Assembly: GCA_019058295.1 (NCBI GenBank)
Contig: JAHPZI010000030.1
Location: forward strand, 32,001 to 96,000
DNA length: 64,000 nucleotides
Direction of reading: 5' to 3'
From: Promethearchaeota archaeon
GTDB lineage: Archaea > Asgardarchaeota > Lokiarchaeia > Sigyniarchaeales > SOKP01
Both the position numbers and the translations under genes were made by a program. The notes below the pieces were generated by a model that was not told where the DNA came from, did no database searches, and worked only from the letters and a program-made list of their open reading frames with translations. Below are positions 1-64,000 of the stretch, one piece after another (within the stretch, counting starts at the first letter, position 1; every line of letters begins with the position of its first letter).

Positions 1-19
1 AACAAAAAAGAACATTAAG

Positions 20-1759
20 ATGGTTAAAGTTAAAGGTGGAAAATCTTCGGAAAAAAGTATAAATATTTCAAAGGGAATTATATATACTTTTTTTACAATA
101 TATCTTATAATTTATGGAATTGGAATTAGTATTTTTATTGAAAATTATAATAAACCGATTCCTATTTTTTTAACTTACCTTCCTCTTTTATGTTTTATTG
201 GCGGAGCATTTACAGGTTTTGCATTATTAAATTTTATTAAAAATGTTCATACGCATAAAATACGTGAAACTAAATCCCGGAAAAAGACAGGCCCCTCAAT
301 CTATAAGTATACATTTCTATTACTTATATTTATCTTTTCTTTTGTCCCTTTATTGGCCCCTACAATCGATCAAGGTAAAAATGATCAAAATTTTTCAGTT
401 TACAATGAAGATTGGAAAGGCTGTTCTGATTTTAAGAAATTATTAGAAGATGATGGATATGATGTTCGTAACATTCAATCAAGTTTAAGTACGACTGAAA
501 GGATCAATAAATCAATAGTATTGGTTATATTAGGTTCAAATGAATTCTATAACCCTATTTATGAAATTCCCTATTTTATGGAATTTTTAGAAGATGGGAA
601 TTCAATTTTATTATGTCATGATCATGGGTCTACAAGTACATTATTATGGGAAATTTTTTTTGCTAATATCATGAATCCAGATGTGGAAGAAATAATACCA
701 ATTACAATATTTCCTGATGGGATTTTACGGGATCACCTATCCTACGATAAAAGACCTGATTTTCCCATTATAACAACATTTACAAATCATCCAATAACAG
801 AAGGGATTCATAATGTTGTTCTTTCAAAAAGCAGTGTTGCTGTAGGAGGACCATTTGTTGAATATTCAGGATGGGATGTTTTGGGATATTCTAGTTATTC
901 TAGCTATGTTGATAAAAATGACGACCAAGAATTTGATGAGGATGACGATAATATTGATCTTAGTTTTATTGCTGATGCTCTTGGTGATGATTTTCCTGAT
1001 GATTTTCCTATTGAAGAATTTCCTCTTGGAGTATACGAACAAGTGGTTTTTATGGCAAAAGAAACTGATGATGCTCGAATAGTAGTTTCAGCTGATGCAA
1101 GCTTATTTAACAACGAATTGATTAATGAAGATGGTTATGATAATCAACAACTAGCACTTAATATGATTGAATGGCTTACTCATGACGAAGATAAAGACGA
1201 TTGGATAATTGCCATTGATGAAGCTCATATAAGACCAGAAAAATCAAGAGATGTGTCATCCGCGGGAATATTTGGCTTTTACCTTCAATATATAGTTCAT
1301 CTTTCTACTAATCCAATTACTGCATGGTTTTATCCGCTTTTTGCTATATATACATTAAATAAATATTTACCTAAAAAAAATAAGAAAAAAGAAGAAGAAA
1401 AGAAAGCTAAAGAGGAAGAAAAAAAAGAAGAACAAGCAAGATTTAGAACCTCATCCTTTTTTACTAAAAAAATCGAATGGTATAGAGAAAAAGCTCGATA
1501 TGGAAATGCACTATCCCTGCTATATAGGAGATTGGAAAGAAAATTAAATGCCCAACTCGGAGGGCGTAAAATTACAACTCAAAATGTAATTAATATGGTA
1601 AAAGAAAAAGATCCAAAAATTACACGACACAAGTTAAAAAGAATAACTCGATTTATGAATAGGATTTTATTAATCAAAAAAGGAAAAAGAAAAGTTAGGA
1701 GTGAACATGAATTCGAGCAGTTATTTTTTGAGCTGGAATGGGTTTACTCCAATATTTAA
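20..1759 (+). CDS. Membrane protein with DUF4350/GATase-like extracellular domain (MoxR operon)
   Basis: N-terminal TM helices, FSVYNEDWKGCSDF and IVVSADASLFNN...N..L..NMIEWL motifs, directly upstream of MoxR. Confidence 0.65.
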   Translation: MVKVKGGKSSEKSINISKGIIYTFFTIYLIIYGIGISIFIENYNKPIPIFLTYLPLLCFIGGAFTGFALLNFIKNVHTHKIRETKSRKKTGPSIYKYTFLLLIFIFSFVPLLAPTIDQGKNDQNFSVYNEDWKGCSDFKKLLEDDGYDVRNIQSSLSTTERINKSIVLVILGSNEFYNPIYEIPYFMEFLEDGNSILLCHDHGSTSTLLWEIFFANIMNPDVEEIIPITIFPDGILRDHLSYDKRPDFPIITTFTNHPITEGIHNVVLSKSSVAVGGPFVEYSGWDVLGYSSYSSYVDKNDDQEFDEDDDNIDLSFIADALGDDFPDDFPIEEFPLGVYEQVVFMAKETDDARIVVSADASLFNNELINEDGYDNQQLALNMIEWLTHDEDKDDWIIAIDEAHIRPEKSRDVSSAGIFGFYLQYIVHLSTNPITAWFYPLFAIYTLNKYLPKKNKKKEEEKKAKEEEKKEEQARFRTSSFFTKKIEWYREKARYGNALSLLYRRLERKLNAQLGGRKITTQNVINMVKEKDPKITRHKLKRITRFMNRILLIKKGKRKVRSEHEFEQLFFELEWVYSNI

Positions 1760-1856
1760 TTCAATTAAAGTTTTAAAAAATAAATAAAAAATAATAAAAT
1801 AAAAAAATAAATATAAAAAAAAAACAAACCAATAAAAAAAAGGAAGTGTAAACTAT

Positions 1857-2834
1857 ATGGAAACTCCAGAAAAAGCTCAATATCGTGAGGAAGATTTTGA
1901 CGTAACACCAATTAGAGAAATAGCACAGGATGTATTAAGCGAAGTAAGCCGAGTTATTGTAGGTTATGGAGAAATACTTCAACATCTTTTCATCGCTTTA
2001 CTCGTGAATGGACATGTCCTTTTGGAAGGAGTGCCCGGGCTTGGTAAAACAGTTATGGCAAAGACTTTTGCAAATACGCTTGGAATAAGCTTTAGACGCA
2101 TTCAGTTCACCCCAGATTTACTCCCTGCTGATATAACTGGAACAAAAATCTTTTCACAAGAAGAAGGTACGTTTGTTCTCCAAAAGGGACCAGTCTTCGC
2201 AAACTTAATATTGGCTGATGAAATTAATCGCGCAGCTCCAAAAACACAAGCGGCACTACTTGAAGCAATGGCAGAAAAGCAAGTGACAATCGAAGGAGAA
2301 ACATTAATACTTGATATGCCTTTTATAGTAGTAGCAACGGAAAATCCTGTGGAAATGGAGGGAACGTATCCTCTACCTGAAGCTCAAATAGATCGTTTTC
2401 TATTTAAACTCTGGCTTGATTATCCAGAACAAGACGAGGAAGTTGAAATTCTCAAGAGACAAATAACCGGTGAATCTCCAGCTGTAGATCACGTTACTTC
2501 GGGAGAAGAAATTCTGGCTGCTCAAAAATTAATGAATAAAGTATATATTGACGATAGAATCTTAAAATATATCAGAGATATTGTTTTAAAAACCCGTAAT
2601 CACCCACAAATCGCGTTAGGCTGTGGACCACGAGCAAGTCTAGTTTTAATGAAAACTGCCAAAGCAAGAGCCGCCATTTTAGGTCGAAAATATGTAACAC
2701 CAGACGATGTTAGAGCGTTAGCAGTCTCCACGTTTAATCACCGAATGCTATTAAAACCAGAGGCAGAACTTGAAGGTCTCGATATTAAAACAGTTATAAA
2801 AAATATTTTAGAAGAGATTCCAATACCTATCTAA
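1857..2834 (+). CDS. moxR: MoxR-family AAA+ ATPase
   Basis: HVLLEGVPGLGKT, RIQFTPDLLPADITG, LADEINRA, EGTYPLPEAQIDRF. Confidence 0.95.
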   Translation: METPEKAQYREEDFDVTPIREIAQDVLSEVSRVIVGYGEILQHLFIALLVNGHVLLEGVPGLGKTVMAKTFANTLGISFRRIQFTPDLLPADITGTKIFSQEEGTFVLQKGPVFANLILADEINRAAPKTQAALLEAMAEKQVTIEGETLILDMPFIVVATENPVEMEGTYPLPEAQIDRFLFKLWLDYPEQDEEVEILKRQITGESPAVDHVTSGEEILAAQKLMNKVYIDDRILKYIRDIVLKTRNHPQIALGCGPRASLVLMKTAKARAAILGRKYVTPDDVRALAVSTFNHRMLLKPEAELEGLDIKTVIKNILEEIPIPI

Positions 2835-2927
2835 AGATTTTTTATATTTTTCTGATTAGATGGTGGATTGAATAAAATAGAAAATGTTTTTATTAAAAAA
2901 ATTTAAAAAATAATATGGTGTTGTGAA

Positions 2928-4256
2928 ATACTAGGTGGAAAGGGTAGGATATTAGTTTTATTTGCTGTCTTCTTTCTTACAGCGGGTTTTGCATTTGTTA
3001 ATTATTTTTTGATCTATTTTGCAATATTATTGTTATTCAGTACTATTATTAGCTTGCCAATTTTCCACTATCAGATGAATATCGAAGAATTGAAGGTACA
3101 TCGAGAACTTGAAAAAGAGAAAGTTTTCAAGGACGATTTCTTTCATGTTAAAGTAGTAATAGAGAATACAGGTAGAAAAAGTTTTGATTTCATTGAAATC
3201 AGAGATTATTACAATCCACAACTTTTTAGATTAATTTTGGGAGAGAATTATATTACCACGAGAATAGGTCCTAAAAATATAATAAAGTTTTCATATGTGC
3301 TTGAACCAAGGGTTAGAGGTGAATATCCTCTCGGACCATTGAGTGTGACGATTAAAGATAGATTAGGCTTTAATTCACTTGAAAGAATTGTTCCTGACAG
3401 CGTTTCAACCATTCTGGTTTATCCACCATACGAAGACATTAAAAGAATTGAAATATTAGGTTCTAAGAGATCTTTAGAATTAAGCTTTGGCGCTCAAAGA
3501 TCTAAGCAAAAAGGCATTGGTTCAGAATTTTATGGAATGCGCAAATATGTTTTTGGAGATCAATTTAGATTAATTGATTGGAAGGCAAGCGCCCGAACTC
3601 AAAAATTAATTGTTAAAGAATTTGAAACTGAAAGGGATGTTAATGTCATGATATTAGTAGATTGTTCAACCACAATGGCAGGAGGAGCGATCGACAATAC
3701 TAAATTTGAATATGCTATTAGGGCTTGCATGTTGTTAACAAAAGTAGCACTAGCTCGTAAAGATAATGTTGGTTTGTTTATTTTCTCAGATAAAAAGAAC
3801 CTTCACTTTCTAAAACCTGGTAGAGGTGAGGATCATTTTTATCAAGTATTAGACTTTGTTGCTCGAATTAAACCTCAAGGTAAATGTGACTTTATTTATG
3901 CTATAGATTATTTTATAAGGCTTTTTCATAGAAGATCCTTAATTTTTATTATTTCCGATTTAGAAGTAGAATCAAAACAAATTAGTATAGCCATTAGAAA
4001 ACTAATTCCTTTCAACCACACTGTTATTATTTTTAATCCATTCAGTCCTTGGTTTGAAATTCATGAAATTGATTTATCATCAACAGATAAAGCTCTTGCT
4101 GAAGCTATAAGTGAAGAAATGATGGAACACATCCTTAAAATTAGACATGAAGTCCGTAATTATGGTATTAATCTTGTGACGGTTGGTCCCGATGATATAA
4201 TGAAGCAAGTACTAAAAAATTATTTAGAAGCAAAGAAAAAGGGGTTTGCTTATTAA
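2928..4256 (+). CDS. DUF58/vWA protein of MoxR operon; probable ATA start at 2928 (track starts at 3009)
   Basis: GSEFYGMRKYVFGD..RLIDWKASAR, vWA-like DCSTTM; open frame with an extra TM helix upstream of 3009. Confidence 0.85.
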   Translation: MLGGKGRILVLFAVFFLTAGFAFVNYFLIYFAILLLFSTIISLPIFHYQMNIEELKVHRELEKEKVFKDDFFHVKVVIENTGRKSFDFIEIRDYYNPQLFRLILGENYITTRIGPKNIIKFSYVLEPRVRGEYPLGPLSVTIKDRLGFNSLERIVPDSVSTILVYPPYEDIKRIEILGSKRSLELSFGAQRSKQKGIGSEFYGMRKYVFGDQFRLIDWKASARTQKLIVKEFETERDVNVMILVDCSTTMAGGAIDNTKFEYAIRACMLLTKVALARKDNVGLFIFSDKKNLHFLKPGRGEDHFYQVLDFVARIKPQGKCDFIYAIDYFIRLFHRRSLIFIISDLEVESKQISIAIRKLIPFNHTVIIFNPFSPWFEIHEIDLSSTDKALAEAISEEMMEHILKIRHEVRNYGINLVTVGPDDIMKQVLKNYLEAKKKGFAY

Positions 4257-4258
4257 AG

Positions 4259-5719
4259 ATGTTAGCTAGAAAGTTTTTATTCATTTTAAATCTCATTAAT
4301 GCAGCAATTTTTGTCTTTATCTTAGTTATTTTTAGCTCTATCTTTAATTTTGAAAATGTAATAGAAAATCCTGATGGAGAATTTGTCTTTTTTGAAGTCA
4401 TATATTATTTAAAAAATACTCTTACTTATTCAATTTATTATTGTCTATATATCGTCGCAATCTCTATTGGTTTAGCGATAGCATTTCTATTTAGTTCTAG
4501 TCCAGATTTTAATGAGGAATTTATGTCTCAATTTATCAATGAATTTTTTAAAAATTATTTAAGTTTATGGTTTTCTTTTCCAGAAGGAAAAATTCCCGAG
4601 ATATGGGAAATTCCAGATTTAATTGTTGAAAATTTTTTAAAATTTCTTAATAATCTCTATTTATTTTCGTTTCTGATATGTTATATAATTGTGATTATAT
4701 TTTTTATTCGAGCAATATTCCAAAACAATCCGAAATATAGTCTTATTGCAATTGGTTTTTTAATATTAATGGTAGTAATACCTCTAATGGTGTTTGGTTT
4801 TAATAATATGTTGCGTGTATTCAATGTTAAATTCAAAGAATTAAAGAATTTAGTGAATCCTCTTTCAAGAAAATTTACAGAGTTGCCATTAAATAATTTC
4901 TTTGAATTTATATTTAGTCCAGTTGCCTTGCTTGCTATAATGTGCTATATTTATTTAGAAATTGCATTTCAAATTAATTATACAGATACAGTTACCAAAC
5001 CATCTTTAGAAAGAAGCGAAAGATTAGGAACACAATTACGGATCTTACGTAGAGAATCAATGCTCATAACTACTGATATAGATAAAATTAAGGAAGAAGC
5101 TAAAAAAAGAAGAGAAGAAATTGAAGCAGAACAAGAAAAAGTTGGCAAATTTCTCGGCAAAACAATTGAGAGATTTTCTTATGTAAAAGAAATGATTGAG
5201 AAGAGAAAATTAGAGCAGGAAGAGAAAAAACTCGTTAATGCAGCTTCAAAAACAAGAAGGCTTGGTAGATATTTAGAAAGGCTTCTTAAAGAAGATCCTG
5301 AAGCAGAAAATACTTTAACGGCAAAGACATCAACTCCAAAAGCCTTGAATTTAGTAACTTCCACAGTTATTAATTTCAGCTTTAGAATATTTCTTTTAAT
5401 TATTTTGAGTTTTATTATTATGCATCCTCGTTGGTTCTTTGTCCATGTCTTTAATCTGCCACCAGCAATTACTGAAAGTATGGCAATGTATTCTCCAGAG
5501 GCAATAATAATATTACTTGTACCAATTATGTTGCTCTTCCCGTTAATAGCTCAAGCTATTTCTTATGCCAAGCATAGAAATTTGATTATAAAATTAAAGC
5601 AAGAAGGTCAAATAAAGGAAATTCTTGCTTCGGTTGGCGATTATGTCAAAATTGAAGAGGAAATAGAGAAAAAAGAAGAAGTAATTGAATCGGGGGCAGT
5701 AGCAGCAGAAACAGCATAA
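4259..5719 (+). CDS. Polytopic membrane protein with central coiled coil
   Basis: 486 aa, several hydrophobic segments, K/E-rich coil; 2 nt after the DUF58 stop. Confidence 0.6.
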   Translation: MLARKFLFILNLINAAIFVFILVIFSSIFNFENVIENPDGEFVFFEVIYYLKNTLTYSIYYCLYIVAISIGLAIAFLFSSSPDFNEEFMSQFINEFFKNYLSLWFSFPEGKIPEIWEIPDLIVENFLKFLNNLYLFSFLICYIIVIIFFIRAIFQNNPKYSLIAIGFLILMVVIPLMVFGFNNMLRVFNVKFKELKNLVNPLSRKFTELPLNNFFEFIFSPVALLAIMCYIYLEIAFQINYTDTVTKPSLERSERLGTQLRILRRESMLITTDIDKIKEEAKKRREEIEAEQEKVGKFLGKTIERFSYVKEMIEKRKLEQEEKKLVNAASKTRRLGRYLERLLKEDPEAENTLTAKTSTPKALNLVTSTVINFSFRIFLLIILSFIIMHPRWFFVHVFNLPPAITESMAMYSPEAIIILLVPIMLLFPLIAQAISYAKHRNLIIKLKQEGQIKEILASVGDYVKIEEEIEKKEEVIESGAVAAETA

Positions 5720-5722
5720 TTT

Positions 5723-6670
5723 TCATTCAATATTAATCAAAAGTTGAGCTAGTTCTTTCTTTTTATTCAAATTTGTCATTAGTGTATCAAAACAAAAAGT
5801 TTTAATCCCTAATTCTTCAATTTTAGGCTTTAATTTGCAATCTTTATTATCTATAACAAAATTCCCTAAAAAATCGTGGTAAAATTGTGCAACTCCAACG
5901 CAAGAAGCTTCTAAACCGATACTTCTCATAAATTTATCAGCTGGTCCTTTAACTGTTGTGCCTTTAATTATAGGTGATATCGCATATACTTTCTTTCTTT
6001 CTTTTATTAGTGATTTTTTAATTCCTTTTACTTGAAGGATAGTCCCAATAGAAACTATAGGATTAGAAGGACAAATTATTATTTTTTTCGCATTCTTTAT
6101 ATATTCTAATACCATATCAACAGGCTTTGCATTCTTAATACCTTTAAATTTTACATTGAGAATCTCTGGTTCGCAACATTCTTTTATGAAATATTCTTCA
6201 AAATGAATTTCTCCTTTAGGAGTATCGATATATGTTTCAACATTTTCATTACACATTGGAATAATATGGGCCTTGATGTTTAATTTCTCACAAATTTTTT
6301 TAGTAATTTCAGCTTTAGTATAACCTTGTTTAAATAAATCGGTGCGATAAATATGAGTGGCTAAATCTTTATCTCCAGCATTAAACCATCCTGTATCATA
6401 ATATTTTTTGAGAATACTCAAGCAGTTAAAAGATTCATCAATAAAACCCCAGCCCTTTTCCTTATCTACTAAATTTGCTAAAGTATAGGTAATTATATCT
6501 AAATCAGGACAGATTTTAAGACCAAATAATTCAATATCATCACCAGTATTTACAATTATTTTGAGTAATTCAGGTCTTACAACATTTGCTAAGCCCTCAA
6601 TAAATTTTGCGGCACCAACACCACCCGCTAATATTAAATAGAAATCATTGTTCATATTTTCCATATTCAC
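5723..6670 (-). CDS. cofD: 2-phospho-L-lactate transferase CofD/FbiA
   Basis: LAGGVGAAKF, VNTGDD, CPDLD, GDKDLATH, PSNPIVSIG. Confidence 0.93.
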   Translation of the reverse strand: MNMENMNNDFYLILAGGVGAAKFIEGLANVVRPELLKIIVNTGDDIELFGLKICPDLDIITYTLANLVDKEKGWGFIDESFNCLSILKKYYDTGWFNAGDKDLATHIYRTDLFKQGYTKAEITKKICEKLNIKAHIIPMCNENVETYIDTPKGEIHFEEYFIKECCEPEILNVKFKGIKNAKPVDMVLEYIKNAKKIIICPSNPIVSIGTILQVKGIKKSLIKERKKVYAISPIIKGTTVKGPADKFMRSIGLEASCVGVAQFYHDFLGNFVIDNKDCKLKPKIEELGIKTFCFDTLMTNLNKKKELAQLLINIE

Positions 6671-8071
6671 TCATTTTTTAAGTCTAAAAATTATATCTTC
6701 TAATTTTTTTCGTGCTGGTGCTTTTGGACTCTTAATGGGATATCCTACTGTAAAAAAAGCCATAGGAACAAAAGATTCTGGAAGGTTCAAAGTCTTTTTA
6801 ACAATTTCTTTTGTAAATAATGGGGCACAGTACCAGCATGCAGAAATGTCTCTTATGGCAAACGCGAGAAGCAAATATGTTGCAGAAGCACTAATACTTT
6901 GCACACCTAAAATAAATTCATTTTGAGTTCGCTCAGAATCGGGATACTTTTCTATTCCATCTTCATCTAAACATAAAAGAATTAAATATGGAGCCTGCAA
7001 GAAATTCTCTCTGGTTCGATTTATCTTATTTTGAATAAATTTTTCTGATTTACCATCCTTTTCCAAGTCATTTCTTAATATTTTATTCATATTATCAATT
7101 AGAATACTACGAGTATCATCCTTCTCTAATATGATATATCGCCATTGTTGGGCATTATGAGCACTTGGCGCCCATCTAGCAAGATTAATACACTCTTTTA
7201 TAATTTTTTTTTCTATTTCTTTAGAATCAAATTTAAATTTATAACTCCTTCTACTTGTTAAAATATTAGAAAATGCTGTTTTATCCCTAAATATATCTGA
7301 ATTTTTTTCTCTTAAAACGGGTGATATTGATGCTTCCTCATTTAAGTCAAAGGAATATCCTCGAATTATTATAACTGGGAGCCCTTCATTAGCCTCACCC
7401 ATTACTAATTGTGCTGCTGAGGCTAGATTATCACCTTGTCCTACGATTGTACTTTGCAACTCATGCTCAAATAAATCTTTTTCACCACGTCTATCAAGGA
7501 TTGCATTAATTCCAGAAACACCTAGAGCTACTCCTACTGCTCCCACTCTAAATGGCCTCCCAAATGAGTCTGAAATAATAATTGCCACGTCTTTATTAGT
7601 TAATTTCTTAAGAGTATATCTAATTCTCTCAGCTTCTTTATCAGCATTCTCGGGTAATAATGCTACATTGCTTTCACCCTCGATATTAGATTTGTCAATT
7701 CCTGCATTAGCACATACGAAGCCATGCTTTGTTTCCACGATTATAACATGTTCTACTTTAAGAATTTCTTTTGATTCGTCCAAAATTAATTGAATTAATT
7801 CAGGTTCTTTTATTGGTATTCCTTTATTTTTTGCTTTCTTTAAATGTTGCTCATATATTTCGAGAGCTTTATTGCTAGGAGCTATTTTCTTAAGATCAAC
7901 AATTCTTCCAAGACTTTTTGAAATTATTGTTTGAGCAATAACTAAAATATCTCCATCCTCTAAAGATAAATTATTGTCTTTAATTGATTCAAGAATAATT
8001 CTTCCAATATTATCTCCTGGTTTAATGAATGGAATCCCTTGTATTCCAATTATATTTATCATATCTTCCAA
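6671..8071 (-). CDS. cofE: F420-0:gamma-glutamyl ligase CofE fused to nitroreductase domain (FbiB-like)
   Basis: ANAGIDKSN, ISDSFGRPFRVG; C-terminal RRSY..F, WAPSAHNAQQWRY. Confidence 0.9.
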   Translation of the reverse strand: MEDMINIIGIQGIPFIKPGDNIGRIILESIKDNNLSLEDGDILVIAQTIISKSLGRIVDLKKIAPSNKALEIYEQHLKKAKNKGIPIKEPELIQLILDESKEILKVEHVIIVETKHGFVCANAGIDKSNIEGESNVALLPENADKEAERIRYTLKKLTNKDVAIIISDSFGRPFRVGAVGVALGVSGINAILDRRGEKDLFEHELQSTIVGQGDNLASAAQLVMGEANEGLPVIIIRGYSFDLNEEASISPVLREKNSDIFRDKTAFSNILTSRRSYKFKFDSKEIEKKIIKECINLARWAPSAHNAQQWRYIILEKDDTRSILIDNMNKILRNDLEKDGKSEKFIQNKINRTRENFLQAPYLILLCLDEDGIEKYPDSERTQNEFILGVQSISASATYLLLAFAIRDISACWYCAPLFTKEIVKKTLNLPESFVPMAFFTVGYPIKSPKAPARKKLEDIIFRLKK

Positions 8072-8241
8072 TCCTTATTTGATTGTTTCTCTACAATCAA
8101 TTTTTTGGCTAATTTCCAATATCTTTATCATTTTATTTATCTTTTTAATGTAGTTAAAGCAAAAAAATTTATTGAACCAATTATTGAATAATTAAATATT
8201 GTATATATTCTGTAATATTGAAATTCATAGGTTAGTTAATA

Positions 8242-11016
8242 ATGGTTGAATACGATCCACAGAAAATAGAAAGAAAATGGCAAGATAAATGGCAAAAGGA
8301 TAAAATATTTGAAGTTAGAGAGTCAAAGAAGGAAAAGTATTATGTTTTGGAAATGTATCCTTATCCAAGTTCTGCACTTCATATGGGCCACCTACGTAAT
8401 TACTCTATTGGCGATACATTTGCAAGGTATAAGCGGATGCGAGGATATAATGTCCTTTATCCTATGGGTTATGATTCCTTTGGATTACCTGCTGAAAATG
8501 CAGCAATAGATCATGGTGCTAATCCAGAAGAGTGGACGGATTCAAACATAGAAGCTATTAAAGAACAACAAAAAAGAATTGGGCTATCCTATGATTGGAC
8601 GAGGTTAATATATAGTCATGATACAGATTATTATAAATGGGATCAATGGCTTTTCTTAAAATTTTTAGAGAAAGGTCTTGCTTATAGAGAAGATTCCTAT
8701 GTTAATTGGTGTTCTGGTTGTAATACGGTATTAGCTAATGAACAAGTACAAGGAGGTAAATGTTGGCGCTGTAATTCTGAAGCAGAACAAAGATTTTTAA
8801 CTCAGTGGTTTTTGAAAATAAGAGATTATGCTGAAGAATTGCTAGACTTTACCGATCTTAATTGGGGAGAAAATGTGAAAACGATGCAGCGTAATTGGAT
8901 AGGGAGATCTGAAGGAGCAATTATTAAATTCCCGATCTTAGGTGAAGATAGAAGTATTGATATTTTTACTACAAGACCAGATACTCTATATGGGGTTACT
9001 TTCATGGTTTTTGCTCCCGAACATCCCTGGGTAGGTGAATGGGTAAAAGGGACTGAATACGAAAGTGAATTTGAGAAATTATATAATGAGGTTATGAAAC
9101 AGGATAGATTTGTAAGAACTGATGTTGAAATTGAAAAAAAGGGTATTTTTATCGGGAAATATTGTATAAATCCCATTACAAAGGAAGAAATTCCTGTTTA
9201 CATTGGTAATTTTGTTATATATGAGTATGGTGCAGGTGCCGTTATGGCAGTACCCGCCCATGACCAACGCGATTTTGAGTTTGCCAAAAAATATGACATT
9301 CCCATAAGAATTGTAATTCAACCATTTGATTACGAAATTAAATTAGATAAAATGGTAAGATCATATGAAAGCGACGGACTTCTTATCAATTCTGAAGAAT
9401 TTAATGGAATGGAAAACAGAACTGCTATTAATTCAATTACGGAAAAATTAGATAAAATGGGAATGGGATATGCAACAATTAATTATAAATTAAGAGATTG
9501 GTTAATTTCTCGACAACGTTATTGGGGGTGTCCTATTCCGATTATTTATTGCGATGATTGTGGAATCGTACCAGTCCCATACCAAGATTTACCCGTTGAA
9601 TTACCTAAAGATGTAGAATTCACAGGAAAGGGTAATCCCTTGGAAACTAGTGAAAGTTATATTAATACTACCTGTCCAAAATGCAATAAACCAGCTAAGC
9701 GAGAAACAGACACGATGGATACTTTTGTTGATAGTTCTTGGTATTTTTTTAAGTTCTGTGATCCACATACAGAAGTTTGGCCTTATAGAAAGGATATAGT
9801 TAATTATTGGATGAATGTCGACCAATATATAGGAGGAATTGAACATGCGGTAATGCATCTGCTTTATGCTAGGTTCTTTACTAAAGTAACTCGTGATCTT
9901 GGACTACATAAGTTTGACGAACCATTCCAAGCTCTTTTGACTCAAGGAATGATTAACAAAACTCATCCTTATTGTCCCCAATGTGATTCATTTGCTGTGG
10001 CAGCAGAAAAAAATAATAAAAAATGCAAAAGATGTGGTACCGAATATATCTTGAAAAGTGTTAAAATGAGTAAATCTCTTGGAAATACTGTTGATCCTAT
10101 TGGAATTATGAATGATTATGGAGCTGATTCTGCACGATTTTTTATATTGTTTGGAGCAAGTCCACAATCGGGCTTAGAATGGTCAGATGAAGGTGTTGGT
10201 TTTGCTTCTAAATTTATTAGAAATGCATTTTCACTCTTATCCGAACCTCCTGAGAACATTAGAAAAGAAAAAACTATTCGGGATACGCTTATCACTTATG
10301 TCTTGAATAAAACAATAAAAGAGGTTACGGAAAGTCTTGACAAGATAGCAATTAGAAATGCAGTCAATAGTATAATACAATTTACGTCAGAATTTACTAA
10401 ATATAAGTTAGAAAGTGTTAATAAAGAAATTTATGAAATGTGTGAAGAGAATTTAGCTTTATTACTTCATCCTATTGTTCCCCATGTTACTGAAGAAATT
10501 TGGGAATTGAAAGATAAAAAAGGGTATATTAGCTTAGCCTCTTGGCCGTCCTACGATGAAAAATTGCTTACCCCTGACTCCGATTTTAAATGGAAGCTTA
10601 TGAATAATATAATGGACGACATTAATAGCATTAAATTAGCAATGAAAAAAGAAATTTTAGAAGATATTTCAATCATTATAGCTGAGGATTGGAAATATAG
10701 ATTCTATTCTCTCTTAATGTCTTCAATAGAAAAAACAAAAAATCAAGGTGAAATCATGAAAATTATAATGAAAGAGAAGGAGTTAAAGATACATAGTAAA
10801 TATATTGGCCAAACCGTAGGAAAAATCTTAAAAAATATAGGAAAATACACTAAATTTACAATAACTCCTAATGAGGAATATCAATTCTTCAGCGATATAA
10901 AGCCAATTATCGAGAAAAAATATGGATGCCCAGTCAATATATATTTTGAAGGAGATTCAAAAGAAGGTAAAGCTATTCAAGCTCTGCCAGGAAGACCCGC
11001 TTTAATTATTTCATGA
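8242..11016 (+). CDS. leuS: Leucine--tRNA ligase
   Basis: HMGH and KMSKS motifs, CP1 editing TTRPDT and [15 protein letters not shown]. Confidence 0.96.
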
Positions 11017-11130
11017 AATTCTTTTCTGAACCCTAAAAAATAAATTTTTGGTTTGTTATATTTTAAATAATAATCTAATTAGAGACTTAGTTTTACTTTC
11101 CAAAAATCAATTAAGTCAATTCATTTAATT

Positions 11131-11730
11131 ATGCATAATTTAAACCTATTAGATCAAATATATTTTTTTAATATTGGAAAATATCAGGCAAATGACACTT
11201 ATTTTGAGTGGACTAATGCATCTCATAATAAATCCAGCATACTTGATGTGAGAATGACTAGAAATCCTCCAGTTAATAATATTTTTTATTGTATTCTAAA
11301 ATTAGATTTAAAAATTGTCTATTACTTAAAAGATAAGGTTGTGTTCTCAATAGGGTCAAATCCAGAAGTTCAATCTCAGTTATTAGAGGCGATCTTAGAA
11401 TATTTAATAGAAAAATTTTTCTTTATGTTTGATGAATCTTTACTCGAAACTTGTTATGGAGATGTTAGCAGTATTTTTAATAGTTTTACCTCTGCAGTAG
11501 AAAGCACCTTTAAAGATTACAATAATCTCAATATAATTAGAACACAATTAGTAAACTGTAAAGCTTGTAATAAAACTATCCCTGTAATAATAAAAAAGTC
11601 ATTAATTGAAAATTCTAAAAAATCTACGATACCATTAGTTTATACCCATTCAGGTCATGCAATATTAATTTATTTCGATAAGCAATGTAAAATCAGGGGT
11701 AGTGAACCGGTAGACGTCTCATTAGGTTAA
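11131..11730 (+). CDS. Hypothetical protein with C-terminal CxxC...H..H motif
   Basis: 199 aa ORF; CKAC and YTHSGHAILIYFD...IRG. Confidence 0.6.
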   Translation: MHNLNLLDQIYFFNIGKYQANDTYFEWTNASHNKSSILDVRMTRNPPVNNIFYCILKLDLKIVYYLKDKVVFSIGSNPEVQSQLLEAILEYLIEKFFFMFDESLLETCYGDVSSIFNSFTSAVESTFKDYNNLNIIRTQLVNCKACNKTIPVIIKKSLIENSKKSTIPLVYTHSGHAILIYFDKQCKIRGSEPVDVSLG

Positions 11731-11892
11731 AAAATTTGTTTAATTTAGAGAAAAATAAAAGAAATTCTATTTTTAAAATATCTTTGAATTTTTTAGTTAT
11801 TAGCACAAATTAATTTCAATTCGTTTAAATTTATATATTTAAATTTTATATATAATTAAAACAGATTTATTCAATTCAAGTAATTATTATTT

Positions 11893-12753
11893 ATGACAAT
11901 TTACAACATATCAATAATAACAAGCTCCGGTTTTCCTTACTATCAAAAGGATATCAGAGATTTACCCGAAGGAATTATGTTATATCAGAGATTTTTTGAT
12001 TTCACTGAAGTTAAAAATACTCCTTACAATCCAAACGGTGCTGTTTTTGAGTTAAATGCTGGGCTTGTCTCTGCGTTATTTGGATTTGCTAAAAATTTAA
12101 ATAAAGAAATCAGAACCCTTGAGTTTAAATCCGTAAAAAGAGAAAATGATGAGGAATTATTAGAAGGGAAAAAAAAATATAAAGGAAATGTTTTAATTAC
12201 TGCTCAAACTGAAACTTACTTGCTACATAAATCTGTTAGAGCAAAAATCGACCTTATATATGACTCAATTATCTCTCATAAAATTCCCCTCCAATCTGCT
12301 GAAACAATCAATGAAAATGAAGAGAAAAAAATTACTGATATTTTAACTGATGCTAGCGCAAGAAATCGTGTTAATAATCATCAAAAAGAAATACAAAACC
12401 TATCAAAAAAGTTTTTAACAGAAACTGGAAAATATGGATTATTTAATATTATAATTACCTCGTTTGATCTAAGTCCTATTGCTGTTTTTGGGGATAAATA
12501 CACTTTCAAAGAAATAGAAATAATTTTAAGAAACATGGGGGATATACCAAATATAAGACCCATGGAATGGGAGCATCGCCAGAGCTTCTATAAGGATAAT
12601 CAACTATGGGTCTATCTTATTAATTCAGCTATAGGAGTTACGGTCGATGGATTGTTCGAACCCTATTTTTACCTTCTATTTACTGATTTTGAATCTTATC
12701 TAGGGGAGTTCCCTGCAAAACTCACAAATAACTTTAATTATATACTTGGTTAA
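11893..12753 (+). CDS. Hypothetical protein, possibly longin/roadblock-like fold
   Basis: N-terminal IYNISIITSSGFPYY and LNAGLVSALFGFA resemble the longin beta1-beta2/alpha1 pattern. Confidence 0.5.
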   Translation: MTIYNISIITSSGFPYYQKDIRDLPEGIMLYQRFFDFTEVKNTPYNPNGAVFELNAGLVSALFGFAKNLNKEIRTLEFKSVKRENDEELLEGKKKYKGNVLITAQTETYLLHKSVRAKIDLIYDSIISHKIPLQSAETINENEEKKITDILTDASARNRVNNHQKEIQNLSKKFLTETGKYGLFNIIITSFDLSPIAVFGDKYTFKEIEIILRNMGDIPNIRPMEWEHRQSFYKDNQLWVYLINSAIGVTVDGLFEPYFYLLFTDFESYLGEFPAKLTNNFNYILG

Positions 12754-12768
12754 AAAATTGTCAATTTG

Positions 12769-13539
12769 TTATAATCTAGTTTTATCAGCAGCTTTTATTA
12801 TATCGAATAATGAATCTACTTGGAGCGAAGCTCCGCCTACTAATCCTCCATCAATATCTCCTTGTTTAAATAGTTCTTCGGCGTTATTAGGCTTAATTGA
12901 TCCTCCATATTGAATTCTAACATAATCAGATGTTTCTTTATCGTATTTTTGAGTTAAAAGTTCACGAATAAAAGCGTGAATTTCTTCAGCTTGCTCAGGA
13001 GTCGCAGTTTTTCCTGTACCTATTGCCCAAATTGGCTCGTAAGCTATTACTGTTCTTATCATTTCTTCTTTTGTAATATCTTTAAATGTTCTATCCATCT
13101 GATTTTGGATTATTTCTTTCGTTTTTCCACTTTCTCTTTCTTCTAATTGCTCTCCTATGCACACTATCGGACTTAAAACCATTGATAATGCTTTTTTAAG
13201 CTTTTTATTAATAAGAGCGTCTGTTTCTTTGAAAATATTTCTTCTTTCGCTGTGTCCGAGGATTACATATTCACATCCTATAGCTTTCAAAAAATTTGGA
13301 GAAATCTCTCCTGTAAAAGCGCCTTTCTCTTCAAAATACATATTTTGAGCTCCTAATTTAATATTCGTACTTTCTAAAATCTCTTTTACAGCATATAGGG
13401 CAGTAAAAGGTGGAGAGATTACAATGTCAACGGATTGGATATCTTTAACGAGTGGTATCAATTGTTTTAACATTTCTGACGCTTCAGCTGGAGATCCCCT
13501 ATTCATTTTCCAATTGCCACCTATAATCGGCTTTCTCAA
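12769..13539 (-). CDS. tpiA: Triosephosphate isomerase (bacterial/eukaryotic length)
   Basis: GGNWKMN, GHSERR, AYEPIWAIGTG, YGGS, LVGGASL; TTG start. Confidence 0.97.
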   Translation of the reverse strand: MRKPIIGGNWKMNRGSPAEASEMLKQLIPLVKDIQSVDIVISPPFTALYAVKEILESTNIKLGAQNMYFEEKGAFTGEISPNFLKAIGCEYVILGHSERRNIFKETDALINKKLKKALSMVLSPIVCIGEQLEERESGKTKEIIQNQMDRTFKDITKEEMIRTVIAYEPIWAIGTGKTATPEQAEEIHAFIRELLTQKYDKETSDYVRIQYGGSIKPNNAEELFKQGDIDGGLVGGASLQVDSLFDIIKAADKTRL

Positions 13540-13672
13540 GAATAATTACCTCAAATAAGAAAATTTTACTTAAAAATTGAAATAATTTGTTATATTCAAT
13601 TAAGTTTTAAACTCTATAAAATTCTAATGAAAATTTATTTATAAATAGTCTTTAAGAAAAAGCGAAAAAAAT

Positions 13673-14173
13673 TTATGATTTCGGAAGCTTCTCTGCTAAT
13701 TTTGTTGCTGTTAATAACTTTTTTACTTCATCCATATCAGGAGGCATAACTGCGGGTAATCCTAATTGTTCACGTCTTCTTTCGATCGCAGGTTGGCTTG
13801 GTATGGCTTTACCATGCTCTAATACGGTTGAAGCTTGGCCTGTGTAATGCTCAGGAGCCTCGCCTCTCTCTACACTTATATTTTTTAAAATCGTGAATAT
13901 TTCTGTAAGCTCAACTTTTTGGGGACAAACTTCGTCGCACGTATCACAAATTGTACAACCCCAAATATTAAAAGCGTTTTCCTTTCCAAATATTTTTTCT
14001 TTTAATCCCAACAGGGCATCTAAAATTAGTCTTCTTGGATTATATCGCCCTTCTGTAACTAAAGCCACAGGACAGGCGCCGCTACAAGTTGCGCATTGAT
14101 AGCAATAAGCAAGTGTACTGCCAATATCATTGCCAAGAATTTGGTTTCGAAATTCAAAATCTAAAGTAGCCAT
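13673..14173 (-). CDS. hdrC: Heterodisulfide reductase subunit C-like 4Fe-4S dicluster protein
   Basis: CYQCATCSGACP, PRRLI, CTICDTCDEVCPQ, RREQLGLP. Confidence 0.85.
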   Translation of the reverse strand: MATLDFEFRNQILGNDIGSTLAYCYQCATCSGACPVALVTEGRYNPRRLILDALLGLKEKIFGKENAFNIWGCTICDTCDEVCPQKVELTEIFTILKNISVERGEAPEHYTGQASTVLEHGKAIPSQPAIERRREQLGLPAVMPPDMDEVKKLLTATKLAEKLPKS

Positions 14174-14342
14174 TTTAATAATATTAATAATTTTTATTAA
14201 TTAATGTAATGAATTATTTTTGAATTTTAAAATTATTTCTTTTCAATTTTTAATATCCTTATTTTAAATAAATAAAAAGAATAAAAGTGAAAAAACACTT
14301 AATTGAATTATAAATCGTTTAACAATTTTAAGTGAATATTAA

Positions 14343-14687
14343 GTGAATATTGAAGAACTGAAATCAGTAGGAATTGATGGACCTAAAGATGGTATACTTT
14401 TAATTGATGTTTATACGACTTGGTGTGGGCCCTGTAAATTCGTCGCACCTATATTACATAAACTTCGGGATGAAGGGCTTATACAACTCATCCAAGTGGA
14501 TCTTGATCAAAATCGTCCCTTAGGTGAAATGTTTGGAATTACTGCAATCCCTACGCTACTCTTTTTTAAAGATGGAAAATTATTAGAAGGAACAATAGAA
14601 GTCCAAGGACAGCCGCTTGTGAACAATGGAATAATGATTGGAGCTGCTGGAGAGCCAATTCTCCGTGAGATTATTAATAAAATGTAA
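14343..14687 (+). CDS. trxA: Thioredoxin
   Basis: WCGPC, IPTLLFFKDG. Confidence 0.92.
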   Translation: MNIEELKSVGIDGPKDGILLIDVYTTWCGPCKFVAPILHKLRDEGLIQLIQVDLDQNRPLGEMFGITAIPTLLFFKDGKLLEGTIEVQGQPLVNNGIMIGAAGEPILREIINKM

Positions 14688-14879
14688 ATTAGAAGATTTC
14701 TTATTTTAAATCTATTTTTTCTATTTTGAACTTTAATGAAATATTAAATTGTATGAAGGTTTATTAGAAAAAATCTTTTTAGATTAGATATTTTTAATAT
14801 TTTTAATTAGATTAAAAGCTTTAAAACTGATCGTTATTTTACATTTATAATTTAATATAATTAACAATAATAATCGATT

Positions 14880-15389
14880 ATGAGCTATACAAGAAGCGAT
14901 CTTTTCTTAGCAGAAGCAGCAATGAACCAAATGCGTAATAGCATCTATTTTCTTGCCCGTCTTATGGAAAAAAAGGGCAATATTGATATCATTGGAAGAT
15001 TAAGAAGTATGGGGCGCAATATTGCAAGGACATTTATTAAGTATTGGAAGCCTATAGAAATAGTAAATGATTCAAATATAAAAGATGTTTTACAAACAAT
15101 TTATCAAAAAATAGTAGATAGCTCTATTTCAATTGAAGTCAACAGTGAAGAGAAGATAATTATAATTAAAGATTATAAGTGTTCACTCTGTAAATATAAT
15201 TACAAGGATATTAATATTGCAGGGTGCGAAATATTATTAGGATTAGTATCTGAACTTATTTTCCTTATAAATAATGACTTAAAAGATCCTTCGGTTATCT
15301 TCTTGGAACCATATAAAGTTGAAGAATCAAGGGCTCGTGGAGATAATTTATGCTTACAAATCTTTAAATATAAAATAGGAGGTTCTTGA
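14880..15389 (+). CDS. V4R/Bet3-like fold protein
   Basis: MGRNIA helix, CSLC, GCEILLG, ESRARGDNLC. Confidence 0.6.
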   Translation: MSYTRSDLFLAEAAMNQMRNSIYFLARLMEKKGNIDIIGRLRSMGRNIARTFIKYWKPIEIVNDSNIKDVLQTIYQKIVDSSISIEVNSEEKIIIIKDYKCSLCKYNYKDINIAGCEILLGLVSELIFLINNDLKDPSVIFLEPYKVEESRARGDNLCLQIFKYKIGGS

Positions 15390-15393
15390 ACTC

Positions 15394-16845
15394 ATGGGGG
15401 CATTCCAATGGTTGATGAAGAAGATACTGAAAGCTTTTGGTCGAAATACTAATAGTTTATTTTATCAATTACTTTATCGTGAAATCCTCAAAGAAATTAA
15501 CGAGATTATAAAGGATGAAGAAGAAAGTATTACTATTTTAAGAGAAATTTGTAAAAGAGCTGCTTTTGAATCTTGCGAACGACATTCTAGCATTTTCAAG
15601 TTTATGCCGGGGAACCCGAAAAAAGTATTAACGTACTTCGAAATTTTATTCTCAATAGTCCTCGGAATGAATATGGGTGAATATGATTTCGAGGAAATCC
15701 CAAAAGAAGGTGCAAAATATAACGATTACGTTTTAAACGTTACAGTTAATCCGATTTGTGCAGGATATGGAGATGATACAGAAGATACCTTTGATTTCAG
15801 CAAATTAAGTAAAGAGGTTGAGGGTTGTTCGGCAGGTTTGTGTGGTATGCTTGAGACTGTGGCAAACTTTATACTAAAAGTAAAAAAGAACGATTTTCGC
15901 ATAGGAATCACAGAAACGAAGTGCCTTATGAAAGGTGATGAATACTTACAAATTTATTGTAAAGTATATGATTTTAGAGAATGGAAAGAATTTCTGGATT
16001 CTAAACCAGAAATTAAATATTTCGAAGAAATCTTAGAGGAAGAAATTCAAGAAGAGGCCAAATTAGATCTTATTGATAAATTACAAGAAATTTTTTCGTT
16101 AGATAAATTGGATGATTTATTGGATGAACCTCTTGAAAGTATTAAAGAGAAAGTTGCTGAACTTATTAGAGATAAATTAAACATGGAACCTGATCATTTC
16201 TTTGACTATTTCAGAAATTACGAGGATGACATGATTAGGATTATTGGATATTTAGCTGTTCATCTGATGAATGAGTATGGAGGTTTTGTGGAAAAATCGT
16301 TAAGTAGCGATTTCACAGCTAAAATAATAGGTTATTTTTTTAAACATCTTAAAGAGATGACATTACTATTTATACCATTAGATGTCATTCGTGATTATAA
16401 TGAATTATTTGTAAATTTTTTGGGAGGGCTAGCTCCTGTCGAAATGGTCGATAATGTCAGACAGATTACAGGAAAAGATACTATAAACTATATTTTTGAA
16501 GGTTCTGAAATGGCATTAGAAAATTTAGGTATTGAATTTTCAGAGTTAAAGGAAAATGTATGGGAAGAACTGAAAAAAGAAAGGGAAGATGGATTAATTT
16601 CGGCAGAACAAACAACGATGGAAAAAACCAGAGAAAACTTCCCGAAGATAATTAACATCATTCAAGAACTCCTAATGATATTCAACGAAATTTTGACTCT
16701 GCCTATAAGAGTATTAATCTCTGAGAGCCATTATGGATTAAAAACAGCGATAAATTCAGTCGCTTCTGAAGAAGAGGGACTTTATGGCTCCTTAAGAGAA
16801 AGATTCGATAATATTTTTGATCAAATCCAAGAAATAAGGAAATAA
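15394..16845 (+). CDS. V4R-domain protein with long helical C-terminal region
   Basis: NPICAG, CSAGLCGMLE, ETKCLMKGDEY; coupled to the previous gene. Confidence 0.55.
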   Translation: MGAFQWLMKKILKAFGRNTNSLFYQLLYREILKEINEIIKDEEESITILREICKRAAFESCERHSSIFKFMPGNPKKVLTYFEILFSIVLGMNMGEYDFEEIPKEGAKYNDYVLNVTVNPICAGYGDDTEDTFDFSKLSKEVEGCSAGLCGMLETVANFILKVKKNDFRIGITETKCLMKGDEYLQIYCKVYDFREWKEFLDSKPEIKYFEEILEEEIQEEAKLDLIDKLQEIFSLDKLDDLLDEPLESIKEKVAELIRDKLNMEPDHFFDYFRNYEDDMIRIIGYLAVHLMNEYGGFVEKSLSSDFTAKIIGYFFKHLKEMTLLFIPLDVIRDYNELFVNFLGGLAPVEMVDNVRQITGKDTINYIFEGSEMALENLGIEFSELKENVWEELKKEREDGLISAEQTTMEKTRENFPKIINIIQELLMIFNEILTLPIRVLISESHYGLKTAINSVASEEEGLYGSLRERFDNIFDQIQEIRK

Positions 16846-16861
16846 TATTTAAAAATTCTTA

Positions 16862-17305
16862 TTATTCTACCTTTTTACACATTACATAGTGCTCGATTTC
16901 ATCAAAAAGAAGTGGACCTTCTCCAATAATTACATAATCAAGCTTTGTGAAGAGCTCTTTTGCCGTTTTTCTGGCATTCAACATAATGCTGGAGACTCCG
17001 AGACTTATCGCGAAACCTTCAATGTACCGAATTAATTTAGTTGCAATTCTTTTTTTTCGGTATTCTTTTTCAACTGCTATATATCTTATTTGTCCTTCCT
17101 TTTCGCTATTTTTATGAAAACGAGCAGTGGCTACAATTTTATTATTTAAAATTACAATGAATGGATATGAATCATTTTCGAGATCATCCTTTTCTGATCC
17201 TCTTGGTTGATTCCAAGGCTTTCTTAACACTCTCCATCTCAAATCATACATAAATGAATAATCTTCTTTAGAGAGTGGTCGTTGAATTATTAGAGGTTCT
17301 TTCAT
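16862..17305 (-). CDS. GNAT N-acetyltransferase
   Basis: LRWRVLR, QIRYIAVEKEYRKKRIA, LNAR, IEHYVM. Confidence 0.88.
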   Translation of the reverse strand: MKEPLIIQRPLSKEDYSFMYDLRWRVLRKPWNQPRGSEKDDLENDSYPFIVILNNKIVATARFHKNSEKEGQIRYIAVEKEYRKKRIATKLIRYIEGFAISLGVSSIMLNARKTAKELFTKLDYVIIGEGPLLFDEIEHYVMCKKVE

Positions 17306-17323
17306 TTAAAAAGTCCCATAATT

Positions 17324-18841
17324 TTATTTTAAAGATCTTTTTGAGGATATGTAGATTTCGTAAAACCAATCTATTATGTATTGAAAGAAAAATCGTTCTC
17401 GAAGGACATCATAGTGTGATTTATTTTTTAAACTGGTCAATTTTGCAATATCTTCTGACTTAATCTTACACTCGGCAATTAAATTCATTCTCGCCTTAAA
17501 TTGGTCAATCATTGATATGGGCCTCAAAATAACTTCAATTGCATTAGAGATCTTGTTTATTAATTCGCGAAATTCTTTATTATAATCATATTTAGATTTT
17601 CGAGATTCGCTTAGAAAACTATTTATCTTCTTTAAAATTGGCTCTTTTTTGTAATAATTAATTAATTCTTTTTGATCTATTACTTCTGAGAGATAATCTA
17701 TAACTTTTTTGATAATCGAGGATTCAATTTGTAACTTTTTCATTTCTTTTTCTAATCGAACTAAAAATTGTTGCTTTAAAAACTGCTTATATTTAACTAT
17801 AATCGCTTCGTTTTCTTTTATGTCTGAACAAATTTCGACAACCTCTCCCTTAGGGGTTGAATAAGTGAAACCATGCCCTTGAGGTCCAAGGCCCCCAAGT
17901 AGGACCATTCCTAGAATATAAAATTTGTAATTATCCTTAGCAATTATATTATTCAGATTTATCCTTATATTCTTTGGAGATATTAAATGCTTTTTAATTT
18001 CAGTCTCTTCTCGTAACTCTTCAAAATCATAAAAATATGTATTGTAACTATTTTTATAATTAAATTCAATAAAATTTTCATTTTCAGTTAGTAAATCGCC
18101 TTGATTTTTGTCTGATTGATTTTTATGCTCTATAATAATCTTATTAAATTCTCTAATGAATTTCTTTATTGAACCTAAATTTTTAACACTAAGACCGTAT
18201 ATTGAGTATTGATTAAAAAAAAAATTTTTAATGTAAAATATTAATTGCTCTATATTCAAATTATATAATAGAAATCGATCGTTTACTAAAAAATTGTAGA
18301 GATCTTGAGGCATAACTTTAAAAACATATAAAATCAAAGAATTGGATACATTTCCAAACAAATCGTTTAAATTTGAGAGCAGCAATTTATCTTTTTTGAG
18401 GTCTTCTATGGTTTTTAAATCATCATTATCAAAATCTTTATCAAGCAAATTATATTCGTTGAAAAATCTTAAAAGCTCAATTATTTTACCAAGTGAAGAA
18501 GTTTTATATTCTGTAGCTACTTCTTCTGTACAATTCAATAATAATTCTGAAATAATTTCAAAGCGATCAGGAATTTTTCTCACATCAATAAAAATATCAA
18601 AATAGGATGATAAATTAAAAAACTCCCTATAGGTTTCAAATTTTTTATGTTTAAGATTTTTTGAAAGACACTTGTAAAAGTTCTCTTCCATTTTTTCTTT
18701 ATAAATTTTATTTGAGGATGAGTTGATTAAATTTGAGAAGTTTTCTATTTCATTTTGCTCGATAAAGCTTTTAATTTTAAATACTTCTCCCGATTTTAAA
18801 AAATTAATTAGTGAATCAAAAAACTCTTCTAAAGGTAACAT
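17324..18841 (-). CDS. Hypothetical protein
   Basis: 505 aa ORF with conserved-looking core LLGGLGPQGHGFTYSTPKGEVVEICSD. Confidence 0.65.
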   Translation of the reverse strand: MLPLEEFFDSLINFLKSGEVFKIKSFIEQNEIENFSNLINSSSNKIYKEKMEENFYKCLSKNLKHKKFETYREFFNLSSYFDIFIDVRKIPDRFEIISELLLNCTEEVATEYKTSSLGKIIELLRFFNEYNLLDKDFDNDDLKTIEDLKKDKLLLSNLNDLFGNVSNSLILYVFKVMPQDLYNFLVNDRFLLYNLNIEQLIFYIKNFFFNQYSIYGLSVKNLGSIKKFIREFNKIIIEHKNQSDKNQGDLLTENENFIEFNYKNSYNTYFYDFEELREETEIKKHLISPKNIRINLNNIIAKDNYKFYILGMVLLGGLGPQGHGFTYSTPKGEVVEICSDIKENEAIIVKYKQFLKQQFLVRLEKEMKKLQIESSIIKKVIDYLSEVIDQKELINYYKKEPILKKINSFLSESRKSKYDYNKEFRELINKISNAIEVILRPISMIDQFKARMNLIAECKIKSEDIAKLTSLKNKSHYDVLRERFFFQYIIDWFYEIYISSKRSLK

Positions 18842-18914
18842 TTAACAGATGAATTATAATAAAACTTGCTATTAAACTTATTGATATATATACAAAGAAA
18901 GTTGATTTTTTAGT

Positions 18915-19286
18915 TTAATCTAAAAGGTCAGCAATCTTTTGACTAACTGATTGGATGTTGAGGAAAACCATTCCAAGCGAGGCATCTGCTTTAGTGAGAG
19001 TCGCCAAAATAGCATTATTACCTGCTTTTGATAAGATTATTATTCCATCAACACCTTCTATAAGAATTCTCTTAAGATTTCCTCGAGCAAGCTCTTCAAC
19101 TGCTCTCTCAGATACAGATAAGATAGCTGCAGACATGGCGGACACAATACCATCATTTACATCCCTCGCAAGAACTGAACAAATAGGAAGTCCTTGCACA
19201 CTCACAATTGCAGATCCTTGTATGTCAGCGTTGACCGCTTCCATTTTTCGCAATAATTCTATAAGATCGCTGATGTTTTCACTCAA
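18915..19286 (-). CDS. Roadblock/LC7 domain protein
   Basis: IQGSAIVSVQGLPI, SAMSAAILSVSERA..EL, LGMVFL. Confidence 0.92.
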   Translation of the reverse strand: MSENISDLIELLRKMEAVNADIQGSAIVSVQGLPICSVLARDVNDGIVSAMSAAILSVSERAVEELARGNLKRILIEGVDGIIILSKAGNNAILATLTKADASLGMVFLNIQSVSQKIADLLD

Positions 19287-19418
19287 TGATTTATCAACTA
19301 AAAAAAAATGATGTTATTATTATTATATTCTAATTTAATTTTAAATATTTTTTATTATTTTATTCTTTTTCATTTTATTTTAATATTTTTTATTTTTTTT
19401 ATTATTTTATTCTTTTTT

Positions 19419-19472
19419 TCAAAATAATGACTAATCTTTTTATCAAAATAATGACTGATCAAAATAATGACT
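19419..19472 (+). repeat. Three direct copies of TCAAAATAATGACT, the last containing the map start codon
   Basis: Copies at 19419-19432, 19443-19456 and 19459-19472. Confidence 0.85.
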
Positions 19473-20432
19473 GAGGATAAAAAAACTCTTTCTAAGGAAG
19501 AGTTAGAAAAAGAAAAAGAAGAAAAGGAAAAACAGATTAAAATAGATTCCTTAAGAAAGGCTGGTGGAATCGCAAGCGAAGTAAAAAAGTTTATGAAACC
19601 TCGTTTAAAAGTAGAAGCAAAAGTTTTAGATTTAATTAACACTGCAGAGCAGAAAATCATAGAATTAGGCGGGGAACCGGCATTTCCTGTTAATTTATCA
19701 ATTAATAACGTAGCGGCTCATTATACATCTCCAATAAGAGATGATGGTTTAACAATAAAAGAGGGGGATATAGTTAAATTAGATATGGGAGTCCACATTG
19801 AAGGATATATTGTGGATACGGCATATACAATTAGTTTTAATGACGATGTACTGCTAGAAAATATTATTCAGTCTACTGAGGTGGCGGTTGAAGCTGCTAA
19901 AATGATGGTCAAACCAGATATCAATACCAGAGAAATAGGGAAAAAAATTGAAAGCATAGTCAAAGGTTTTAAATATAATCCAATCCGCCAATTAGGGGGT
20001 CATCAAATTGAGAGATGGATTGTTCACGGAAAAAAGGCTCTTCCCGAATTAGGAAATCAAAGTGGAGATGTTATGGAAGAAGGGGATGTATTTGGAATAG
20101 AAATATTTGCATCTACAGGTGAAGGGTCCGTTCATATGACTAATAATTCTTTTATATATGAATTAAATACATATTCAGGAAGGGTTCCCTTGCGTCGGAA
20201 AATTTCTAAACAAATTCTAGGATTTGTGAATAAAAATTATAAAACATTGCCATTCGCAGAAAGATGGGTGGCAAAAGAATTTAGAATGGGTGTAGCATTT
20301 GGACTTCAAGAACTAGTAAAACAAAATAAATTACAGGCTCATTATGTGCTAGCAGAAAATAAAGGTGAGTACGTTGCTCAAACTGAGGAAACAATTATCG
20401 TAACTGAGGATGGATTTGAACAGTTAACTTAA
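19467..20432 (+). CDS. map: Methionine aminopeptidase type II
   Basis: AFPVNLSINNVAAHY, DMGVHIEGYIVDTA, GGHQI, EIFASTG. Confidence 0.95.
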   Translation: MTEDKKTLSKEELEKEKEEKEKQIKIDSLRKAGGIASEVKKFMKPRLKVEAKVLDLINTAEQKIIELGGEPAFPVNLSINNVAAHYTSPIRDDGLTIKEGDIVKLDMGVHIEGYIVDTAYTISFNDDVLLENIIQSTEVAVEAAKMMVKPDINTREIGKKIESIVKGFKYNPIRQLGGHQIERWIVHGKKALPELGNQSGDVMEEGDVFGIEIFASTGEGSVHMTNNSFIYELNTYSGRVPLRRKISKQILGFVNKNYKTLPFAERWVAKEFRMGVAFGLQELVKQNKLQAHYVLAENKGEYVAQTEETIIVTEDGFEQLT

Positions 20433-20476
20433 ATAATTTAAATAATTTATTTTAAAAAATCAATTTTAGTTTTTAT

Positions 20477-21586
20477 ATGAGAAAACTAAACATTTGTCTT
20501 GTTTCTTTGACTATCGCTCCAGATAGTCAAGATGGAAGTGCTAAATTTTTTAGAGGGATTTTTGATTATTTGAAAAAACAAGGTCATAATGTATCTCTTT
20601 TAACTGGAAAATGGAATTATCAGCTTGATAATCCAAACATATTTCAAATAAATTTAATCAAGAAAAGTTATTTCTGGATACCTCAATTTAGTTTAAAGGT
20701 TAAAAAATATCTTAAGAATCATAATTTTGATATTATTCATGGAAATGGACCAAAGGGATCGTTGCCCCTTCTCTTCATCGGTAAGAAAAAATTTATATCG
20801 ACACTTCATGACTTGGGACCATATGAAACCACGTTCTCACGATTTCCAATAGAAAAATATCTATTTAAAGCTGTTGCTAAAAAGGCTGAATATTTGACAA
20901 CTTGTTCAGAATTCATTAAGAGTGAAATTAAACATAATATTCCTCAAGTAGATATTAATAAGATATATAATCTGTATTCTGCTATTGAACCAAAATTCAA
21001 ATGCTGTCTAGAAGAGGCTCAGGAATTAAAGAAAGTATTAAATATTCAAGGACCGATTCTACTCCACATTGGTCGTATAGCGCTATATAAAGGTGTACAC
21101 AATTTAATTTCTGCTTATCAAATAGCGAAAAAAGAAATTCCAGATCTTAATTTAGTTATTGGAGGAAAACCCGATTTTTATATGGAAAAATATTATAAAA
21201 TTTGGAAACAAAAATATAAGGATATTCATTTTTTAGGATTTGTCCCAGAAGATGAGATCCCAATTTATTATTCTATGGGTGATATTTTCGTAAATTATTC
21301 ATATGCTACAGAAGGATTTGGGCTTACCCCTCTCGAAGCGATTGCTTGTGGAACGCCAGTAATCTGTTCATCTATAGAGCCCTACAAAGAAGTATTAAAA
21401 GATAATGCCATATTCGTTCCTCCAAAAAATCCTGAATTACTTGCTGAAGAAATTATTAGATTAGTACAAAATGATACTCTAAGAAGAAAATTGGTTGATA
21501 AAGCTCAAAAATATATCGAAAGGTACACGTGGGATGCTGTAGGCAAAAAACTTGAGAAAGTATACAGTAAATTTCTAAAAAATTAG
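20477..21586 (+). CDS. Glycosyltransferase family 4
   Basis: EGFGLTPLEAIACGTPVI. Confidence 0.9.
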   Translation: MRKLNICLVSLTIAPDSQDGSAKFFRGIFDYLKKQGHNVSLLTGKWNYQLDNPNIFQINLIKKSYFWIPQFSLKVKKYLKNHNFDIIHGNGPKGSLPLLFIGKKKFISTLHDLGPYETTFSRFPIEKYLFKAVAKKAEYLTTCSEFIKSEIKHNIPQVDINKIYNLYSAIEPKFKCCLEEAQELKKVLNIQGPILLHIGRIALYKGVHNLISAYQIAKKEIPDLNLVIGGKPDFYMEKYYKIWKQKYKDIHFLGFVPEDEIPIYYSMGDIFVNYSYATEGFGLTPLEAIACGTPVICSSIEPYKEVLKDNAIFVPPKNPELLAEEIIRLVQNDTLRRKLVDKAQKYIERYTWDAVGKKLEKVYSKFLKN

Positions 21587-21597
21587 AAATTAGATAT

Positions 21598-22707
21598 CTA
21601 GTTAATTTCTAATAATTTCTTCTTAATAAAATCAAAACAGACTTGAATGGGATTTTCAAATTTATTAATTTTTTCACTAAATGACAAATTGAATCTATCA
21701 CTAGAAGGTGTTTGACTAAGAATCTCGGTTGATCTTTCAATTATTTTTTCTGGGTCTTTAATATGTTTTAAAGGAAAGCCGTTTTCTATCAAAAAATTTT
21801 CTTGTGGTGCTGTATCTCCTGGAAAATATTCTATACTTGGTACATTTAAAAGACTCGATTCGCGGACGATAGTGCCTCCACCACTTATTATTAATGCTCC
21901 ATAAAAACAAAGATCGACTGAATTTGATAAATAACGAGTGATTACAACATTTTTATTACCTGAAAAATTCTTAAGTTTACTTCTTAGAAAGTTTTCTTGT
22001 TTTTTCGTTCGGACTAATAGAAAATATTTGTGATTCGGAAATTCTTTATAAAGTTGTGGAAAGAACTCTGTTATTAATGTTTCTTCTGCCTTAAGTTTTT
22101 CAATAAAGTAAGACGCAAAACTCGGTTCGCTTCTTATTATGACATAATTGCCTTTTTCTAAATCAAATTTTTCTAAGATTTGAGGGTTCGGAGTATATTC
22201 TGAAAGCCATCCTATCTCATCAATCCCATTATAACGTATTAATTTACTAGGATCAGCATTCAGGCGTGTATACCATTCTTGAGGGACACATTGAGGTGTA
22301 ATAATTTTATCTAGAAATGGTAAAATTAATTTACAAACTGGTTCATTACGAGGTTCATCATTGAAACCTATTGATTGAAATTTTAGGCCATAAGCAATTC
22401 TAGTCCCTTCAACTGATGAGAATGTTACAAAATAATCTGGTTTAAACCGCTTAACAACTGGAAAAAGTTTTGATAATCGTTCTATATATTGTTTTAATTT
22501 ATCTTCTAATTTTTCCCCTCCATGTTTTCCAATTTTCTCATAATTTACTCCTTGATCGTCTAAAATTTGATAAGTAGAATCATAATCCCTTGCTGTTATT
22601 TTTAATTCAATCCCTTCATTATGAAACATATTAATTAAGGGAATAAACATTTGTGCCGTTTTAGGCTCTTCTATGTCAAGCCACAGCTTTTTACCCGAAA
22701 TAGTCAT
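21598..22707 (-). CDS. DUF354 GT-B-fold protein
   Basis: WLDI, ITARDY, IGKHGG, GGGTIVRESSLLNVPSI. Confidence 0.82.
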   Translation of the reverse strand: MTISGKKLWLDIEEPKTAQMFIPLINMFHNEGIELKITARDYDSTYQILDDQGVNYEKIGKHGGEKLEDKLKQYIERLSKLFPVVKRFKPDYFVTFSSVEGTRIAYGLKFQSIGFNDEPRNEPVCKLILPFLDKIITPQCVPQEWYTRLNADPSKLIRYNGIDEIGWLSEYTPNPQILEKFDLEKGNYVIIRSEPSFASYFIEKLKAEETLITEFFPQLYKEFPNHKYFLLVRTKKQENFLRSKLKNFSGNKNVVITRYLSNSVDLCFYGALIISGGGTIVRESSLLNVPSIEYFPGDTAPQENFLIENGFPLKHIKDPEKIIERSTEILSQTPSSDRFNLSFSEKINKFENPIQVCFDFIKKKLLEIN

Positions 22708-22748
22708 GTCACTAACTCTTTTTATGTTATTATGAAAAGGGAATTAAG

Positions 22749-23504
22749 TTATTTCCAATCATCTGGAATTTTTTTTAATATTTTAGCAGGATTCCCAACT
22801 ATTATATCTCCTTCTTCTGTATTTTTATTAACGACTGCCCCAGCTCCTACGATTGTACCTTTTTTTAATCTTATACCAGGAAAAATGATCGAATTTGCAC
22901 CAAGTGATACGTTATCTTCAATTGTAGGGCCAATTAACTCGAACTCCTTGCGCAGCATATATTTATCATTAGTTAATTTACTATAGGGACCCATAAAAAC
23001 ATTATTACTAATTGAACAGAATAATGGAATATATGCACCTGTTTGAATATTTGCTTTAATTCCAATTGAAACATTACCATCAATAATACAGTTTGTACCA
23101 ATTAAAGAAGAATCCCCTATTTTTGTTTTTTCTCGGATCAATACATTATGACCCGTTTGGCATTTTGCTCCAATACGAACATTGGAATAAATTATTGTTC
23201 CAGCTCGAATTATGCAGTTTTCATCGATAATCACTTCTGGCCCTTCAAAATCAGTTATTGATTTTTTACTTGCTATTACTTCTTTTAATTGATTTCTTTG
23301 AAAATGGCCAATAATGCAATTTTCACCGATATAGGTGCCGGTTTTAATTATTGCTTTTCCATAGATTTTTACTCCTTTAGATATGTAAACATCTCTCCCA
23401 ATTGAAACCCCTTTACCAATTACGACAAAATCATCGATAAAAGCTTTTTTATTAATATTAGTTTCAGGGTGGATTATTGAGAAACTTTTGGTACCTTTTT
23501 CCAT
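22749..23504 (-). CDS. Hexapeptide-repeat (left-handed beta-helix) acetyltransferase
   Basis: Hexapeptide repeats, TNDKY, VGAGAVV, VGNPAK. Confidence 0.9.
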   Translation of the reverse strand: MEKGTKSFSIIHPETNINKKAFIDDFVVIGKGVSIGRDVYISKGVKIYGKAIIKTGTYIGENCIIGHFQRNQLKEVIASKKSITDFEGPEVIIDENCIIRAGTIIYSNVRIGAKCQTGHNVLIREKTKIGDSSLIGTNCIIDGNVSIGIKANIQTGAYIPLFCSISNNVFMGPYSKLTNDKYMLRKEFELIGPTIEDNVSLGANSIIFPGIRLKKGTIVGAGAVVNKNTEEGDIIVGNPAKILKKIPDDWK

Positions 23505-23567
23505 ATAACCTCTCCAATTAAAATTAATATATATTTTAATAATCTATTTAAATAAATTTTAAATTAA

Positions 23568-23861
23568 TTATTTTACGCATCGGCATGGAATAGAATTGCA
23601 TTTGCTACATTTATTTGGATACTTATCAAATAAAGCCTTTTCAACATCAATATCTAATAAATTTGCTAAAGAATTAGCCCAAGCAATTATATCTGCTATT
23701 TCTTCCGAAGCTTTTTCTTTATTAATTTTTTGATCCTTTATAATTCTTGCTAATTCTCCTATTTCTTCAACTAACCAAATAAATGTAGAATTTATCCCTC
23801 TTTTAAAATCTCGACTGAAATATATTTCTTTTATTTTTTTTTGAAAATCAGAGATTTTCAT
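23568..23861 (-). CDS. MazG-like nucleotide pyrophosphohydrolase
   Basis: WLVEEIGELA, EEIADIIAW, KYPNKC..C..IPC; ATG at 23861 preferred. Confidence 0.88.
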   Translation of the reverse strand: MKISDFQKKIKEIYFSRDFKRGINSTFIWLVEEIGELARIIKDQKINKEKASEEIADIIAWANSLANLLDIDVEKALFDKYPNKCSKCNSIPCRCVK

Positions 23862-23931
23862 AATTATTAAACCAACAAGTGCTCTCAATAAAATTATAAA
23901 ATAGAGAAATTTTGGTTTTGAATATTACTAT

Positions 23932-24185
23932 TTAGCCTCCTCCGGCTCCTGGAGTTAAAATCCAAGTAAACATTCCAAGATGTCCTAGAATTACGATTAA
24001 AATTAAGGTCGCTGCCAGCAATACCGTACTTATTGGACCAATTTTTACACCTATGCTTGAATCCTCAAAGAAGCGCATTTAATCTTTTAAGAGATTTATT
24101 CTGTTAAAATTAGACCTGCGCCTCCAAGTGGCATCGGACTAGTTTTACTTCTTCTTTTTTTCCTTCTTGACTGTCTACGAGACAT
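23932..24185 (-). CDS. secG: Preprotein translocase subunit Sec61beta/SecG, two exons: 24185-24111 and 24078-23932 (73 aa spliced)
   Basis: Spliced product MSRRQSRRKKRRSKTSPMPLGGAGL|MRFFEDSSIGVKIGPISTVLLAATLILIVILGHLGMFTWILTPGAGGG has the Sec61beta pattern AGLxRF.E...K..P..V plus a single TM; absent from the ORF track. Confidence 0.9.
24079..24110 (-). other. 32-nt bulge-helix-bulge intron in secG mRNA
   Basis: RNA GGAGGCGCA-GGUC-UA^A-UUUUAA-(13 nt)-UUAAAA-GAUU-AA^A-UGCGCUUCU; removal restores frame and motif. Confidence 0.88.
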
Positions 24186-24287
24186 AATTATAATTGTGCC
24201 GTAAGTTATTTTAAAAACTCTACTATAAAAAGATTATACTACTAAAAATTTAAAATTTTACCTTAATTAATTATTTTTAGATAATTT

Positions 24288-26123
24288 ATGTTAAAAAAAA
24301 GAAAAATTATATTTGTCCTAACTGGAACCCTTATAACTCTTGTTATACTTTCATTCATTCCATTTTCTTCCGAAGCATCCTTTAAAGATCAAACTATTAT
24401 CGAATATCCTCGTAGTTCTGCCAGTTTAGAAGGTTCAGAAAATATTTTAATTACCAGTATTAATCGAGAGGCAGAATTAAACGGTTATGGAGTAGTCAAT
24501 ATCATTGATTCGATAGTATTCAATAATTTAAATACCAATCCGATCGATTCTATTTATATTGGGGTGCCCGTAACATATTCTGATGATTTAATATTTTTTG
24601 AAGCAACTGGAGAGCAAGAGAATACATTATTAGTTGAACGTAGTGAAAATATTATGAATGAATATGAGATGTTCGCGATTTATTTTGAGTCACCCCTGTT
24701 GCCGTATCGACCAAAAGAGATAAAATTTGCCCAAACTTATAAAGACATGTTAATTTATGAAAAAAAAGAAGCTCAGCTACAAAAAATTAACTACTCCGCT
24801 ATTGTATATCCCGTTTTTCCATATAAAGCAGAAGGGAGTATAATTGCGACGTTTGAAATACCCTCTAGCTCGAGTTTAATAGAACCAACAGATTGGGGGA
24901 CTAAATCCCCAGACAGCAGATCAGTCATTTACGAAGTCTCCTCACTTGAACCCTTCTTAGAAGATTTAGAAGACGAAACAATTACAATCGAATTTACAGA
25001 TAATTTGAAAACCAAATTAGAAATAAATGAACTACTTAGAGAAATTTATATAAATCCCTTTGGAACTATTAAAGTAAAAGAAGAGTATTTAATAAAAAAC
25101 ACTGGTGCTATCTCCATTGATGAGTTAAATTTTGAAATTCCAGGACCTGCCAAATCGATAACCGTATATGATGATTTGGGTGAAATTTTAGGAGTAACTG
25201 TTGATCCTGAAGAAAATTATAGTAATCTAACTTATAAAGATCTAGAACTTGATTTATCTGAGAATCGCGTAAAAATTAACCCTGAAACTAAATTTAAATT
25301 CACTATTCAATATTTCTTGCCATTTGAAAAGTATATTTCCTTAAATTGGTTTCAACAATCAGTTAAAATGGATATTTTAACATCAATTTATCAATATTTA
25401 GGAAAAGATCAAACAATAAAAATAATAATAGAAGGATGTTTCAGCTTAGATTTTGCAAGCGATGACCCAGATGCTATTGAGCATACTGCAAATTCTCTAA
25501 TATTAGTATATACATCCGATTACGTCAGTCCTTTAGAAAGAAAAGAAATACAATTCACGTTTACAATTAATTTTTTCGATATTATATTAAGACCCTTAAT
25601 TTTTATTATTTTGATTGCTTTATGCGCATCTGCTTATGTATTAATAATTAAATCTAGAAAGGAAGAGGCTACTATAACTGCTTTTAGAAAAGAGTTAATT
25701 CCCATTAACGAAATCCGTGAATTCTGTTCTTTACTCGAAGAGAAAAACGCTTTAATTTTAGAAATTAGACAAGCAGAGGCAGATGTAAGGAGAAAGAAAA
25801 TTATAAAAAAGAAATATAAAAACATTTTAAATAAAAATACTTTAAAAATTCAAGAAATTGAGAAAGAAATTATTCCTTTTAAAAAAGAAGTTATGGACAT
25901 AAATGCTACATTCGAAAATTTAGTAAAAAAAATAGAACTACTTGAGGTTGAGCGTGAAAGCGTGAAAGATAGTTTGAATCTTCTAGAAGCTCGCTATAAA
26001 AGAGGACGATTGCCTTCTAAATCAGCTTATATGAAATTATCAGATAACTTTTTTAAACGACAGAAAAAAATAGATAGAAGTATTGATAAAAGTATTCAAC
26101 AATTAAGAAGCTACCTGCTATAG
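24288..26123 (+). CDS. Ribophorin I (OST1)-like oligosaccharyltransferase accessory subunit
   Basis: Signal anchor, two luminal beta domains (INREAELNGYGVVNI; LLREIYINPFGTIKVKEEY), TM helix, cytosolic coiled coil. Confidence 0.7.
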   Translation: MLKKRKIIFVLTGTLITLVILSFIPFSSEASFKDQTIIEYPRSSASLEGSENILITSINREAELNGYGVVNIIDSIVFNNLNTNPIDSIYIGVPVTYSDDLIFFEATGEQENTLLVERSENIMNEYEMFAIYFESPLLPYRPKEIKFAQTYKDMLIYEKKEAQLQKINYSAIVYPVFPYKAEGSIIATFEIPSSSSLIEPTDWGTKSPDSRSVIYEVSSLEPFLEDLEDETITIEFTDNLKTKLEINELLREIYINPFGTIKVKEEYLIKNTGAISIDELNFEIPGPAKSITVYDDLGEILGVTVDPEENYSNLTYKDLELDLSENRVKINPETKFKFTIQYFLPFEKYISLNWFQQSVKMDILTSIYQYLGKDQTIKIIIEGCFSLDFASDDPDAIEHTANSLILVYTSDYVSPLERKEIQFTFTINFFDIILRPLIFIILIALCASAYVLIIKSRKEEATITAFRKELIPINEIREFCSLLEEKNALILEIRQAEADVRRKKIIKKKYKNILNKNTLKIQEIEKEIIPFKKEVMDINATFENLVKKIELLEVERESVKDSLNLLEARYKRGRLPSKSAYMKLSDNFFKRQKKIDRSIDKSIQQLRSYLL

Positions 26124-26173
26124 TAGCTATTTTGGAAAAGAAAATAATTTTACTTAAAAATTTGGAGTTATTT

Positions 26174-26797
26174 ATGAAACCTTGGTTATTTGATATTCTT
26201 GCCTGTCCCATGGATAAATATTTCCCCCTAAAATTATATATTTTTTCTTTTGAAACTAAAACAGATGAATTTCAATCAAATTTAGATATATATCAAGAGA
26301 GAGACCTTGATTTGATTAAAAACCAAAAAATTATTGAAATCTCGGAAGATAAGGGAAATTTATATATTAAAGACAATATTATAATTGAAAAAAATCCAGC
26401 CGAGACATATTTTAAACTTGTTATTTCAAGTATTAACGAATTAAACAATATTATAGATAAATCACCTCATGATATTACTAAAAAATGTTTTGCTATTATT
26501 TTAACTGAAATTCATGATAAAATCTTAGAATTTTCAAAAAATATTAATGCAGAAAAAATTGAAAATCTATTACCTGAATTATATTTTCTAAATAAAATTA
26601 AAATTGAAACTGAAATCGAATCTGGATTATTATTCTGCGAAAAATGTAATCGTTGGTTTCCAATCATAGAGACCATCCCTCAAATGCTTCCTGACGAATA
26701 TAGAGATAAAGAAAAAGATACTCAATTCCTTAAAACCAATAAAAATTTATTGGATGACGAATTTCTAAAACAAGATCTAAAACCTTTTAAACTTTAG
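26174..26797 (+). CDS. Trm112-like protein with large internal insertion
   Basis: MKPWLFDILACPMDK...EIESGLLFCEKCNRWFPIIETIPQMLPDEYR; GGAG SD before ATG 26174. Confidence 0.82.
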   Translation: MKPWLFDILACPMDKYFPLKLYIFSFETKTDEFQSNLDIYQERDLDLIKNQKIIEISEDKGNLYIKDNIIIEKNPAETYFKLVISSINELNNIIDKSPHDITKKCFAIILTEIHDKILEFSKNINAEKIENLLPELYFLNKIKIETEIESGLLFCEKCNRWFPIIETIPQMLPDEYRDKEKDTQFLKTNKNLLDDEFLKQDLKPFKL

Positions 26798-26832
26798 ATT
26801 TCTATCAAATTTTAAAACCAATAATTAGCTAT

Positions 26833-26935
26833 AGCCCGGTGGTGTAGTGGCCAAGCATTTGGGGCCTTGAACCCCGCGACTATTCGTCCCGATACGAGGT
26901 GCATCGTGAACACGGTTCGAATCCGTGCCGGGCTA
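26833..26935 (+). tRNA. tRNA-Gln(TTG) with 30-nt intron at position 48/49 (26881-26910)
   Basis: Acceptor AGCCCGG/CCGGGCT+A, D arm GTGTAGTGGCCAAGCAT, anticodon TTG 26867-26869, T arm CACGG-TTCGAAT-CCGTG; 73 nt after removing the insert. Confidence 0.88.
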
Positions 26936-27055
26936 TTTATAATTATTTTCTATAATTTTCTCTATTTCCTTATATTGGAAAATAAAATATTTTATTGTAG
27001 TAAATATTTTAATTTTTAATTTAATAAGCTCAATGACAACAATTAAAAAAAAAAA

Positions 27056-28432
27056 ATGACCTCTATTATAAAACTTAAATGGGGTATTGTTGAAATCATA
27101 TATTTAGTAATAGTTTTTGCCATTGGCTTTCTAATCACCCTATTAATTACTCCATATATTATAAAGTACATGAAAAAGAAAGGAAATGTTGGTTATGATA
27201 TCCATAAAAATGCTCGACCTGAAGTTGCAGAATCTGGAGGAATAAGTATAATCATCGGAATATTTGCAGCAGCTCTCCTTTCAATTATGTTATTTCCTAT
27301 TTTATTTAATATTATCTTGATTTTTATGATTACAATAGGTCTAGCCGCTGTTATAGGATTGATTGATGATATAAAAAAATTGCGTTCAAGATGGAAAATA
27401 GCTTTAACAATTTTCACGGGAAGTGCTATCTTTTTTGCTAATCTTTTTAATTTTATAAAAATTTCATCTCCAGTACTCCCTTTTGTAGGTAAAACGAGAT
27501 TGACATTGATATATCCATTATTAGTGCCGATAATCGTTGCAGTGTTTGCAAATACAGTGAATATGATGGAAGGTTATAACGCGGAGGGGAGTGGAACGTG
27601 TTTAATTGCCGTATGCTTTTTATTTATCTGTGCTATAATTTGGGATTCCGCTGAAGCCGTTCTTTTTTCAATTATGGCTATTGCTGTGTTAATACCATTT
27701 TTCATGTACAATAGATATCCCGCAAAAGTTTTTCCGGGAGATATTGGTACATTATGTATGGGTGTAATGATTGCGTGTATAGCATTATTTGGTTCTCTCG
27801 AAGTTGTCGTATTTTGCTTACTTCTAATGCATATCTTTAACAGCTTTATTCTTCTCAGTTCAGTCAGAGGTTTTCTCGAAAGCTCAAAAATCCAAAACTC
27901 TATGGATGATATTATCCTTTTGGAAGATGATAGAATAAAAGCGTCAGATCAACCAAATGCTGCATTAACTTTACCCAGATTGATACTCGCCAAAGGTCCT
28001 TTAAATGAAAAAGAATTAGTTTTAAATTTTTTCATAATTTCGATTATTTGTGGCTTTTTTTCAATAATCACAATACTAGTTATTGTATGGATTAATAGAA
28101 GTTTAGATTTTATGATAGTTATTTTCACTGGCATTATTCTTTTAATCCCAACTACGTATTTTTTATATAAATTTAACAGAATCAGAGGCATTATTTTCTT
28201 AATGGTTGGGCTGTTAGTAGGAGGTGCATTTTTCTTAATTTTTGTTGATATATACATAATGCATCTCCCTTTTTCTGATATTGATTTAATTTTTATAATA
28301 ATTCCAATAAAAGAATTAATAGCTATTGTATTATTTATTCCTGGATTAGTATTATTTTATTTTATTACAATTAAATACTTCTGGATTCAAATTAATAAAG
28401 GAAAAAAAATAGAGGCTAAAAAATCAGTTTAA
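27056..28432 (+). CDS. UDP-GlcNAc:dolichyl-phosphate GlcNAc-1-P transferase (AglH/ALG7/MraY family)
   Basis: GYDIHK..RPEVAESGG, GLIDD, NTVNMMEGYN, YPAKVFPGDIG. Confidence 0.88.
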   Translation: MTSIIKLKWGIVEIIYLVIVFAIGFLITLLITPYIIKYMKKKGNVGYDIHKNARPEVAESGGISIIIGIFAAALLSIMLFPILFNIILIFMITIGLAAVIGLIDDIKKLRSRWKIALTIFTGSAIFFANLFNFIKISSPVLPFVGKTRLTLIYPLLVPIIVAVFANTVNMMEGYNAEGSGTCLIAVCFLFICAIIWDSAEAVLFSIMAIAVLIPFFMYNRYPAKVFPGDIGTLCMGVMIACIALFGSLEVVVFCLLLMHIFNSFILLSSVRGFLESSKIQNSMDDIILLEDDRIKASDQPNAALTLPRLILAKGPLNEKELVLNFFIISIICGFFSIITILVIVWINRSLDFMIVIFTGIILLIPTTYFLYKFNRIRGIIFLMVGLLVGGAFFLIFVDIYIMHLPFSDIDLIFIIIPIKELIAIVLFIPGLVLFYFITIKYFWIQINKGKKIEAKKSV

Positions 28433-28502
28433 TATTAGAGTAATTTAAATCTCTAACATAAGAAAAAATATTAAAATATTTAGAAAAAATTAGGTATTCC
28501 TG

Positions 28503-31049
28503 TTGAAAAAATATAATAGGTTCTTCTTATTGGTTTTTTATATTATCTTTTCACCCAGTCTATTCTATTTTTTTTATTTTATTGTATTTCCTCATGGTGT
28601 TGAGATTTTAACAGATTGGACTTTATATCCTGTTATTTTCCTTTTTCTATTATCTATAAATGAAATTTACCACTGGGCAAAAATTGGAAGACGTTCTGAA
28701 TTAAGCGATCTAGTAGCTATCGCTCTTTTCTTTTTCATTATTTTTTTTATAACGAAAGATTTGTTAACATCTCTTATGGGGGCATTTTCCATCTATTTAT
28801 GGGCAGGTATTATTGAATTACGAGAATATCCTATAATAAATAAAATTTTAATTATCTCTTTAGTAACTTACAATGTAATCTTTATTGCAGGTTTAATATC
28901 TTTTTACTATGAGGATCCCTTTTATATTAATACCGCTTTTGCGTTTTCGTTCTGGATAATTCTTGGTTTAGGATTTTTATTGTTTGGCAGAAAGTATATT
29001 ATTGTGTGGAGATTTATGAGTCCCGCTTATTTACTTCTGTTTTTATATATAATAGCATGGATAGCAATCATATTTATTAATCAATATACTCCCCTCGAAT
29101 TTTTATCTATGTCTCCTTTAAGTTCTGATAATCCTACACCACTTGATTTTATTATGAATATCTATTTTGTTTTAATTATTGTGAATTGGATTGTCTATTT
29201 TATCTCAGGGATTATCTTGGATAAGCTATTAGGAATTAAAAGAGTAAAAGACAACAAAGAATTTCTGGAAATTGTCGAAAATGTTAAAAATGATATTGGA
29301 ATAAAAGGAAAGGTAAAAGTCGGTTTTGGCAAATATCCAATACTAAATGCAATGGCATATGGTGCCTTTTTTGATAAGAGAATTGCTGTTATTGCTGAAG
29401 ATATAGATCAAATTCCTGAAGATGAAATGAAAGGAATAGTTGCCCATGAATTAGCACACACAAAAGGAAACCATACTCTTATATTAACCTTTATTGCAAC
29501 AATCGATATGACAATTCGTATGCTTCTTGGCTTTCCTGCAACCTATTACGATTATACTTTTAGTAATCCAGAAATTCCAATGATCGGATTTATCTTTTTA
29601 AATATTGTGTTGTATATGTTTTTCTTTATTTTTATCAGATTTTTAGAGGGTAAAGCAGATTTAAAAACAAAAAAGTCGGGTTATGCTAAAGAACTTGCTA
29701 AAGCTCTTTATAATTTGGAAAGTTTTTATGCAACTGGACGAGAATTTGGATTAAATACTATGCTTTTGTGTAAAGAAAAAATAACAAAAGATAATCAACT
29801 TTTAGATTACATGGATACTGCTAATTACATTAACCAATCAATAATTAAACCTAAAAGAGGATCTCTTTTAGCTAATTTAATGAATTCACACCCTCCCACC
29901 TATTTTCGAATAGCAGCACTTCTAGGTGAAGAACTAAAACCTGGCAAGGAGGCTTTACTTCCATTTATCTGCTTAAAAAGATCGAAGCAAAAAAAATACG
30001 CCAAAAAATTTGAAAAGGCTCGTTTTGCGTTTAAAATTATTGCAAACGAAAAATTTAAAGAATCTTTTAATATTGAAAATGTATCTTTATTGCTTGAGAA
30101 TTTAAATAGACGTGAAATATATGAAATAGAATTAAAAAGAGACTTTATATTTAAAAATAAAATTACTGACGAAATTATATTTGGCAAGTTAGAAGATGTT
30201 CAATTTCTTGATGATATTTGCGATAGTGATCAATATATTATTACTGATTTAAAAACGTCCCAAAAATTACATCTAAATACCTCACTCTACACAAAAACGC
30301 AAGTAAATTTGAACAGTATATATTTCTTCAAAAAGAACACACCAATGATTCTATCAGATATTGAATTAAATATAGAAAAAATAGGTGGAAATTATGTTTT
30401 TTTAGATAAAGATGGTAATAAAATTCTTAAACCAATAACAAAAACAAAATTACCCCTTTCAGTTGATAATATTAAAAAGTTTAAAGATCATGAAATTTTT
30501 TTAAAATTGAAAGGAGAATTAAAGATATATAGATGTATAAATGTAATTTCTAAAGAAATCTTTAATGATTATGAGTTAGAATTTAGTAATACTATTGAAA
30601 ATCCTATTCAACGTCAAGAATCTCTTAATTTCAAACTTAGTGAATTAATTATTAGACCTAGAAATATTTATTTCTCAATTAGTCGAAATGTTTATTTTCG
30701 AAAATATGAAATAGAATTATTCAATTGGTTGTTAAACAATCAGATTCGCGTTTTTATTTATCTTAAAAAACCCGTAAATAATTTAGAAATTGGAAAGATC
30801 CTTAAATTAAATGTTAATTTTGAAGGCATTGAAAAAGATTTAAATAGTAATGATAAAAATAATAACGATTTTATAATCATAGAAAATATCTTTGGAAAGG
30901 AAATAAATATTCCGTATAAACTCTTAGAATTGATAACATTTAAATGGGATACGGCAATGATACAAAAAAAATCCGAAACCAGCTTATTTAGCCGGATTGG
31001 ATATAAAATTATGAATAAATTTAAACCAGAAAAGGTTCTCTATCAATAA
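28503..31049 (+). CDS. Large membrane M48 (HtpX/Ste24-like) metalloprotease
   Basis: NAMAYG, HELAH, EGKAD, SHPPTYFRI; many TMs; long soluble C-terminus. Confidence 0.85.
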   Translation: MKKYNRFFLLVFYIIFSPSLFYFFYFIVFPHGVEILTDWTLYPVIFLFLLSINEIYHWAKIGRRSELSDLVAIALFFFIIFFITKDLLTSLMGAFSIYLWAGIIELREYPIINKILIISLVTYNVIFIAGLISFYYEDPFYINTAFAFSFWIILGLGFLLFGRKYIIVWRFMSPAYLLLFLYIIAWIAIIFINQYTPLEFLSMSPLSSDNPTPLDFIMNIYFVLIIVNWIVYFISGIILDKLLGIKRVKDNKEFLEIVENVKNDIGIKGKVKVGFGKYPILNAMAYGAFFDKRIAVIAEDIDQIPEDEMKGIVAHELAHTKGNHTLILTFIATIDMTIRMLLGFPATYYDYTFSNPEIPMIGFIFLNIVLYMFFFIFIRFLEGKADLKTKKSGYAKELAKALYNLESFYATGREFGLNTMLLCKEKITKDNQLLDYMDTANYINQSIIKPKRGSLLANLMNSHPPTYFRIAALLGEELKPGKEALLPFICLKRSKQKKYAKKFEKARFAFKIIANEKFKESFNIENVSLLLENLNRREIYEIELKRDFIFKNKITDEIIFGKLEDVQFLDDICDSDQYIITDLKTSQKLHLNTSLYTKTQVNLNSIYFFKKNTPMILSDIELNIEKIGGNYVFLDKDGNKILKPITKTKLPLSVDNIKKFKDHEIFLKLKGELKIYRCINVISKEIFNDYELEFSNTIENPIQRQESLNFKLSELIIRPRNIYFSISRNVYFRKYEIELFNWLLNNQIRVFIYLKKPVNNLEIGKILKLNVNFEGIEKDLNSNDKNNNDFIIIENIFGKEINIPYKLLELITFKWDTAMIQKKSETSLFSRIGYKIMNKFKPEKVLYQ

Positions 31050-31084
31050 AGTTTATTTTAAATGCGTTTTTTAAAGAATTCATA

Positions 31085-32017
31085 ATGAGCAAAATTAAAA
31101 ACTTAATACATTTATTGCGTTGCCGGCAATATTACAAAAATGGTTTAATTTTTGTAGGGGCATTTTTTAGTGGAAATATACTTGATTTCTTTGTTATATC
31201 CTTACTCATTATTGGCTTCGTTATCCTATGTTGTGCCTCTTCAATCAATTACATTATAAATGATATAAGAGATATTGAAAAAGATAAAAAACATCCAGAA
31301 AAATTTGAAAAACGCCCTCTTGCATCTGGAGAATTATCTGTTTTTTTTGCTATTCTTTTATTGGCACTATTATTTGGAGCTATAGTTATCTTAACTTTCC
31401 TTTTCATCATTCCAAATTGGAATTTTATTATTATGATAATATTAATCTTAATAACAGGACAATTATACAATCTCCTTTTTAAAAACTATGCTTTTATAGA
31501 TATTTTATCTTTGTCATTAATCTATCTATGGAGGGCTTTAGCAGGATGCTTCTTAATTGAAGTTTTTATTTCACCTTGGTTATTCTTAGCTATTTTTGAA
31601 CTCGCATTATTTTTGGTAATTGCTAAGAGGAAGGGCGATTTAATACTCATTGGTGAAGAAAATGCCCTTGAGCATAAAAAAAGCTACGATCAGTATTCTC
31701 TTAAGTTATTAGATCAATTTCATGTGATTATAGCAGGATCTTTATTTATTACTTACTCCTTATACCTTATATTACATTTTAATCTCTTTTCAGCGGAAAG
31801 AGTTAATTTACACGAATATATAACGATTTTAACAATTCCATTGTCTCTTTTTATTATTATGCGATATATGTATTTAACTTCAGCTAAACCAAAGATTGCA
31901 CGTAATACTGAAAAGGCACTATTAGATCCTGGAATAGTCATTGCTGGTATATGTCTATTAGGAATATTAACGTATTCCTTTTATTTAAAACTATTTCTAA
32001 AGTTACTGAATCTCTGA
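31085..32017 (+). CDS. UbiA-family prenyl/phosphoribosyltransferase
   Basis: LR..QYYKN, NDIRDIEKDKKHP.K..RPLASG, AKRKGD. Confidence 0.88.
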   Translation: MSKIKNLIHLLRCRQYYKNGLIFVGAFFSGNILDFFVISLLIIGFVILCCASSINYIINDIRDIEKDKKHPEKFEKRPLASGELSVFFAILLLALLFGAIVILTFLFIIPNWNFIIMIILILITGQLYNLLFKNYAFIDILSLSLIYLWRALAGCFLIEVFISPWLFLAIFELALFLVIAKRKGDLILIGEENALEHKKSYDQYSLKLLDQFHVIIAGSLFITYSLYLILHFNLFSAERVNLHEYITILTIPLSLFIIMRYMYLTSAKPKIARNTEKALLDPGIVIAGICLLGILTYSFYLKLFLKLLNL

Positions 32018-32036
32018 ATTTTCAAGGTTTTAAAAG

Positions 32037-32720
32037 ATGAATTCTATTAAGCTAGATCTTCATGTACATACATGTTATTCGGGAGATTCTCTAATTAAAC
32101 CAAAAGACGTTGTTAACTATGTTAAATTAAAAGGCTTAGATGGCTTCGCAATAACGGATCATCAAACTTTAAGAGGTTATAAGTTTTCAAAAGAAATAGG
32201 TCGTAATAAAGATATCATTGTTATCCCAGGTATGGAAATTAATACCAATATTGGAGAAATTATAATTCTCTTTATTGAAGATGATATTAAATTTAATGAT
32301 AATAATTTTAATACTATTGTCGAGAAAGTAAAAGATAATAATGGCCTAATCGTAATCCCTCATCCCTTTGATTTTTTGAGAGATAATAGGCTAAAAATGA
32401 ATCTCTTAAATGATAATATTATCAATAAATTTATTGATGGTATAGAAATTATAAATTCACGAATTATCTTTAAAAAATGTATTACCAAAGCAAAAAATTT
32501 TAATAAAAAATATAATCTATTTGAAACTGGCGGTTCTGATGCTCATACTTTAAAGGAAATTGGAAATGGTTACACATTAATTCGAGATGCTGATAAATCC
32601 TTCGAAAGTATCAAAAACTGCCTATTAGAGAAAAAATCAAGGAGTATGGGAGTGCTTTCAAGTCCTCTTGTCCATGCTAAAACCGTGTTCAATAAACTAA
32701 AAAAAGGACTCTACTTTTAA
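32037..32720 (+). CDS. PHP-domain phosphoesterase
   Basis: DLHVHT, AITDH, PHPF, GGSDAH. Confidence 0.92.
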   Translation: MNSIKLDLHVHTCYSGDSLIKPKDVVNYVKLKGLDGFAITDHQTLRGYKFSKEIGRNKDIIVIPGMEINTNIGEIIILFIEDDIKFNDNNFNTIVEKVKDNNGLIVIPHPFDFLRDNRLKMNLLNDNIINKFIDGIEIINSRIIFKKCITKAKNFNKKYNLFETGGSDAHTLKEIGNGYTLIRDADKSFESIKNCLLEKKSRSMGVLSSPLVHAKTVFNKLKKGLYF

Positions 32721-32730
32721 TTATATAGTT

Positions 32731-33930
32731 ATGCCAGAAAAACCTCAAATATTTGTAATAAAAACCTCTCCAAAAACAGTTCTAGAGGACTATGCAAAAT
32801 TAATGCATATGGCTGAATATCAAAAACATTTTCCAAAAAATCTCCAGACGCTAATCAAACTCAACCTTAGTTGGTCTAAGTTCTTTCCGTCGTGTTCTAG
32901 CCCCCCATGGCAAGTAGAAGGTGTTCTAAAAGCTATGATAGAAGATGGTTATGACCCAAAAAAGCTTTTTACAGCAGAAAATCGCACCGTTGTAACTAAC
33001 ATCGCGAAAGGTCTAGAAGGTAATAAATGGAAACCAATTATCAAAAAATACGGTACTTGGTTTGTGCCTTTAACTAAAATCCCCTTCATACCTTATAATG
33101 ATCAGTTAAGGTCAAAATTTGAATCATTTAAAGATAAAGAATTACACGTGTTAGATTCAAAAATTTTTCCAAAAGGGTTCAGAATTCCGGAATTTTATTT
33201 AGGAAAACCAATTATTCACTTACCTACTATGAAGACTCATGGCCATACGGGAGCTATTGGTGGCTCTTTAAAAGATACAAGAGATGAGTTGAAAAATGGT
33301 GGAATTACATGTGCGATGAAAAATGCATTTGGTGGGCTTTTGACCAAAAGACGTCATTTTAGTCATCAATATATATCCGAAGTATTAGTCGATCTACTAA
33401 TTATTCAAAAACAGATACATCCTGAAATAATGGCAATTGTAGATGGAACTGTTTGCGGTGATGGTGCTGGTCCAAGAACAATGATTCCACGAATTAAGAA
33501 TTATTTACTTGCGGGATATGACCAGGTTGCTGTTGATGCAGTTGTTGCAAAAATGTTAGGATTTGATCCTCTTAAGTTACCCGCTATAAAAATTGCTCAT
33601 GATGAGGGTTTAGGCTGCGGAGATTTAAAACAAATTGAAATAATTGGGGAAGACTTATCTGAGGTTAATTGGAATTTTAAAGTAAAACGCAGTTTGGTAA
33701 TTTGGGGTGATCAGATGGTAAGAAAAGGAAAACTATCCTTTTTACATCCGATGATGCATAATAAGCTTTTTATGGCTTTACCTATTTTAGGCTCACTCGT
33801 TTATCATGATATGTTTTGGTACCCAACTATCGGTAAAAAAAGGATAAAAGAGTTTATGAAGACAAGTTGGGGAAAAATGTTTCAAAATTATCCTGCGAAA
33901 ACTCAAGGCGTAATTAACAAACAGAACTAA
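32731..33930 (+). CDS. DUF362 family protein
   Basis: IKLNLSW, LPTMKTH, AMKNAFG, DQVAVDAV. Confidence 0.85.
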   Translation: MPEKPQIFVIKTSPKTVLEDYAKLMHMAEYQKHFPKNLQTLIKLNLSWSKFFPSCSSPPWQVEGVLKAMIEDGYDPKKLFTAENRTVVTNIAKGLEGNKWKPIIKKYGTWFVPLTKIPFIPYNDQLRSKFESFKDKELHVLDSKIFPKGFRIPEFYLGKPIIHLPTMKTHGHTGAIGGSLKDTRDELKNGGITCAMKNAFGGLLTKRRHFSHQYISEVLVDLLIIQKQIHPEIMAIVDGTVCGDGAGPRTMIPRIKNYLLAGYDQVAVDAVVAKMLGFDPLKLPAIKIAHDEGLGCGDLKQIEIIGEDLSEVNWNFKVKRSLVIWGDQMVRKGKLSFLHPMMHNKLFMALPILGSLVYHDMFWYPTIGKKRIKEFMKTSWGKMFQNYPAKTQGVINKQN

Positions 33931-34707
33931 TTAAATGATTTCTTTTAACCACTTAATTTTATCAAAATCTAATCTTTTATCAATTCTATAATGGATAAAA
34001 AATTCAATTGATCCTCCTTTTCCTAAAAGAGGAGATCTCATAATTCCATATGGAAATACATTGTTTTGGATACTCCACTCTATTATTTCTCCTAATATTT
34101 GTTTTAATTTTTCGAAATCTGTAATAATTTTAAATTTCTCTATCTCATGAAATTCAGTTTCAAAGAGAGGTTTGATTAAAACTATGATGTTTCCATCTTT
34201 TTTCAAGTAACATTTTACATTAGGAAGGATTGCTCTTATTGATGTGAATGTAACATCAATAGTACAAATATCAACTTTTTCAGCTAATTCTTTCAAATTA
34301 CGGGCGTCGATTCCTAGCATTGGAACAACTTTATTTTTCATCTTTTCACATCTTAAAGAGGGATGAAGAAGATCTTCGGCTGTATCAATTGCGTATACTT
34401 TTGAAGCACCATGCTTTAAAAGACAGTCAGTAAAACCCCCAACACTCGCTCCAACATCAGCACAAAATTTATTTTCAACTGATATTGAAAATTCTTTAAT
34501 CGCTGCTTCTAGTTTAAGCCCCCCTCGCCCAACATAAGGAAATTCTTTTTTTAGACGAATATCGCCCCTGTTATCTACTCTTTTTCCAGGTTTTTTTATT
34601 TCTAAACCATTCACAAGAACATATCCATTTCTAATTAACCAATGCGCTTTTGTACGACTTTCTGTAAGACGCCTTTCTACGAGTAAAATATCCAAACGTT
34701 CTTTCAT
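33931..34707 (-). CDS. tlyA: TlyA-family rRNA 2'-O-methyltransferase
   Basis: S4 domain ERLDILL; YVGRGGLKL, DVGASVGGFTDCLL, LIKPLFE. Confidence 0.9.
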   Translation of the reverse strand: MKERLDILLVERRLTESRTKAHWLIRNGYVLVNGLEIKKPGKRVDNRGDIRLKKEFPYVGRGGLKLEAAIKEFSISVENKFCADVGASVGGFTDCLLKHGASKVYAIDTAEDLLHPSLRCEKMKNKVVPMLGIDARNLKELAEKVDICTIDVTFTSIRAILPNVKCYLKKDGNIIVLIKPLFETEFHEIEKFKIITDFEKLKQILGEIIEWSIQNNVFPYGIMRSPLLGKGGSIEFFIHYRIDKRLDFDKIKWLKEII

Positions 34708-34793
34708 TCTATAATTAAATTTTTTTTAAAAATATGTCAATATTTAAATAAAGTGTTAGGAGTTTAAATCTATTATATGAAATTTACCTATAT

Positions 34794-35300
34794 ATGGATA
34801 GTCTACTAGAAGAGAGATCTTTTTTAACTCAGAAAGTGAAAATTAAAAAAAAATACTCAAATAAAGAAATTCAATTTCATCACTTTTTTCATCAAAATAC
34901 TAAAATTTTTCCTGAAAACGTCATAATTCATAATCAATTTATTTTCTTTTTTGTAAAAAGCGAAGATTATTTTAAAGCAAAACGAGTATTGAAAACATTA
35001 AGAACACAATTAATTGATAAAAAAATTTTAATTATTCGATCTGAGACAACATTAATAAAATTACTGTTTAGCTTTTTTCCCGACACTTATATTCACGACA
35101 TTACTTTAAACGTCGTGGAAAATACTGGAAAGAGGTTGGTTAAAATAATTTTTTTATTTTATGAAGATAGAGGTATAGCAATCGGTCGTAGTGGAGATTA
35201 TATTAATGTTATTAATTATCTCTTTAAAAAGTATATTATTTTAGAAAAATTTAATACTTCAATAGAAATAAAATGTGAAATTATCGATTTAGAATATTAA
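34794..35300 (+). CDS. Divergent archaeal NusA-like KH protein
   Basis: IFFFVK and DRGIAIGRSGDYI; first GxxG absent. Confidence 0.6.
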   Translation: MDSLLEERSFLTQKVKIKKKYSNKEIQFHHFFHQNTKIFPENVIIHNQFIFFFVKSEDYFKAKRVLKTLRTQLIDKKILIIRSETTLIKLLFSFFPDTYIHDITLNVVENTGKRLVKIIFLFYEDRGIAIGRSGDYINVINYLFKKYIILEKFNTSIEIKCEIIDLEY

Positions 35301-35310
35301 ATATACTAAC

Positions 35311-36435
35311 CTACTCCTTACTACTTTGTAACTCTTTCTTTAATGCTACCACATCAATATGTTCAAGTTGGCATGCTAAAAATATTGCCACTTTACCCAT
35401 TTGTACTTTTATAGAGAATTTTGATCTCCATCGTCTATAAATCACCCTCAAAGCTAATCCCATTAAAACCACTGTGGTGGTATAAGCTATAAAAAAATAG
35501 AATATATTTAGCTGACGAAAAAATAGGAAAAATAATATATTATGTCCTAAATAAACTGTAAGAGAATAGTATGAGAAGTAATATGAGAACTTATAACTTT
35601 TCTTTGTATCAAAATAACCATATACTTCAAAGATTAAGAAAATTAACATAACAAATACAATAAGAGATATCGAAAAAGGTACCCAAGCAAATGGATAATC
35701 TATCCAAAAAAATTCACCTATAAATATTGCGCCTAGAGTAAATAAAACTGGACAAATTATACATGAAGGAATTAAAAACTTATTTCTTAAAGCTAATCTT
35801 CTTTTAGCAATATCTTCTATTTGAAATAATTCAAAGAGTAGATCTCCGAAAACAGTACCTAATAAATAAAATGCATAAGAGATTAAAATTGGATATAAAA
35901 ATAATGGGTGATAAAAAATATGAAATAATACTCCATAGATGTTTAATTGCCCTTTATATGGCCATAAAATAGTGACCATAATTTGATTAATAATTATAAT
36001 AACAAATACATAAATTAATCTAAAGAGTTTTGAAGTTCTAAAGAATGGATACGACAATAACATTGAAAAAGCAAGAGAAAATAAAATAAACCATGCCCAT
36101 ATCCATGTAAAATCGTAGACTCCAATTGCAACAAAAAGGTTATAAATAACAGCAATAACCAATAATATTAAGGCCCGAAAATGATACTCTTTTTTCATTA
36201 TACGAGCATTATAATTCTCTAATTCTTTAGCGTTGATTGAAGCATTCCGATACCATATCATTATACTTATACCAGAGATCCATATAAAAGCTGGCCCAAA
36301 AATTCGATCAATTAGAAGTCTAGAAATGGCAATAAACCATGCATCTTCCGTTCTAAGCCACCATGTACGTAAATGAACCCATACCATACCGAGCATAATC
36401 AAGCCACGATAAATGTCTAGACTCTTTATTCTCAT
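35311..36435 (-). CDS. DUF1624/HGSNAT-like membrane acyltransferase
   Basis: RIKSLDIYRGL..MVWVH; SLTVYLGH. Confidence 0.8.
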   Translation of the reverse strand: MRIKSLDIYRGLIMLGMVWVHLRTWWLRTEDAWFIAISRLLIDRIFGPAFIWISGISIMIWYRNASINAKELENYNARIMKKEYHFRALILLVIAVIYNLFVAIGVYDFTWIWAWFILFSLAFSMLLSYPFFRTSKLFRLIYVFVIIIINQIMVTILWPYKGQLNIYGVLFHIFYHPLFLYPILISYAFYLLGTVFGDLLFELFQIEDIAKRRLALRNKFLIPSCIICPVLFTLGAIFIGEFFWIDYPFAWVPFSISLIVFVMLIFLIFEVYGYFDTKKSYKFSYYFSYYSLTVYLGHNILFFLFFRQLNIFYFFIAYTTTVVLMGLALRVIYRRWRSKFSIKVQMGKVAIFLACQLEHIDVVALKKELQSSKE

Positions 36436-36487
36436 TACTTAAAATCTACTTCTTTAATTTAAGTTGTTTATAAAAAAATAATCTACT

Positions 36488-37606
36488 TTAGCTTTTATAA
36501 TACTTACTAAAATGTTTTTTTTTTACCTTTTTTTCTTCAATTTTTATCGCTAGCCCACTTGCTAATTTTCCTAGTTGAGCTTTTAAAGAAGCCTTATAAC
36601 CCCATTTTTTGTATATAAAACTGAAAATTAAACCAATGATAATAAATGTCACCGATATATAAATCCAAATTTCAAATTTATTTAATTGACGGTAAAATAA
36701 GAAGTATAGTACGTTATGGGCTAAATAAATAATCAGAGAATAATAAGAATAGTAGAATAGAAATTTATAGCTTTTTTCGGTTTTGTAAAATAAAAATTCC
36801 TCAAAAAACAATAAAACTGATAATAGAGTTAATTGTATTCCTAAAGCATATATTAACCAAATATAACTCCGATTTTTTGGAGGAAATTTAAAAGAAATAC
36901 TATATATTATGAGAATTGGTCCTATTATCATTAAAGGAAGTAAAACTTTTTTCATTAAAGCTGATTTCCTCTCTTTTTGATTTTCTATATTATATAAATC
37001 GAATAATAATTCTCCCAAAACCGTTCCAAATAAGAAAAAGGGAAACATAGGTAATATTGGATCAAGACTCCAATTATTATATAAAATATGGTATAGTACT
37101 CCAAAGTAATTAGAATCATTTCGAAATGGGTATAATGTTTCAAATACGACTATATGTACAATCCAAAAGAGTATTCCAAGAAAGATCCTGAATAATTTGG
37201 GAGTTTTCAACAACGGCCACCCAATAAATAATGAAATAGCAACCGTCAATAAAATAAACCATGTCCAGATCATATACACATCACTGGTTCCTATAGCTAC
37301 AAATACATTATACATCAAAGCGACGATTAAAATGAAAAAGGCTCTTAAAAAATATTCATTTCTCATGCGATTTTTTGTATATCCATCCGATATTTCAATT
37401 TTGGCAATTCTATTATTATATGAAATTGCTGTGCTAATTCCTGAAACAAATAGGAATGCGGCAGCTCCTATAGGATCTAAAATATCAAATATTAGAAGAT
37501 AAAACCATCTATCCTTGTCTCTTATCCACCAAGCGAGCAGATGGCCGATCATCATCCATGTCATTGACAGCCCTCTTAAAATATCGATACTCTTGATACG
37601 TTTCAT
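36488..37606 (-). CDS. DUF1624/HGSNAT-like membrane acyltransferase (paralog)
   Basis: RIKSIDILRGL..MMIGH, FLFVSG, SLIIYLAH. Confidence 0.8.
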   Translation of the reverse strand: MKRIKSIDILRGLSMTWMMIGHLLAWWIRDKDRWFYLLIFDILDPIGAAAFLFVSGISTAISYNNRIAKIEISDGYTKNRMRNEYFLRAFFILIVALMYNVFVAIGTSDVYMIWTWFILLTVAISLFIGWPLLKTPKLFRIFLGILFWIVHIVVFETLYPFRNDSNYFGVLYHILYNNWSLDPILPMFPFFLFGTVLGELLFDLYNIENQKERKSALMKKVLLPLMIIGPILIIYSISFKFPPKNRSYIWLIYALGIQLTLLSVLLFFEEFLFYKTEKSYKFLFYYSYYSLIIYLAHNVLYFLFYRQLNKFEIWIYISVTFIIIGLIFSFIYKKWGYKASLKAQLGKLASGLAIKIEEKKVKKKHFSKYYKS

Positions 37607-37617
37607 AATTTTAACTC

Positions 37618-38457
37618 CTAATATTTAAGGTTTTTTAATATATCTGTTGATTCACTAAGAGAGAGTTCTCCATTTAATACTTTTTCTGCTATTTCACTAA
37701 ACGTTAATATATTGTTTGAATTTTCACTATTCTCTGCTAACAAATTCTGCTTATTTAGTTTCTTTGAATTGATGTATTTAATATCATTTTGAAAGCTTAG
37801 TATATTTACTTCAACTCCATCTCTAAAAGATAATACTAATGCTGAAGCCTCATGCTTAGGAATCTTTCTCTTCTTTTTATAAATTTTTATTTTTGACGAT
37901 TTTGATTCATCAATTAAATAGAATTTCATATTAGCTCGATTTTTAAAAAGACTATAAATGCTATTAATTAAATTTCTAGTCATTGGAAGAATCCCTTTAC
38001 CAAATTTAAACTTCAAACTTATTAAATCATCTGTTTTCTGGAGACCTTGCACATAATCTTTGATTTTTATTATTAAATCTTCTTTATTATAAATTGTATG
38101 AGAATTTAGATAATAATCATCTAGATAAATTAGTAATCCAATGTGCTTAGTACCGGGATCAATAGAAAAAATTAAATTAGAATATTGTTCTTTATATCCG
38201 ATTCGATATGATGCAATTACTTTTAACATATATTGATTAAAATCATCATTTTCATCGTAGGATAGAATGACAACCTTTCTATTCGGACTTTTAATTCTTT
38301 CAAGTTCCTTAACAGTTGTAATAATAATACAAGGAATACTTGGAATTTTATCGCCAAAATTTAAAATTTTAAATTTGATCTTAAGCTTATTTAATTCCCT
38401 ATTTACTAAATAAAAGAAATTTAAATTCTCGGAATATATAAAAATGTTATTTCTCAA
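37618..38457 (-). CDS. Hypothetical protein with RNase H-like (YqgF-like) domain
   Basis: FSIDPGTKHIGL, LIDESKSS, KHEASA. Confidence 0.6.
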   Translation of the reverse strand: MRNNIFIYSENLNFFYLVNRELNKLKIKFKILNFGDKIPSIPCIIITTVKELERIKSPNRKVVILSYDENDDFNQYMLKVIASYRIGYKEQYSNLIFSIDPGTKHIGLLIYLDDYYLNSHTIYNKEDLIIKIKDYVQGLQKTDDLISLKFKFGKGILPMTRNLINSIYSLFKNRANMKFYLIDESKSSKIKIYKKKRKIPKHEASALVLSFRDGVEVNILSFQNDIKYINSKKLNKQNLLAENSENSNNILTFSEIAEKVLNGELSLSESTDILKNLKY

Positions 38458-38498
38458 TGTTATTTATAAATATTAAATAAAATTAAAATATTTTAATA

Positions 38499-39179
38499 AT
38501 GAACATTTTCCCAAGATTAAGTGAGATTATTGAATCGCCTGAGGGAATTATTTCTGTTTGGGGTGATTTTGGAGTTGGTAAAACTACATTCGCGCTTCAA
38601 ACAGCTATAAATATGTCAATTCAAGGAAATAAAGTTATTTACATATATAGTAAACCAAGTTTTCCCTCTGTAAGGATAGGAAATATTCTCAAGGATAATC
38701 AAAAAAAAGTACTTGATAATATTGTATTTATAAGAACTACAGATTTCACAGACTTATATAATATCATTTTTAATTTAGAGTTTTTAATTTTAGATAATTT
38801 AAAAGAGAAAGCCAATTCATTTGGCCTTATTATTATAGATTCTATAACTGATTTATATCGACTAGAATTAACTAGAGAGAAAAAAGAAAAGAATGTTAGT
38901 CTTAATTTTCAATTAAATCAGATTTTAGCGAATTTATCATACATATTTGAAACTTATGGCATCGAAGTTTTAGTTGTAAACGAATTAACTCGAAAAAGTC
39001 ACAACGACCAAACTGAAGAAGTTCAAAGCGGTGGGAATGTTATGGATTTCTGGGTCTCATATTCTATTAAAATCGAAAGAACAGAAAGATTAAATCTAAG
39101 AAACTTGACCGTAAGAAAACATCGAGAGAATAAAGAATTTGAATTATCATCCATTTTAACTAACAATGGATTTGAGTAA
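38499..39179 (+). CDS. RadB-like RecA-family ATPase
   Basis: GDFGVGKT, IIIDSI..LYRLEL, VVNE, SGGNVM. Confidence 0.8.
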   Translation: MNIFPRLSEIIESPEGIISVWGDFGVGKTTFALQTAINMSIQGNKVIYIYSKPSFPSVRIGNILKDNQKKVLDNIVFIRTTDFTDLYNIIFNLEFLILDNLKEKANSFGLIIIDSITDLYRLELTREKKEKNVSLNFQLNQILANLSYIFETYGIEVLVVNELTRKSHNDQTEEVQSGGNVMDFWVSYSIKIERTERLNLRNLTVRKHRENKEFELSSILTNNGFE

Positions 39180-39212
39180 TGTTAAAGAAAATTATCAATC
39201 AATATTCTGTAT

Positions 39213-40457
39213 TTGAAAATGGATAAAAAAGAAATTTTTTTAAAAAACGATTTTACGCTAATTAAAGAAGGTTCTGCAAATTTTTACATTCATGTTGCTG
39301 ATATTCCATCAAAATCAATGAAAGTTTTTTACAATAAAAAGATGGAAATTAATCGTGATCTCTCCTGTTTGGCTGTTAATGCGTATAGACATTTATTTAA
39401 TCAAAAGAACCTCGTTATTGTAGATTGTATGGCAGCTTCTGGAATCAGCTCTCTTAGAATGATAAAAGAGTGTAATGATATAAAAAAGATTTTCATTAAC
39501 GATATAAATCCAGTAGCAGTTGATTTAATACATAAAAATATTAAACTTAATAAAATAAATGGAAAATCTCCTGAAATAATAATAAGTCAAAAAGACGCAA
39601 ATTTATTATTTTCTGAAATAACTCAAAACATATGTTCTCATGTAAAAAATTCACAAAAAAGACCAAATGTTATATCAATTGATCCTTTTGGAACTCCAAA
39701 TCTCTATGTTGATGATGCTTTTAAAGCTATACAAAAAACAAACGGTTTAATGTGTATAACAGCGACCGATACAGCAGTATTATTTGGAGTAAGGCCACAG
39801 GCTTGCATTAGAAAATATATGTCTAAACCTCTTCACACTGAATATTGCAAAGAAATTGGCGCACGGATTTTAGTTCATTTCATTGCCCGCTTAGCAAATA
39901 TCAATAAACTAGGGATCATTCCGATTTTAACTTTTTATTCAAATCATTTTATTAGAGTTTTCGCTTTAACCATAAAAAATAAAAAAGAGATCTCTAAAAA
40001 TTTCATTAATTATGGATTTGTTATTCACTGCAATAAATGCGAATATCGTAAAATAATTCAAAATAATGTGTTAAAAATGCCTCATGAATGTCCAAATTGC
40101 GGTGAAAAGGAAAAATTAAATTATGCAGGCCCTCTATGGGTTGGAAAACTTCATGATGATCTTTTCATTAAGGAAATTTTAAATTTAAATAGTAAATTTA
40201 GTTATTCTAATCAAAAAAAATTAGATAAAATTCTTAATTTTGCCTTAGATGAGATTAAAATGCCCGCTCTATATTATAACATACACAAATTAAGTCAGAA
40301 ATTAAAGCTTCAAAAAGTTCCAAAAATGGAAGATCTTTTAAAAATAATTACGAAACAAGGTTATAGAGGTTCAAGAACTCATTTTGACTTTACATCAATA
40401 AAATCTGATATGAATTTAAAGCTTCTTAAAGAGTTATTATTAGAAAAGTATAGTTAA
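39213..40457 (+). CDS. trm1: tRNA (guanine-26-N2)-dimethyltransferase
   Basis: VFYNKKMEINRD, DPFGTP, TATDTAVL, GPLWVG, RTHF. Confidence 0.95.
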   Translation: MKMDKKEIFLKNDFTLIKEGSANFYIHVADIPSKSMKVFYNKKMEINRDLSCLAVNAYRHLFNQKNLVIVDCMAASGISSLRMIKECNDIKKIFINDINPVAVDLIHKNIKLNKINGKSPEIIISQKDANLLFSEITQNICSHVKNSQKRPNVISIDPFGTPNLYVDDAFKAIQKTNGLMCITATDTAVLFGVRPQACIRKYMSKPLHTEYCKEIGARILVHFIARLANINKLGIIPILTFYSNHFIRVFALTIKNKKEISKNFINYGFVIHCNKCEYRKIIQNNVLKMPHECPNCGEKEKLNYAGPLWVGKLHDDLFIKEILNLNSKFSYSNQKKLDKILNFALDEIKMPALYYNIHKLSQKLKLQKVPKMEDLLKIITKQGYRGSRTHFDFTSIKSDMNLKLLKELLLEKYS

Positions 40458-41102
40458 ATGGTGAATAAGATATCAAAAAGTCCTAAGTTTCATAAAAGGG
40501 ATCCGGATTATAAAAAAGCTAAAAAAGAAGGATATAGAGCACGTTCAGCCTTTAAATTACTTGATATTCAGAAAAAATTTAATATTTTTAAAAGGGCATT
40601 TTATATTTTAGATATTGGAAGCACACCAGGTTCTTGGCTTCAAGTAGCTAAAAAATTTGCTCAAGAAAATTTAGAAAAATATAATGACGAGCATTATCAT
40701 AGAGATCATTTTAAAATAATGGGTGTTGATACAAAAAAAATAACACCAATAGAGAATGTAAAAATTGTGAAAATGGATGCGACATTACCCGAATTTCAAG
40801 AAGAACTCGTATCATATTTTCACGATAAATTAGATCTTATCCTCTCGGATGCCTCAATTCAGAAATCTGGCAATAAATTCAGCGACCAAATAAGGCAAGT
40901 TAATCTCTGCCATAAAATTCTCAACCTTGCTAAAAGAAATTTAAAATTCAAAGGTTATTTTGTCGTTAAAGTTTTTCAAGGCCAAGATTTTAATATTTTT
41001 CTTAAAACAATAAAAAAATCTCTATATGTAAAATCTTATAAACCTAAATCTTCCCGAAAAAGCAGTAATGAGATTTATTTAATCGGTCAGAAAAAAAAAT
41101 AA
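40458..41102 (+). CDS. rlmE: 23S rRNA 2'-O-methyltransferase RlmE/FtsJ
   Basis: GYRARSAFKL, PGSWLQ, ILSD, VKVFQG, KPKSSR..S.E.Y. Confidence 0.93.
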   Translation: MVNKISKSPKFHKRDPDYKKAKKEGYRARSAFKLLDIQKKFNIFKRAFYILDIGSTPGSWLQVAKKFAQENLEKYNDEHYHRDHFKIMGVDTKKITPIENVKIVKMDATLPEFQEELVSYFHDKLDLILSDASIQKSGNKFSDQIRQVNLCHKILNLAKRNLKFKGYFVVKVFQGQDFNIFLKTIKKSLYVKSYKPKSSRKSSNEIYLIGQKKK

Positions 41103-41104
41103 AT

Positions 41105-41776
41105 TTAATCTACACCAGATTCCAATCTATCCATAATATCATCAAAGTTAACGTTATACTTTTGTTTTTTCAGTGAAAGGGCAATCCATTGACTAAGGAA
41201 TGGGCAATGTTCTGGATTAAATTGGTCCAAATTTGTATCATTACATTTGTCTATGAACGGACAAATAAAACAAGGTTGACGAGAAAACAAATTCCAAATG
41301 AAATCATCCTCTTTATTATTAATTTTTTGTGCTTTAACTTTAACCTCATTAGAGTAATCTTCGATTGAGCTTATTTTTTTTGTCCAAGAACTACTCACGA
41401 GCTCACGACGAATCTTTATTTTTAATTGCAATGCTAGTATATCTAAAATGTTTTCTAATTCATTACGATTTTTATTAGTAAGTTTTTGAAGATCCTCAAG
41501 ATACAGTGATTTTTGTTTATTAATTATCTCAAGTACCATTTTCTCGTCTTTTCTTAAGGAACGCTTTAAAATCTTTTTTGTTTCCTCCATTCTTTCAATA
41601 TGGCGTTCTACATCGGATTTATCCTCTGTTGCTCCTTCTATCCTCTCCTTAATTTTACATTTGTGCCGACTAAGATATGCAAAGGATTTTCCGCAGTATT
41701 GACAAGTTTCTTTTTTTTTCTTTGCCAATTGCTCAACTCTCTTTATTATGATTTGTATAGTAGTTAATTTTTCCAT
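41105..41776 (-). CDS. TFE-beta / RPC34(RPC39)-like protein; possible TTG start at 41728
   Basis: Winged-helix-like segment plus C-terminal PCFICP...C...P..CP.L..W Fe-S motif. Confidence 0.75.
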   Translation of the reverse strand: MEKLTTIQIIIKRVEQLAKKKKETCQYCGKSFAYLSRHKCKIKERIEGATEDKSDVERHIERMEETKKILKRSLRKDEKMVLEIINKQKSLYLEDLQKLTNKNRNELENILDILALQLKIKIRRELVSSSWTKKISSIEDYSNEVKVKAQKINNKEDDFIWNLFSRQPCFICPFIDKCNDTNLDQFNPEHCPFLSQWIALSLKKQKYNVNFDDIMDRLESGVD

Positions 41777-41896
41777 TTTAATTTTTGCTTTTAATAAATG
41801 TATTCTAAGCAGTATTTTATTGAATTATAGAATTTTATAAATATAGTAAAAATAAATACTATTGTAAACAGATAATAATAGGAGTATAAATTAAAA

Positions 41897-42724
41897 ATGG
41901 ATTTAACTGAAACTTTAAACATCAATAAAGAGAGAGTAATTCCATCAGAGTTTATATTAAATGAAATTCAAAATAGTAAAAATTTACAATATATACTTCC
42001 TTTAGGTTTAAAAAATTTTGATAAATCAATTTTGAATAGAGGATTTCATCCTAATAAAAAATATCTTATTTTTGGAGCAAATAAATCTGGAAAAACTCAA
42101 TTTTGTTATCAAGTTTGTGTTCAAGCGTTTAAGCTTTTTTCAAAAGAGTTAGGTTATTCAAAAAAAGATAATATTAAATTTACCTATTATCTTGATACAG
42201 AGAATACTTTTAGACCAGAGAGAATAAAACAAATCGCAATAGCAATGAATTTGGATTATTTTAAGATATTCAAAAGCATAAATGTGGCAAAATTAATGAG
42301 TAATTATGCTTTACTGCTAAAATTAAAAGAAATAGAAGAACAAGAACAATTACAGAATGTAAGAGTGCTTATAATCGATTCAATCAATAAATATTATAGA
42401 TCTGAACAAGGAAATAAAGAAATTTCATATTATAATACTAGAAAAACTTTTTTAAAAATTTTAAAAATAATTGACGATCTTACTGAGAAATTTAACTTGA
42501 TCACTATAATAACAGCTCAAGTAGCTCCAAATTTTATTGATGACGCAATCATTAGAGATATACCCGTAGGAAATCAGTATTTAAATCATTTTTTCTCAGA
42601 ATACTTATATTTAAGTCTCAAAGCTGATAAAAACTATATTCATCTTCTTAATTCGCAATTGCTCCCTGAGACTAAAGTGTCTTTTAAAATTACAACTAAT
42701 GGAATTGAAGATCTTAAGATTTAG
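41897..42724 (+). CDS. RadA paralog lacking the N-terminal domain (aRadC-like)
   Basis: GANKSGKTQ, YLDTENTFRPERI, IIDSI. Confidence 0.82.
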   Translation: MDLTETLNINKERVIPSEFILNEIQNSKNLQYILPLGLKNFDKSILNRGFHPNKKYLIFGANKSGKTQFCYQVCVQAFKLFSKELGYSKKDNIKFTYYLDTENTFRPERIKQIAIAMNLDYFKIFKSINVAKLMSNYALLLKLKEIEEQEQLQNVRVLIIDSINKYYRSEQGNKEISYYNTRKTFLKILKIIDDLTEKFNLITIITAQVAPNFIDDAIIRDIPVGNQYLNHFFSEYLYLSLKADKNYIHLLNSQLLPETKVSFKITTNGIEDLKI

Positions 42725-42733
42725 CATAATAAA

Positions 42734-43564
42734 TTATTCAAGTATCAATTTCTTAAACTCTTCTATCGAAATATATTTGAATTTCTTAGATATAACCTTG
42801 GAATTAACAAAATAAATCTCATTTTTAATTTTTTTTATAATCATCTCAATCAATTCTACCGCATATTGTAGCTTTTTAAGTTTAATTGGATTAGCTTTTT
42901 GATTATCTGTCATTTCTGGCTTAGAATATCTACCTATATCTTCTCCAAAATCCATACCAATAAGAAATAGATTTTGCTCTGGTAGAAGTAATGATCGTAA
43001 AAAATAGAGAATTCTATCCCCATCTGTGAACCCACCGGCAGTAATTATATTATTCAAAGACTTTGCTTGAGTTGTACCAATAATCTTTTCAAAATTTAAT
43101 ATATCTTCTTTAAATTCTCTAATTTTATCCATATTATCTCCATGAGCATGAACTACAACAAAATCAGAATAATTAAATTCACTTTTAGTAATCCCATCTA
43201 AATCTGTGAAGATTGCATCAATGGGAATACCCTCCTCTTTTAATAATACAGAGGCACCATCAGCAGCTAAATTAACGCAATTATTAAGCAATTTATTACC
43301 TTTTTCTCTCATTAAATTTTTTACAGTGATTTCCAGAGATGGACCGCATCCGTAAATTAATATAGAGGCTCTACTCTGAATAGCATTTTTAAAAGAATTT
43401 AAGGTTGTTCCAAGTTTCCAGTTCTTACCTTTTTTGCTTAGGATTTCTGATAATAAATCACGTGCTTTATAATCTTTTTTCACATCAAATTTGAAATCTT
43501 TAGTGATTTTTTGATACCAATGCTTAAATTCAGAGTAATAGTCAACTTGTTCTTTAAGAGTCAA
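42734..43564 (-). CDS. mptE: 6-hydroxymethyl-7,8-dihydropterin pyrophosphokinase (DUF115)
   Basis: GCGPSL, AADGA, TDLDG, VHAHGDN, GGFTDGDR, GMDFG. Confidence 0.88.
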   Translation of the reverse strand: MTLKEQVDYYSEFKHWYQKITKDFKFDVKKDYKARDLLSEILSKKGKNWKLGTTLNSFKNAIQSRASILIYGCGPSLEITVKNLMREKGNKLLNNCVNLAADGASVLLKEEGIPIDAIFTDLDGITKSEFNYSDFVVVHAHGDNMDKIREFKEDILNFEKIIGTTQAKSLNNIITAGGFTDGDRILYFLRSLLLPEQNLFLIGMDFGEDIGRYSKPEMTDNQKANPIKLKKLQYAVELIEMIIKKIKNEIYFVNSKVISKKFKYISIEEFKKLILE

Positions 43565-43684
43565 TATCTTTTAATAGATTTTGTATTTTGAATTTTAAAA
43601 CAATAAATTTTAATTTCTAATATTATTAAAAAAACATATCATTACTAATTAATAACTTATAAGTTAAAAAAAAATGTGATTTAT

Positions 43685-44095
43685 ATGGGAAAAGAATCAT
43701 ATCTCTGTACAAAAACTCACCAATGGTGGGATCCTGACTCAAAAAAAGTCGGTATAACTGATTTTGCTCAAGAACAACTTGGTGAAATCAGTTTTGTTGA
43801 TGTAGAAGGAATTGATGGAGCATCCTTAAGCCAAGTACAAATGTCTGGTGATGACCCAACAAGCGATCCAATCGATTGTGTTGTTGAATCTAGTAAAGCC
43901 GTTGGTGACATTTACAGCCCTCTATCTGGTTCTGTTACATCTGTAAATTCCAATTTGATGGATGAACCAGAAAAATTAAACGAAGATCCTTATGGGGCGG
44001 GTTGGTTATTTACCCTAGATCCTTCTAATCTTGACGCTGAGAAAGGAAATTTGCTTTCGATGGCTGATTATGAAAGTTGGGTTGCTAGCAAATAA
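43685..44095 (+). CDS. gcvH: Glycine cleavage H / lipoyl carrier protein
   Basis: VGITDFAQEQLG, ESSKA (lipoyl Lys), N.DPYGAGWL. Confidence 0.92.
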   Translation: MGKESYLCTKTHQWWDPDSKKVGITDFAQEQLGEISFVDVEGIDGASLSQVQMSGDDPTSDPIDCVVESSKAVGDIYSPLSGSVTSVNSNLMDEPEKLNEDPYGAGWLFTLDPSNLDAEKGNLLSMADYESWVASK

Positions 44096-44152
44096 ACTCG
44101 TTAAGGATTATAAAAAATTTTTTCTTTTTTTTATTTTTATATATATATAATA

Positions 44153-45292
44153 ATGCATGATAAATTCACTTTAGGATTAATTGTAAATCCGATTTCTGGA
44201 ATGGGAGGCTCCGTCGGTCTCAAGGGAACAGATGGTAGAGATATTTTGGAAAAAGCCATTAATCTTGGAGCTACCCCCAATGCTCTAAATAGGACAAAAG
44301 AGCTATTAAATGAATTAAAATCAGTAAAATCTAAGCTTAAGTTTATCACTTGCCCCAAATTCATGGGAGAATTAATCCTAAAAAAAATGGATTTTAATTG
44401 TGAAATTATTGAAGACCCAATTTTTAATGATATAAAGGAGATTTATGATTCCACTGCCGAGCATACAACCATTGCTGCAGAGATTATGAAAAGCATTAAA
44501 GATTTAAAACTCATTCTCTTTGTGGGCGGTGATGGAACTGCAAGAGATATCGTAAGTGCTATAGGTAAAGAAAAACCTAGTCTCGGTATTCCTGCGGGTG
44601 TAAAAGTTTACTCTAGCGTTTTTTCCATAAATCCTAGAATGGCATCATCTATTATCATTCAATTCTTATGGGATGAAATTCCTTTAAAGGAATCTGAGGT
44701 TTTAGATATTGATGAGGACGAATATAGAAAAGGAAAATTGGTTTCAAAACTTTATGGACATTTACTTACCCCCTATAATCCAGATTATTTGCAATATTCT
44801 AAGATTGGTTCTCCTCATTCTGATTTAAATAATCAAGAGCGAATTGCTAAAAGAATTGTTGAATCTTTTGAAAAAGACGTTTATTATTTAATAGGACCAG
44901 GAACAACTACAAAAGCTATTACAGATAGATTAAATCAGAAAAAAACTGTTCTAGGAATAGACTTGCTTTTAAATAATAAAATTATAACACAAGATCTTAA
45001 CGAACAGCAAATATTAACTTATATTAAAGACAAAAAGATAAAAATAATTGTATCTTTAATAGGAAGGCAAGGTTTTCTTTTTGGAAGAGGTAATTTACAA
45101 TTTTCACCAATTATTTTAAAAAAAATTGGTCCTCAGAATATAATTATTCTCTCTACTAAGTATAAACTTCAAAATATTCCTAATCAGATTTTAAGATTAG
45201 ACACTCGATCCGCTGAATTGGATGAAAAAATGAGAGGATTTTATAAAGTTCTTGTAGATTACGATGATATAAAAATTTGTAAAGCTGAATGA
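44153..45292 (+). CDS. ATP-NAD kinase family protein
   Basis: NPISGMGG.VGLKGTDG, GGDGTARD, GIPAGVK. Confidence 0.85.
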   Translation: MHDKFTLGLIVNPISGMGGSVGLKGTDGRDILEKAINLGATPNALNRTKELLNELKSVKSKLKFITCPKFMGELILKKMDFNCEIIEDPIFNDIKEIYDSTAEHTTIAAEIMKSIKDLKLILFVGGDGTARDIVSAIGKEKPSLGIPAGVKVYSSVFSINPRMASSIIIQFLWDEIPLKESEVLDIDEDEYRKGKLVSKLYGHLLTPYNPDYLQYSKIGSPHSDLNNQERIAKRIVESFEKDVYYLIGPGTTTKAITDRLNQKKTVLGIDLLLNNKIITQDLNEQQILTYIKDKKIKIIVSLIGRQGFLFGRGNLQFSPIILKKIGPQNIIILSTKYKLQNIPNQILRLDTRSAELDEKMRGFYKVLVDYDDIKICKAE

Positions 45293-45327
45293 GTTCTAAT
45301 TTTAATAAAAATAAAAAATTTTAACTA

Positions 45328-45840
45328 TTAGAACGGATCATTCCCAGTTTTAACAGCAATCATATATTGTAAAGCTAAAAAAGTTACGAAGATCATAATT
45401 ACACCAAGAACCAGAATTCTTAAAGCCATTGTCCGATTAAACGAGTGTTTTGAAGCTTGATAAAGCAAGAGGAACCCAGTCGAAGAAAGAAAAATAAGAA
45501 TTGATGCTACTATCCCTTCAATAATGAATGAATCGTGTATACTCGCATAAAGAAAAATTGGTTCTCCTTTACTATCTGCTCCCAGCGCAGGAGGCTTCCT
45601 ATAAATCAAGTATACTATGCCTGTTTGAAGTACAAATAGTATTATATAAATAACGATAATACCCAATGTTTTTGATGGAGTAGGTACAGTTATACCTCGA
45701 TGCTTTAATCTAGGGAAAACAATTTTAGGTCTTCTAAGTTTTTTTCCAAAGATCCATGGCGTGCGCTTTCTGATTTTTTCCGCTATTGTTTCTGACCCGC
45801 TAATGTCTTTCTTTTCCTTTATTCTCTCGAACTTGGACAT
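45328..45840 (-). CDS. OSTC/DC2 (OST3/OST6 family)-like membrane protein
   Basis: PS...TGIVY.I...PPALG...P.F.......FIIEG...S; three TMs. Confidence 0.72.
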   Translation of the reverse strand: MSKFERIKEKKDISGSETIAEKIRKRTPWIFGKKLRRPKIVFPRLKHRGITVPTPSKTLGIIVIYIILFVLQTGIVYLIYRKPPALGADSKGEPIFLYASIHDSFIIEGIVASILIFLSSTGFLLLYQASKHSFNRTMALRILVLGVIMIFVTFLALQYMIAVKTGNDPF

Positions 45841-45981
45841 CGTTTGATAAAAAAACGTATAAGCGTTTTTGATAAATTATCGCTTAAAATTAATTATTAA
45901 TTTTTTATAAATATTCTAAATAAATAATTGTATTCAAATTAATATATTTTATCAAGTAAACTGAAAAAATCTATGATAAAT

Positions 45982-47484
45982 TTAATTTATATTATCGAGT
46001 AATTTTATTAAGAAGTTCCAAAATTTCTCAACACTTTTAATTCTTAAGCGTTCATCAGGGGAATGTACTCCTTCGATGGTTGGGCCCATAGAAATTGCCT
46101 CCATTTTAGGAAATTTCTCCTTTAATATCCCACATTCTAGTCCCGCATGAATGGCGTGAACTGATGGCTCTTTAGCGAATAATTCTATGAATGTATCTTT
46201 ACAAATTTTCAACAACTTAGAGTCAAAATCGGGTTCCCACCCTGGATAGCTTCCATTATGCTCTACATTTATCCGTCTATCTGCTAAAAAGAATAACGCT
46301 TCCATTTGTTCATAGATTATTACTTTTGAGATTTCATCTAAGCTCCTCTGACTTGTTACTATTTTTAAAAAATCCTCCTGAATATCAATGGACGCTAAAT
46401 TTGTTGAGGTCTGCACCAAATTAGGAATCTTTGGATGCATTGATATTGGTCCATTTGGCATGCCATGCAGAATATAAAGCAACCTTTTCATTAACTTATT
46501 GGGGAGAATTTTTGTGTCCTTAAAACCTTCTACTTTTTCAAATTTAATCTTGATATTCGGTTCAATATTATGAAATCTTAATTTTGTTTCTTCCTTTATT
46601 TGATTAAAAAGATCAATTAATGGTAAATAATCCTCCTCAAGCAAATATAAAATTGCGTAAGCTTCTCTAGGAATTGCATTAGATCTATTACCTCCTTTAA
46701 TGAAATTTATAGCAAATTGAGTTTCTTTATTAAATTTCCACAAGAAATTGACCAGTATCTTGATCGCATTAGCTCGACCTCTATGAATATCAACACCTGA
46801 ATGTCCTCCAAGTAAACCTGTTATAGACAATTTCATTGGTATCGGATTTATTTCCATTTCTATATTTCTATGATTTATTTTAATATCTGCAATCGTCCTA
46901 ATACCTCCAGCGCACCCTATTGTAAAAGAATCATCTTCTTCAGAATCAAGATTTATAAGATATTTACCTTCTAAAAAATCCTTATCAATATTAAAAGCTC
47001 CTACCAGACCAACCTCTTCATCAACCGTGAATAAAAGCTCTAAATCTAACATATCATACGTTAATTCGCCTTTATAGATTTTTTTCATGAGAGTTAAAAT
47101 GTAAGCTATGCCAACCCCATTATCGGCACCTAAAGTTGTTCCTTCAGCAATAAGCCATTTCTCTTTATCTATTTCGATAATTTTTAATTTTAAAGGATCT
47201 TTCGAAAAATCGTGAATAATCCCCTCGTTTTTTTCGCAGACCATATCCATATGGCATTGCAATACTATTTTTAAATTATTCTCTTTTTCAATTTTTGATG
47301 GGATTTTTACAATAAGATTTCCAACTCTATCAATTTTAGTCTCAAATCCCAAATTTTTCGCTTCTTGTTGTATAAACCTTCTTATTTCCCCTTCACTACC
47401 TGAACATCTAGGAATTCTAGAAATTAGATCAAAATATTCCCAAAACTCTGATGGAGATCCTAAATCTATAAGATTTTCTATCAA
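45982..47484 (-). CDS. pepD: Aminoacyl-histidine dipeptidase PepD (M20C)
   Basis: HMDMVCEK, TTLGADNG, DEEVG, GGHSG, HAGLECG, HSPDE. Confidence 0.93.
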   Translation of the reverse strand: MIENLIDLGSPSEFWEYFDLISRIPRCSGSEGEIRRFIQQEAKNLGFETKIDRVGNLIVKIPSKIEKENNLKIVLQCHMDMVCEKNEGIIHDFSKDPLKLKIIEIDKEKWLIAEGTTLGADNGVGIAYILTLMKKIYKGELTYDMLDLELLFTVDEEVGLVGAFNIDKDFLEGKYLINLDSEEDDSFTIGCAGGIRTIADIKINHRNIEMEINPIPMKLSITGLLGGHSGVDIHRGRANAIKILVNFLWKFNKETQFAINFIKGGNRSNAIPREAYAILYLLEEDYLPLIDLFNQIKEETKLRFHNIEPNIKIKFEKVEGFKDTKILPNKLMKRLLYILHGMPNGPISMHPKIPNLVQTSTNLASIDIQEDFLKIVTSQRSLDEISKVIIYEQMEALFFLADRRINVEHNGSYPGWEPDFDSKLLKICKDTFIELFAKEPSVHAIHAGLECGILKEKFPKMEAISMGPTIEGVHSPDERLRIKSVEKFWNFLIKLLDNIN

Positions 47485-47586
47485 AGATATCGCTACCTAT
47501 GAAAATATAAATATGTATCAATTTATATTATTTATAACATAATTTTTAAGAATATTCCTTTTAATTTTAATGAGATTGACAAAAAA

Positions 47587-48717
47587 ATGAGTTCATGGAA
47601 AGACATTTATTCGGAAGTTAAGAAGAGAAAGATGGAGGCGCTAAATAAGGGTGGTGTAGTTAAAGCGGTTGAAGAACATGGAAAGATTCTTGCTGTTGAT
47701 GGGAAATTCGAAAAACCGAAAAAAATTATTCAACATATGTATGCCCATGAAAAGACGATAATAAAACCAAAAGCTATCTTAAAAACTGACTTGGATTCAT
47801 ATGATCTCGTTTTAATTGGGTGCCCTGGAGATGAAATTCCTCCTATCGCTCATTCAAAAATTAAAGATTTTGTGTCAAATGGTGGCTGGTTACTCACAAC
47901 AGATTGGGCAATTCACCATATTATCCAAAATATATTTCCTGGGTTTATTAGTTGGAACGGAATAAAAACAGATGATGCGGTTGTTGCGTGTCAAATTTTA
48001 GAACCAAATCATCCATTTTTAGATGGTGTTTTAGGTGAAATTCAGCAAAAAAAATGGGCTAAGAAAACAAGTGCTAATACTGGAAAAACAGAATTCCGTT
48101 GGTGGCTTGAAACTCGATCTTTTCCTATTCAAATTTTAAAATCTGCCGCTGTTGAGGTATTAATAGCTTCAAATGAGCTTAAACAGAAATGGGGCGAATC
48201 TCCTGTATTAGTATATTTTGATTTTGGAAAAAAAGGGGGCCGAATAATTCACATGATTTCTCATACTCATCTTCAAAAAGGAGGTGCTAAAGGAAAATAC
48301 GCCTCAGCATTAATCATAACAAATATTTTAGATGAAAAGATTTCACAAAAAATGGGTCTTGACAAAAAACCAGCGGAGCGGTATGTTTCAGATTGGGAAA
48401 CTCCACCTCAACAACAATCTCCTTCCCAAACTCCATTGGAAGGACAACGGGTAAGGCCATCTCAAAAAGACGATTATTTAACACCAACGACAGCTGGGAG
48501 TGGGATTGGTTTATCTGGTACCTCTCAAATTATAGAAGCAAACGATAAAAATTTTTCATTTTCTAATAAATGTGTCTTTTGTGGTAAAAAATTTGCCGAC
48601 TTTAGCGAAAAAATTTATCTATGTAAAGAATGCGGAGCTCCTTACCATGAGATTTGCATTAATTTGCAAATTAACCATGGAGTTTGTAAAAAATGCAATA
48701 GAATATTATTATGGTAA
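47587..48717 (+). CDS. Hypothetical protein: GATase-like N-terminal domain, low-complexity linker, C-terminal RING/PHD-like Zn finger
   Basis: DLVLIGCPG, GGWLLTTDW; CVFC..CKEC...H..C..CKKC. Confidence 0.65.
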   Translation: MSSWKDIYSEVKKRKMEALNKGGVVKAVEEHGKILAVDGKFEKPKKIIQHMYAHEKTIIKPKAILKTDLDSYDLVLIGCPGDEIPPIAHSKIKDFVSNGGWLLTTDWAIHHIIQNIFPGFISWNGIKTDDAVVACQILEPNHPFLDGVLGEIQQKKWAKKTSANTGKTEFRWWLETRSFPIQILKSAAVEVLIASNELKQKWGESPVLVYFDFGKKGGRIIHMISHTHLQKGGAKGKYASALIITNILDEKISQKMGLDKKPAERYVSDWETPPQQQSPSQTPLEGQRVRPSQKDDYLTPTTAGSGIGLSGTSQIIEANDKNFSFSNKCVFCGKKFADFSEKIYLCKECGAPYHEICINLQINHGVCKKCNRILLW

Positions 48718-48878
48718 ACCAATCCAAATCGATGTTGATTGAAATGGAAGATTTTTTATGAAAAAAGATTTTTACCTCTAAGAAATAAAATTGGACTTTT
48801 TTCTTTCTTTTCCTACGAATAGTTTTATTATATCTTAAATAAGATTAATTATAATAATTTAAAATTTAGGGATATTGA

Positions 48879-50177
48879 ATGGTTAATTTTAACGAAATTT
48901 ATAAAGAAGTAGACAATTTAGATACCGATAAAATTATGGATTTAATGAGAACTTTAATAAATATCGACACGACAGTGCCTCCAGGTAATTCTTATCGAGA
49001 ATATGTGGATATGATTTCCCCCTATTTTATGGAATTAGATTATTCCTTAGAGGAAGTTATTATGCCAGAAGAACTTGTTAAACAAATTCCTTATCCATTG
49101 GAAGGTCCTCGAGTTAATCTTGTAGCAACAAAGGATTTTGGTCAAGAAAAATATGTAACTTTTTACGGCCATATGGATGTTGTTCCTGCCCCCGATGAGG
49201 GTGAGAAAAAATGGCGTTTTCCTCCTTTTGAAGCAACTATGATTAAAAGTGGTAAAATCTATGGTCGAGGAGTGGCAGACATGAAGGGGTCTATGATTTG
49301 TCTAATATTAGCACTTCAAATAATAGAGAAATTAAAACTTACTCCACAGTATAATATTCGAGTTTTGAACTGTACAGATGAAGAAATTGGTAGTTACCCT
49401 GGTGTTCGTTATCTCGAAGAGCAAGGCTACATTAAAGGAACAACATCCGAGGAAAAAAGTATGGTTTTTTGTATGGAAGGTGTAACTAATCCTATAATTC
49501 CAATAGGTATGGCTGGCGATTTGGATATAATTGTTGAAACAATCGGTAGAAGTTGCCACTCCGGTATGAATTTCATGGGTGTAAATGCTTTAGAAGAGAT
49601 GATTCCCATTTTATCAGAACTTATGAAATTAAAAAAAATCGTCGAAGAACGTGAAAGCCAAGATATTCCCGGATTCCCAAGACCAGGGACTGGCGAGAAG
49701 CGAAATATGACTCCTATGTTTAACTTAGATATTATTAGATCTGGCGAAAAGGCTAACATCGTACCAGATTTATGTACACTAACTATAAATCGACGTATTA
49801 TCCCAGAAGAAAATTTTGAAGACGTAAAACAAGAAATTCAAGACGCTATCGAAAGAGGAAAGGAAAAAAGTAAAGCATTAGATGTGAGAACTACTTTTAA
49901 ATACGCTTATCCGCCATTGAAAACAGATCCCAATTCACCCGCTTCAATAAGATTAAAAAAAGTGATTAGTTCTGTTCAAAATGTTCCTGAAGAAAATATT
50001 CCAGTAATTGGTGTTTCAGGAAGTACTGATATGGGTTTTCTAAATGAATATGATGTAATAGTGCCTGGAGTTGCAAATACCGGCTCAAATCCACATGGAG
50101 TTAACGAAACTATTAAATTAAAAGATGTGAAAACTTTCATAAAACAAATTATTGTATTCCTTTGCGCTGATTTATAA
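48879..50177 (+). CDS. M20 ArgE/DapE-family metallohydrolase
   Basis: GHMDVVP, GRGVADMKG, DEEIG, HGVNE. Confidence 0.9.
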   Translation: MVNFNEIYKEVDNLDTDKIMDLMRTLINIDTTVPPGNSYREYVDMISPYFMELDYSLEEVIMPEELVKQIPYPLEGPRVNLVATKDFGQEKYVTFYGHMDVVPAPDEGEKKWRFPPFEATMIKSGKIYGRGVADMKGSMICLILALQIIEKLKLTPQYNIRVLNCTDEEIGSYPGVRYLEEQGYIKGTTSEEKSMVFCMEGVTNPIIPIGMAGDLDIIVETIGRSCHSGMNFMGVNALEEMIPILSELMKLKKIVEERESQDIPGFPRPGTGEKRNMTPMFNLDIIRSGEKANIVPDLCTLTINRRIIPEENFEDVKQEIQDAIERGKEKSKALDVRTTFKYAYPPLKTDPNSPASIRLKKVISSVQNVPEENIPVIGVSGSTDMGFLNEYDVIVPGVANTGSNPHGVNETIKLKDVKTFIKQIIVFLCADL

Positions 50178-50238
50178 AAAAAAAATAAAAAAAAATTTGA
50201 GTTTTTTTATTATTTAGCAATTTTTATTGAGACAGAAT

Positions 50239-50436
50239 CTAATTCTCTATTATTTCTATTGCCTCTTCAGGACATTGTGTCTCGCAAGCTCGACAACCTA
50301 CGCAATCGTCACGATTATCCTCAAGAACGTTAACTTTGCCACCTTCTGGCTCGCCAAAACACTCGCTTGGGCACACCTCATAGCAAGTCCCGCAGCCCGT
50401 ACAGGCATCCATATCTATCTTGATATCAAAAGACAT
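50239..50436 (-). CDS. 2[4Fe-4S] ferredoxin
   Basis: CTGCGTCYEVCP and CVGCRACETQCP. Confidence 0.93.
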   Translation of the reverse strand: MSFDIKIDMDACTGCGTCYEVCPSECFGEPEGGKVNVLEDNRDDCVGCRACETQCPEEAIEIIEN

Positions 50437-50671
50437 TTTTCATCAAAACTTTTGTGTGTTTTCGATTTATTTTTAATTTTTCAATTAAAATAATTCCTTT
50501 AGTTTAAAAATTGTGTAAAAAATATAAAGTTTTGATTAATAGTAAAAACCACCAATCAACCATCAATAAATGGAATTGAATCTATTTATTCATGGAATGT
50601 TATTAAAACGATAAGAAAGAAAAATTTGATTTTAAAATTAAAAAAAAAATAAAAATTTATATGTTCTTTTA

Positions 50672-50995
50672 TTATTCTTGTGCGGCTTCTTCGGCAGCTA
50701 ATTCTTCCTCAAGTTCTTCGAGAGGAACAGGAGCTGGCGTTGTTAACATTGAATATCCAATCCAAATCGCTATGATACAAATCAGAACTACGAGCAACCA
50801 TAATGGAAGTACAACGAATAAGCGCCACGAGAAGATATCAAATGGTAACATATCGGAGATAATTGGCATTTTAAAACCTCCAGATACACCAATCGCTTCC
50901 ATAAATAAATCTACGATTGAGCCCAGAGTATAAAGAATAGCGATGAGGATGCCCAAAATCATAATTATTAGTCCAATTATTTTATCTTTTGCCAT
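50672..50995 (-). CDS. Small two-TM membrane protein, DPM2/PIG-P-like
   Basis: KDKIIG..LYT; LPL...WIGYSMLTTP. Confidence 0.6.
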   Translation of the reverse strand: MAKDKIIGLIIMILGILIAILYTLGSIVDLFMEAIGVSGGFKMPIISDMLPFDIFSWRLFVVLPLWLLVVLICIIAIWIGYSMLTTPAPVPLEELEEELAAEEAAQE

Positions 50996-51222
50996 TTTTA
51001 AAACCTTTCTTATATGTTATTTTTTATTTTTAATCTAAAATTTTTAAATATATAAAGCTATATTAGATATTTTTTTTTAAAAGTTTTTCAAATAAAAACC
51101 ATTTGGTTTTATCTGATTATTTACTTTATTCAAAAATAGGTAAAATATTATGATGATTATTTATTAGTTAATATTGAAAGAAATAAATAAATCTTAACCC
51201 CATGGAATTATAGTGTAGAGAT

Positions 51223-52176
51223 ATGTCCGATAAAAATGGGTATGTCCTCGTTATAGGCTCAAGTAATATGGATCTTAATATCTATTCAGAAAGACTTCCA
51301 AAACCCGGAGAAACTGTGACTGGGGGCATATTTAAACAATTTTTAGGAGGAAAAGGTGCCAATCAAGCTGTAGCGTCAGTGAGAGCAGGGGTTAAAACAA
51401 TATTTATTGGTAAAATTGGAAATGATTTTTTTGGGGATCAAATGCTTTCTCGCTTAACAAAAGAAGGCATTAACACGAGCCATATTATTAAAGATGCTCA
51501 GGAGTCAAGTGGAGTAGCATTTATAATGATAGATGACAATGGAGAAAACATGATTAGTGTAGCTCCAGGAGCAAATGCAATGTTGAATCCGTTGGAAATT
51601 AGAGCTAAATCTGATATTATTAAAAAAGCAAAGGTAATAGTTGTTCAGATGGAGCTTTCAATTGAAACTATTGAAGAAATATATAGAATAGCTTCTCAGG
51701 GGAATGTAATAAAGATTTTAAATCCAGCACCACTAAAACCGATTCCTATTAGTGTTTTGAAAAACATTGATATAATTATTCCTAATGAAGGAGAACTATT
51801 CCGCTTACATTCTCTTTTAGAATTTAAGGAGTTATCAGGCAAACAGAAAGAAAAAATTATCCAAGCTTCAAAAGACATAGCAAGTTTGGGTATAAGAATA
51901 GTTATTACAACATTAGGAAGTAAAGGATGCCTAATTGTTGAAAATGATGAGGTTTTCGAGATTCCTGCGTTTAAAGTCGAGGCAATAGATACAGTAGGAG
52001 CTGGAGATTGTTTTAATGGAGTTTTAGCAAGTAAATTATGTCAGGGTGAAACATTATTAAACGCTGTAAAGTATGCAACCGCTGCGGCTTCAATTGCAGT
52101 GACAAGAAAAGGTGCTCAAGAATCCATGCCATTCATAAATGAAATTGATGAGCAATTTAAGAAATTTAGAAAATGA
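51223..52176 (+). CDS. rbsK: Ribokinase
   Basis: GSSNMD, GGKGANQA, PNEGE, DTVGAGD. Confidence 0.93.
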   Translation: MSDKNGYVLVIGSSNMDLNIYSERLPKPGETVTGGIFKQFLGGKGANQAVASVRAGVKTIFIGKIGNDFFGDQMLSRLTKEGINTSHIIKDAQESSGVAFIMIDDNGENMISVAPGANAMLNPLEIRAKSDIIKKAKVIVVQMELSIETIEEIYRIASQGNVIKILNPAPLKPIPISVLKNIDIIIPNEGELFRLHSLLEFKELSGKQKEKIIQASKDIASLGIRIVITTLGSKGCLIVENDEVFEIPAFKVEAIDTVGAGDCFNGVLASKLCQGETLLNAVKYATAAASIAVTRKGAQESMPFINEIDEQFKKFRK

Positions 52177-52185
52177 CTTGAAAAA

Positions 52186-52872
52186 ATGACAAATGAAATA
52201 GTAAAGGAAATTATTTTCCCAGAAAAAGGAACTTTATTGAGAAGAAATGACTCACAAGAGTTAAAAATAACACTAAATCGGGAGGCCATTAAAAGTATAT
52301 TTATTATTAATGGAACAGCGTTTATTACTAAAAATGCGTCTGAGTCAGATCTTATTATAAAATCGAACCATTATTATATGATAATAAATAAGGGGGAAAA
52401 AGAAATTGAAATAAAATATAGTTATAATATATCTAATCACCAGATTATTTACGATCCATACAGATATTTAGATTTAGAGAGAATAAATTTTAAACCAGAG
52501 GATTTTAAGCAAAGATATGAAATTCCTGATGGATATATAGACATGCTTCCTAAATGGTATAGTTTCAAATTTACCTATCCTAAGTATAATCTAATCTTTG
52601 TTAAACCAGAAATGGGACTTTCAATTCAAACTCATAAAATGAGAAATGAATATTGGGAAATTTTAGAAGGAAATCCTATAATAATTAATAACAATAAAGT
52701 TCATTATTATGTGAAAAAAGGTCAAAAATTTGACATTCCAATTAATACCTATCATTCTATTATTAACCCAAATAAAGATCGGGAACAATTTGTGGTGATT
52801 AAAGAATCTTGGAATGGAAATTTCGATGAGGAAGATATTAAGAGGGTGTTTAATCCAAACGAATACAAATAA
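52186..52872 (+). CDS. Cupin protein (type II mannose-6-phosphate-isomerase-like C-terminus)
   Basis: LSIQTH..R.E.W, H.I.N, EEDI.R. Confidence 0.7.
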   Translation: MTNEIVKEIIFPEKGTLLRRNDSQELKITLNREAIKSIFIINGTAFITKNASESDLIIKSNHYYMIINKGEKEIEIKYSYNISNHQIIYDPYRYLDLERINFKPEDFKQRYEIPDGYIDMLPKWYSFKFTYPKYNLIFVKPEMGLSIQTHKMRNEYWEILEGNPIIINNNKVHYYVKKGQKFDIPINTYHSIINPNKDREQFVVIKESWNGNFDEEDIKRVFNPNEYK

Positions 52873-53113
52873 TTTCTATTTTCCCTTAAGAAAAACAGAC
52901 AAATCTTATGATGAAATTTAAAGTTTTAAGGCGTTATAGAATCTTTTCAAAAAATCTTCTTGCTTGCTTTTAAATTTTGTGTTTTTTTCCACTCTTTTTC
53001 TGCCCTCTTTAATAAAATTAAAATTAAACCTTTTACTTATTAGACTAGTATAATAAATTCTATTGGAAAAATAAATTATAATATATAAATTGAATTAAGA
53101 AACTGGTGGAATA

Positions 53114-53632
53114 ATGGCTCCAGATGAAGAAATGGAAGATGGAGAAGGAGAAAAAACAGAAAAAAAAACAGAAGAGAAAGAAATTACTAAAGAATCTGAC
53201 GACCAATTAGACACTGAGGCTGAACTCGATAGATTAAGATTCCATTATAGAGGTCATACCTTAGACGAGTTAAAGAAAATGAATATGGATCAATTTATCC
53301 AATTATTACCCGCAAGGGCAAGACGCTCCTTAAAACGAGGATTACCGCCAAGACAAAAGAAGCTGTTGGAACGATTAAGAAGAGCTTATAGAGCGAAGAA
53401 AAGGGGTAAAGACTTACTCACCAGAACCCATGTACGCGATATGCTCGTGTTTCCTGAGATGGTAGGTCTTAAAATTGGAGTTTATAACGGGATGAAATTT
53501 GAAGTCGTTGAGGTAAAACCAGAAATGATTGGACACTATTTAGGTGAATTTGCCCTTACTCGAAAAAGAATTCAGCACGGTTCTCCCGGAATTGGGGCCA
53601 CAAGAAGTTCAAAATATGTTCCACTAAAATAA
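53114..53632 (+). CDS. rps19: 30S ribosomal protein uS19
   Basis: [32 protein letters not shown]. Confidence 0.96.
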
Positions 53633-53663
53633 TCAAAAATAAAGCTAAATGAGATGGTAAAAA

Positions 53664-54143
53664 ATTCCAAACTGGGGATATTCTTTTACTGAGGAACGAT
53701 GGGACGTTGATCGCATGGCAAAAGCATCAGGCAGGGATATAAGAATAAAACCTAAACATGCGAGAGAGATATGTGCTGTTCTCAAAGGTATGAGATTAGA
53801 CCAAGCCAAAAGCTTTTTAGAGGATGTAATTCAGCTAAAACAATCAGTACCGTTTAGGCGTCATAAGAAAAAACAGGCTCATAGAAAAGATTTAAAACAA
53901 TTTAAATGGTATGCTGGGAGATATCCCCAAAAAGCGGCGGCAAGAATTTACGAAGTTCTTACAACTGTAGAATCTAACGCTGAATATAAAGGTTTAGATG
54001 TCGATTTATGTAGAATTATCCATATTTCAGCGAATAGAGGAAGAATAATAAAAAGATATATTGAACGTGCGCACGGAAGATCGACGCCGAGGAATAGACA
54101 TTTAACTCATCTAGAGATTGTTTTATACGAATTACCTAGTTAG
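53664..54143 (+). CDS. rpl22: 50S ribosomal protein uL22 (ATT start inferred)
   Basis: PNWGYS..., KHAREIC, GRYPQKAA, NAEYKGLD, RAHGRS. Confidence 0.93.
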   Translation: MPNWGYSFTEERWDVDRMAKASGRDIRIKPKHAREICAVLKGMRLDQAKSFLEDVIQLKQSVPFRRHKKKQAHRKDLKQFKWYAGRYPQKAAARIYEVLTTVESNAEYKGLDVDLCRIIHISANRGRIIKRYIERAHGRSTPRNRHLTHLEIVLYELPS

Positions 54144-54219
54144 AATTGTTTTTTAAACAATAAAAATAAAAAAATAAAAAAAATTAAATCAAAAAAATAA
54201 AACTAAAGGTGTAAAAAAG

Positions 54220-55008
54220 ATTCCTTTATCGAAGCATTTTATAGAACAGGGGATTAAGTTAATGCAAATAAATGAATATCTACGGTCTGAATTAGTTCGA
54301 GCAGGATTTGCTGGAATAGACCTTCAAAAAACTCCTCTTGGTGTAAGGATAACTCTTAAAACAAGTCGTCCAGGACTTGTAATTGGCAAAGGAGGTAAGC
54401 GAATACAAGAAATTACTGATGTTCTGCGTGATAAATATGAACTTGAGATGCCACAGATAGAGGTCGAAGAGGTCGCAAATCCTGACCTAGATGCCCAGAT
54501 AATGTCAGAGAGATTGGCATATTCTCTCGACCGTGGTAGACATTATAGGCGTGCGGGCTATTATATCTTAAGAAAAGTAATGGACGCGGGTGCTCGTGGC
54601 GTAGAAATCATTATTTCAGGTAAAGTAACTTCTCAACGAGCCAGAACCCAAATTTTTAGGGCTGGGACAATGAAGAAAAGTGGAATGCCAGCCCAAGAGG
54701 CTGTAGATAAAGGAATCTCTCAATGTATACAGAAGAGCGGAGTTCTTGGTGTTGTAGTGAAAATTATGCACGCTGACTATAAAATGGGTGACGAAGTTAA
54801 AATTAAGGAAAAAGAATTGGAAATGGCTCAAAAACAAGAAGAAGCTAAATTAGCTAAATTAAAACCGAAACCACTGTCTGATGAGGAAATTGAAGAAGAA
54901 GAAATAGAAGGAGCCGTACCTGAAGAGCTTAAAGAATTGATAGAAGAGGTTGACGAGGAAGATATTAAAGAAGTTTCTTTGGAATCCTCTGAAGAAAAAT
55001 CGGAATAA
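54220..55008 (+). CDS. rps3: 30S ribosomal protein uS3 (ATT start inferred)
   Basis: KHFIEQG, RPGLVIGKGG, GARGVEIIISGK. Confidence 0.93.
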   Translation: MPLSKHFIEQGIKLMQINEYLRSELVRAGFAGIDLQKTPLGVRITLKTSRPGLVIGKGGKRIQEITDVLRDKYELEMPQIEVEEVANPDLDAQIMSERLAYSLDRGRHYRRAGYYILRKVMDAGARGVEIIISGKVTSQRARTQIFRAGTMKKSGMPAQEAVDKGISQCIQKSGVLGVVVKIMHADYKMGDEVKIKEKELEMAQKQEEAKLAKLKPKPLSDEEIEEEEIEGAVPEELKELIEEVDEEDIKEVSLESSEEKSE

Positions 55009-55042
55009 ATCTTTTTAAATTATATAGAACAAGAAATAAAAA

Positions 55043-55267
55043 ATGAAGATAGTAAAAGCCGAAGAAATTCGGAATATGGATGATATGGAAAGGGAGAGAA
55101 AATTAGTTGATTTAAGAGAAGAATTAATGTTACTTTATTCTGCGCAAACAGGGGGAGGTATTACCGATAATCCCGCAAAAGCGAAGATATTAAAGAAACA
55201 AATAGCAAGGATCTTAACTATTAAGAACGAAGAGAAAAAATGGCAAGAATGGGCTAGAGAAGAATGA
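55043..55267 (+). CDS. rpl29: 50S ribosomal protein uL29
   Basis: EIRNM, NPAK..ILKKQIARILTI; operon position. Confidence 0.92.
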   Translation: MKIVKAEEIRNMDDMERERKLVDLREELMLLYSAQTGGGITDNPAKAKILKKQIARILTIKNEEKKWQEWAREE

Positions 55268-55569
55268 ATATCAATCCAAAATATTTAATTTATCATGATT
55301 TAATAGGATTATACGCTTATGCAAAACTTATATCAAAACCAAAAAAGAAGATGAATTTCTCAAATATAGGTGTGGTTATTGATGAGTCAAAAAATATGTT
55401 AATTACGGAAAAAAACAATACGATAAAAAAATATATCAAAAAAGATTACATCTTTAGATTTCAACTTTCTAACGAAGATTATAATATGTTGGAAGTATTA
55501 GGGACTAAAATTGTTGGTCGTCCTGAAAATAGATTAAGAAATTTGCGAAAAAAAAGGTGGAAAAAATAA
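55264..55569 (+). CDS. rnp1: RNase P protein Rpp29 (Pop4)
   Basis: HDLIGL, GVVIDESKNML, GRPENR. Confidence 0.9.
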   Translation: MNINPKYLIYHDLIGLYAYAKLISKPKKKMNFSNIGVVIDESKNMLITEKNNTIKKYIKKDYIFRFQLSNEDYNMLEVLGTKIVGRPENRLRNLRKKRWKK

Positions 55570-55570
55570 A

Positions 55571-55909
55571 ATGAGTCGGAACATAGGAGTGCCAGGTGTA
55601 AAACCTCCAAAAACAGGGGAATGCTCAGATACAGAGTGTCCTTTTCATGGGAGTACAAGGATAAGAGGAAAAATTACGAAAGGAGTTGTAGTAAGCAAAA
55701 AATCAAAGAATACCGTAATTATTAGAAGAGATTACATGCAATTTATTAGAAAATATCAGCGATACGAACGACGTAACACTCGTCTTGCTTGTCACTTACC
55801 AGAATGCTTGTGGCATGAAATTGAAGTTGGAGACACGGTGAGAGTTGGTGAATCTCGAAAAATATCAAAAACAAAAGCATTTATTGTATTAGAGAAAATC
55901 TCAAGTTAA
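55571..55909 (+). CDS. rps17: 30S ribosomal protein uS17
   Basis: RNIG, CPFHG, KYQRYERR, SKTKAF. Confidence 0.95.
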   Translation: MSRNIGVPGVKPPKTGECSDTECPFHGSTRIRGKITKGVVVSKKSKNTVIIRRDYMQFIRKYQRYERRNTRLACHLPECLWHEIEVGDTVRVGESRKISKTKAFIVLEKISS

Positions 55910-55921
55910 GGTGCAAACTAA

Positions 55922-56347
55922 ATGGGAACTCGAAGAAAATTAGGAAGGAAAAGGGTGACAAAAGCTCGAACAAGCTATGGATTACAAAATGGTTCAAAAG
56001 TGCTTATCGCAGATAATTCGGGTGCTAAAATTGCCCAAATTATTAATGTTGATCATACTAAAACGCGATTAAGGCGATTACCTAAAGCAACTATAGGTAA
56101 TATAGTAACTGTTACTGTTAAACGAGGTAAACCAGAACTTCGAGGCAGCATTCTCAAGGCCGTAATTGTCCGACAAAAGAGGATTTATCGTCGAATAGAT
56201 GGCACAAGATTATGTTTTGAAGATAACGCCGCCGTTCTTGTGACAAAAGAAGGTGAACCAAAAGGGACAGAAATTAGAGGCCCGATTGCTCGAGAAGCAG
56301 CAGAAATGTTTCCTAGGCTTGCTTCAATATCAAGTTTAATAATTTAA
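55922..56347 (+). CDS. rpl14: 50S ribosomal protein uL14
   Basis: ADNSGAK, GKPELR, FEDNAAV, KGTEIRGP. Confidence 0.96.
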   Translation: MGTRRKLGRKRVTKARTSYGLQNGSKVLIADNSGAKIAQIINVDHTKTRLRRLPKATIGNIVTVTVKRGKPELRGSILKAVIVRQKRIYRRIDGTRLCFEDNAAVLVTKEGEPKGTEIRGPIAREAAEMFPRLASISSLII

Positions 56348-56368
56348 AATTTAATAAGTGTAAAAAAC

Positions 56369-56812
56369 ATGAAAGTTAAATCTAAAAAACCTGGTAAGCA
56401 AAGAAAAGCTCTTTATAAATATAAAAATCATCAACGGTCGAAATTATTAACTTGTCGATTAGCTGATTTTCTTCGAGAAGAATTTGGAATAATAAGAATA
56501 CCCTTGCGTGTGGGCGACAGCGTTAGAGTGTGTTCTGGGGAATTCAGAGATTTTGAGGGCGAAGTGTTAGAAATTACTAAAAATTTAAGAGTTAAAGTTA
56601 AGGAATGTGTCTTTGATAAAGCGGATGGGACACAATTTCATCCAACTATTCATGTTTCTAATCTAGTTATAACTAAGTTTAGAAAAATTGGGAAGAAAAT
56701 GGATGGTTGGCGCTCTGCTATGATTGAAAAAAAGGCAGGATTTATATGGGAAGAGGAATTGGTGGGTCCAAAGAAAGGAGAAAAGGGAAAAGGAAAGGGA
56801 GAGGAGGAATAA
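56369..56812 (+). CDS. rpl24: 50S ribosomal protein uL24
   Basis: SKKPGKQRK, RVGDSVRV..G, IHVSNLVIT. Confidence 0.94.
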   Translation: MKVKSKKPGKQRKALYKYKNHQRSKLLTCRLADFLREEFGIIRIPLRVGDSVRVCSGEFRDFEGEVLEITKNLRVKVKECVFDKADGTQFHPTIHVSNLVITKFRKIGKKMDGWRSAMIEKKAGFIWEEELVGPKKGEKGKGKGEEE

Positions 56813-56815
56813 ATA

Positions 56816-57571
56816 ATGACAAGGCATGGAGGACAAAAAGTATTAAAAAGATTAAATACACCAAAATTTTTGCAAATAAAACGAAAACATGGGAAATTTT
56901 TTTTAAAATCATATCCTGGACCTCATCCATCTAGATTTTGTTTACCGCTCTTACATATAGTAAGAGATCTTCTTGAAATTGTTGATAATCATCGAGAAGC
57001 AAAAAAATTGATAAATCTTGGTCATTTTAAAGTTGATGGTAAAGTTATTAGACATAAAAATTATCCTGTTGGTTTAATGGATGTCTTAAGTATTGAAAAA
57101 ATTAATAAACATTACCGAATACTTCCAGATTCTCATTATGGTTTATTTTTACATGAAATACCAGAAGCAGAAAGTACTTTCAAATTATGCAGAATAAATC
57201 AAAAAACTACTGTTAAAGGAGGTCATGTTCAATTAAACCTACACGATGGAAGAAATGTTTTACTAAGAGTAAAGGATCCAAGAAATCCCAAAGAAGATGT
57301 TTATAAAAGGATGGATGTCTTAAAAATTTCTATTCCTGACCAAGAAATTCTTAAAAATCTGAAATTTAAAGAAAATAATTTAGCTCTCATAATGTCTGGT
57401 AAAAATATCGGACAAATAGGAAAAATAATAAATATTAAAAAATTATTTGGACCAAAAGCAAGTACGGTTTCAATTGAACATAATGGAGATCATACGGAAA
57501 CTTTGTATGATTATACCTTCGTTATAGGCGAAGATCAATCAGAAATAAATTTACCTAAAATTCAAATATAA
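56816..57571 (+). CDS. rps4e: 30S ribosomal protein eS4
   Basis: LKRL, PGPH, YPVGLMDV, QLNLHDGRN. Confidence 0.96.
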   Translation: MTRHGGQKVLKRLNTPKFLQIKRKHGKFFLKSYPGPHPSRFCLPLLHIVRDLLEIVDNHREAKKLINLGHFKVDGKVIRHKNYPVGLMDVLSIEKINKHYRILPDSHYGLFLHEIPEAESTFKLCRINQKTTVKGGHVQLNLHDGRNVLLRVKDPRNPKEDVYKRMDVLKISIPDQEILKNLKFKENNLALIMSGKNIGQIGKIINIKKLFGPKASTVSIEHNGDHTETLYDYTFVIGEDQSEINLPKIQI

Positions 57572-57591
57572 GAAAATAAGTGAGAATTTAA

Positions 57592-58173
57592 ATGTCATCC
57601 AAAGCCAAAAAGACTCAAAAAACTGATTTTGAGGAAATATGGAAAAATCCAATGAAAAGGCCATTTCTTGAGAAAATTGTACTAAATATAGGTGTTGGTG
57701 CTGGTGGCGAGGAATTAGAAAGGGCGACATCCGTTTTAGAAACTATTACAGGTAAAAAAGCTGTAAAAACAATATCAAAAAGAAATATTAAAGAGTTCAA
57801 TTTAAGAATAGGGCGCCCCATAGGGACCAAAATAACAGTTCGAGGAAAGGAGGCCGAAACATTATTAAAAAGATTATTGATTGTAACTAACAATAAGATA
57901 CTCAAAAAAAGTTTCGATAATTATGGAAATTTTGGATTTGGAATAACAGAACATATTTCGATTCCTGGCATCGAATATGATACGGAAATTGGAATATATG
58001 GATTGGATGTTTGTGGAAAAATCGTGAGACCTGGAATGAGAGTAAAATATAGAAGGAATAAACGATCTAAAATCACAAAGCATCACTATGTTTCTAAATT
58101 GGAAGCCCAAGAATTTCTTAATAAAAAATTTAATGTCTCAATAGTGAAAGAGCTCGATTTAGAATTTGTGTGA
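57592..58173 (+). CDS. rpl5: 50S ribosomal protein uL5
   Basis: NPM, KIVLNIGVG, GNFGFGITEHI. Confidence 0.96.
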   Translation: MSSKAKKTQKTDFEEIWKNPMKRPFLEKIVLNIGVGAGGEELERATSVLETITGKKAVKTISKRNIKEFNLRIGRPIGTKITVRGKEAETLLKRLLIVTNNKILKKSFDNYGNFGFGITEHISIPGIEYDTEIGIYGLDVCGKIVRPGMRVKYRRNKRSKITKHHYVSKLEAQEFLNKKFNVSIVKELDLEFV

Positions 58174-58212
58174 ATAAATAATTAAAAAAAAATAAAAAAA
58201 CAAGGAAAACAT

Positions 58213-58362
58213 ATGCCGCAAGGAAAAGATTTTGGTAAGGGAAGAAGGGAGTGTAGAAGATGTGGAACACATAGAGCTATAATTAGGCGCTATGGGTTAA
58301 ATATTTGTCGGAGATGTTTTTATGAAATCGGCAAAGATATTGGATTTAAACGTTATGAATAA
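58213..58362 (+). CDS. rps14: 30S ribosomal protein uS14 (49 aa; not in ORF track)
   Basis: [49 protein letters not shown]. Confidence 0.95.
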
Positions 58363-58576
58363 AAGCAACTCTCTTTTATAACTCTTAAGTAATAGAATCT
58401 CTAATTTGGGGCATACTATTTATTTGTCGCTAAAATGAAGGATTACTTTTATTAAATTTCAGTTTTGCTATTCTTATATTTGTTTTTATTAATTTTAATA
58501 AAGTTAAAATTTTATCGATTATTTACCTTTAGTATCAGAATGAAAGATCATGAGATTAAAAGGAGGTCTTCTGTAA

Positions 58577-58960
58577 TTGGTAAATACACTCGCTGATGCA
58601 ATGAATATGCTGAAAAATGCTGAATTTGCTAAAAAGAAAGAAGTAATTATAACCCCTGCCTCAAAGTTACTTCAAAGAGTTTTAAGAATTTTTCAAGCAA
58701 ATGCATATATAGGTGAATTCGAACGTTATGACGATGGACGACAAGGTAAATTCAAAATAGCATTGTTAGGAAAAATCAATGAATGCAAGGCCTTGATGCG
58801 CTTAAATTATAAAGTTAACCAATTAGAAGCATTGGAGAGAAAGTTACTTCCCGCTCCTGGTTTAGGTTTAATTATTTTGACCACAAATCAAGGAATAATT
58901 AGTTCAAAAGAAGCTGAAGAAAAAAGTATCGGTGGACATTCTTTATGTTATATATATTAA
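58577..58960 (+). CDS. rps8: 30S ribosomal protein uS8
   Basis: NTLADAM, GEFE..DDGR.G, LTTNQG; TTG start with AGGAGGT SD. Confidence 0.95.
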   Translation: MVNTLADAMNMLKNAEFAKKKEVIITPASKLLQRVLRIFQANAYIGEFERYDDGRQGKFKIALLGKINECKALMRLNYKVNQLEALERKLLPAPGLGLIILTTNQGIISSKEAEEKSIGGHSLCYIY

Positions 58961-58983
58961 ATAAATTATTGGGTTAAGGAAAA

Positions 58984-59565
58984 ATGGTAAAAATTGCCTA
59001 TTTTAGTGAAACACTGGAGATTCCTAAGGGAGTAGATGTTGAAATTAAAGGGGATAATTTAATTATAGTAAAAGGACCTAATGGAGGACCAATTTCTAAA
59101 GATTTTTCGCATGCTAGAGGTATAAAGATATCAATTGAAAAAAATAAAATTATATTCAGTTCACATTTTCCAAAAAACAAAACTGTTGCCTTAGCAAAAA
59201 CAATCATGAATATTATTCACAATTTAATTGTTGGTGTGCAGACTCCGTATAAGTATATATCAAAAATTTGTTACTCTCATTTCCCGTTTACTGTTCGGGC
59301 TGATGAAAGAGCTCAAATATTATTTGTAGAAAATTTTTTAGGAGAAAGAGCACCAAGAAAAGCAATAATAGAAAAAAATGTAAAAATAAAAGTCGAAGAG
59401 GATGACATCATCCTTGAAGGGCCTGACAAAGAGTCTCTAGGCCAAACGGCGGCTAATTTAAAAAGATGTTGCAGAATTCGTAAAAAAGATCCAAGGGTAT
59501 TTCAGGACGGCGTTTATTTGTATAAGAAACAAATTGGGAATGAAATAATATGGCAAATTAAGTAA
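58984..59565 (+). CDS. rpl6: 50S ribosomal protein uL6
   Basis: YSHFP, NFLGERAPR, KDPRVFQDGVY. Confidence 0.96.
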   Translation: MVKIAYFSETLEIPKGVDVEIKGDNLIIVKGPNGGPISKDFSHARGIKISIEKNKIIFSSHFPKNKTVALAKTIMNIIHNLIVGVQTPYKYISKICYSHFPFTVRADERAQILFVENFLGERAPRKAIIEKNVKIKVEEDDIILEGPDKESLGQTAANLKRCCRIRKKDPRVFQDGVYLYKKQIGNEIIWQIK

Positions 59566-59581
59566 AGGTATGGTAATAATT

Positions 59582-60082
59582 ATGTCAGAAAAAGAGAGAT
59601 TATTGGAGATTCGAAAACGGATGAAAAAAAAACGCCCCTCATTTAGACGAGTTGAATCATGGCGATATGATAGAGTTAAGGATTCGTGGAGAAAAGCACG
59701 AGGCATAGATTCACAAACACGAAAAAAGACTAAAACAGGCGTAAAATCTCCTTCAGCTGGATATAGAAGTCCTAAAAAAATACGAGGTTTACATCCATCT
59801 GGATACCAAGAAGTAAGAATAAATAATAAAAATGATATAGAGATGTTAAATTTAAGTCCTAATAAACATGCTATAAAGATTTCTGGCAGGTTAGGATCAA
59901 AAAAACGATTAGATTTAATAGATTACGCTCAGAAAAGAAATTTCTATATACTTAATCTAGGCATTTCTCAAAAGGAAATGGAAGAATTTGAAGCTATGCT
60001 CGAAGACGAAGACTTTCTTGATGAGGAAGATTTAGAAGATGAAGATTTTCTTGATGAGGAAGATCTTGATTTAGACGAATAA
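59582..60082 (+). CDS. rpl32e: 50S ribosomal protein eL32 with acidic tail
   Basis: RPSFRR, WRKARGIDS, GLHPSG. Confidence 0.95.
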   Translation: MSEKERLLEIRKRMKKKRPSFRRVESWRYDRVKDSWRKARGIDSQTRKKTKTGVKSPSAGYRSPKKIRGLHPSGYQEVRINNKNDIEMLNLSPNKHAIKISGRLGSKKRLDLIDYAQKRNFYILNLGISQKEMEEFEAMLEDEDFLDEEDLEDEDFLDEEDLDLDE

Positions 60083-60112
60083 GAAATTTATTAAAAATGG
60101 AGTGATGACAAA

Positions 60113-60568
60113 ATGAATTTAAGCGCTCAGAGGAGAATGGCAGCGGATATATTAAAGTGTGGTGTAAATCGAGTCTATTTTGACCCATACCTCGGAGATG
60201 AGATAGCTATGGCTATCACAAGGGAGGATATTCGTAACCTAATTAAAGAGGGAATTATTCAAAAAGCCTATAAAAAAGGGACTTCAAATTATAGAAAAAA
60301 AATTCGGCATCAAAGAAAGATAAAAGGAAGAGGAAGAGGGTTCGGAAAAAGAAAAGGAACCAAAAATGCTCGATTTCCTAAAAAAAGAGCTTGGATTCGA
60401 AGAATCAGACCAATTAGGTCTCATTTAAAGAAACTAAGAGATCGAAAATTGATAACGATAAGCACTTATAGAAAATTGTATAAAAATGCTAAAGGTGGTA
60501 TGTTTAATAGCGTATCTCAACTAAATCGTTATATTAAAGACAAAGAATTATTGAGAAGAGGGAGATAA
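60113..60568 (+). CDS. rpl19e: 50S ribosomal protein eL19
   Basis: QRRMAADILKCG, ITREDIR, GKRKGTKNAR. Confidence 0.96.
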   Translation: MNLSAQRRMAADILKCGVNRVYFDPYLGDEIAMAITREDIRNLIKEGIIQKAYKKGTSNYRKKIRHQRKIKGRGRGFGKRKGTKNARFPKKRAWIRRIRPIRSHLKKLRDRKLITISTYRKLYKNAKGGMFNSVSQLNRYIKDKELLRRGR

Positions 60569-60569
60569 A

Positions 60570-61166
60570 ATGGCTCACGGCGGTCCACGATATAGAAGAT
60601 CCTTTAGAAGACGGGAACAAGGTAAAACAAATTATCATAAAAGATTGAAATTATTAAAATCAAAACAGTTGAGATTAGTTATCAGAGCCTCTAATAATCA
60701 TATCAGAATTCAATTTATCCAATCTATTCGTGGTGGTGATAAAATATTAATCTCCACTTTTTCCAAGGAGTTATCTATAAAATTTGGATTTAATGCCAAT
60801 ACTGGCAATATTCCAGCAGCATATTTAACAGGTTATTTAGCAGGTCTAAGAGCAAAAAAAGCAAAAATTGAAGCTGCCATACTTGATCTGGGAATATTTT
60901 ATCATAGAAATCGTGTTCTTGCTGCTATTAAAGGAGTTTTGAAAGCAGGTATTAATATTCCTCATAGCGAAGAATTTTTCCCAGATAGTTTAGAAGAAAG
61001 AATTAATGGTTCTCATATTGAAAATTACGCAAAACTATTAAAACAAAACGAGCCAGAAAAATACAATCAAGTTTTCTCGGGATACTTGAATAAAAAGAAA
61101 ATTGATCCTTCAAAATTAAATCAAATCTTTTCAAATACTTTAAATATGATTGAAAATAACGCTTAA
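60570..61166 (+). CDS. rpl18: 50S ribosomal protein uL18
   Basis: RRREQGKTNY, NIPAAYLTG, AILDLG. Confidence 0.96.
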   Translation: MAHGGPRYRRSFRRREQGKTNYHKRLKLLKSKQLRLVIRASNNHIRIQFIQSIRGGDKILISTFSKELSIKFGFNANTGNIPAAYLTGYLAGLRAKKAKIEAAILDLGIFYHRNRVLAAIKGVLKAGINIPHSEEFFPDSLEERINGSHIENYAKLLKQNEPEKYNQVFSGYLNKKKIDPSKLNQIFSNTLNMIENNA

Positions 61167-61182
61167 TTCCATAATGATAAAA

Positions 61183-61794
61183 ATGAGTCGAATAAGAGAG
61201 GAAGAATTGTGGATTCCAAAGACTAAGCTAGGCGAATTAGTAAAAGAAGGTCTGATAGACCTAAAAAGAATTTTCCAAAATAACTTAGTTGTTAAAGAGA
61301 AAGAAATTATCGATATATTATTACCACAACTTCGTGAAGACGTAGTGACAATAAAAATGATTCAAAAAATGACGGCATCTGGACAAAGATCTAGATTTAA
61401 AGCTGTTGTACTCGTGGGTTCTGATGGCTTTTTGGGTGTTAGCGCAGCAAAAAGTAGAGAAGTGGGACCAGCAATCAGAAAAGCAATAGATAAAGCAAAA
61501 CTTTCCGTAGTTCCAATTTTAACAGGTTGTGGTAGTAAAGAATGTGGATGTGGTGGAAGCCACAGTATCCCTTTTAAAGTTATAGGAAAATGCGGAAGCG
61601 TAAGGATTCAACTCATTCCTGCCCCGGCGGGAGTAGGATTAGCATGTGCAGATAAAGTTAAACAAGTCTTAAAGTTATGCGGTATTGAAGATATCTGGAG
61701 TAAAACTTTTGGAGATACTCGAACCAGCGAAAATCTAGTAAAAGCTACTTTTGACGCACTTAAAAATGCTCATAAATTTAATTTTAATATTTAA
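61183..61794 (+). CDS. rps5: 30S ribosomal protein uS5
   Basis: WIPKTKLG, GQRSRF, HSIPFKV.GKCGSV. Confidence 0.96.
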   Translation: MSRIREEELWIPKTKLGELVKEGLIDLKRIFQNNLVVKEKEIIDILLPQLREDVVTIKMIQKMTASGQRSRFKAVVLVGSDGFLGVSAAKSREVGPAIRKAIDKAKLSVVPILTGCGSKECGCGGSHSIPFKVIGKCGSVRIQLIPAPAGVGLACADKVKQVLKLCGIEDIWSKTFGDTRTSENLVKATFDALKNAHKFNFNI

Positions 61795-61798
61795 TTGA

Positions 61799-62335
61799 GT
61801 GGTTGAAATGTCTATGGCAAAGAAAAAATTAACCTCCAAGGAAAAAATTGATTTCACTCCTAACCTTATTTTCGCTATTCGAATAAGAGGTGCTCCAGGG
61901 ATGAAAAGAAAGATCTTGGATACGTTAAAAATGCTCAGAATGCATAAAGTAAACCACGGAGTCCTGATATGGGCTGGAAAAAGTTATAATGGAATGTTAA
62001 ATAAATGTAAAGATTATATTGCTTATGGCAAAATTGACGAGAAAACTTTAGTAAGATTATTGAGAGTCAGGGGAAGAGTTGTAGGAAATAAACCACTCAC
62101 AGATGAATATATTAAAAATATAACCGAATATAAAAATATAAAAGATTTTTCTAAAGCTTTGTTAAATGGAAAAATACAATATAACGATAAATATGTGTAT
62201 AAACTTAAACCTGTTTTTAGATTACATCCACCAAGAAAAGGTTATAGAGGATCAATTAAAAAACATTACGCTGAAGGTGGAACTCTTGGCAATGTGGGAG
62301 AATATATTAATGAATTAATTCATAAAATGTTATAA
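61799..62335 (+). CDS. rpl30: 50S ribosomal protein uL30
   Basis: IRIRG, TLKMLR, FRLHPPRKG. Confidence 0.95.
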   Translation: MVEMSMAKKKLTSKEKIDFTPNLIFAIRIRGAPGMKRKILDTLKMLRMHKVNHGVLIWAGKSYNGMLNKCKDYIAYGKIDEKTLVRLLRVRGRVVGNKPLTDEYIKNITEYKNIKDFSKALLNGKIQYNDKYVYKLKPVFRLHPPRKGYRGSIKKHYAEGGTLGNVGEYINELIHKML

Positions 62336-62353
62336 CTAAGAAAGTGAGGAACT

Positions 62354-62818
62354 ATGAGAAAATATCCTAAAAAAATTCAAAAAATGAGAGGCACTCGCAC
62401 ATGTGGCTATGGAAGAGTAGGACAACATAGAAAAACAGGTCAACGCGCGGGGAGAGGTAAAACTACTCAATGGAAAAAAAGTAAAAGATCTTACTACTTA
62501 AAACAGAAAGAGCTAGGATTTCCAGACCCAGATTGGGTTATGGGAAAAACAGGCTTTAAGAGACCTCAGGATATGGTCCGTCTTTCCAAAGTAAATGCTA
62601 TTAATGTTAAGGATCTGGATTATAGGGTTGAAGATATAGCTAAAAAATCAGCTGATACCTATAACATAAATTTAAACGATATTAATATCCAAAAATTATT
62701 AGGTCGGGGGCAAATTAACAAAAAAATTAACGTATCCGTAAACAAAGCCTCTAAAAGGGCAATTGAAAAAATAGAAGCTGCTGGTGGTAAAGTTACGCTT
62801 CTTTCAGAATCGAAATGA
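62354..62818 (+). CDS. rpl15: 50S ribosomal protein uL15
   Basis: RGTRTCGYG, KLLGRG, AIEKIEAAGG. Confidence 0.95.
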   Translation: MRKYPKKIQKMRGTRTCGYGRVGQHRKTGQRAGRGKTTQWKKSKRSYYLKQKELGFPDPDWVMGKTGFKRPQDMVRLSKVNAINVKDLDYRVEDIAKKSADTYNINLNDINIQKLLGRGQINKKINVSVNKASKRAIEKIEAAGGKVTLLSESK

Positions 62819-62875
62819 TTAAAATTTAAAAAATTTCATTACATTTTGTTTATTTCTTTCGATTTAAATTGAAAT

Positions 62876-63514
62876 TCATGATATATCGAGCATTTTATAT
62901 ATCAATTGGATCAACATGGGTAAAATAAAAATAAATCCAAGTGTATTTCCAATTAGATGTATTGTAGTGAATGGCAATCCTATTATATAAACGGGCCAAA
63001 ATGATTCTAAAGTTCCGTAAATCACCAAAGCACCTATCAATGTAGATATAACATCATATGTGAATGTAATAAATGCCCCTGTGATTGCGAATATTATTAA
63101 AACAGGAAGAACATATAAATCTTCATCTGGTTTAAAAAATTTTTTCTTACCTAAGAAATTACACATTATTCCTCCTAAAAATCCTACTAAAGCGTAATGA
63201 ACTAATTGATAAGCAAAAAGCGGTAAAGGAGAAACTCCATATGGATTAAAAAATACAAATATAAATGAGCTCATTAATCCAACAACCACACCGTCTCTTT
63301 TACCCAATATAAAACCAGATAAGAATATCATCAATGTGAACAATTCAATATTCGGAATAAACACTAAAACATAGCCTAAAACAACCGATAAAGCAGTAAA
63401 AATCCCGAGTAACGCAACCCGGAAAGATGTTCTTTCGAGCCAAACTGTTTGACTTGTTTTTTCTTTTTCTTTTGTTATAACATTTTCTGATTTTTCTTTA
63501 GATTTTAAATCCAA
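62876..63514 (-). CDS. ECF transporter S-component
   Basis: ALSVVLG..LVFIPNIE, G...G, FNPYG; six TMs. Confidence 0.8.
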   Translation of the reverse strand: MDLKSKEKSENVITKEKEKTSQTVWLERTSFRVALLGIFTALSVVLGYVLVFIPNIELFTLMIFLSGFILGKRDGVVVGLMSSFIFVFFNPYGVSPLPLFAYQLVHYALVGFLGGIMCNFLGKKKFFKPDEDLYVLPVLIIFAITGAFITFTYDVISTLIGALVIYGTLESFWPVYIIGLPFTTIHLIGNTLGFIFILPMLIQLIYKMLDIS

Positions 63515-63661
63515 AAGCTATCAACCATATGATATTTTTATTATTGTTTTTCAATTTAAATTTTCAAAATATTTTTAATAGATCTAATATTTCTTAATTT
63601 AAAAATTTATAGGAAACTTATCCTACGATAACATACATTTTTGTTAAATAAGGTAAAAAAA

Positions 63662-64000
63662 TTGAGAAAACAGTTCTTATTGATAAGTTTGTTCATCTTT
63701 ACAATGGCAATCGGAGCCATAATTTTTTACTCAACACTCCAAAATAATAGAATTGAAGAAGATACTATATTTTCTTCAAATCACATATCTAAACCTAAAT
63801 CAGCTTCTATTCCTGAGAATTATAGTCAAGATTTAGATTTAGATGGTGTTTACGTATATAATGTTACTGATTTCGGTGGAACTACGAGTTGGCATAATTT
63901 TTCATCTGAAGAACCGCTTTATGGATATGAAGGAGATTGGGCGGCAGAAATTGGTGGGCAAATCAAAATTAATATTACAGGTTTTTATAATGAGGACCCA
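63662..64000 (+). CDS. Secreted/surface protein, truncated by the window end
   Basis: TTG start, MRKQFLLISLFIFTMAIGAIIFY signal-like N-terminus, frame open to 64000. Confidence 0.65.
   Translation, partial: MRKQFLLISLFIFTMAIGAIIFYSTLQNNRIEEDTIFSSNHISKPKSASIPENYSQDLDLDGVYVYNVTDFGGTTSWHNFSSEEPLYGYEGDWAAEIGGQIKINITGFYNEDP

What the first reader, a model, noticed from the sequence alone, without database searches (positions are those of the whole stretch)
23932..24185. Bulge-helix-bulge intron interrupting the protein-coding Sec61beta/secG gene
Seen in sequence: exon 1 (24185-24111) ends ...PMPLGGAGL and exon 2 (24078-23932) begins MRFFED, then KIGP plus one TM helix. Between them lie 32 nt that break the frame and contain an in-frame TAA. 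The pre-mRNA folds as a canonical BHB: a 9-bp exon-exon helix (GGAGGCGCA/UGCGCUUCU), a 4-bp central helix (GGUC/GAUU), two 3-nt bulges (UAA, AAA) and a 6-bp intron helix (UUUUAA/UUAAAA). Cutting after the second nucleotide of each bulge, the established rule for the archaeal tRNA splicing endonuclease EndA, joins CUA to AUG and rebuilds the conserved AGLxRF motif exactly. Established knowledge: BHB introns are typical of tRNA and rRNA, and the classic mRNA case is crenarchaeal cbf5. Inference: this Asgard archaeon splices a translocon mRNA with EndA/RtcB, and more such split genes may be hidden from gene callers. I cannot confirm from here that it is undescribed.
Basis: partly seen in the sequence, partly recalled or inferred. 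Interest (0 to 1): 0.95.

Follow-up and report, generated by a model that had tools for sequence, protein, structure and literature searches.

The report
tRNA-type intron splits Asgard Sec61beta gene
The only Sec61beta (protein-translocon subunit) gene of this Asgard archaeon is cut in two by a 32-base insert that has exactly the RNA shape the tRNA-splicing enzyme cuts. Removing it rebuilds the protein that relatives encode in one piece, so the mRNA almost certainly has to be spliced, which papers report for only one other archaeal gene (cbf5).

Summary
On the minus strand, exon 1 (24185-24111), a 32-nt insert (24110-24079) and exon 2 (24078-23932) form a strict hBHBh' motif: a 9-bp exon-exon helix, a 4-bp central helix, two 3-nt bulges and a 6-bp intron helix.

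Cutting after the second nucleotide of each bulge gives ...GGAGL|MRFFED.... This is the junction that 28 intronless orthologs I read encode continuously. In a 135-genome family survey, only this genome and one sister species are split.

The same intron (six variants, one of 30 nt) lies at this site in at least 13 independent assemblies, so it is not an artefact. Substitutions keep the pairing, and exon 1 remains under protein-level constraint.

The genome has two EndA paralogs, as in the (alpha-beta)2 type. RtcB is missing from this 79%-complete assembly but present in the sister species.

Two further strict BHB introns were verified: uL11 in this genome, and rtcB itself in two congeners.

No RNA data could be checked. 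The searchable literature reports coding-sequence BHB introns only for crenarchaeal cbf5. This scan's own AI notes had already flagged similar mRNA introns in other Asgard and DPANN genomes and in this genome.

Verdict: a real new member of a known kind. Confidence in splicing is about 0.85.

The parts
24111..24185 (-). Exon 1 of Sec61beta: ATG plus 24 codons, the basic N-terminal tail ending ...SPMPLGGAGL
   Evidence: Aligns residue for residue with the N-termini of intronless orthologs. Between the two intron-bearing lineages (G000 and L062), 19 of 25 residues are identical despite many synonymous codon changes.
24079..24110 (-). 32-nt BHB intron. It closes all three reading frames.
   Evidence: Present at the same site in G007 and in metagenome, MAG and Logan contigs L053, L054 and L061-L072. 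Not repeated elsewhere in the genome.
23932..24078 (-). Exon 2 of Sec61beta: MRFFEDSSIGVKIGP, one TM helix, and the stop at 23934-23932
   Evidence: Pfam PF03911 at E 4.4e-6, profile positions 6-36 of 41. Public gene calls list only this 48-aa piece.
24117..24125 (-). 5' strand of exon-exon helix h (GGAGGCGCA)
   Evidence: 9 of 9 pairs formed in all 7 distinct sequences. Intronless orthologs reach at most 4 consecutive pairs from the junction.
24069..24077 (-). 3' strand of helix h (UGCGCUUCU). It needs the Arg codon CGC.
   Evidence: Most intronless orthologs in the genus use AGA or AGG for this Arg.
24113..24116 (-). 5' strand of the 4-bp central helix H (GGUC)
   Evidence: Read from the sequence. 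100% of cells are paired in alignment A1, and G.U becomes G-C in L064.
24081..24084 (-). 3' strand of central helix H (GAUU)
24110..24112 (-). 5' bulge UA|A. The predicted cut is after 24111.
   Evidence: Cut position inferred from the established EndA rule. The junction is confirmed by orthologs.
24078..24080 (-). 3' bulge AA|A. The predicted cut is after 24079.
   Evidence: The bulge reads AUA in the 30-nt variant L061/L062.
24085..24109 (-). Intron hairpin h': 6 bp, a C.C mismatch, 3 bp and a 5-nt loop
   Evidence: The C.C mismatch becomes C-G in G007 and L061, and G-C in L064.

Best explanation
The insert at 24110-24079 is a bulge-helix-bulge intron in the Sec61beta pre-mRNA.

Proposed mechanism:
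1. The transcript folds so that the last 15 nt of exon 1, nt 2-10 of exon 2 and the ends of the insert build an hBHBh' motif.
2. The (alpha-beta)2 splicing endonuclease EndA, encoded at G000:C1 and G000:C26, cuts after the second nucleotide of each 3-nt bulge.
3. An RtcB-type ligase joins ...GGUCUA to AUGCGC.... The 32-nt intron is probably released as a circle.
4. The joined mRNA encodes a 73-residue tail-anchored Sec61beta.

Shown here: the motif; the exact match of the predicted junction to uninterrupted orthologs; the recurrence and structural conservation of the intron; the EndA genes; and sister introns in uL11 and rtcB.

Inferred: the cleavage, the ligation and the circular product.
For: - Geometry: strict hBHBh' with chance about 1e-7.
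- Junction: all 28 intronless relatives read directly encode ...G(G/A)AGL|(M/I)RF(F/Y)... continuously. In 135 family genomes, every match except G000 and G007 lies in an open frame of at least 69 aa.
- Not an artefact: the intron sits at the same site in G007 (94.5% identical over 3.1 kb), in two NCBI MAGs and in JGI, ENA and Logan contigs from at least 10 samples.
- Structure is kept: 96.3% of cells are paired, against 29-61% when the partners are slid. G-C becomes G.U in h, G.U becomes G-C in H, and an internal mismatch is repaired in two different ways.
- A 30-nt variant in a more distant lineage keeps h, H and the hairpin shape.
- The gene is alive. It is the only copy in the genome. G000 versus L054 shows 4 synonymous and 0 non-synonymous changes in exon 1. 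G000 versus L062 shows 26 of 50 conserved degenerate codons changed outside the BHB, but 6 of 7 BHB codons identical, and the seventh change keeps its pair.
- Machinery: two EndA paralogs, each with both Pfam domains. RtcB is present in G007 and four other relatives. tRNA introns of 13-54 nt are predicted in the same genome.
- Precedent in the same lineage: a strict 30-nt BHB intron in uL11 of G000, whose spliced product aligns without a gap to intronless G001 and G016. A 29-nt BHB intron lies inside the GYDINCG motif of rtcB in G002 and G006.
Against: - No RNA-level evidence was available. No spliced cDNA-like contig or full-length protein from the closest lineage was found; all hits at 92-96% identity are 48-aa exon-2 calls.
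- RtcB was not found in G000, which is 79% complete.
- The central helix has two G.U pairs and is absent from the MFE fold of G000.
- Covariation is thin because the sequences are close: 48 of 500 shuffles reach the observed score.
- Exon 2 starts with its own ATG, so a 48-aa product without splicing cannot be excluded.
- A genome-wide strict BHB-plus-ORF scan showed no excess over a mirrored-topology control.
Confidence: 0.85

Rival explanations
1. The gene was broken by a 32-bp insertion and is not spliced. Exon 2 is translated from its own ATG as a 48-residue tail-anchored protein that is still a usable Sec61beta. Exon 1 is a leftover or a separate 29-residue peptide.
For: Exon 2 begins with ATG and alone still reaches the Pfam cut-off (27.1 bits against 27). 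Public annotations call exactly this 48-aa protein. From general knowledge, the TM segment of eukaryotic Sec61beta carries much of its function; this was not tested here.
Against: - It does not explain a strict BHB whose cut sites coincide with the ortholog-defined ends (about 1e-7).
- It does not explain the retention of the exon-exon helix at synonymous sites.
- It does not explain protein-level conservation of exon 1 across intron-bearing lineages.
- That ATG is simply the conserved Met/Ile of the GL(M/I)RF motif.
Confidence: 0.08
2. Decaying pseudogene: the insert inactivated Sec61beta and the locus is drifting.
For: Sec61beta is dispensable in some eukaryotes (general knowledge). All three frames are closed inside the insert.
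Against: - It is the only copy in the genome.
- The same interrupted allele persists in at least 13 assemblies, across lineages whose neighbouring MazG protein has diverged to 69% identity.
- Both exons remain open, and synonymous changes dominate.
- No further frameshifts or stops are seen in any copy.
Confidence: 0.03
3. Translational recoding: the ribosome bypasses or frameshifts across the 32 nt, as in phage T4 gene 60.
For: There is a stop codon soon after the would-be take-off site and a hairpin in the gap, which superficially resembles gene 60.
Against: There is no matching take-off and landing codon pair in the right register. The triplet before AUG is UAA, and landing on the nearby UUA gives the wrong frame (read). 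Stops in all three frames rule out a simple +1 or -1 shift. Bypassing is unknown in archaea (general knowledge).
Confidence: 0.02
4. Assembly artefact or miniature transposon insertion (TA/TAA target duplication with short inverted ends).
For: The insert is flanked by TAA...TAA, and its ends (UUUUAA / UUAAAA) are inverted repeats.
Against: - It was assembled independently many times.
- No other copy of the 32-mer exists in the genome.
- 32 bp is below any known MITE size (general knowledge).
- The model does not explain the 9-bp exon-exon helix or the 4-bp/3-nt spacing.
Confidence: 0.01

Closest known systems
BHB intron in the cbf5 (pseudouridine synthase) pre-mRNA of Crenarchaeota (Watanabe 2002; Yoshinari 2006; Yokobori 2009, PMC2738675)
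   Same: - A short intron inside a protein-coding sequence, bounded by a bulge-helix-bulge motif.
- Cuts between the 2nd and 3rd bulge nucleotides restore a conserved motif.
- The host has a hetero-oligomeric (alpha-beta)2 endonuclease.
- The distribution among close relatives is patchy, implying gain and loss (paper read).
   Different: - A different gene (Sec61beta, not cbf5) and a different lineage (Asgard/Promethearchaeota, not Crenarchaeota).
- The motif here is a strict canonical hBHBh', whereas most cbf5 introns are described as unconventional or relaxed.
- Splicing of cbf5 was shown by cDNA and in vitro cleavage. Here it is only inferred.
BHB intron in the 5' UTR of Haloferax volcanii HVO_1309 mRNA (Schwarz 2020, PMC7714728)
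   Same: An mRNA substrate of the archaeal splicing endonuclease outside tRNA and rRNA.
   Different: It lies in the untranslated leader, so the coding sequence does not depend on splicing. Its host has the alpha'2-type enzyme, per PMC5829648, which assigns that type to the remaining (Cluster II) Euryarchaeota.
Archaeal tRNA introns (canonical 37/38 and non-canonical positions), abundant in Asgard tRNA genes (Marck and Grosjean 2003; bioRxiv 10.64898/2026.10.13.758758)
   Same: Same motif geometry and size range: aragorn predicts introns of 13-54 nt in this genome's tRNAs. The enzymes are presumably the same.
   Different: The exon half of the motif is made of codons instead of tRNA stems, so the structure is paid for in synonymous-site choice (GGC GCA ... 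CGC). The preprint does not treat mRNAs.
Unconventional cytoplasmic splicing of HAC1/XBP1 mRNA (IRE1 cut; RtcB ligation in metazoa)
   Same: Spliceosome-independent removal of a short frame-changing intron from an mRNA of the secretory pathway, with tRNA-ligase-type joining (general knowledge; review PMC13149111).
   Different: The endonuclease (IRE1) and the recognition motif (twin stem-loops) differ. No homology is claimed; the analogy is functional only.

Membership tests
Archaeal BHB (EndA-dependent) intron | [quoted passage not shown] | tested here: met
   Coordinates read: h 9 bp, H 4 bp (two G.U), bulges UAA and AAA, h' 6 bp. The topology matches the tRNA 37/38 arrangement. The BHB conformer is -17.0 kcal/mol against an MFE of -19.5.
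Archaeal BHB (EndA-dependent) intron | Cutting after the 2nd nucleotide of each bulge yields a functional, precisely joined product | tested here: met
   The predicted junction GGAGL|MRFFED equals the continuous sequence of 28 intronless orthologs. The Pfam domain spans the junction in them.
Archaeal BHB (EndA-dependent) intron | The host encodes the splicing endonuclease | tested here: met
   Two 201-aa paralogs carry PF02778 and PF01974 (108 and 70 bits) and are 28% identical to each other. The first has Tyr, His and Lys where I recall the catalytic triad; the second has no His at the aligned position (my reading, from memory of the motif, not checked against a reference).
Archaeal BHB (EndA-dependent) intron | The host encodes the 3'-phosphate RNA ligase RtcB | tested here: inconclusive
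   No hit in G000 by HMM or tblastn; the assembly is 79% complete. RtcB is present in the intron-bearing sister G007 (561 bits) and in 4 other relatives.
Archaeal BHB (EndA-dependent) intron | The structure is conserved among homologous introns (pair-preserving or compensatory change) | tested here: inconclusive
   In 7 distinct sequences, 96.3% of cells are paired against 29-61% when slid. There are 2 pairs with changes on both sides and 2 one-sided pair-preserving changes in h and H. Only 452 of 500 shuffles score lower, and the sequences are close relatives.
Archaeal BHB (EndA-dependent) intron | Spliced RNA and excised (circular) intron observed, with cleavage by EndA in vitro | not testable with these tools
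   No read-level or transcriptome data were available. No spliced or full-length version of the close lineage was found in the protein collection.
Sec61beta / SecG(archaeal) family, Pfam PF03911 | Match to the family profile and a single C-terminal TM segment after a basic cytosolic tail | tested here: met
   Exon 2 alone gives 27.1 bits (cut-off 27), profile 6-36. One-piece orthologs give 37-40 bits, profile 2-36. The joined product aligns with them end to end.

The most novel reading that the evidence does not exclude
This Promethearchaeota genus runs an obligatory mRNA-splicing layer on its tRNA-splicing machinery. Many protein genes are interrupted by 29-36-nt BHB introns, including essential ones (uL11, Sec61beta) and even the ligase gene rtcB. 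These introns are gained and lost between closely related species. Public gene calls therefore systematically truncate these genes, and the closest prokaryotic relatives of eukaryotes already depend on splicing of messenger RNAs.
Probability: 0.5. Interest if true: 0.85.

Novelty: new member of a known kind. Interest (0 to 1): 0.7.

Why it matters
In the papers I could search, splicing of an archaeal coding sequence by the tRNA endonuclease is documented for one gene only: cbf5, in Crenarchaeota.

A textbook-perfect BHB intron in the translocon subunit Sec61beta of an Asgard archaeon extends that mechanism to a new gene class and to the lineage closest to eukaryotes. So do sister introns in uL11 and in rtcB of congeners.

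Practical consequences:
- The public gene calls I examined annotate only the 48-aa second exon, so such genes are mis-annotated.
- The intron's patchy presence among near relatives offers a tractable case of recent intron gain and loss.
- The prediction is directly testable, through junction reads, a 32-nt circle and in vitro cleavage, with enzymes and substrate defined here.

Tried and rejected
- Genome-wide strict BHB scan. I scanned both strands (H 4 bp, h at least 4, h' at least 3, L 16-110) with open-frame and codon-usage filters, against a mirrored-topology control. Counts were the same at every threshold (27,257 against 27,256 raw; 7 against 4 at the best filter). I therefore cannot estimate how many mRNA introns the genome has this way. 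Only Sec61beta and uL11 stand out at the top of the ranking. A relaxed scan of contig C30 was swamped by gene-boundary false positives.\n- Other copies of the intron. blastn-short found only chance 10-16-nt matches in the genome.\n- RtcB in G000. None was found by Pfam HMM or by tblastn with a relative's RtcB.\n- Spliced or intronless version of the closest lineage. The closest one-piece allele (L075, 91% identical in exon 2) is a genomic contig with flanking genes from a different lineage, and it uses AGA for the Arg, so it is not a cDNA.\n- dN/dS. Counts are too small for a formal test, and one comparison (L053, exon 1) was mis-registered by an extra codon and ignored.\n- Translational bypass, simple frameshift, MITE insertion and assembly artefact were considered and rejected on sequence grounds (see the rival explanations).\n- Pfam on the divergent 611-aa neighbour gave no hit at E 1e-3 or better.

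Full report
**1. What is in the sequence**

On the minus strand an ORF starts at 24185. It encodes MSRRQSRRKKRRSKTSPMPLGGAGL and runs four codons further to a TAA. A second ORF starts at ATG 24078 and encodes MRFFEDSSIGVKIGP, one hydrophobic helix and a Gly-rich tail.

The second piece hits Pfam Sec61_beta, but only from profile position 6 onward: 27.1 bits against a cut-off of 27. Between the two pieces lie 32 nt (24110-24079). Stops close all three frames there: TAA at 24095-24093 in exon 1's frame, TAA at 24112-24110 in the +1 frame, and TAA at 24081-24079 directly before the ATG in exon 2's frame.

- h: 24125-24117 with 24077-24069, 9 bp
- H: 24116-24113 with 24084-24081, 4 bp, two of them G.U
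- bulges: 24112-24110 and 24080-24078
- h': 24109-24104 with 24090-24085, 6 bp, followed by a C.C mismatch, 3 bp and a 5-nt loop

On each strand the bulge lies 3' of the central helix. This is the arrangement in archaeal pre-tRNAs with an intron at 37/38 (established knowledge).

**2. More than chance**

RNAfold finds h and h' (-19.5 kcal/mol, z = -3.8, 0 of 200 shuffles as good). It leaves the weak central helix open. The full BHB conformer costs only 2.5 kcal/mol more, and in the G007 variant the central helix is part of the MFE.

I scanned both strands of the 3.2-Mb genome for strict BHB motifs with intron lengths 16-110. Motifs as strong as this one (h at least 9, h' at least 6) occur 25 times in 6.1e8 tests, about 4e-8 per test. 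The ends of the insert are fixed independently by orthologs (section 3), with three equivalent registers because of a repeated AT. The coincidence is therefore about 1e-7.

**3. Relatives**

The window is G000:C30:32001-96000. G000 has 30 contigs, is 79% complete and has 30.8% G+C. Its relatives are named Promethearchaeota archaeon, so it is an Asgard archaeon.

I read the locus in 30 genomes of the order. In 28 of them a single ORF encodes ...PMP.GGAGL(M/I)RF(F/Y).D.... This is exactly the product predicted by cutting after the second nucleotide of each bulge. Examples are the 74-aa proteins P0005, P0006 and P0009. In them the Pfam domain covers residues 23-57 (profile 2-36), so it spans the junction.

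In a survey of 135 genomes of the family, only G000 and G007 have the exon-2 match in a 48-aa open frame. All other matches lie in frames of at least 69 aa.

G007 is 94.5% identical to G000 over 3.1 kb and carries the insert at the same site with two substitutions.

**4. More copies of the intron**

A pattern search of metagenome contigs for the two exon ends separated by 16-46 nt found two contigs. The closest proteins in the 5.8-billion-protein collection (92-96% identity) are all 48-aa exon-2 calls, and three more 47-48-aa calls sit at 74-81% identity.

Fetching their contigs showed the intron in every one. Sources include NCBI MAGs GCA_019058335.1 and GCA_030605085.1, four JGI samples, five ENA assemblies and two Logan runs.

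There are six intron variants. One is 30 nt long, with an in-frame TAA, and comes from a lineage whose neighbouring MazG protein is only 69% identical to G000's. An assembly artefact is excluded.

**5. Is the structure conserved?**

On the alignment of seven distinct sequences (A1), 96.3% of cells form a standard pair in the proposed structure, against 29-61% when the 3' partners are slid by 1-3 columns.

The changes seen are of the kind a structure tolerates:
- G-C to G.U in h (L061)
- G.U to G-C in H (L064)
- A-U to U.G in h'
- the internal C.C mismatch turned into C-G (G007, L061) or G-C (L064)
- loop substitutions (L053, L068)

One change weakens h': U-A becomes G.A in G007. The sequences are close relatives, and 48 of 500 shuffles reach the observed covariation, so this is support rather than proof.

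The exon side tells the same story. Intron-bearing genes read GGA GGC GCA GGT CTA | ATG CGC TTY, giving 9 of 9 pairs. Intronless orthologs average 5.6 of 9 pairs with at most 4 consecutive, mostly because they use AGA or AGG for the Arg.

Between G000 and the distant intron-bearing L062, 26 of 50 conserved degenerate codons differ outside the motif. Inside it, 6 of 7 are identical and the seventh change keeps its pair. The probability is about 0.05, by my arithmetic.

**6. Is the gene alive?**

It is the only Sec61beta match in G000. Both exons are open in all copies. Exon 1 shows 4 synonymous and 0 non-synonymous differences between G000 and L054. Its protein is 19 of 25 residues identical between G000 and L062 despite many synonymous codon changes.

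Exon 1 has no obvious use unless it is joined to the membrane anchor (inference). This argues that the two exons are translated as one protein.

**7. Machinery**

G000 encodes two 201-aa EndA paralogs, each with the N-terminal and catalytic Pfam domains (108 and 70 bits). They are 28% identical to each other. The first has Tyr, His and Lys where I recall the catalytic triad, and the second has no His at the aligned position. This reading of the alignment rests on my memory of the motif and was not checked against a reference. It fits the alpha/beta pair of the (alpha-beta)2 enzyme.

That type is reported for Asgard archaea and is linked to broad substrate range and to cbf5 pre-mRNA splicing (PMC5829648; PMC2738675).

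RtcB was not found in G000. It is present in G007 and in four other relatives. Aragorn predicts introns of 13-54 nt in this genome's tRNAs.

**8. Not an isolated case**

My strict scan ranks a 30-nt motif in uL11 (G000:C30:126724-126695, minus strand; h 7, H 4, h' 6) next to Sec61beta. The Pfam L11_N match there contains an in-frame TAA and the region folds accordingly.

The spliced product reads ...GGPPIGPV|VGPTGINIKD... and aligns without a gap to the one-piece genes of G001 and G016. G007 shares the insert. G002 and G006 have it plus a second insert 12 codons long.

In G002 and G006 the rtcB gene itself is split inside GGVGY|DINCG by a 29-nt insert. It has a perfect 4-bp central helix (UUGG/CCAA), 3-nt bulges and a 9-bp hairpin.

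A MoxR-type ATPase gene at G000:C30:2337-2365 has a 29-nt candidate (H UCGG/CCGA), which I only glanced at.

The genome-wide scan showed no statistical excess of BHB-plus-open-frame hits over a mirrored-topology control. The size of the intron population therefore remains unknown.

**9. History**

The distribution, with MazG identity to G000 in brackets, is:
- present in the G000/G007 clade (88-100%)
- absent from L075 (79%)
- absent from G002/G006 (74-75%)
- present in L062 (69%)
- absent from other genus members

The 30- and 32-nt versions are clearly homologous. The pattern suggests one gain followed by precise losses, or lateral spread of the allele. A 100-residue marker cannot decide between them. 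L075 keeps the 5' half GGAGGCGCAGGTCTA but has AGA for the Arg, as expected if constraint was relaxed after a loss (inference).

**10. Rivals**

- Independent translation of exon 2 from its ATG remains possible, but it does not explain the motif or the constraint on exon 1.
- A pseudogene, ribosomal bypass, a frameshift, a MITE or an artefact are each contradicted by sequence facts (see the rival explanations).

**11. Known or new**

Papers in the searchable library state that the cbf5 intron is the only BHB intron in an archaeal coding sequence. The only other mRNA case is a 5'-UTR intron in Haloferax (PMC7714728).

The 2009 cbf5 paper notes that introns in other protein genes had been predicted but never confirmed. 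A 2026 preprint on Asgard tRNA introns does not mention mRNAs. Searches combining Sec61, Asgard, BHB, EndA and mRNA introns found nothing else.

Subscription-only papers are not covered. This scan's own AI notes already list similar candidates in other Asgard and DPANN genomes and in this genome. I used them as leads and tested only uL11 fully and MoxR partly.

**Verdict**

[quoted passage not shown] It is a new member of the kind defined by cbf5, in a new gene and a new lineage. RNA-level confirmation is outstanding.

Noticed in passing
G000:C30:126695-126724, minus strand (L055:1619-1648); outside the window: The ribosomal protein uL11 gene carries a strict 30-nt BHB intron (h 7, H 4, h' 6) with an in-frame TAA inside the GGPPIGP.VGP motif. 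The spliced product aligns without a gap to the one-piece uL11 of G001 and G016. G007 shares the insert.
   Followed up: yes
L073:290-318 (G002:C3) and L074:259-287 (G006:C13): In two congeners the RNA ligase gene rtcB is itself split, inside the conserved GGVGY|DINCG motif, by a 29-nt BHB insert (H UUGG/CCAA, bulges AUA and AAA, 9-bp hairpin). The differences between the two genomes preserve pairing. The enzyme thought to ligate spliced exons would then need splicing of its own mRNA.
   Followed up: partly
L059 and L060 (uL11 loci of G006 and G002): uL11 in these genomes has the insert at the G000 site plus a second insert of 12 codons with stops, between GG and ASGGPP. That makes two mini-introns in one small gene.
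   Followed up: no
G000:C30:2337-2365, plus strand; upstream of the window: A MoxR-type AAA ATPase gene changes frame here. A 29-nt candidate BHB (H UCGG/CCGA, bulges AAU and AAG, but an outer helix of only 2 bp) would join ...KPSHLIG to SFDPAITLKQGF....
   Followed up: partly
window:24288-26123:+: The 611-aa gene transcribed divergently from Sec61beta gave no Pfam hit at E 1e-3 or better. Its ortholog next to Sec61beta in L061/L062 carries a precomputed Ribophorin_I (PF04597) hit. If real, an OST-complex subunit and a translocon subunit share a divergent promoter region in several genomes of the genus.
   Followed up: partly
P0001-P0004, P0020, P0024, P0036 (public gene calls): Public annotations of this lineage list only the 47-48-aa exon-2 ORF as Sec61beta. 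The 25-residue N-terminal exon is lost from protein databases.
   Followed up: yes
L075:531-755: This is an intronless allele from an intermediate lineage (MazG 79% identical). It keeps the intron-type 5' exon sequence GGAGGCGCAGGTCTA but uses AGA for the following Arg, which may be a footprint of precise intron loss.
   Followed up: partly
window:21598-23888:-: Downstream on the same strand are a MazG-like pyrophosphohydrolase (23568-23888), a hexapeptide-repeat transferase (22749-23504) and a DUF354 protein (21598-22707). The MazG gene follows Sec61beta in every related contig examined.
   Followed up: no
G000 whole genome: Aragorn tRNA genes, 10 of them with introns of 13-54 nt. It also makes an implausible 'tRNA-Stop' call with a 2114-nt intron on C16, which is probably a false call or a split gene.
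   Followed up: no
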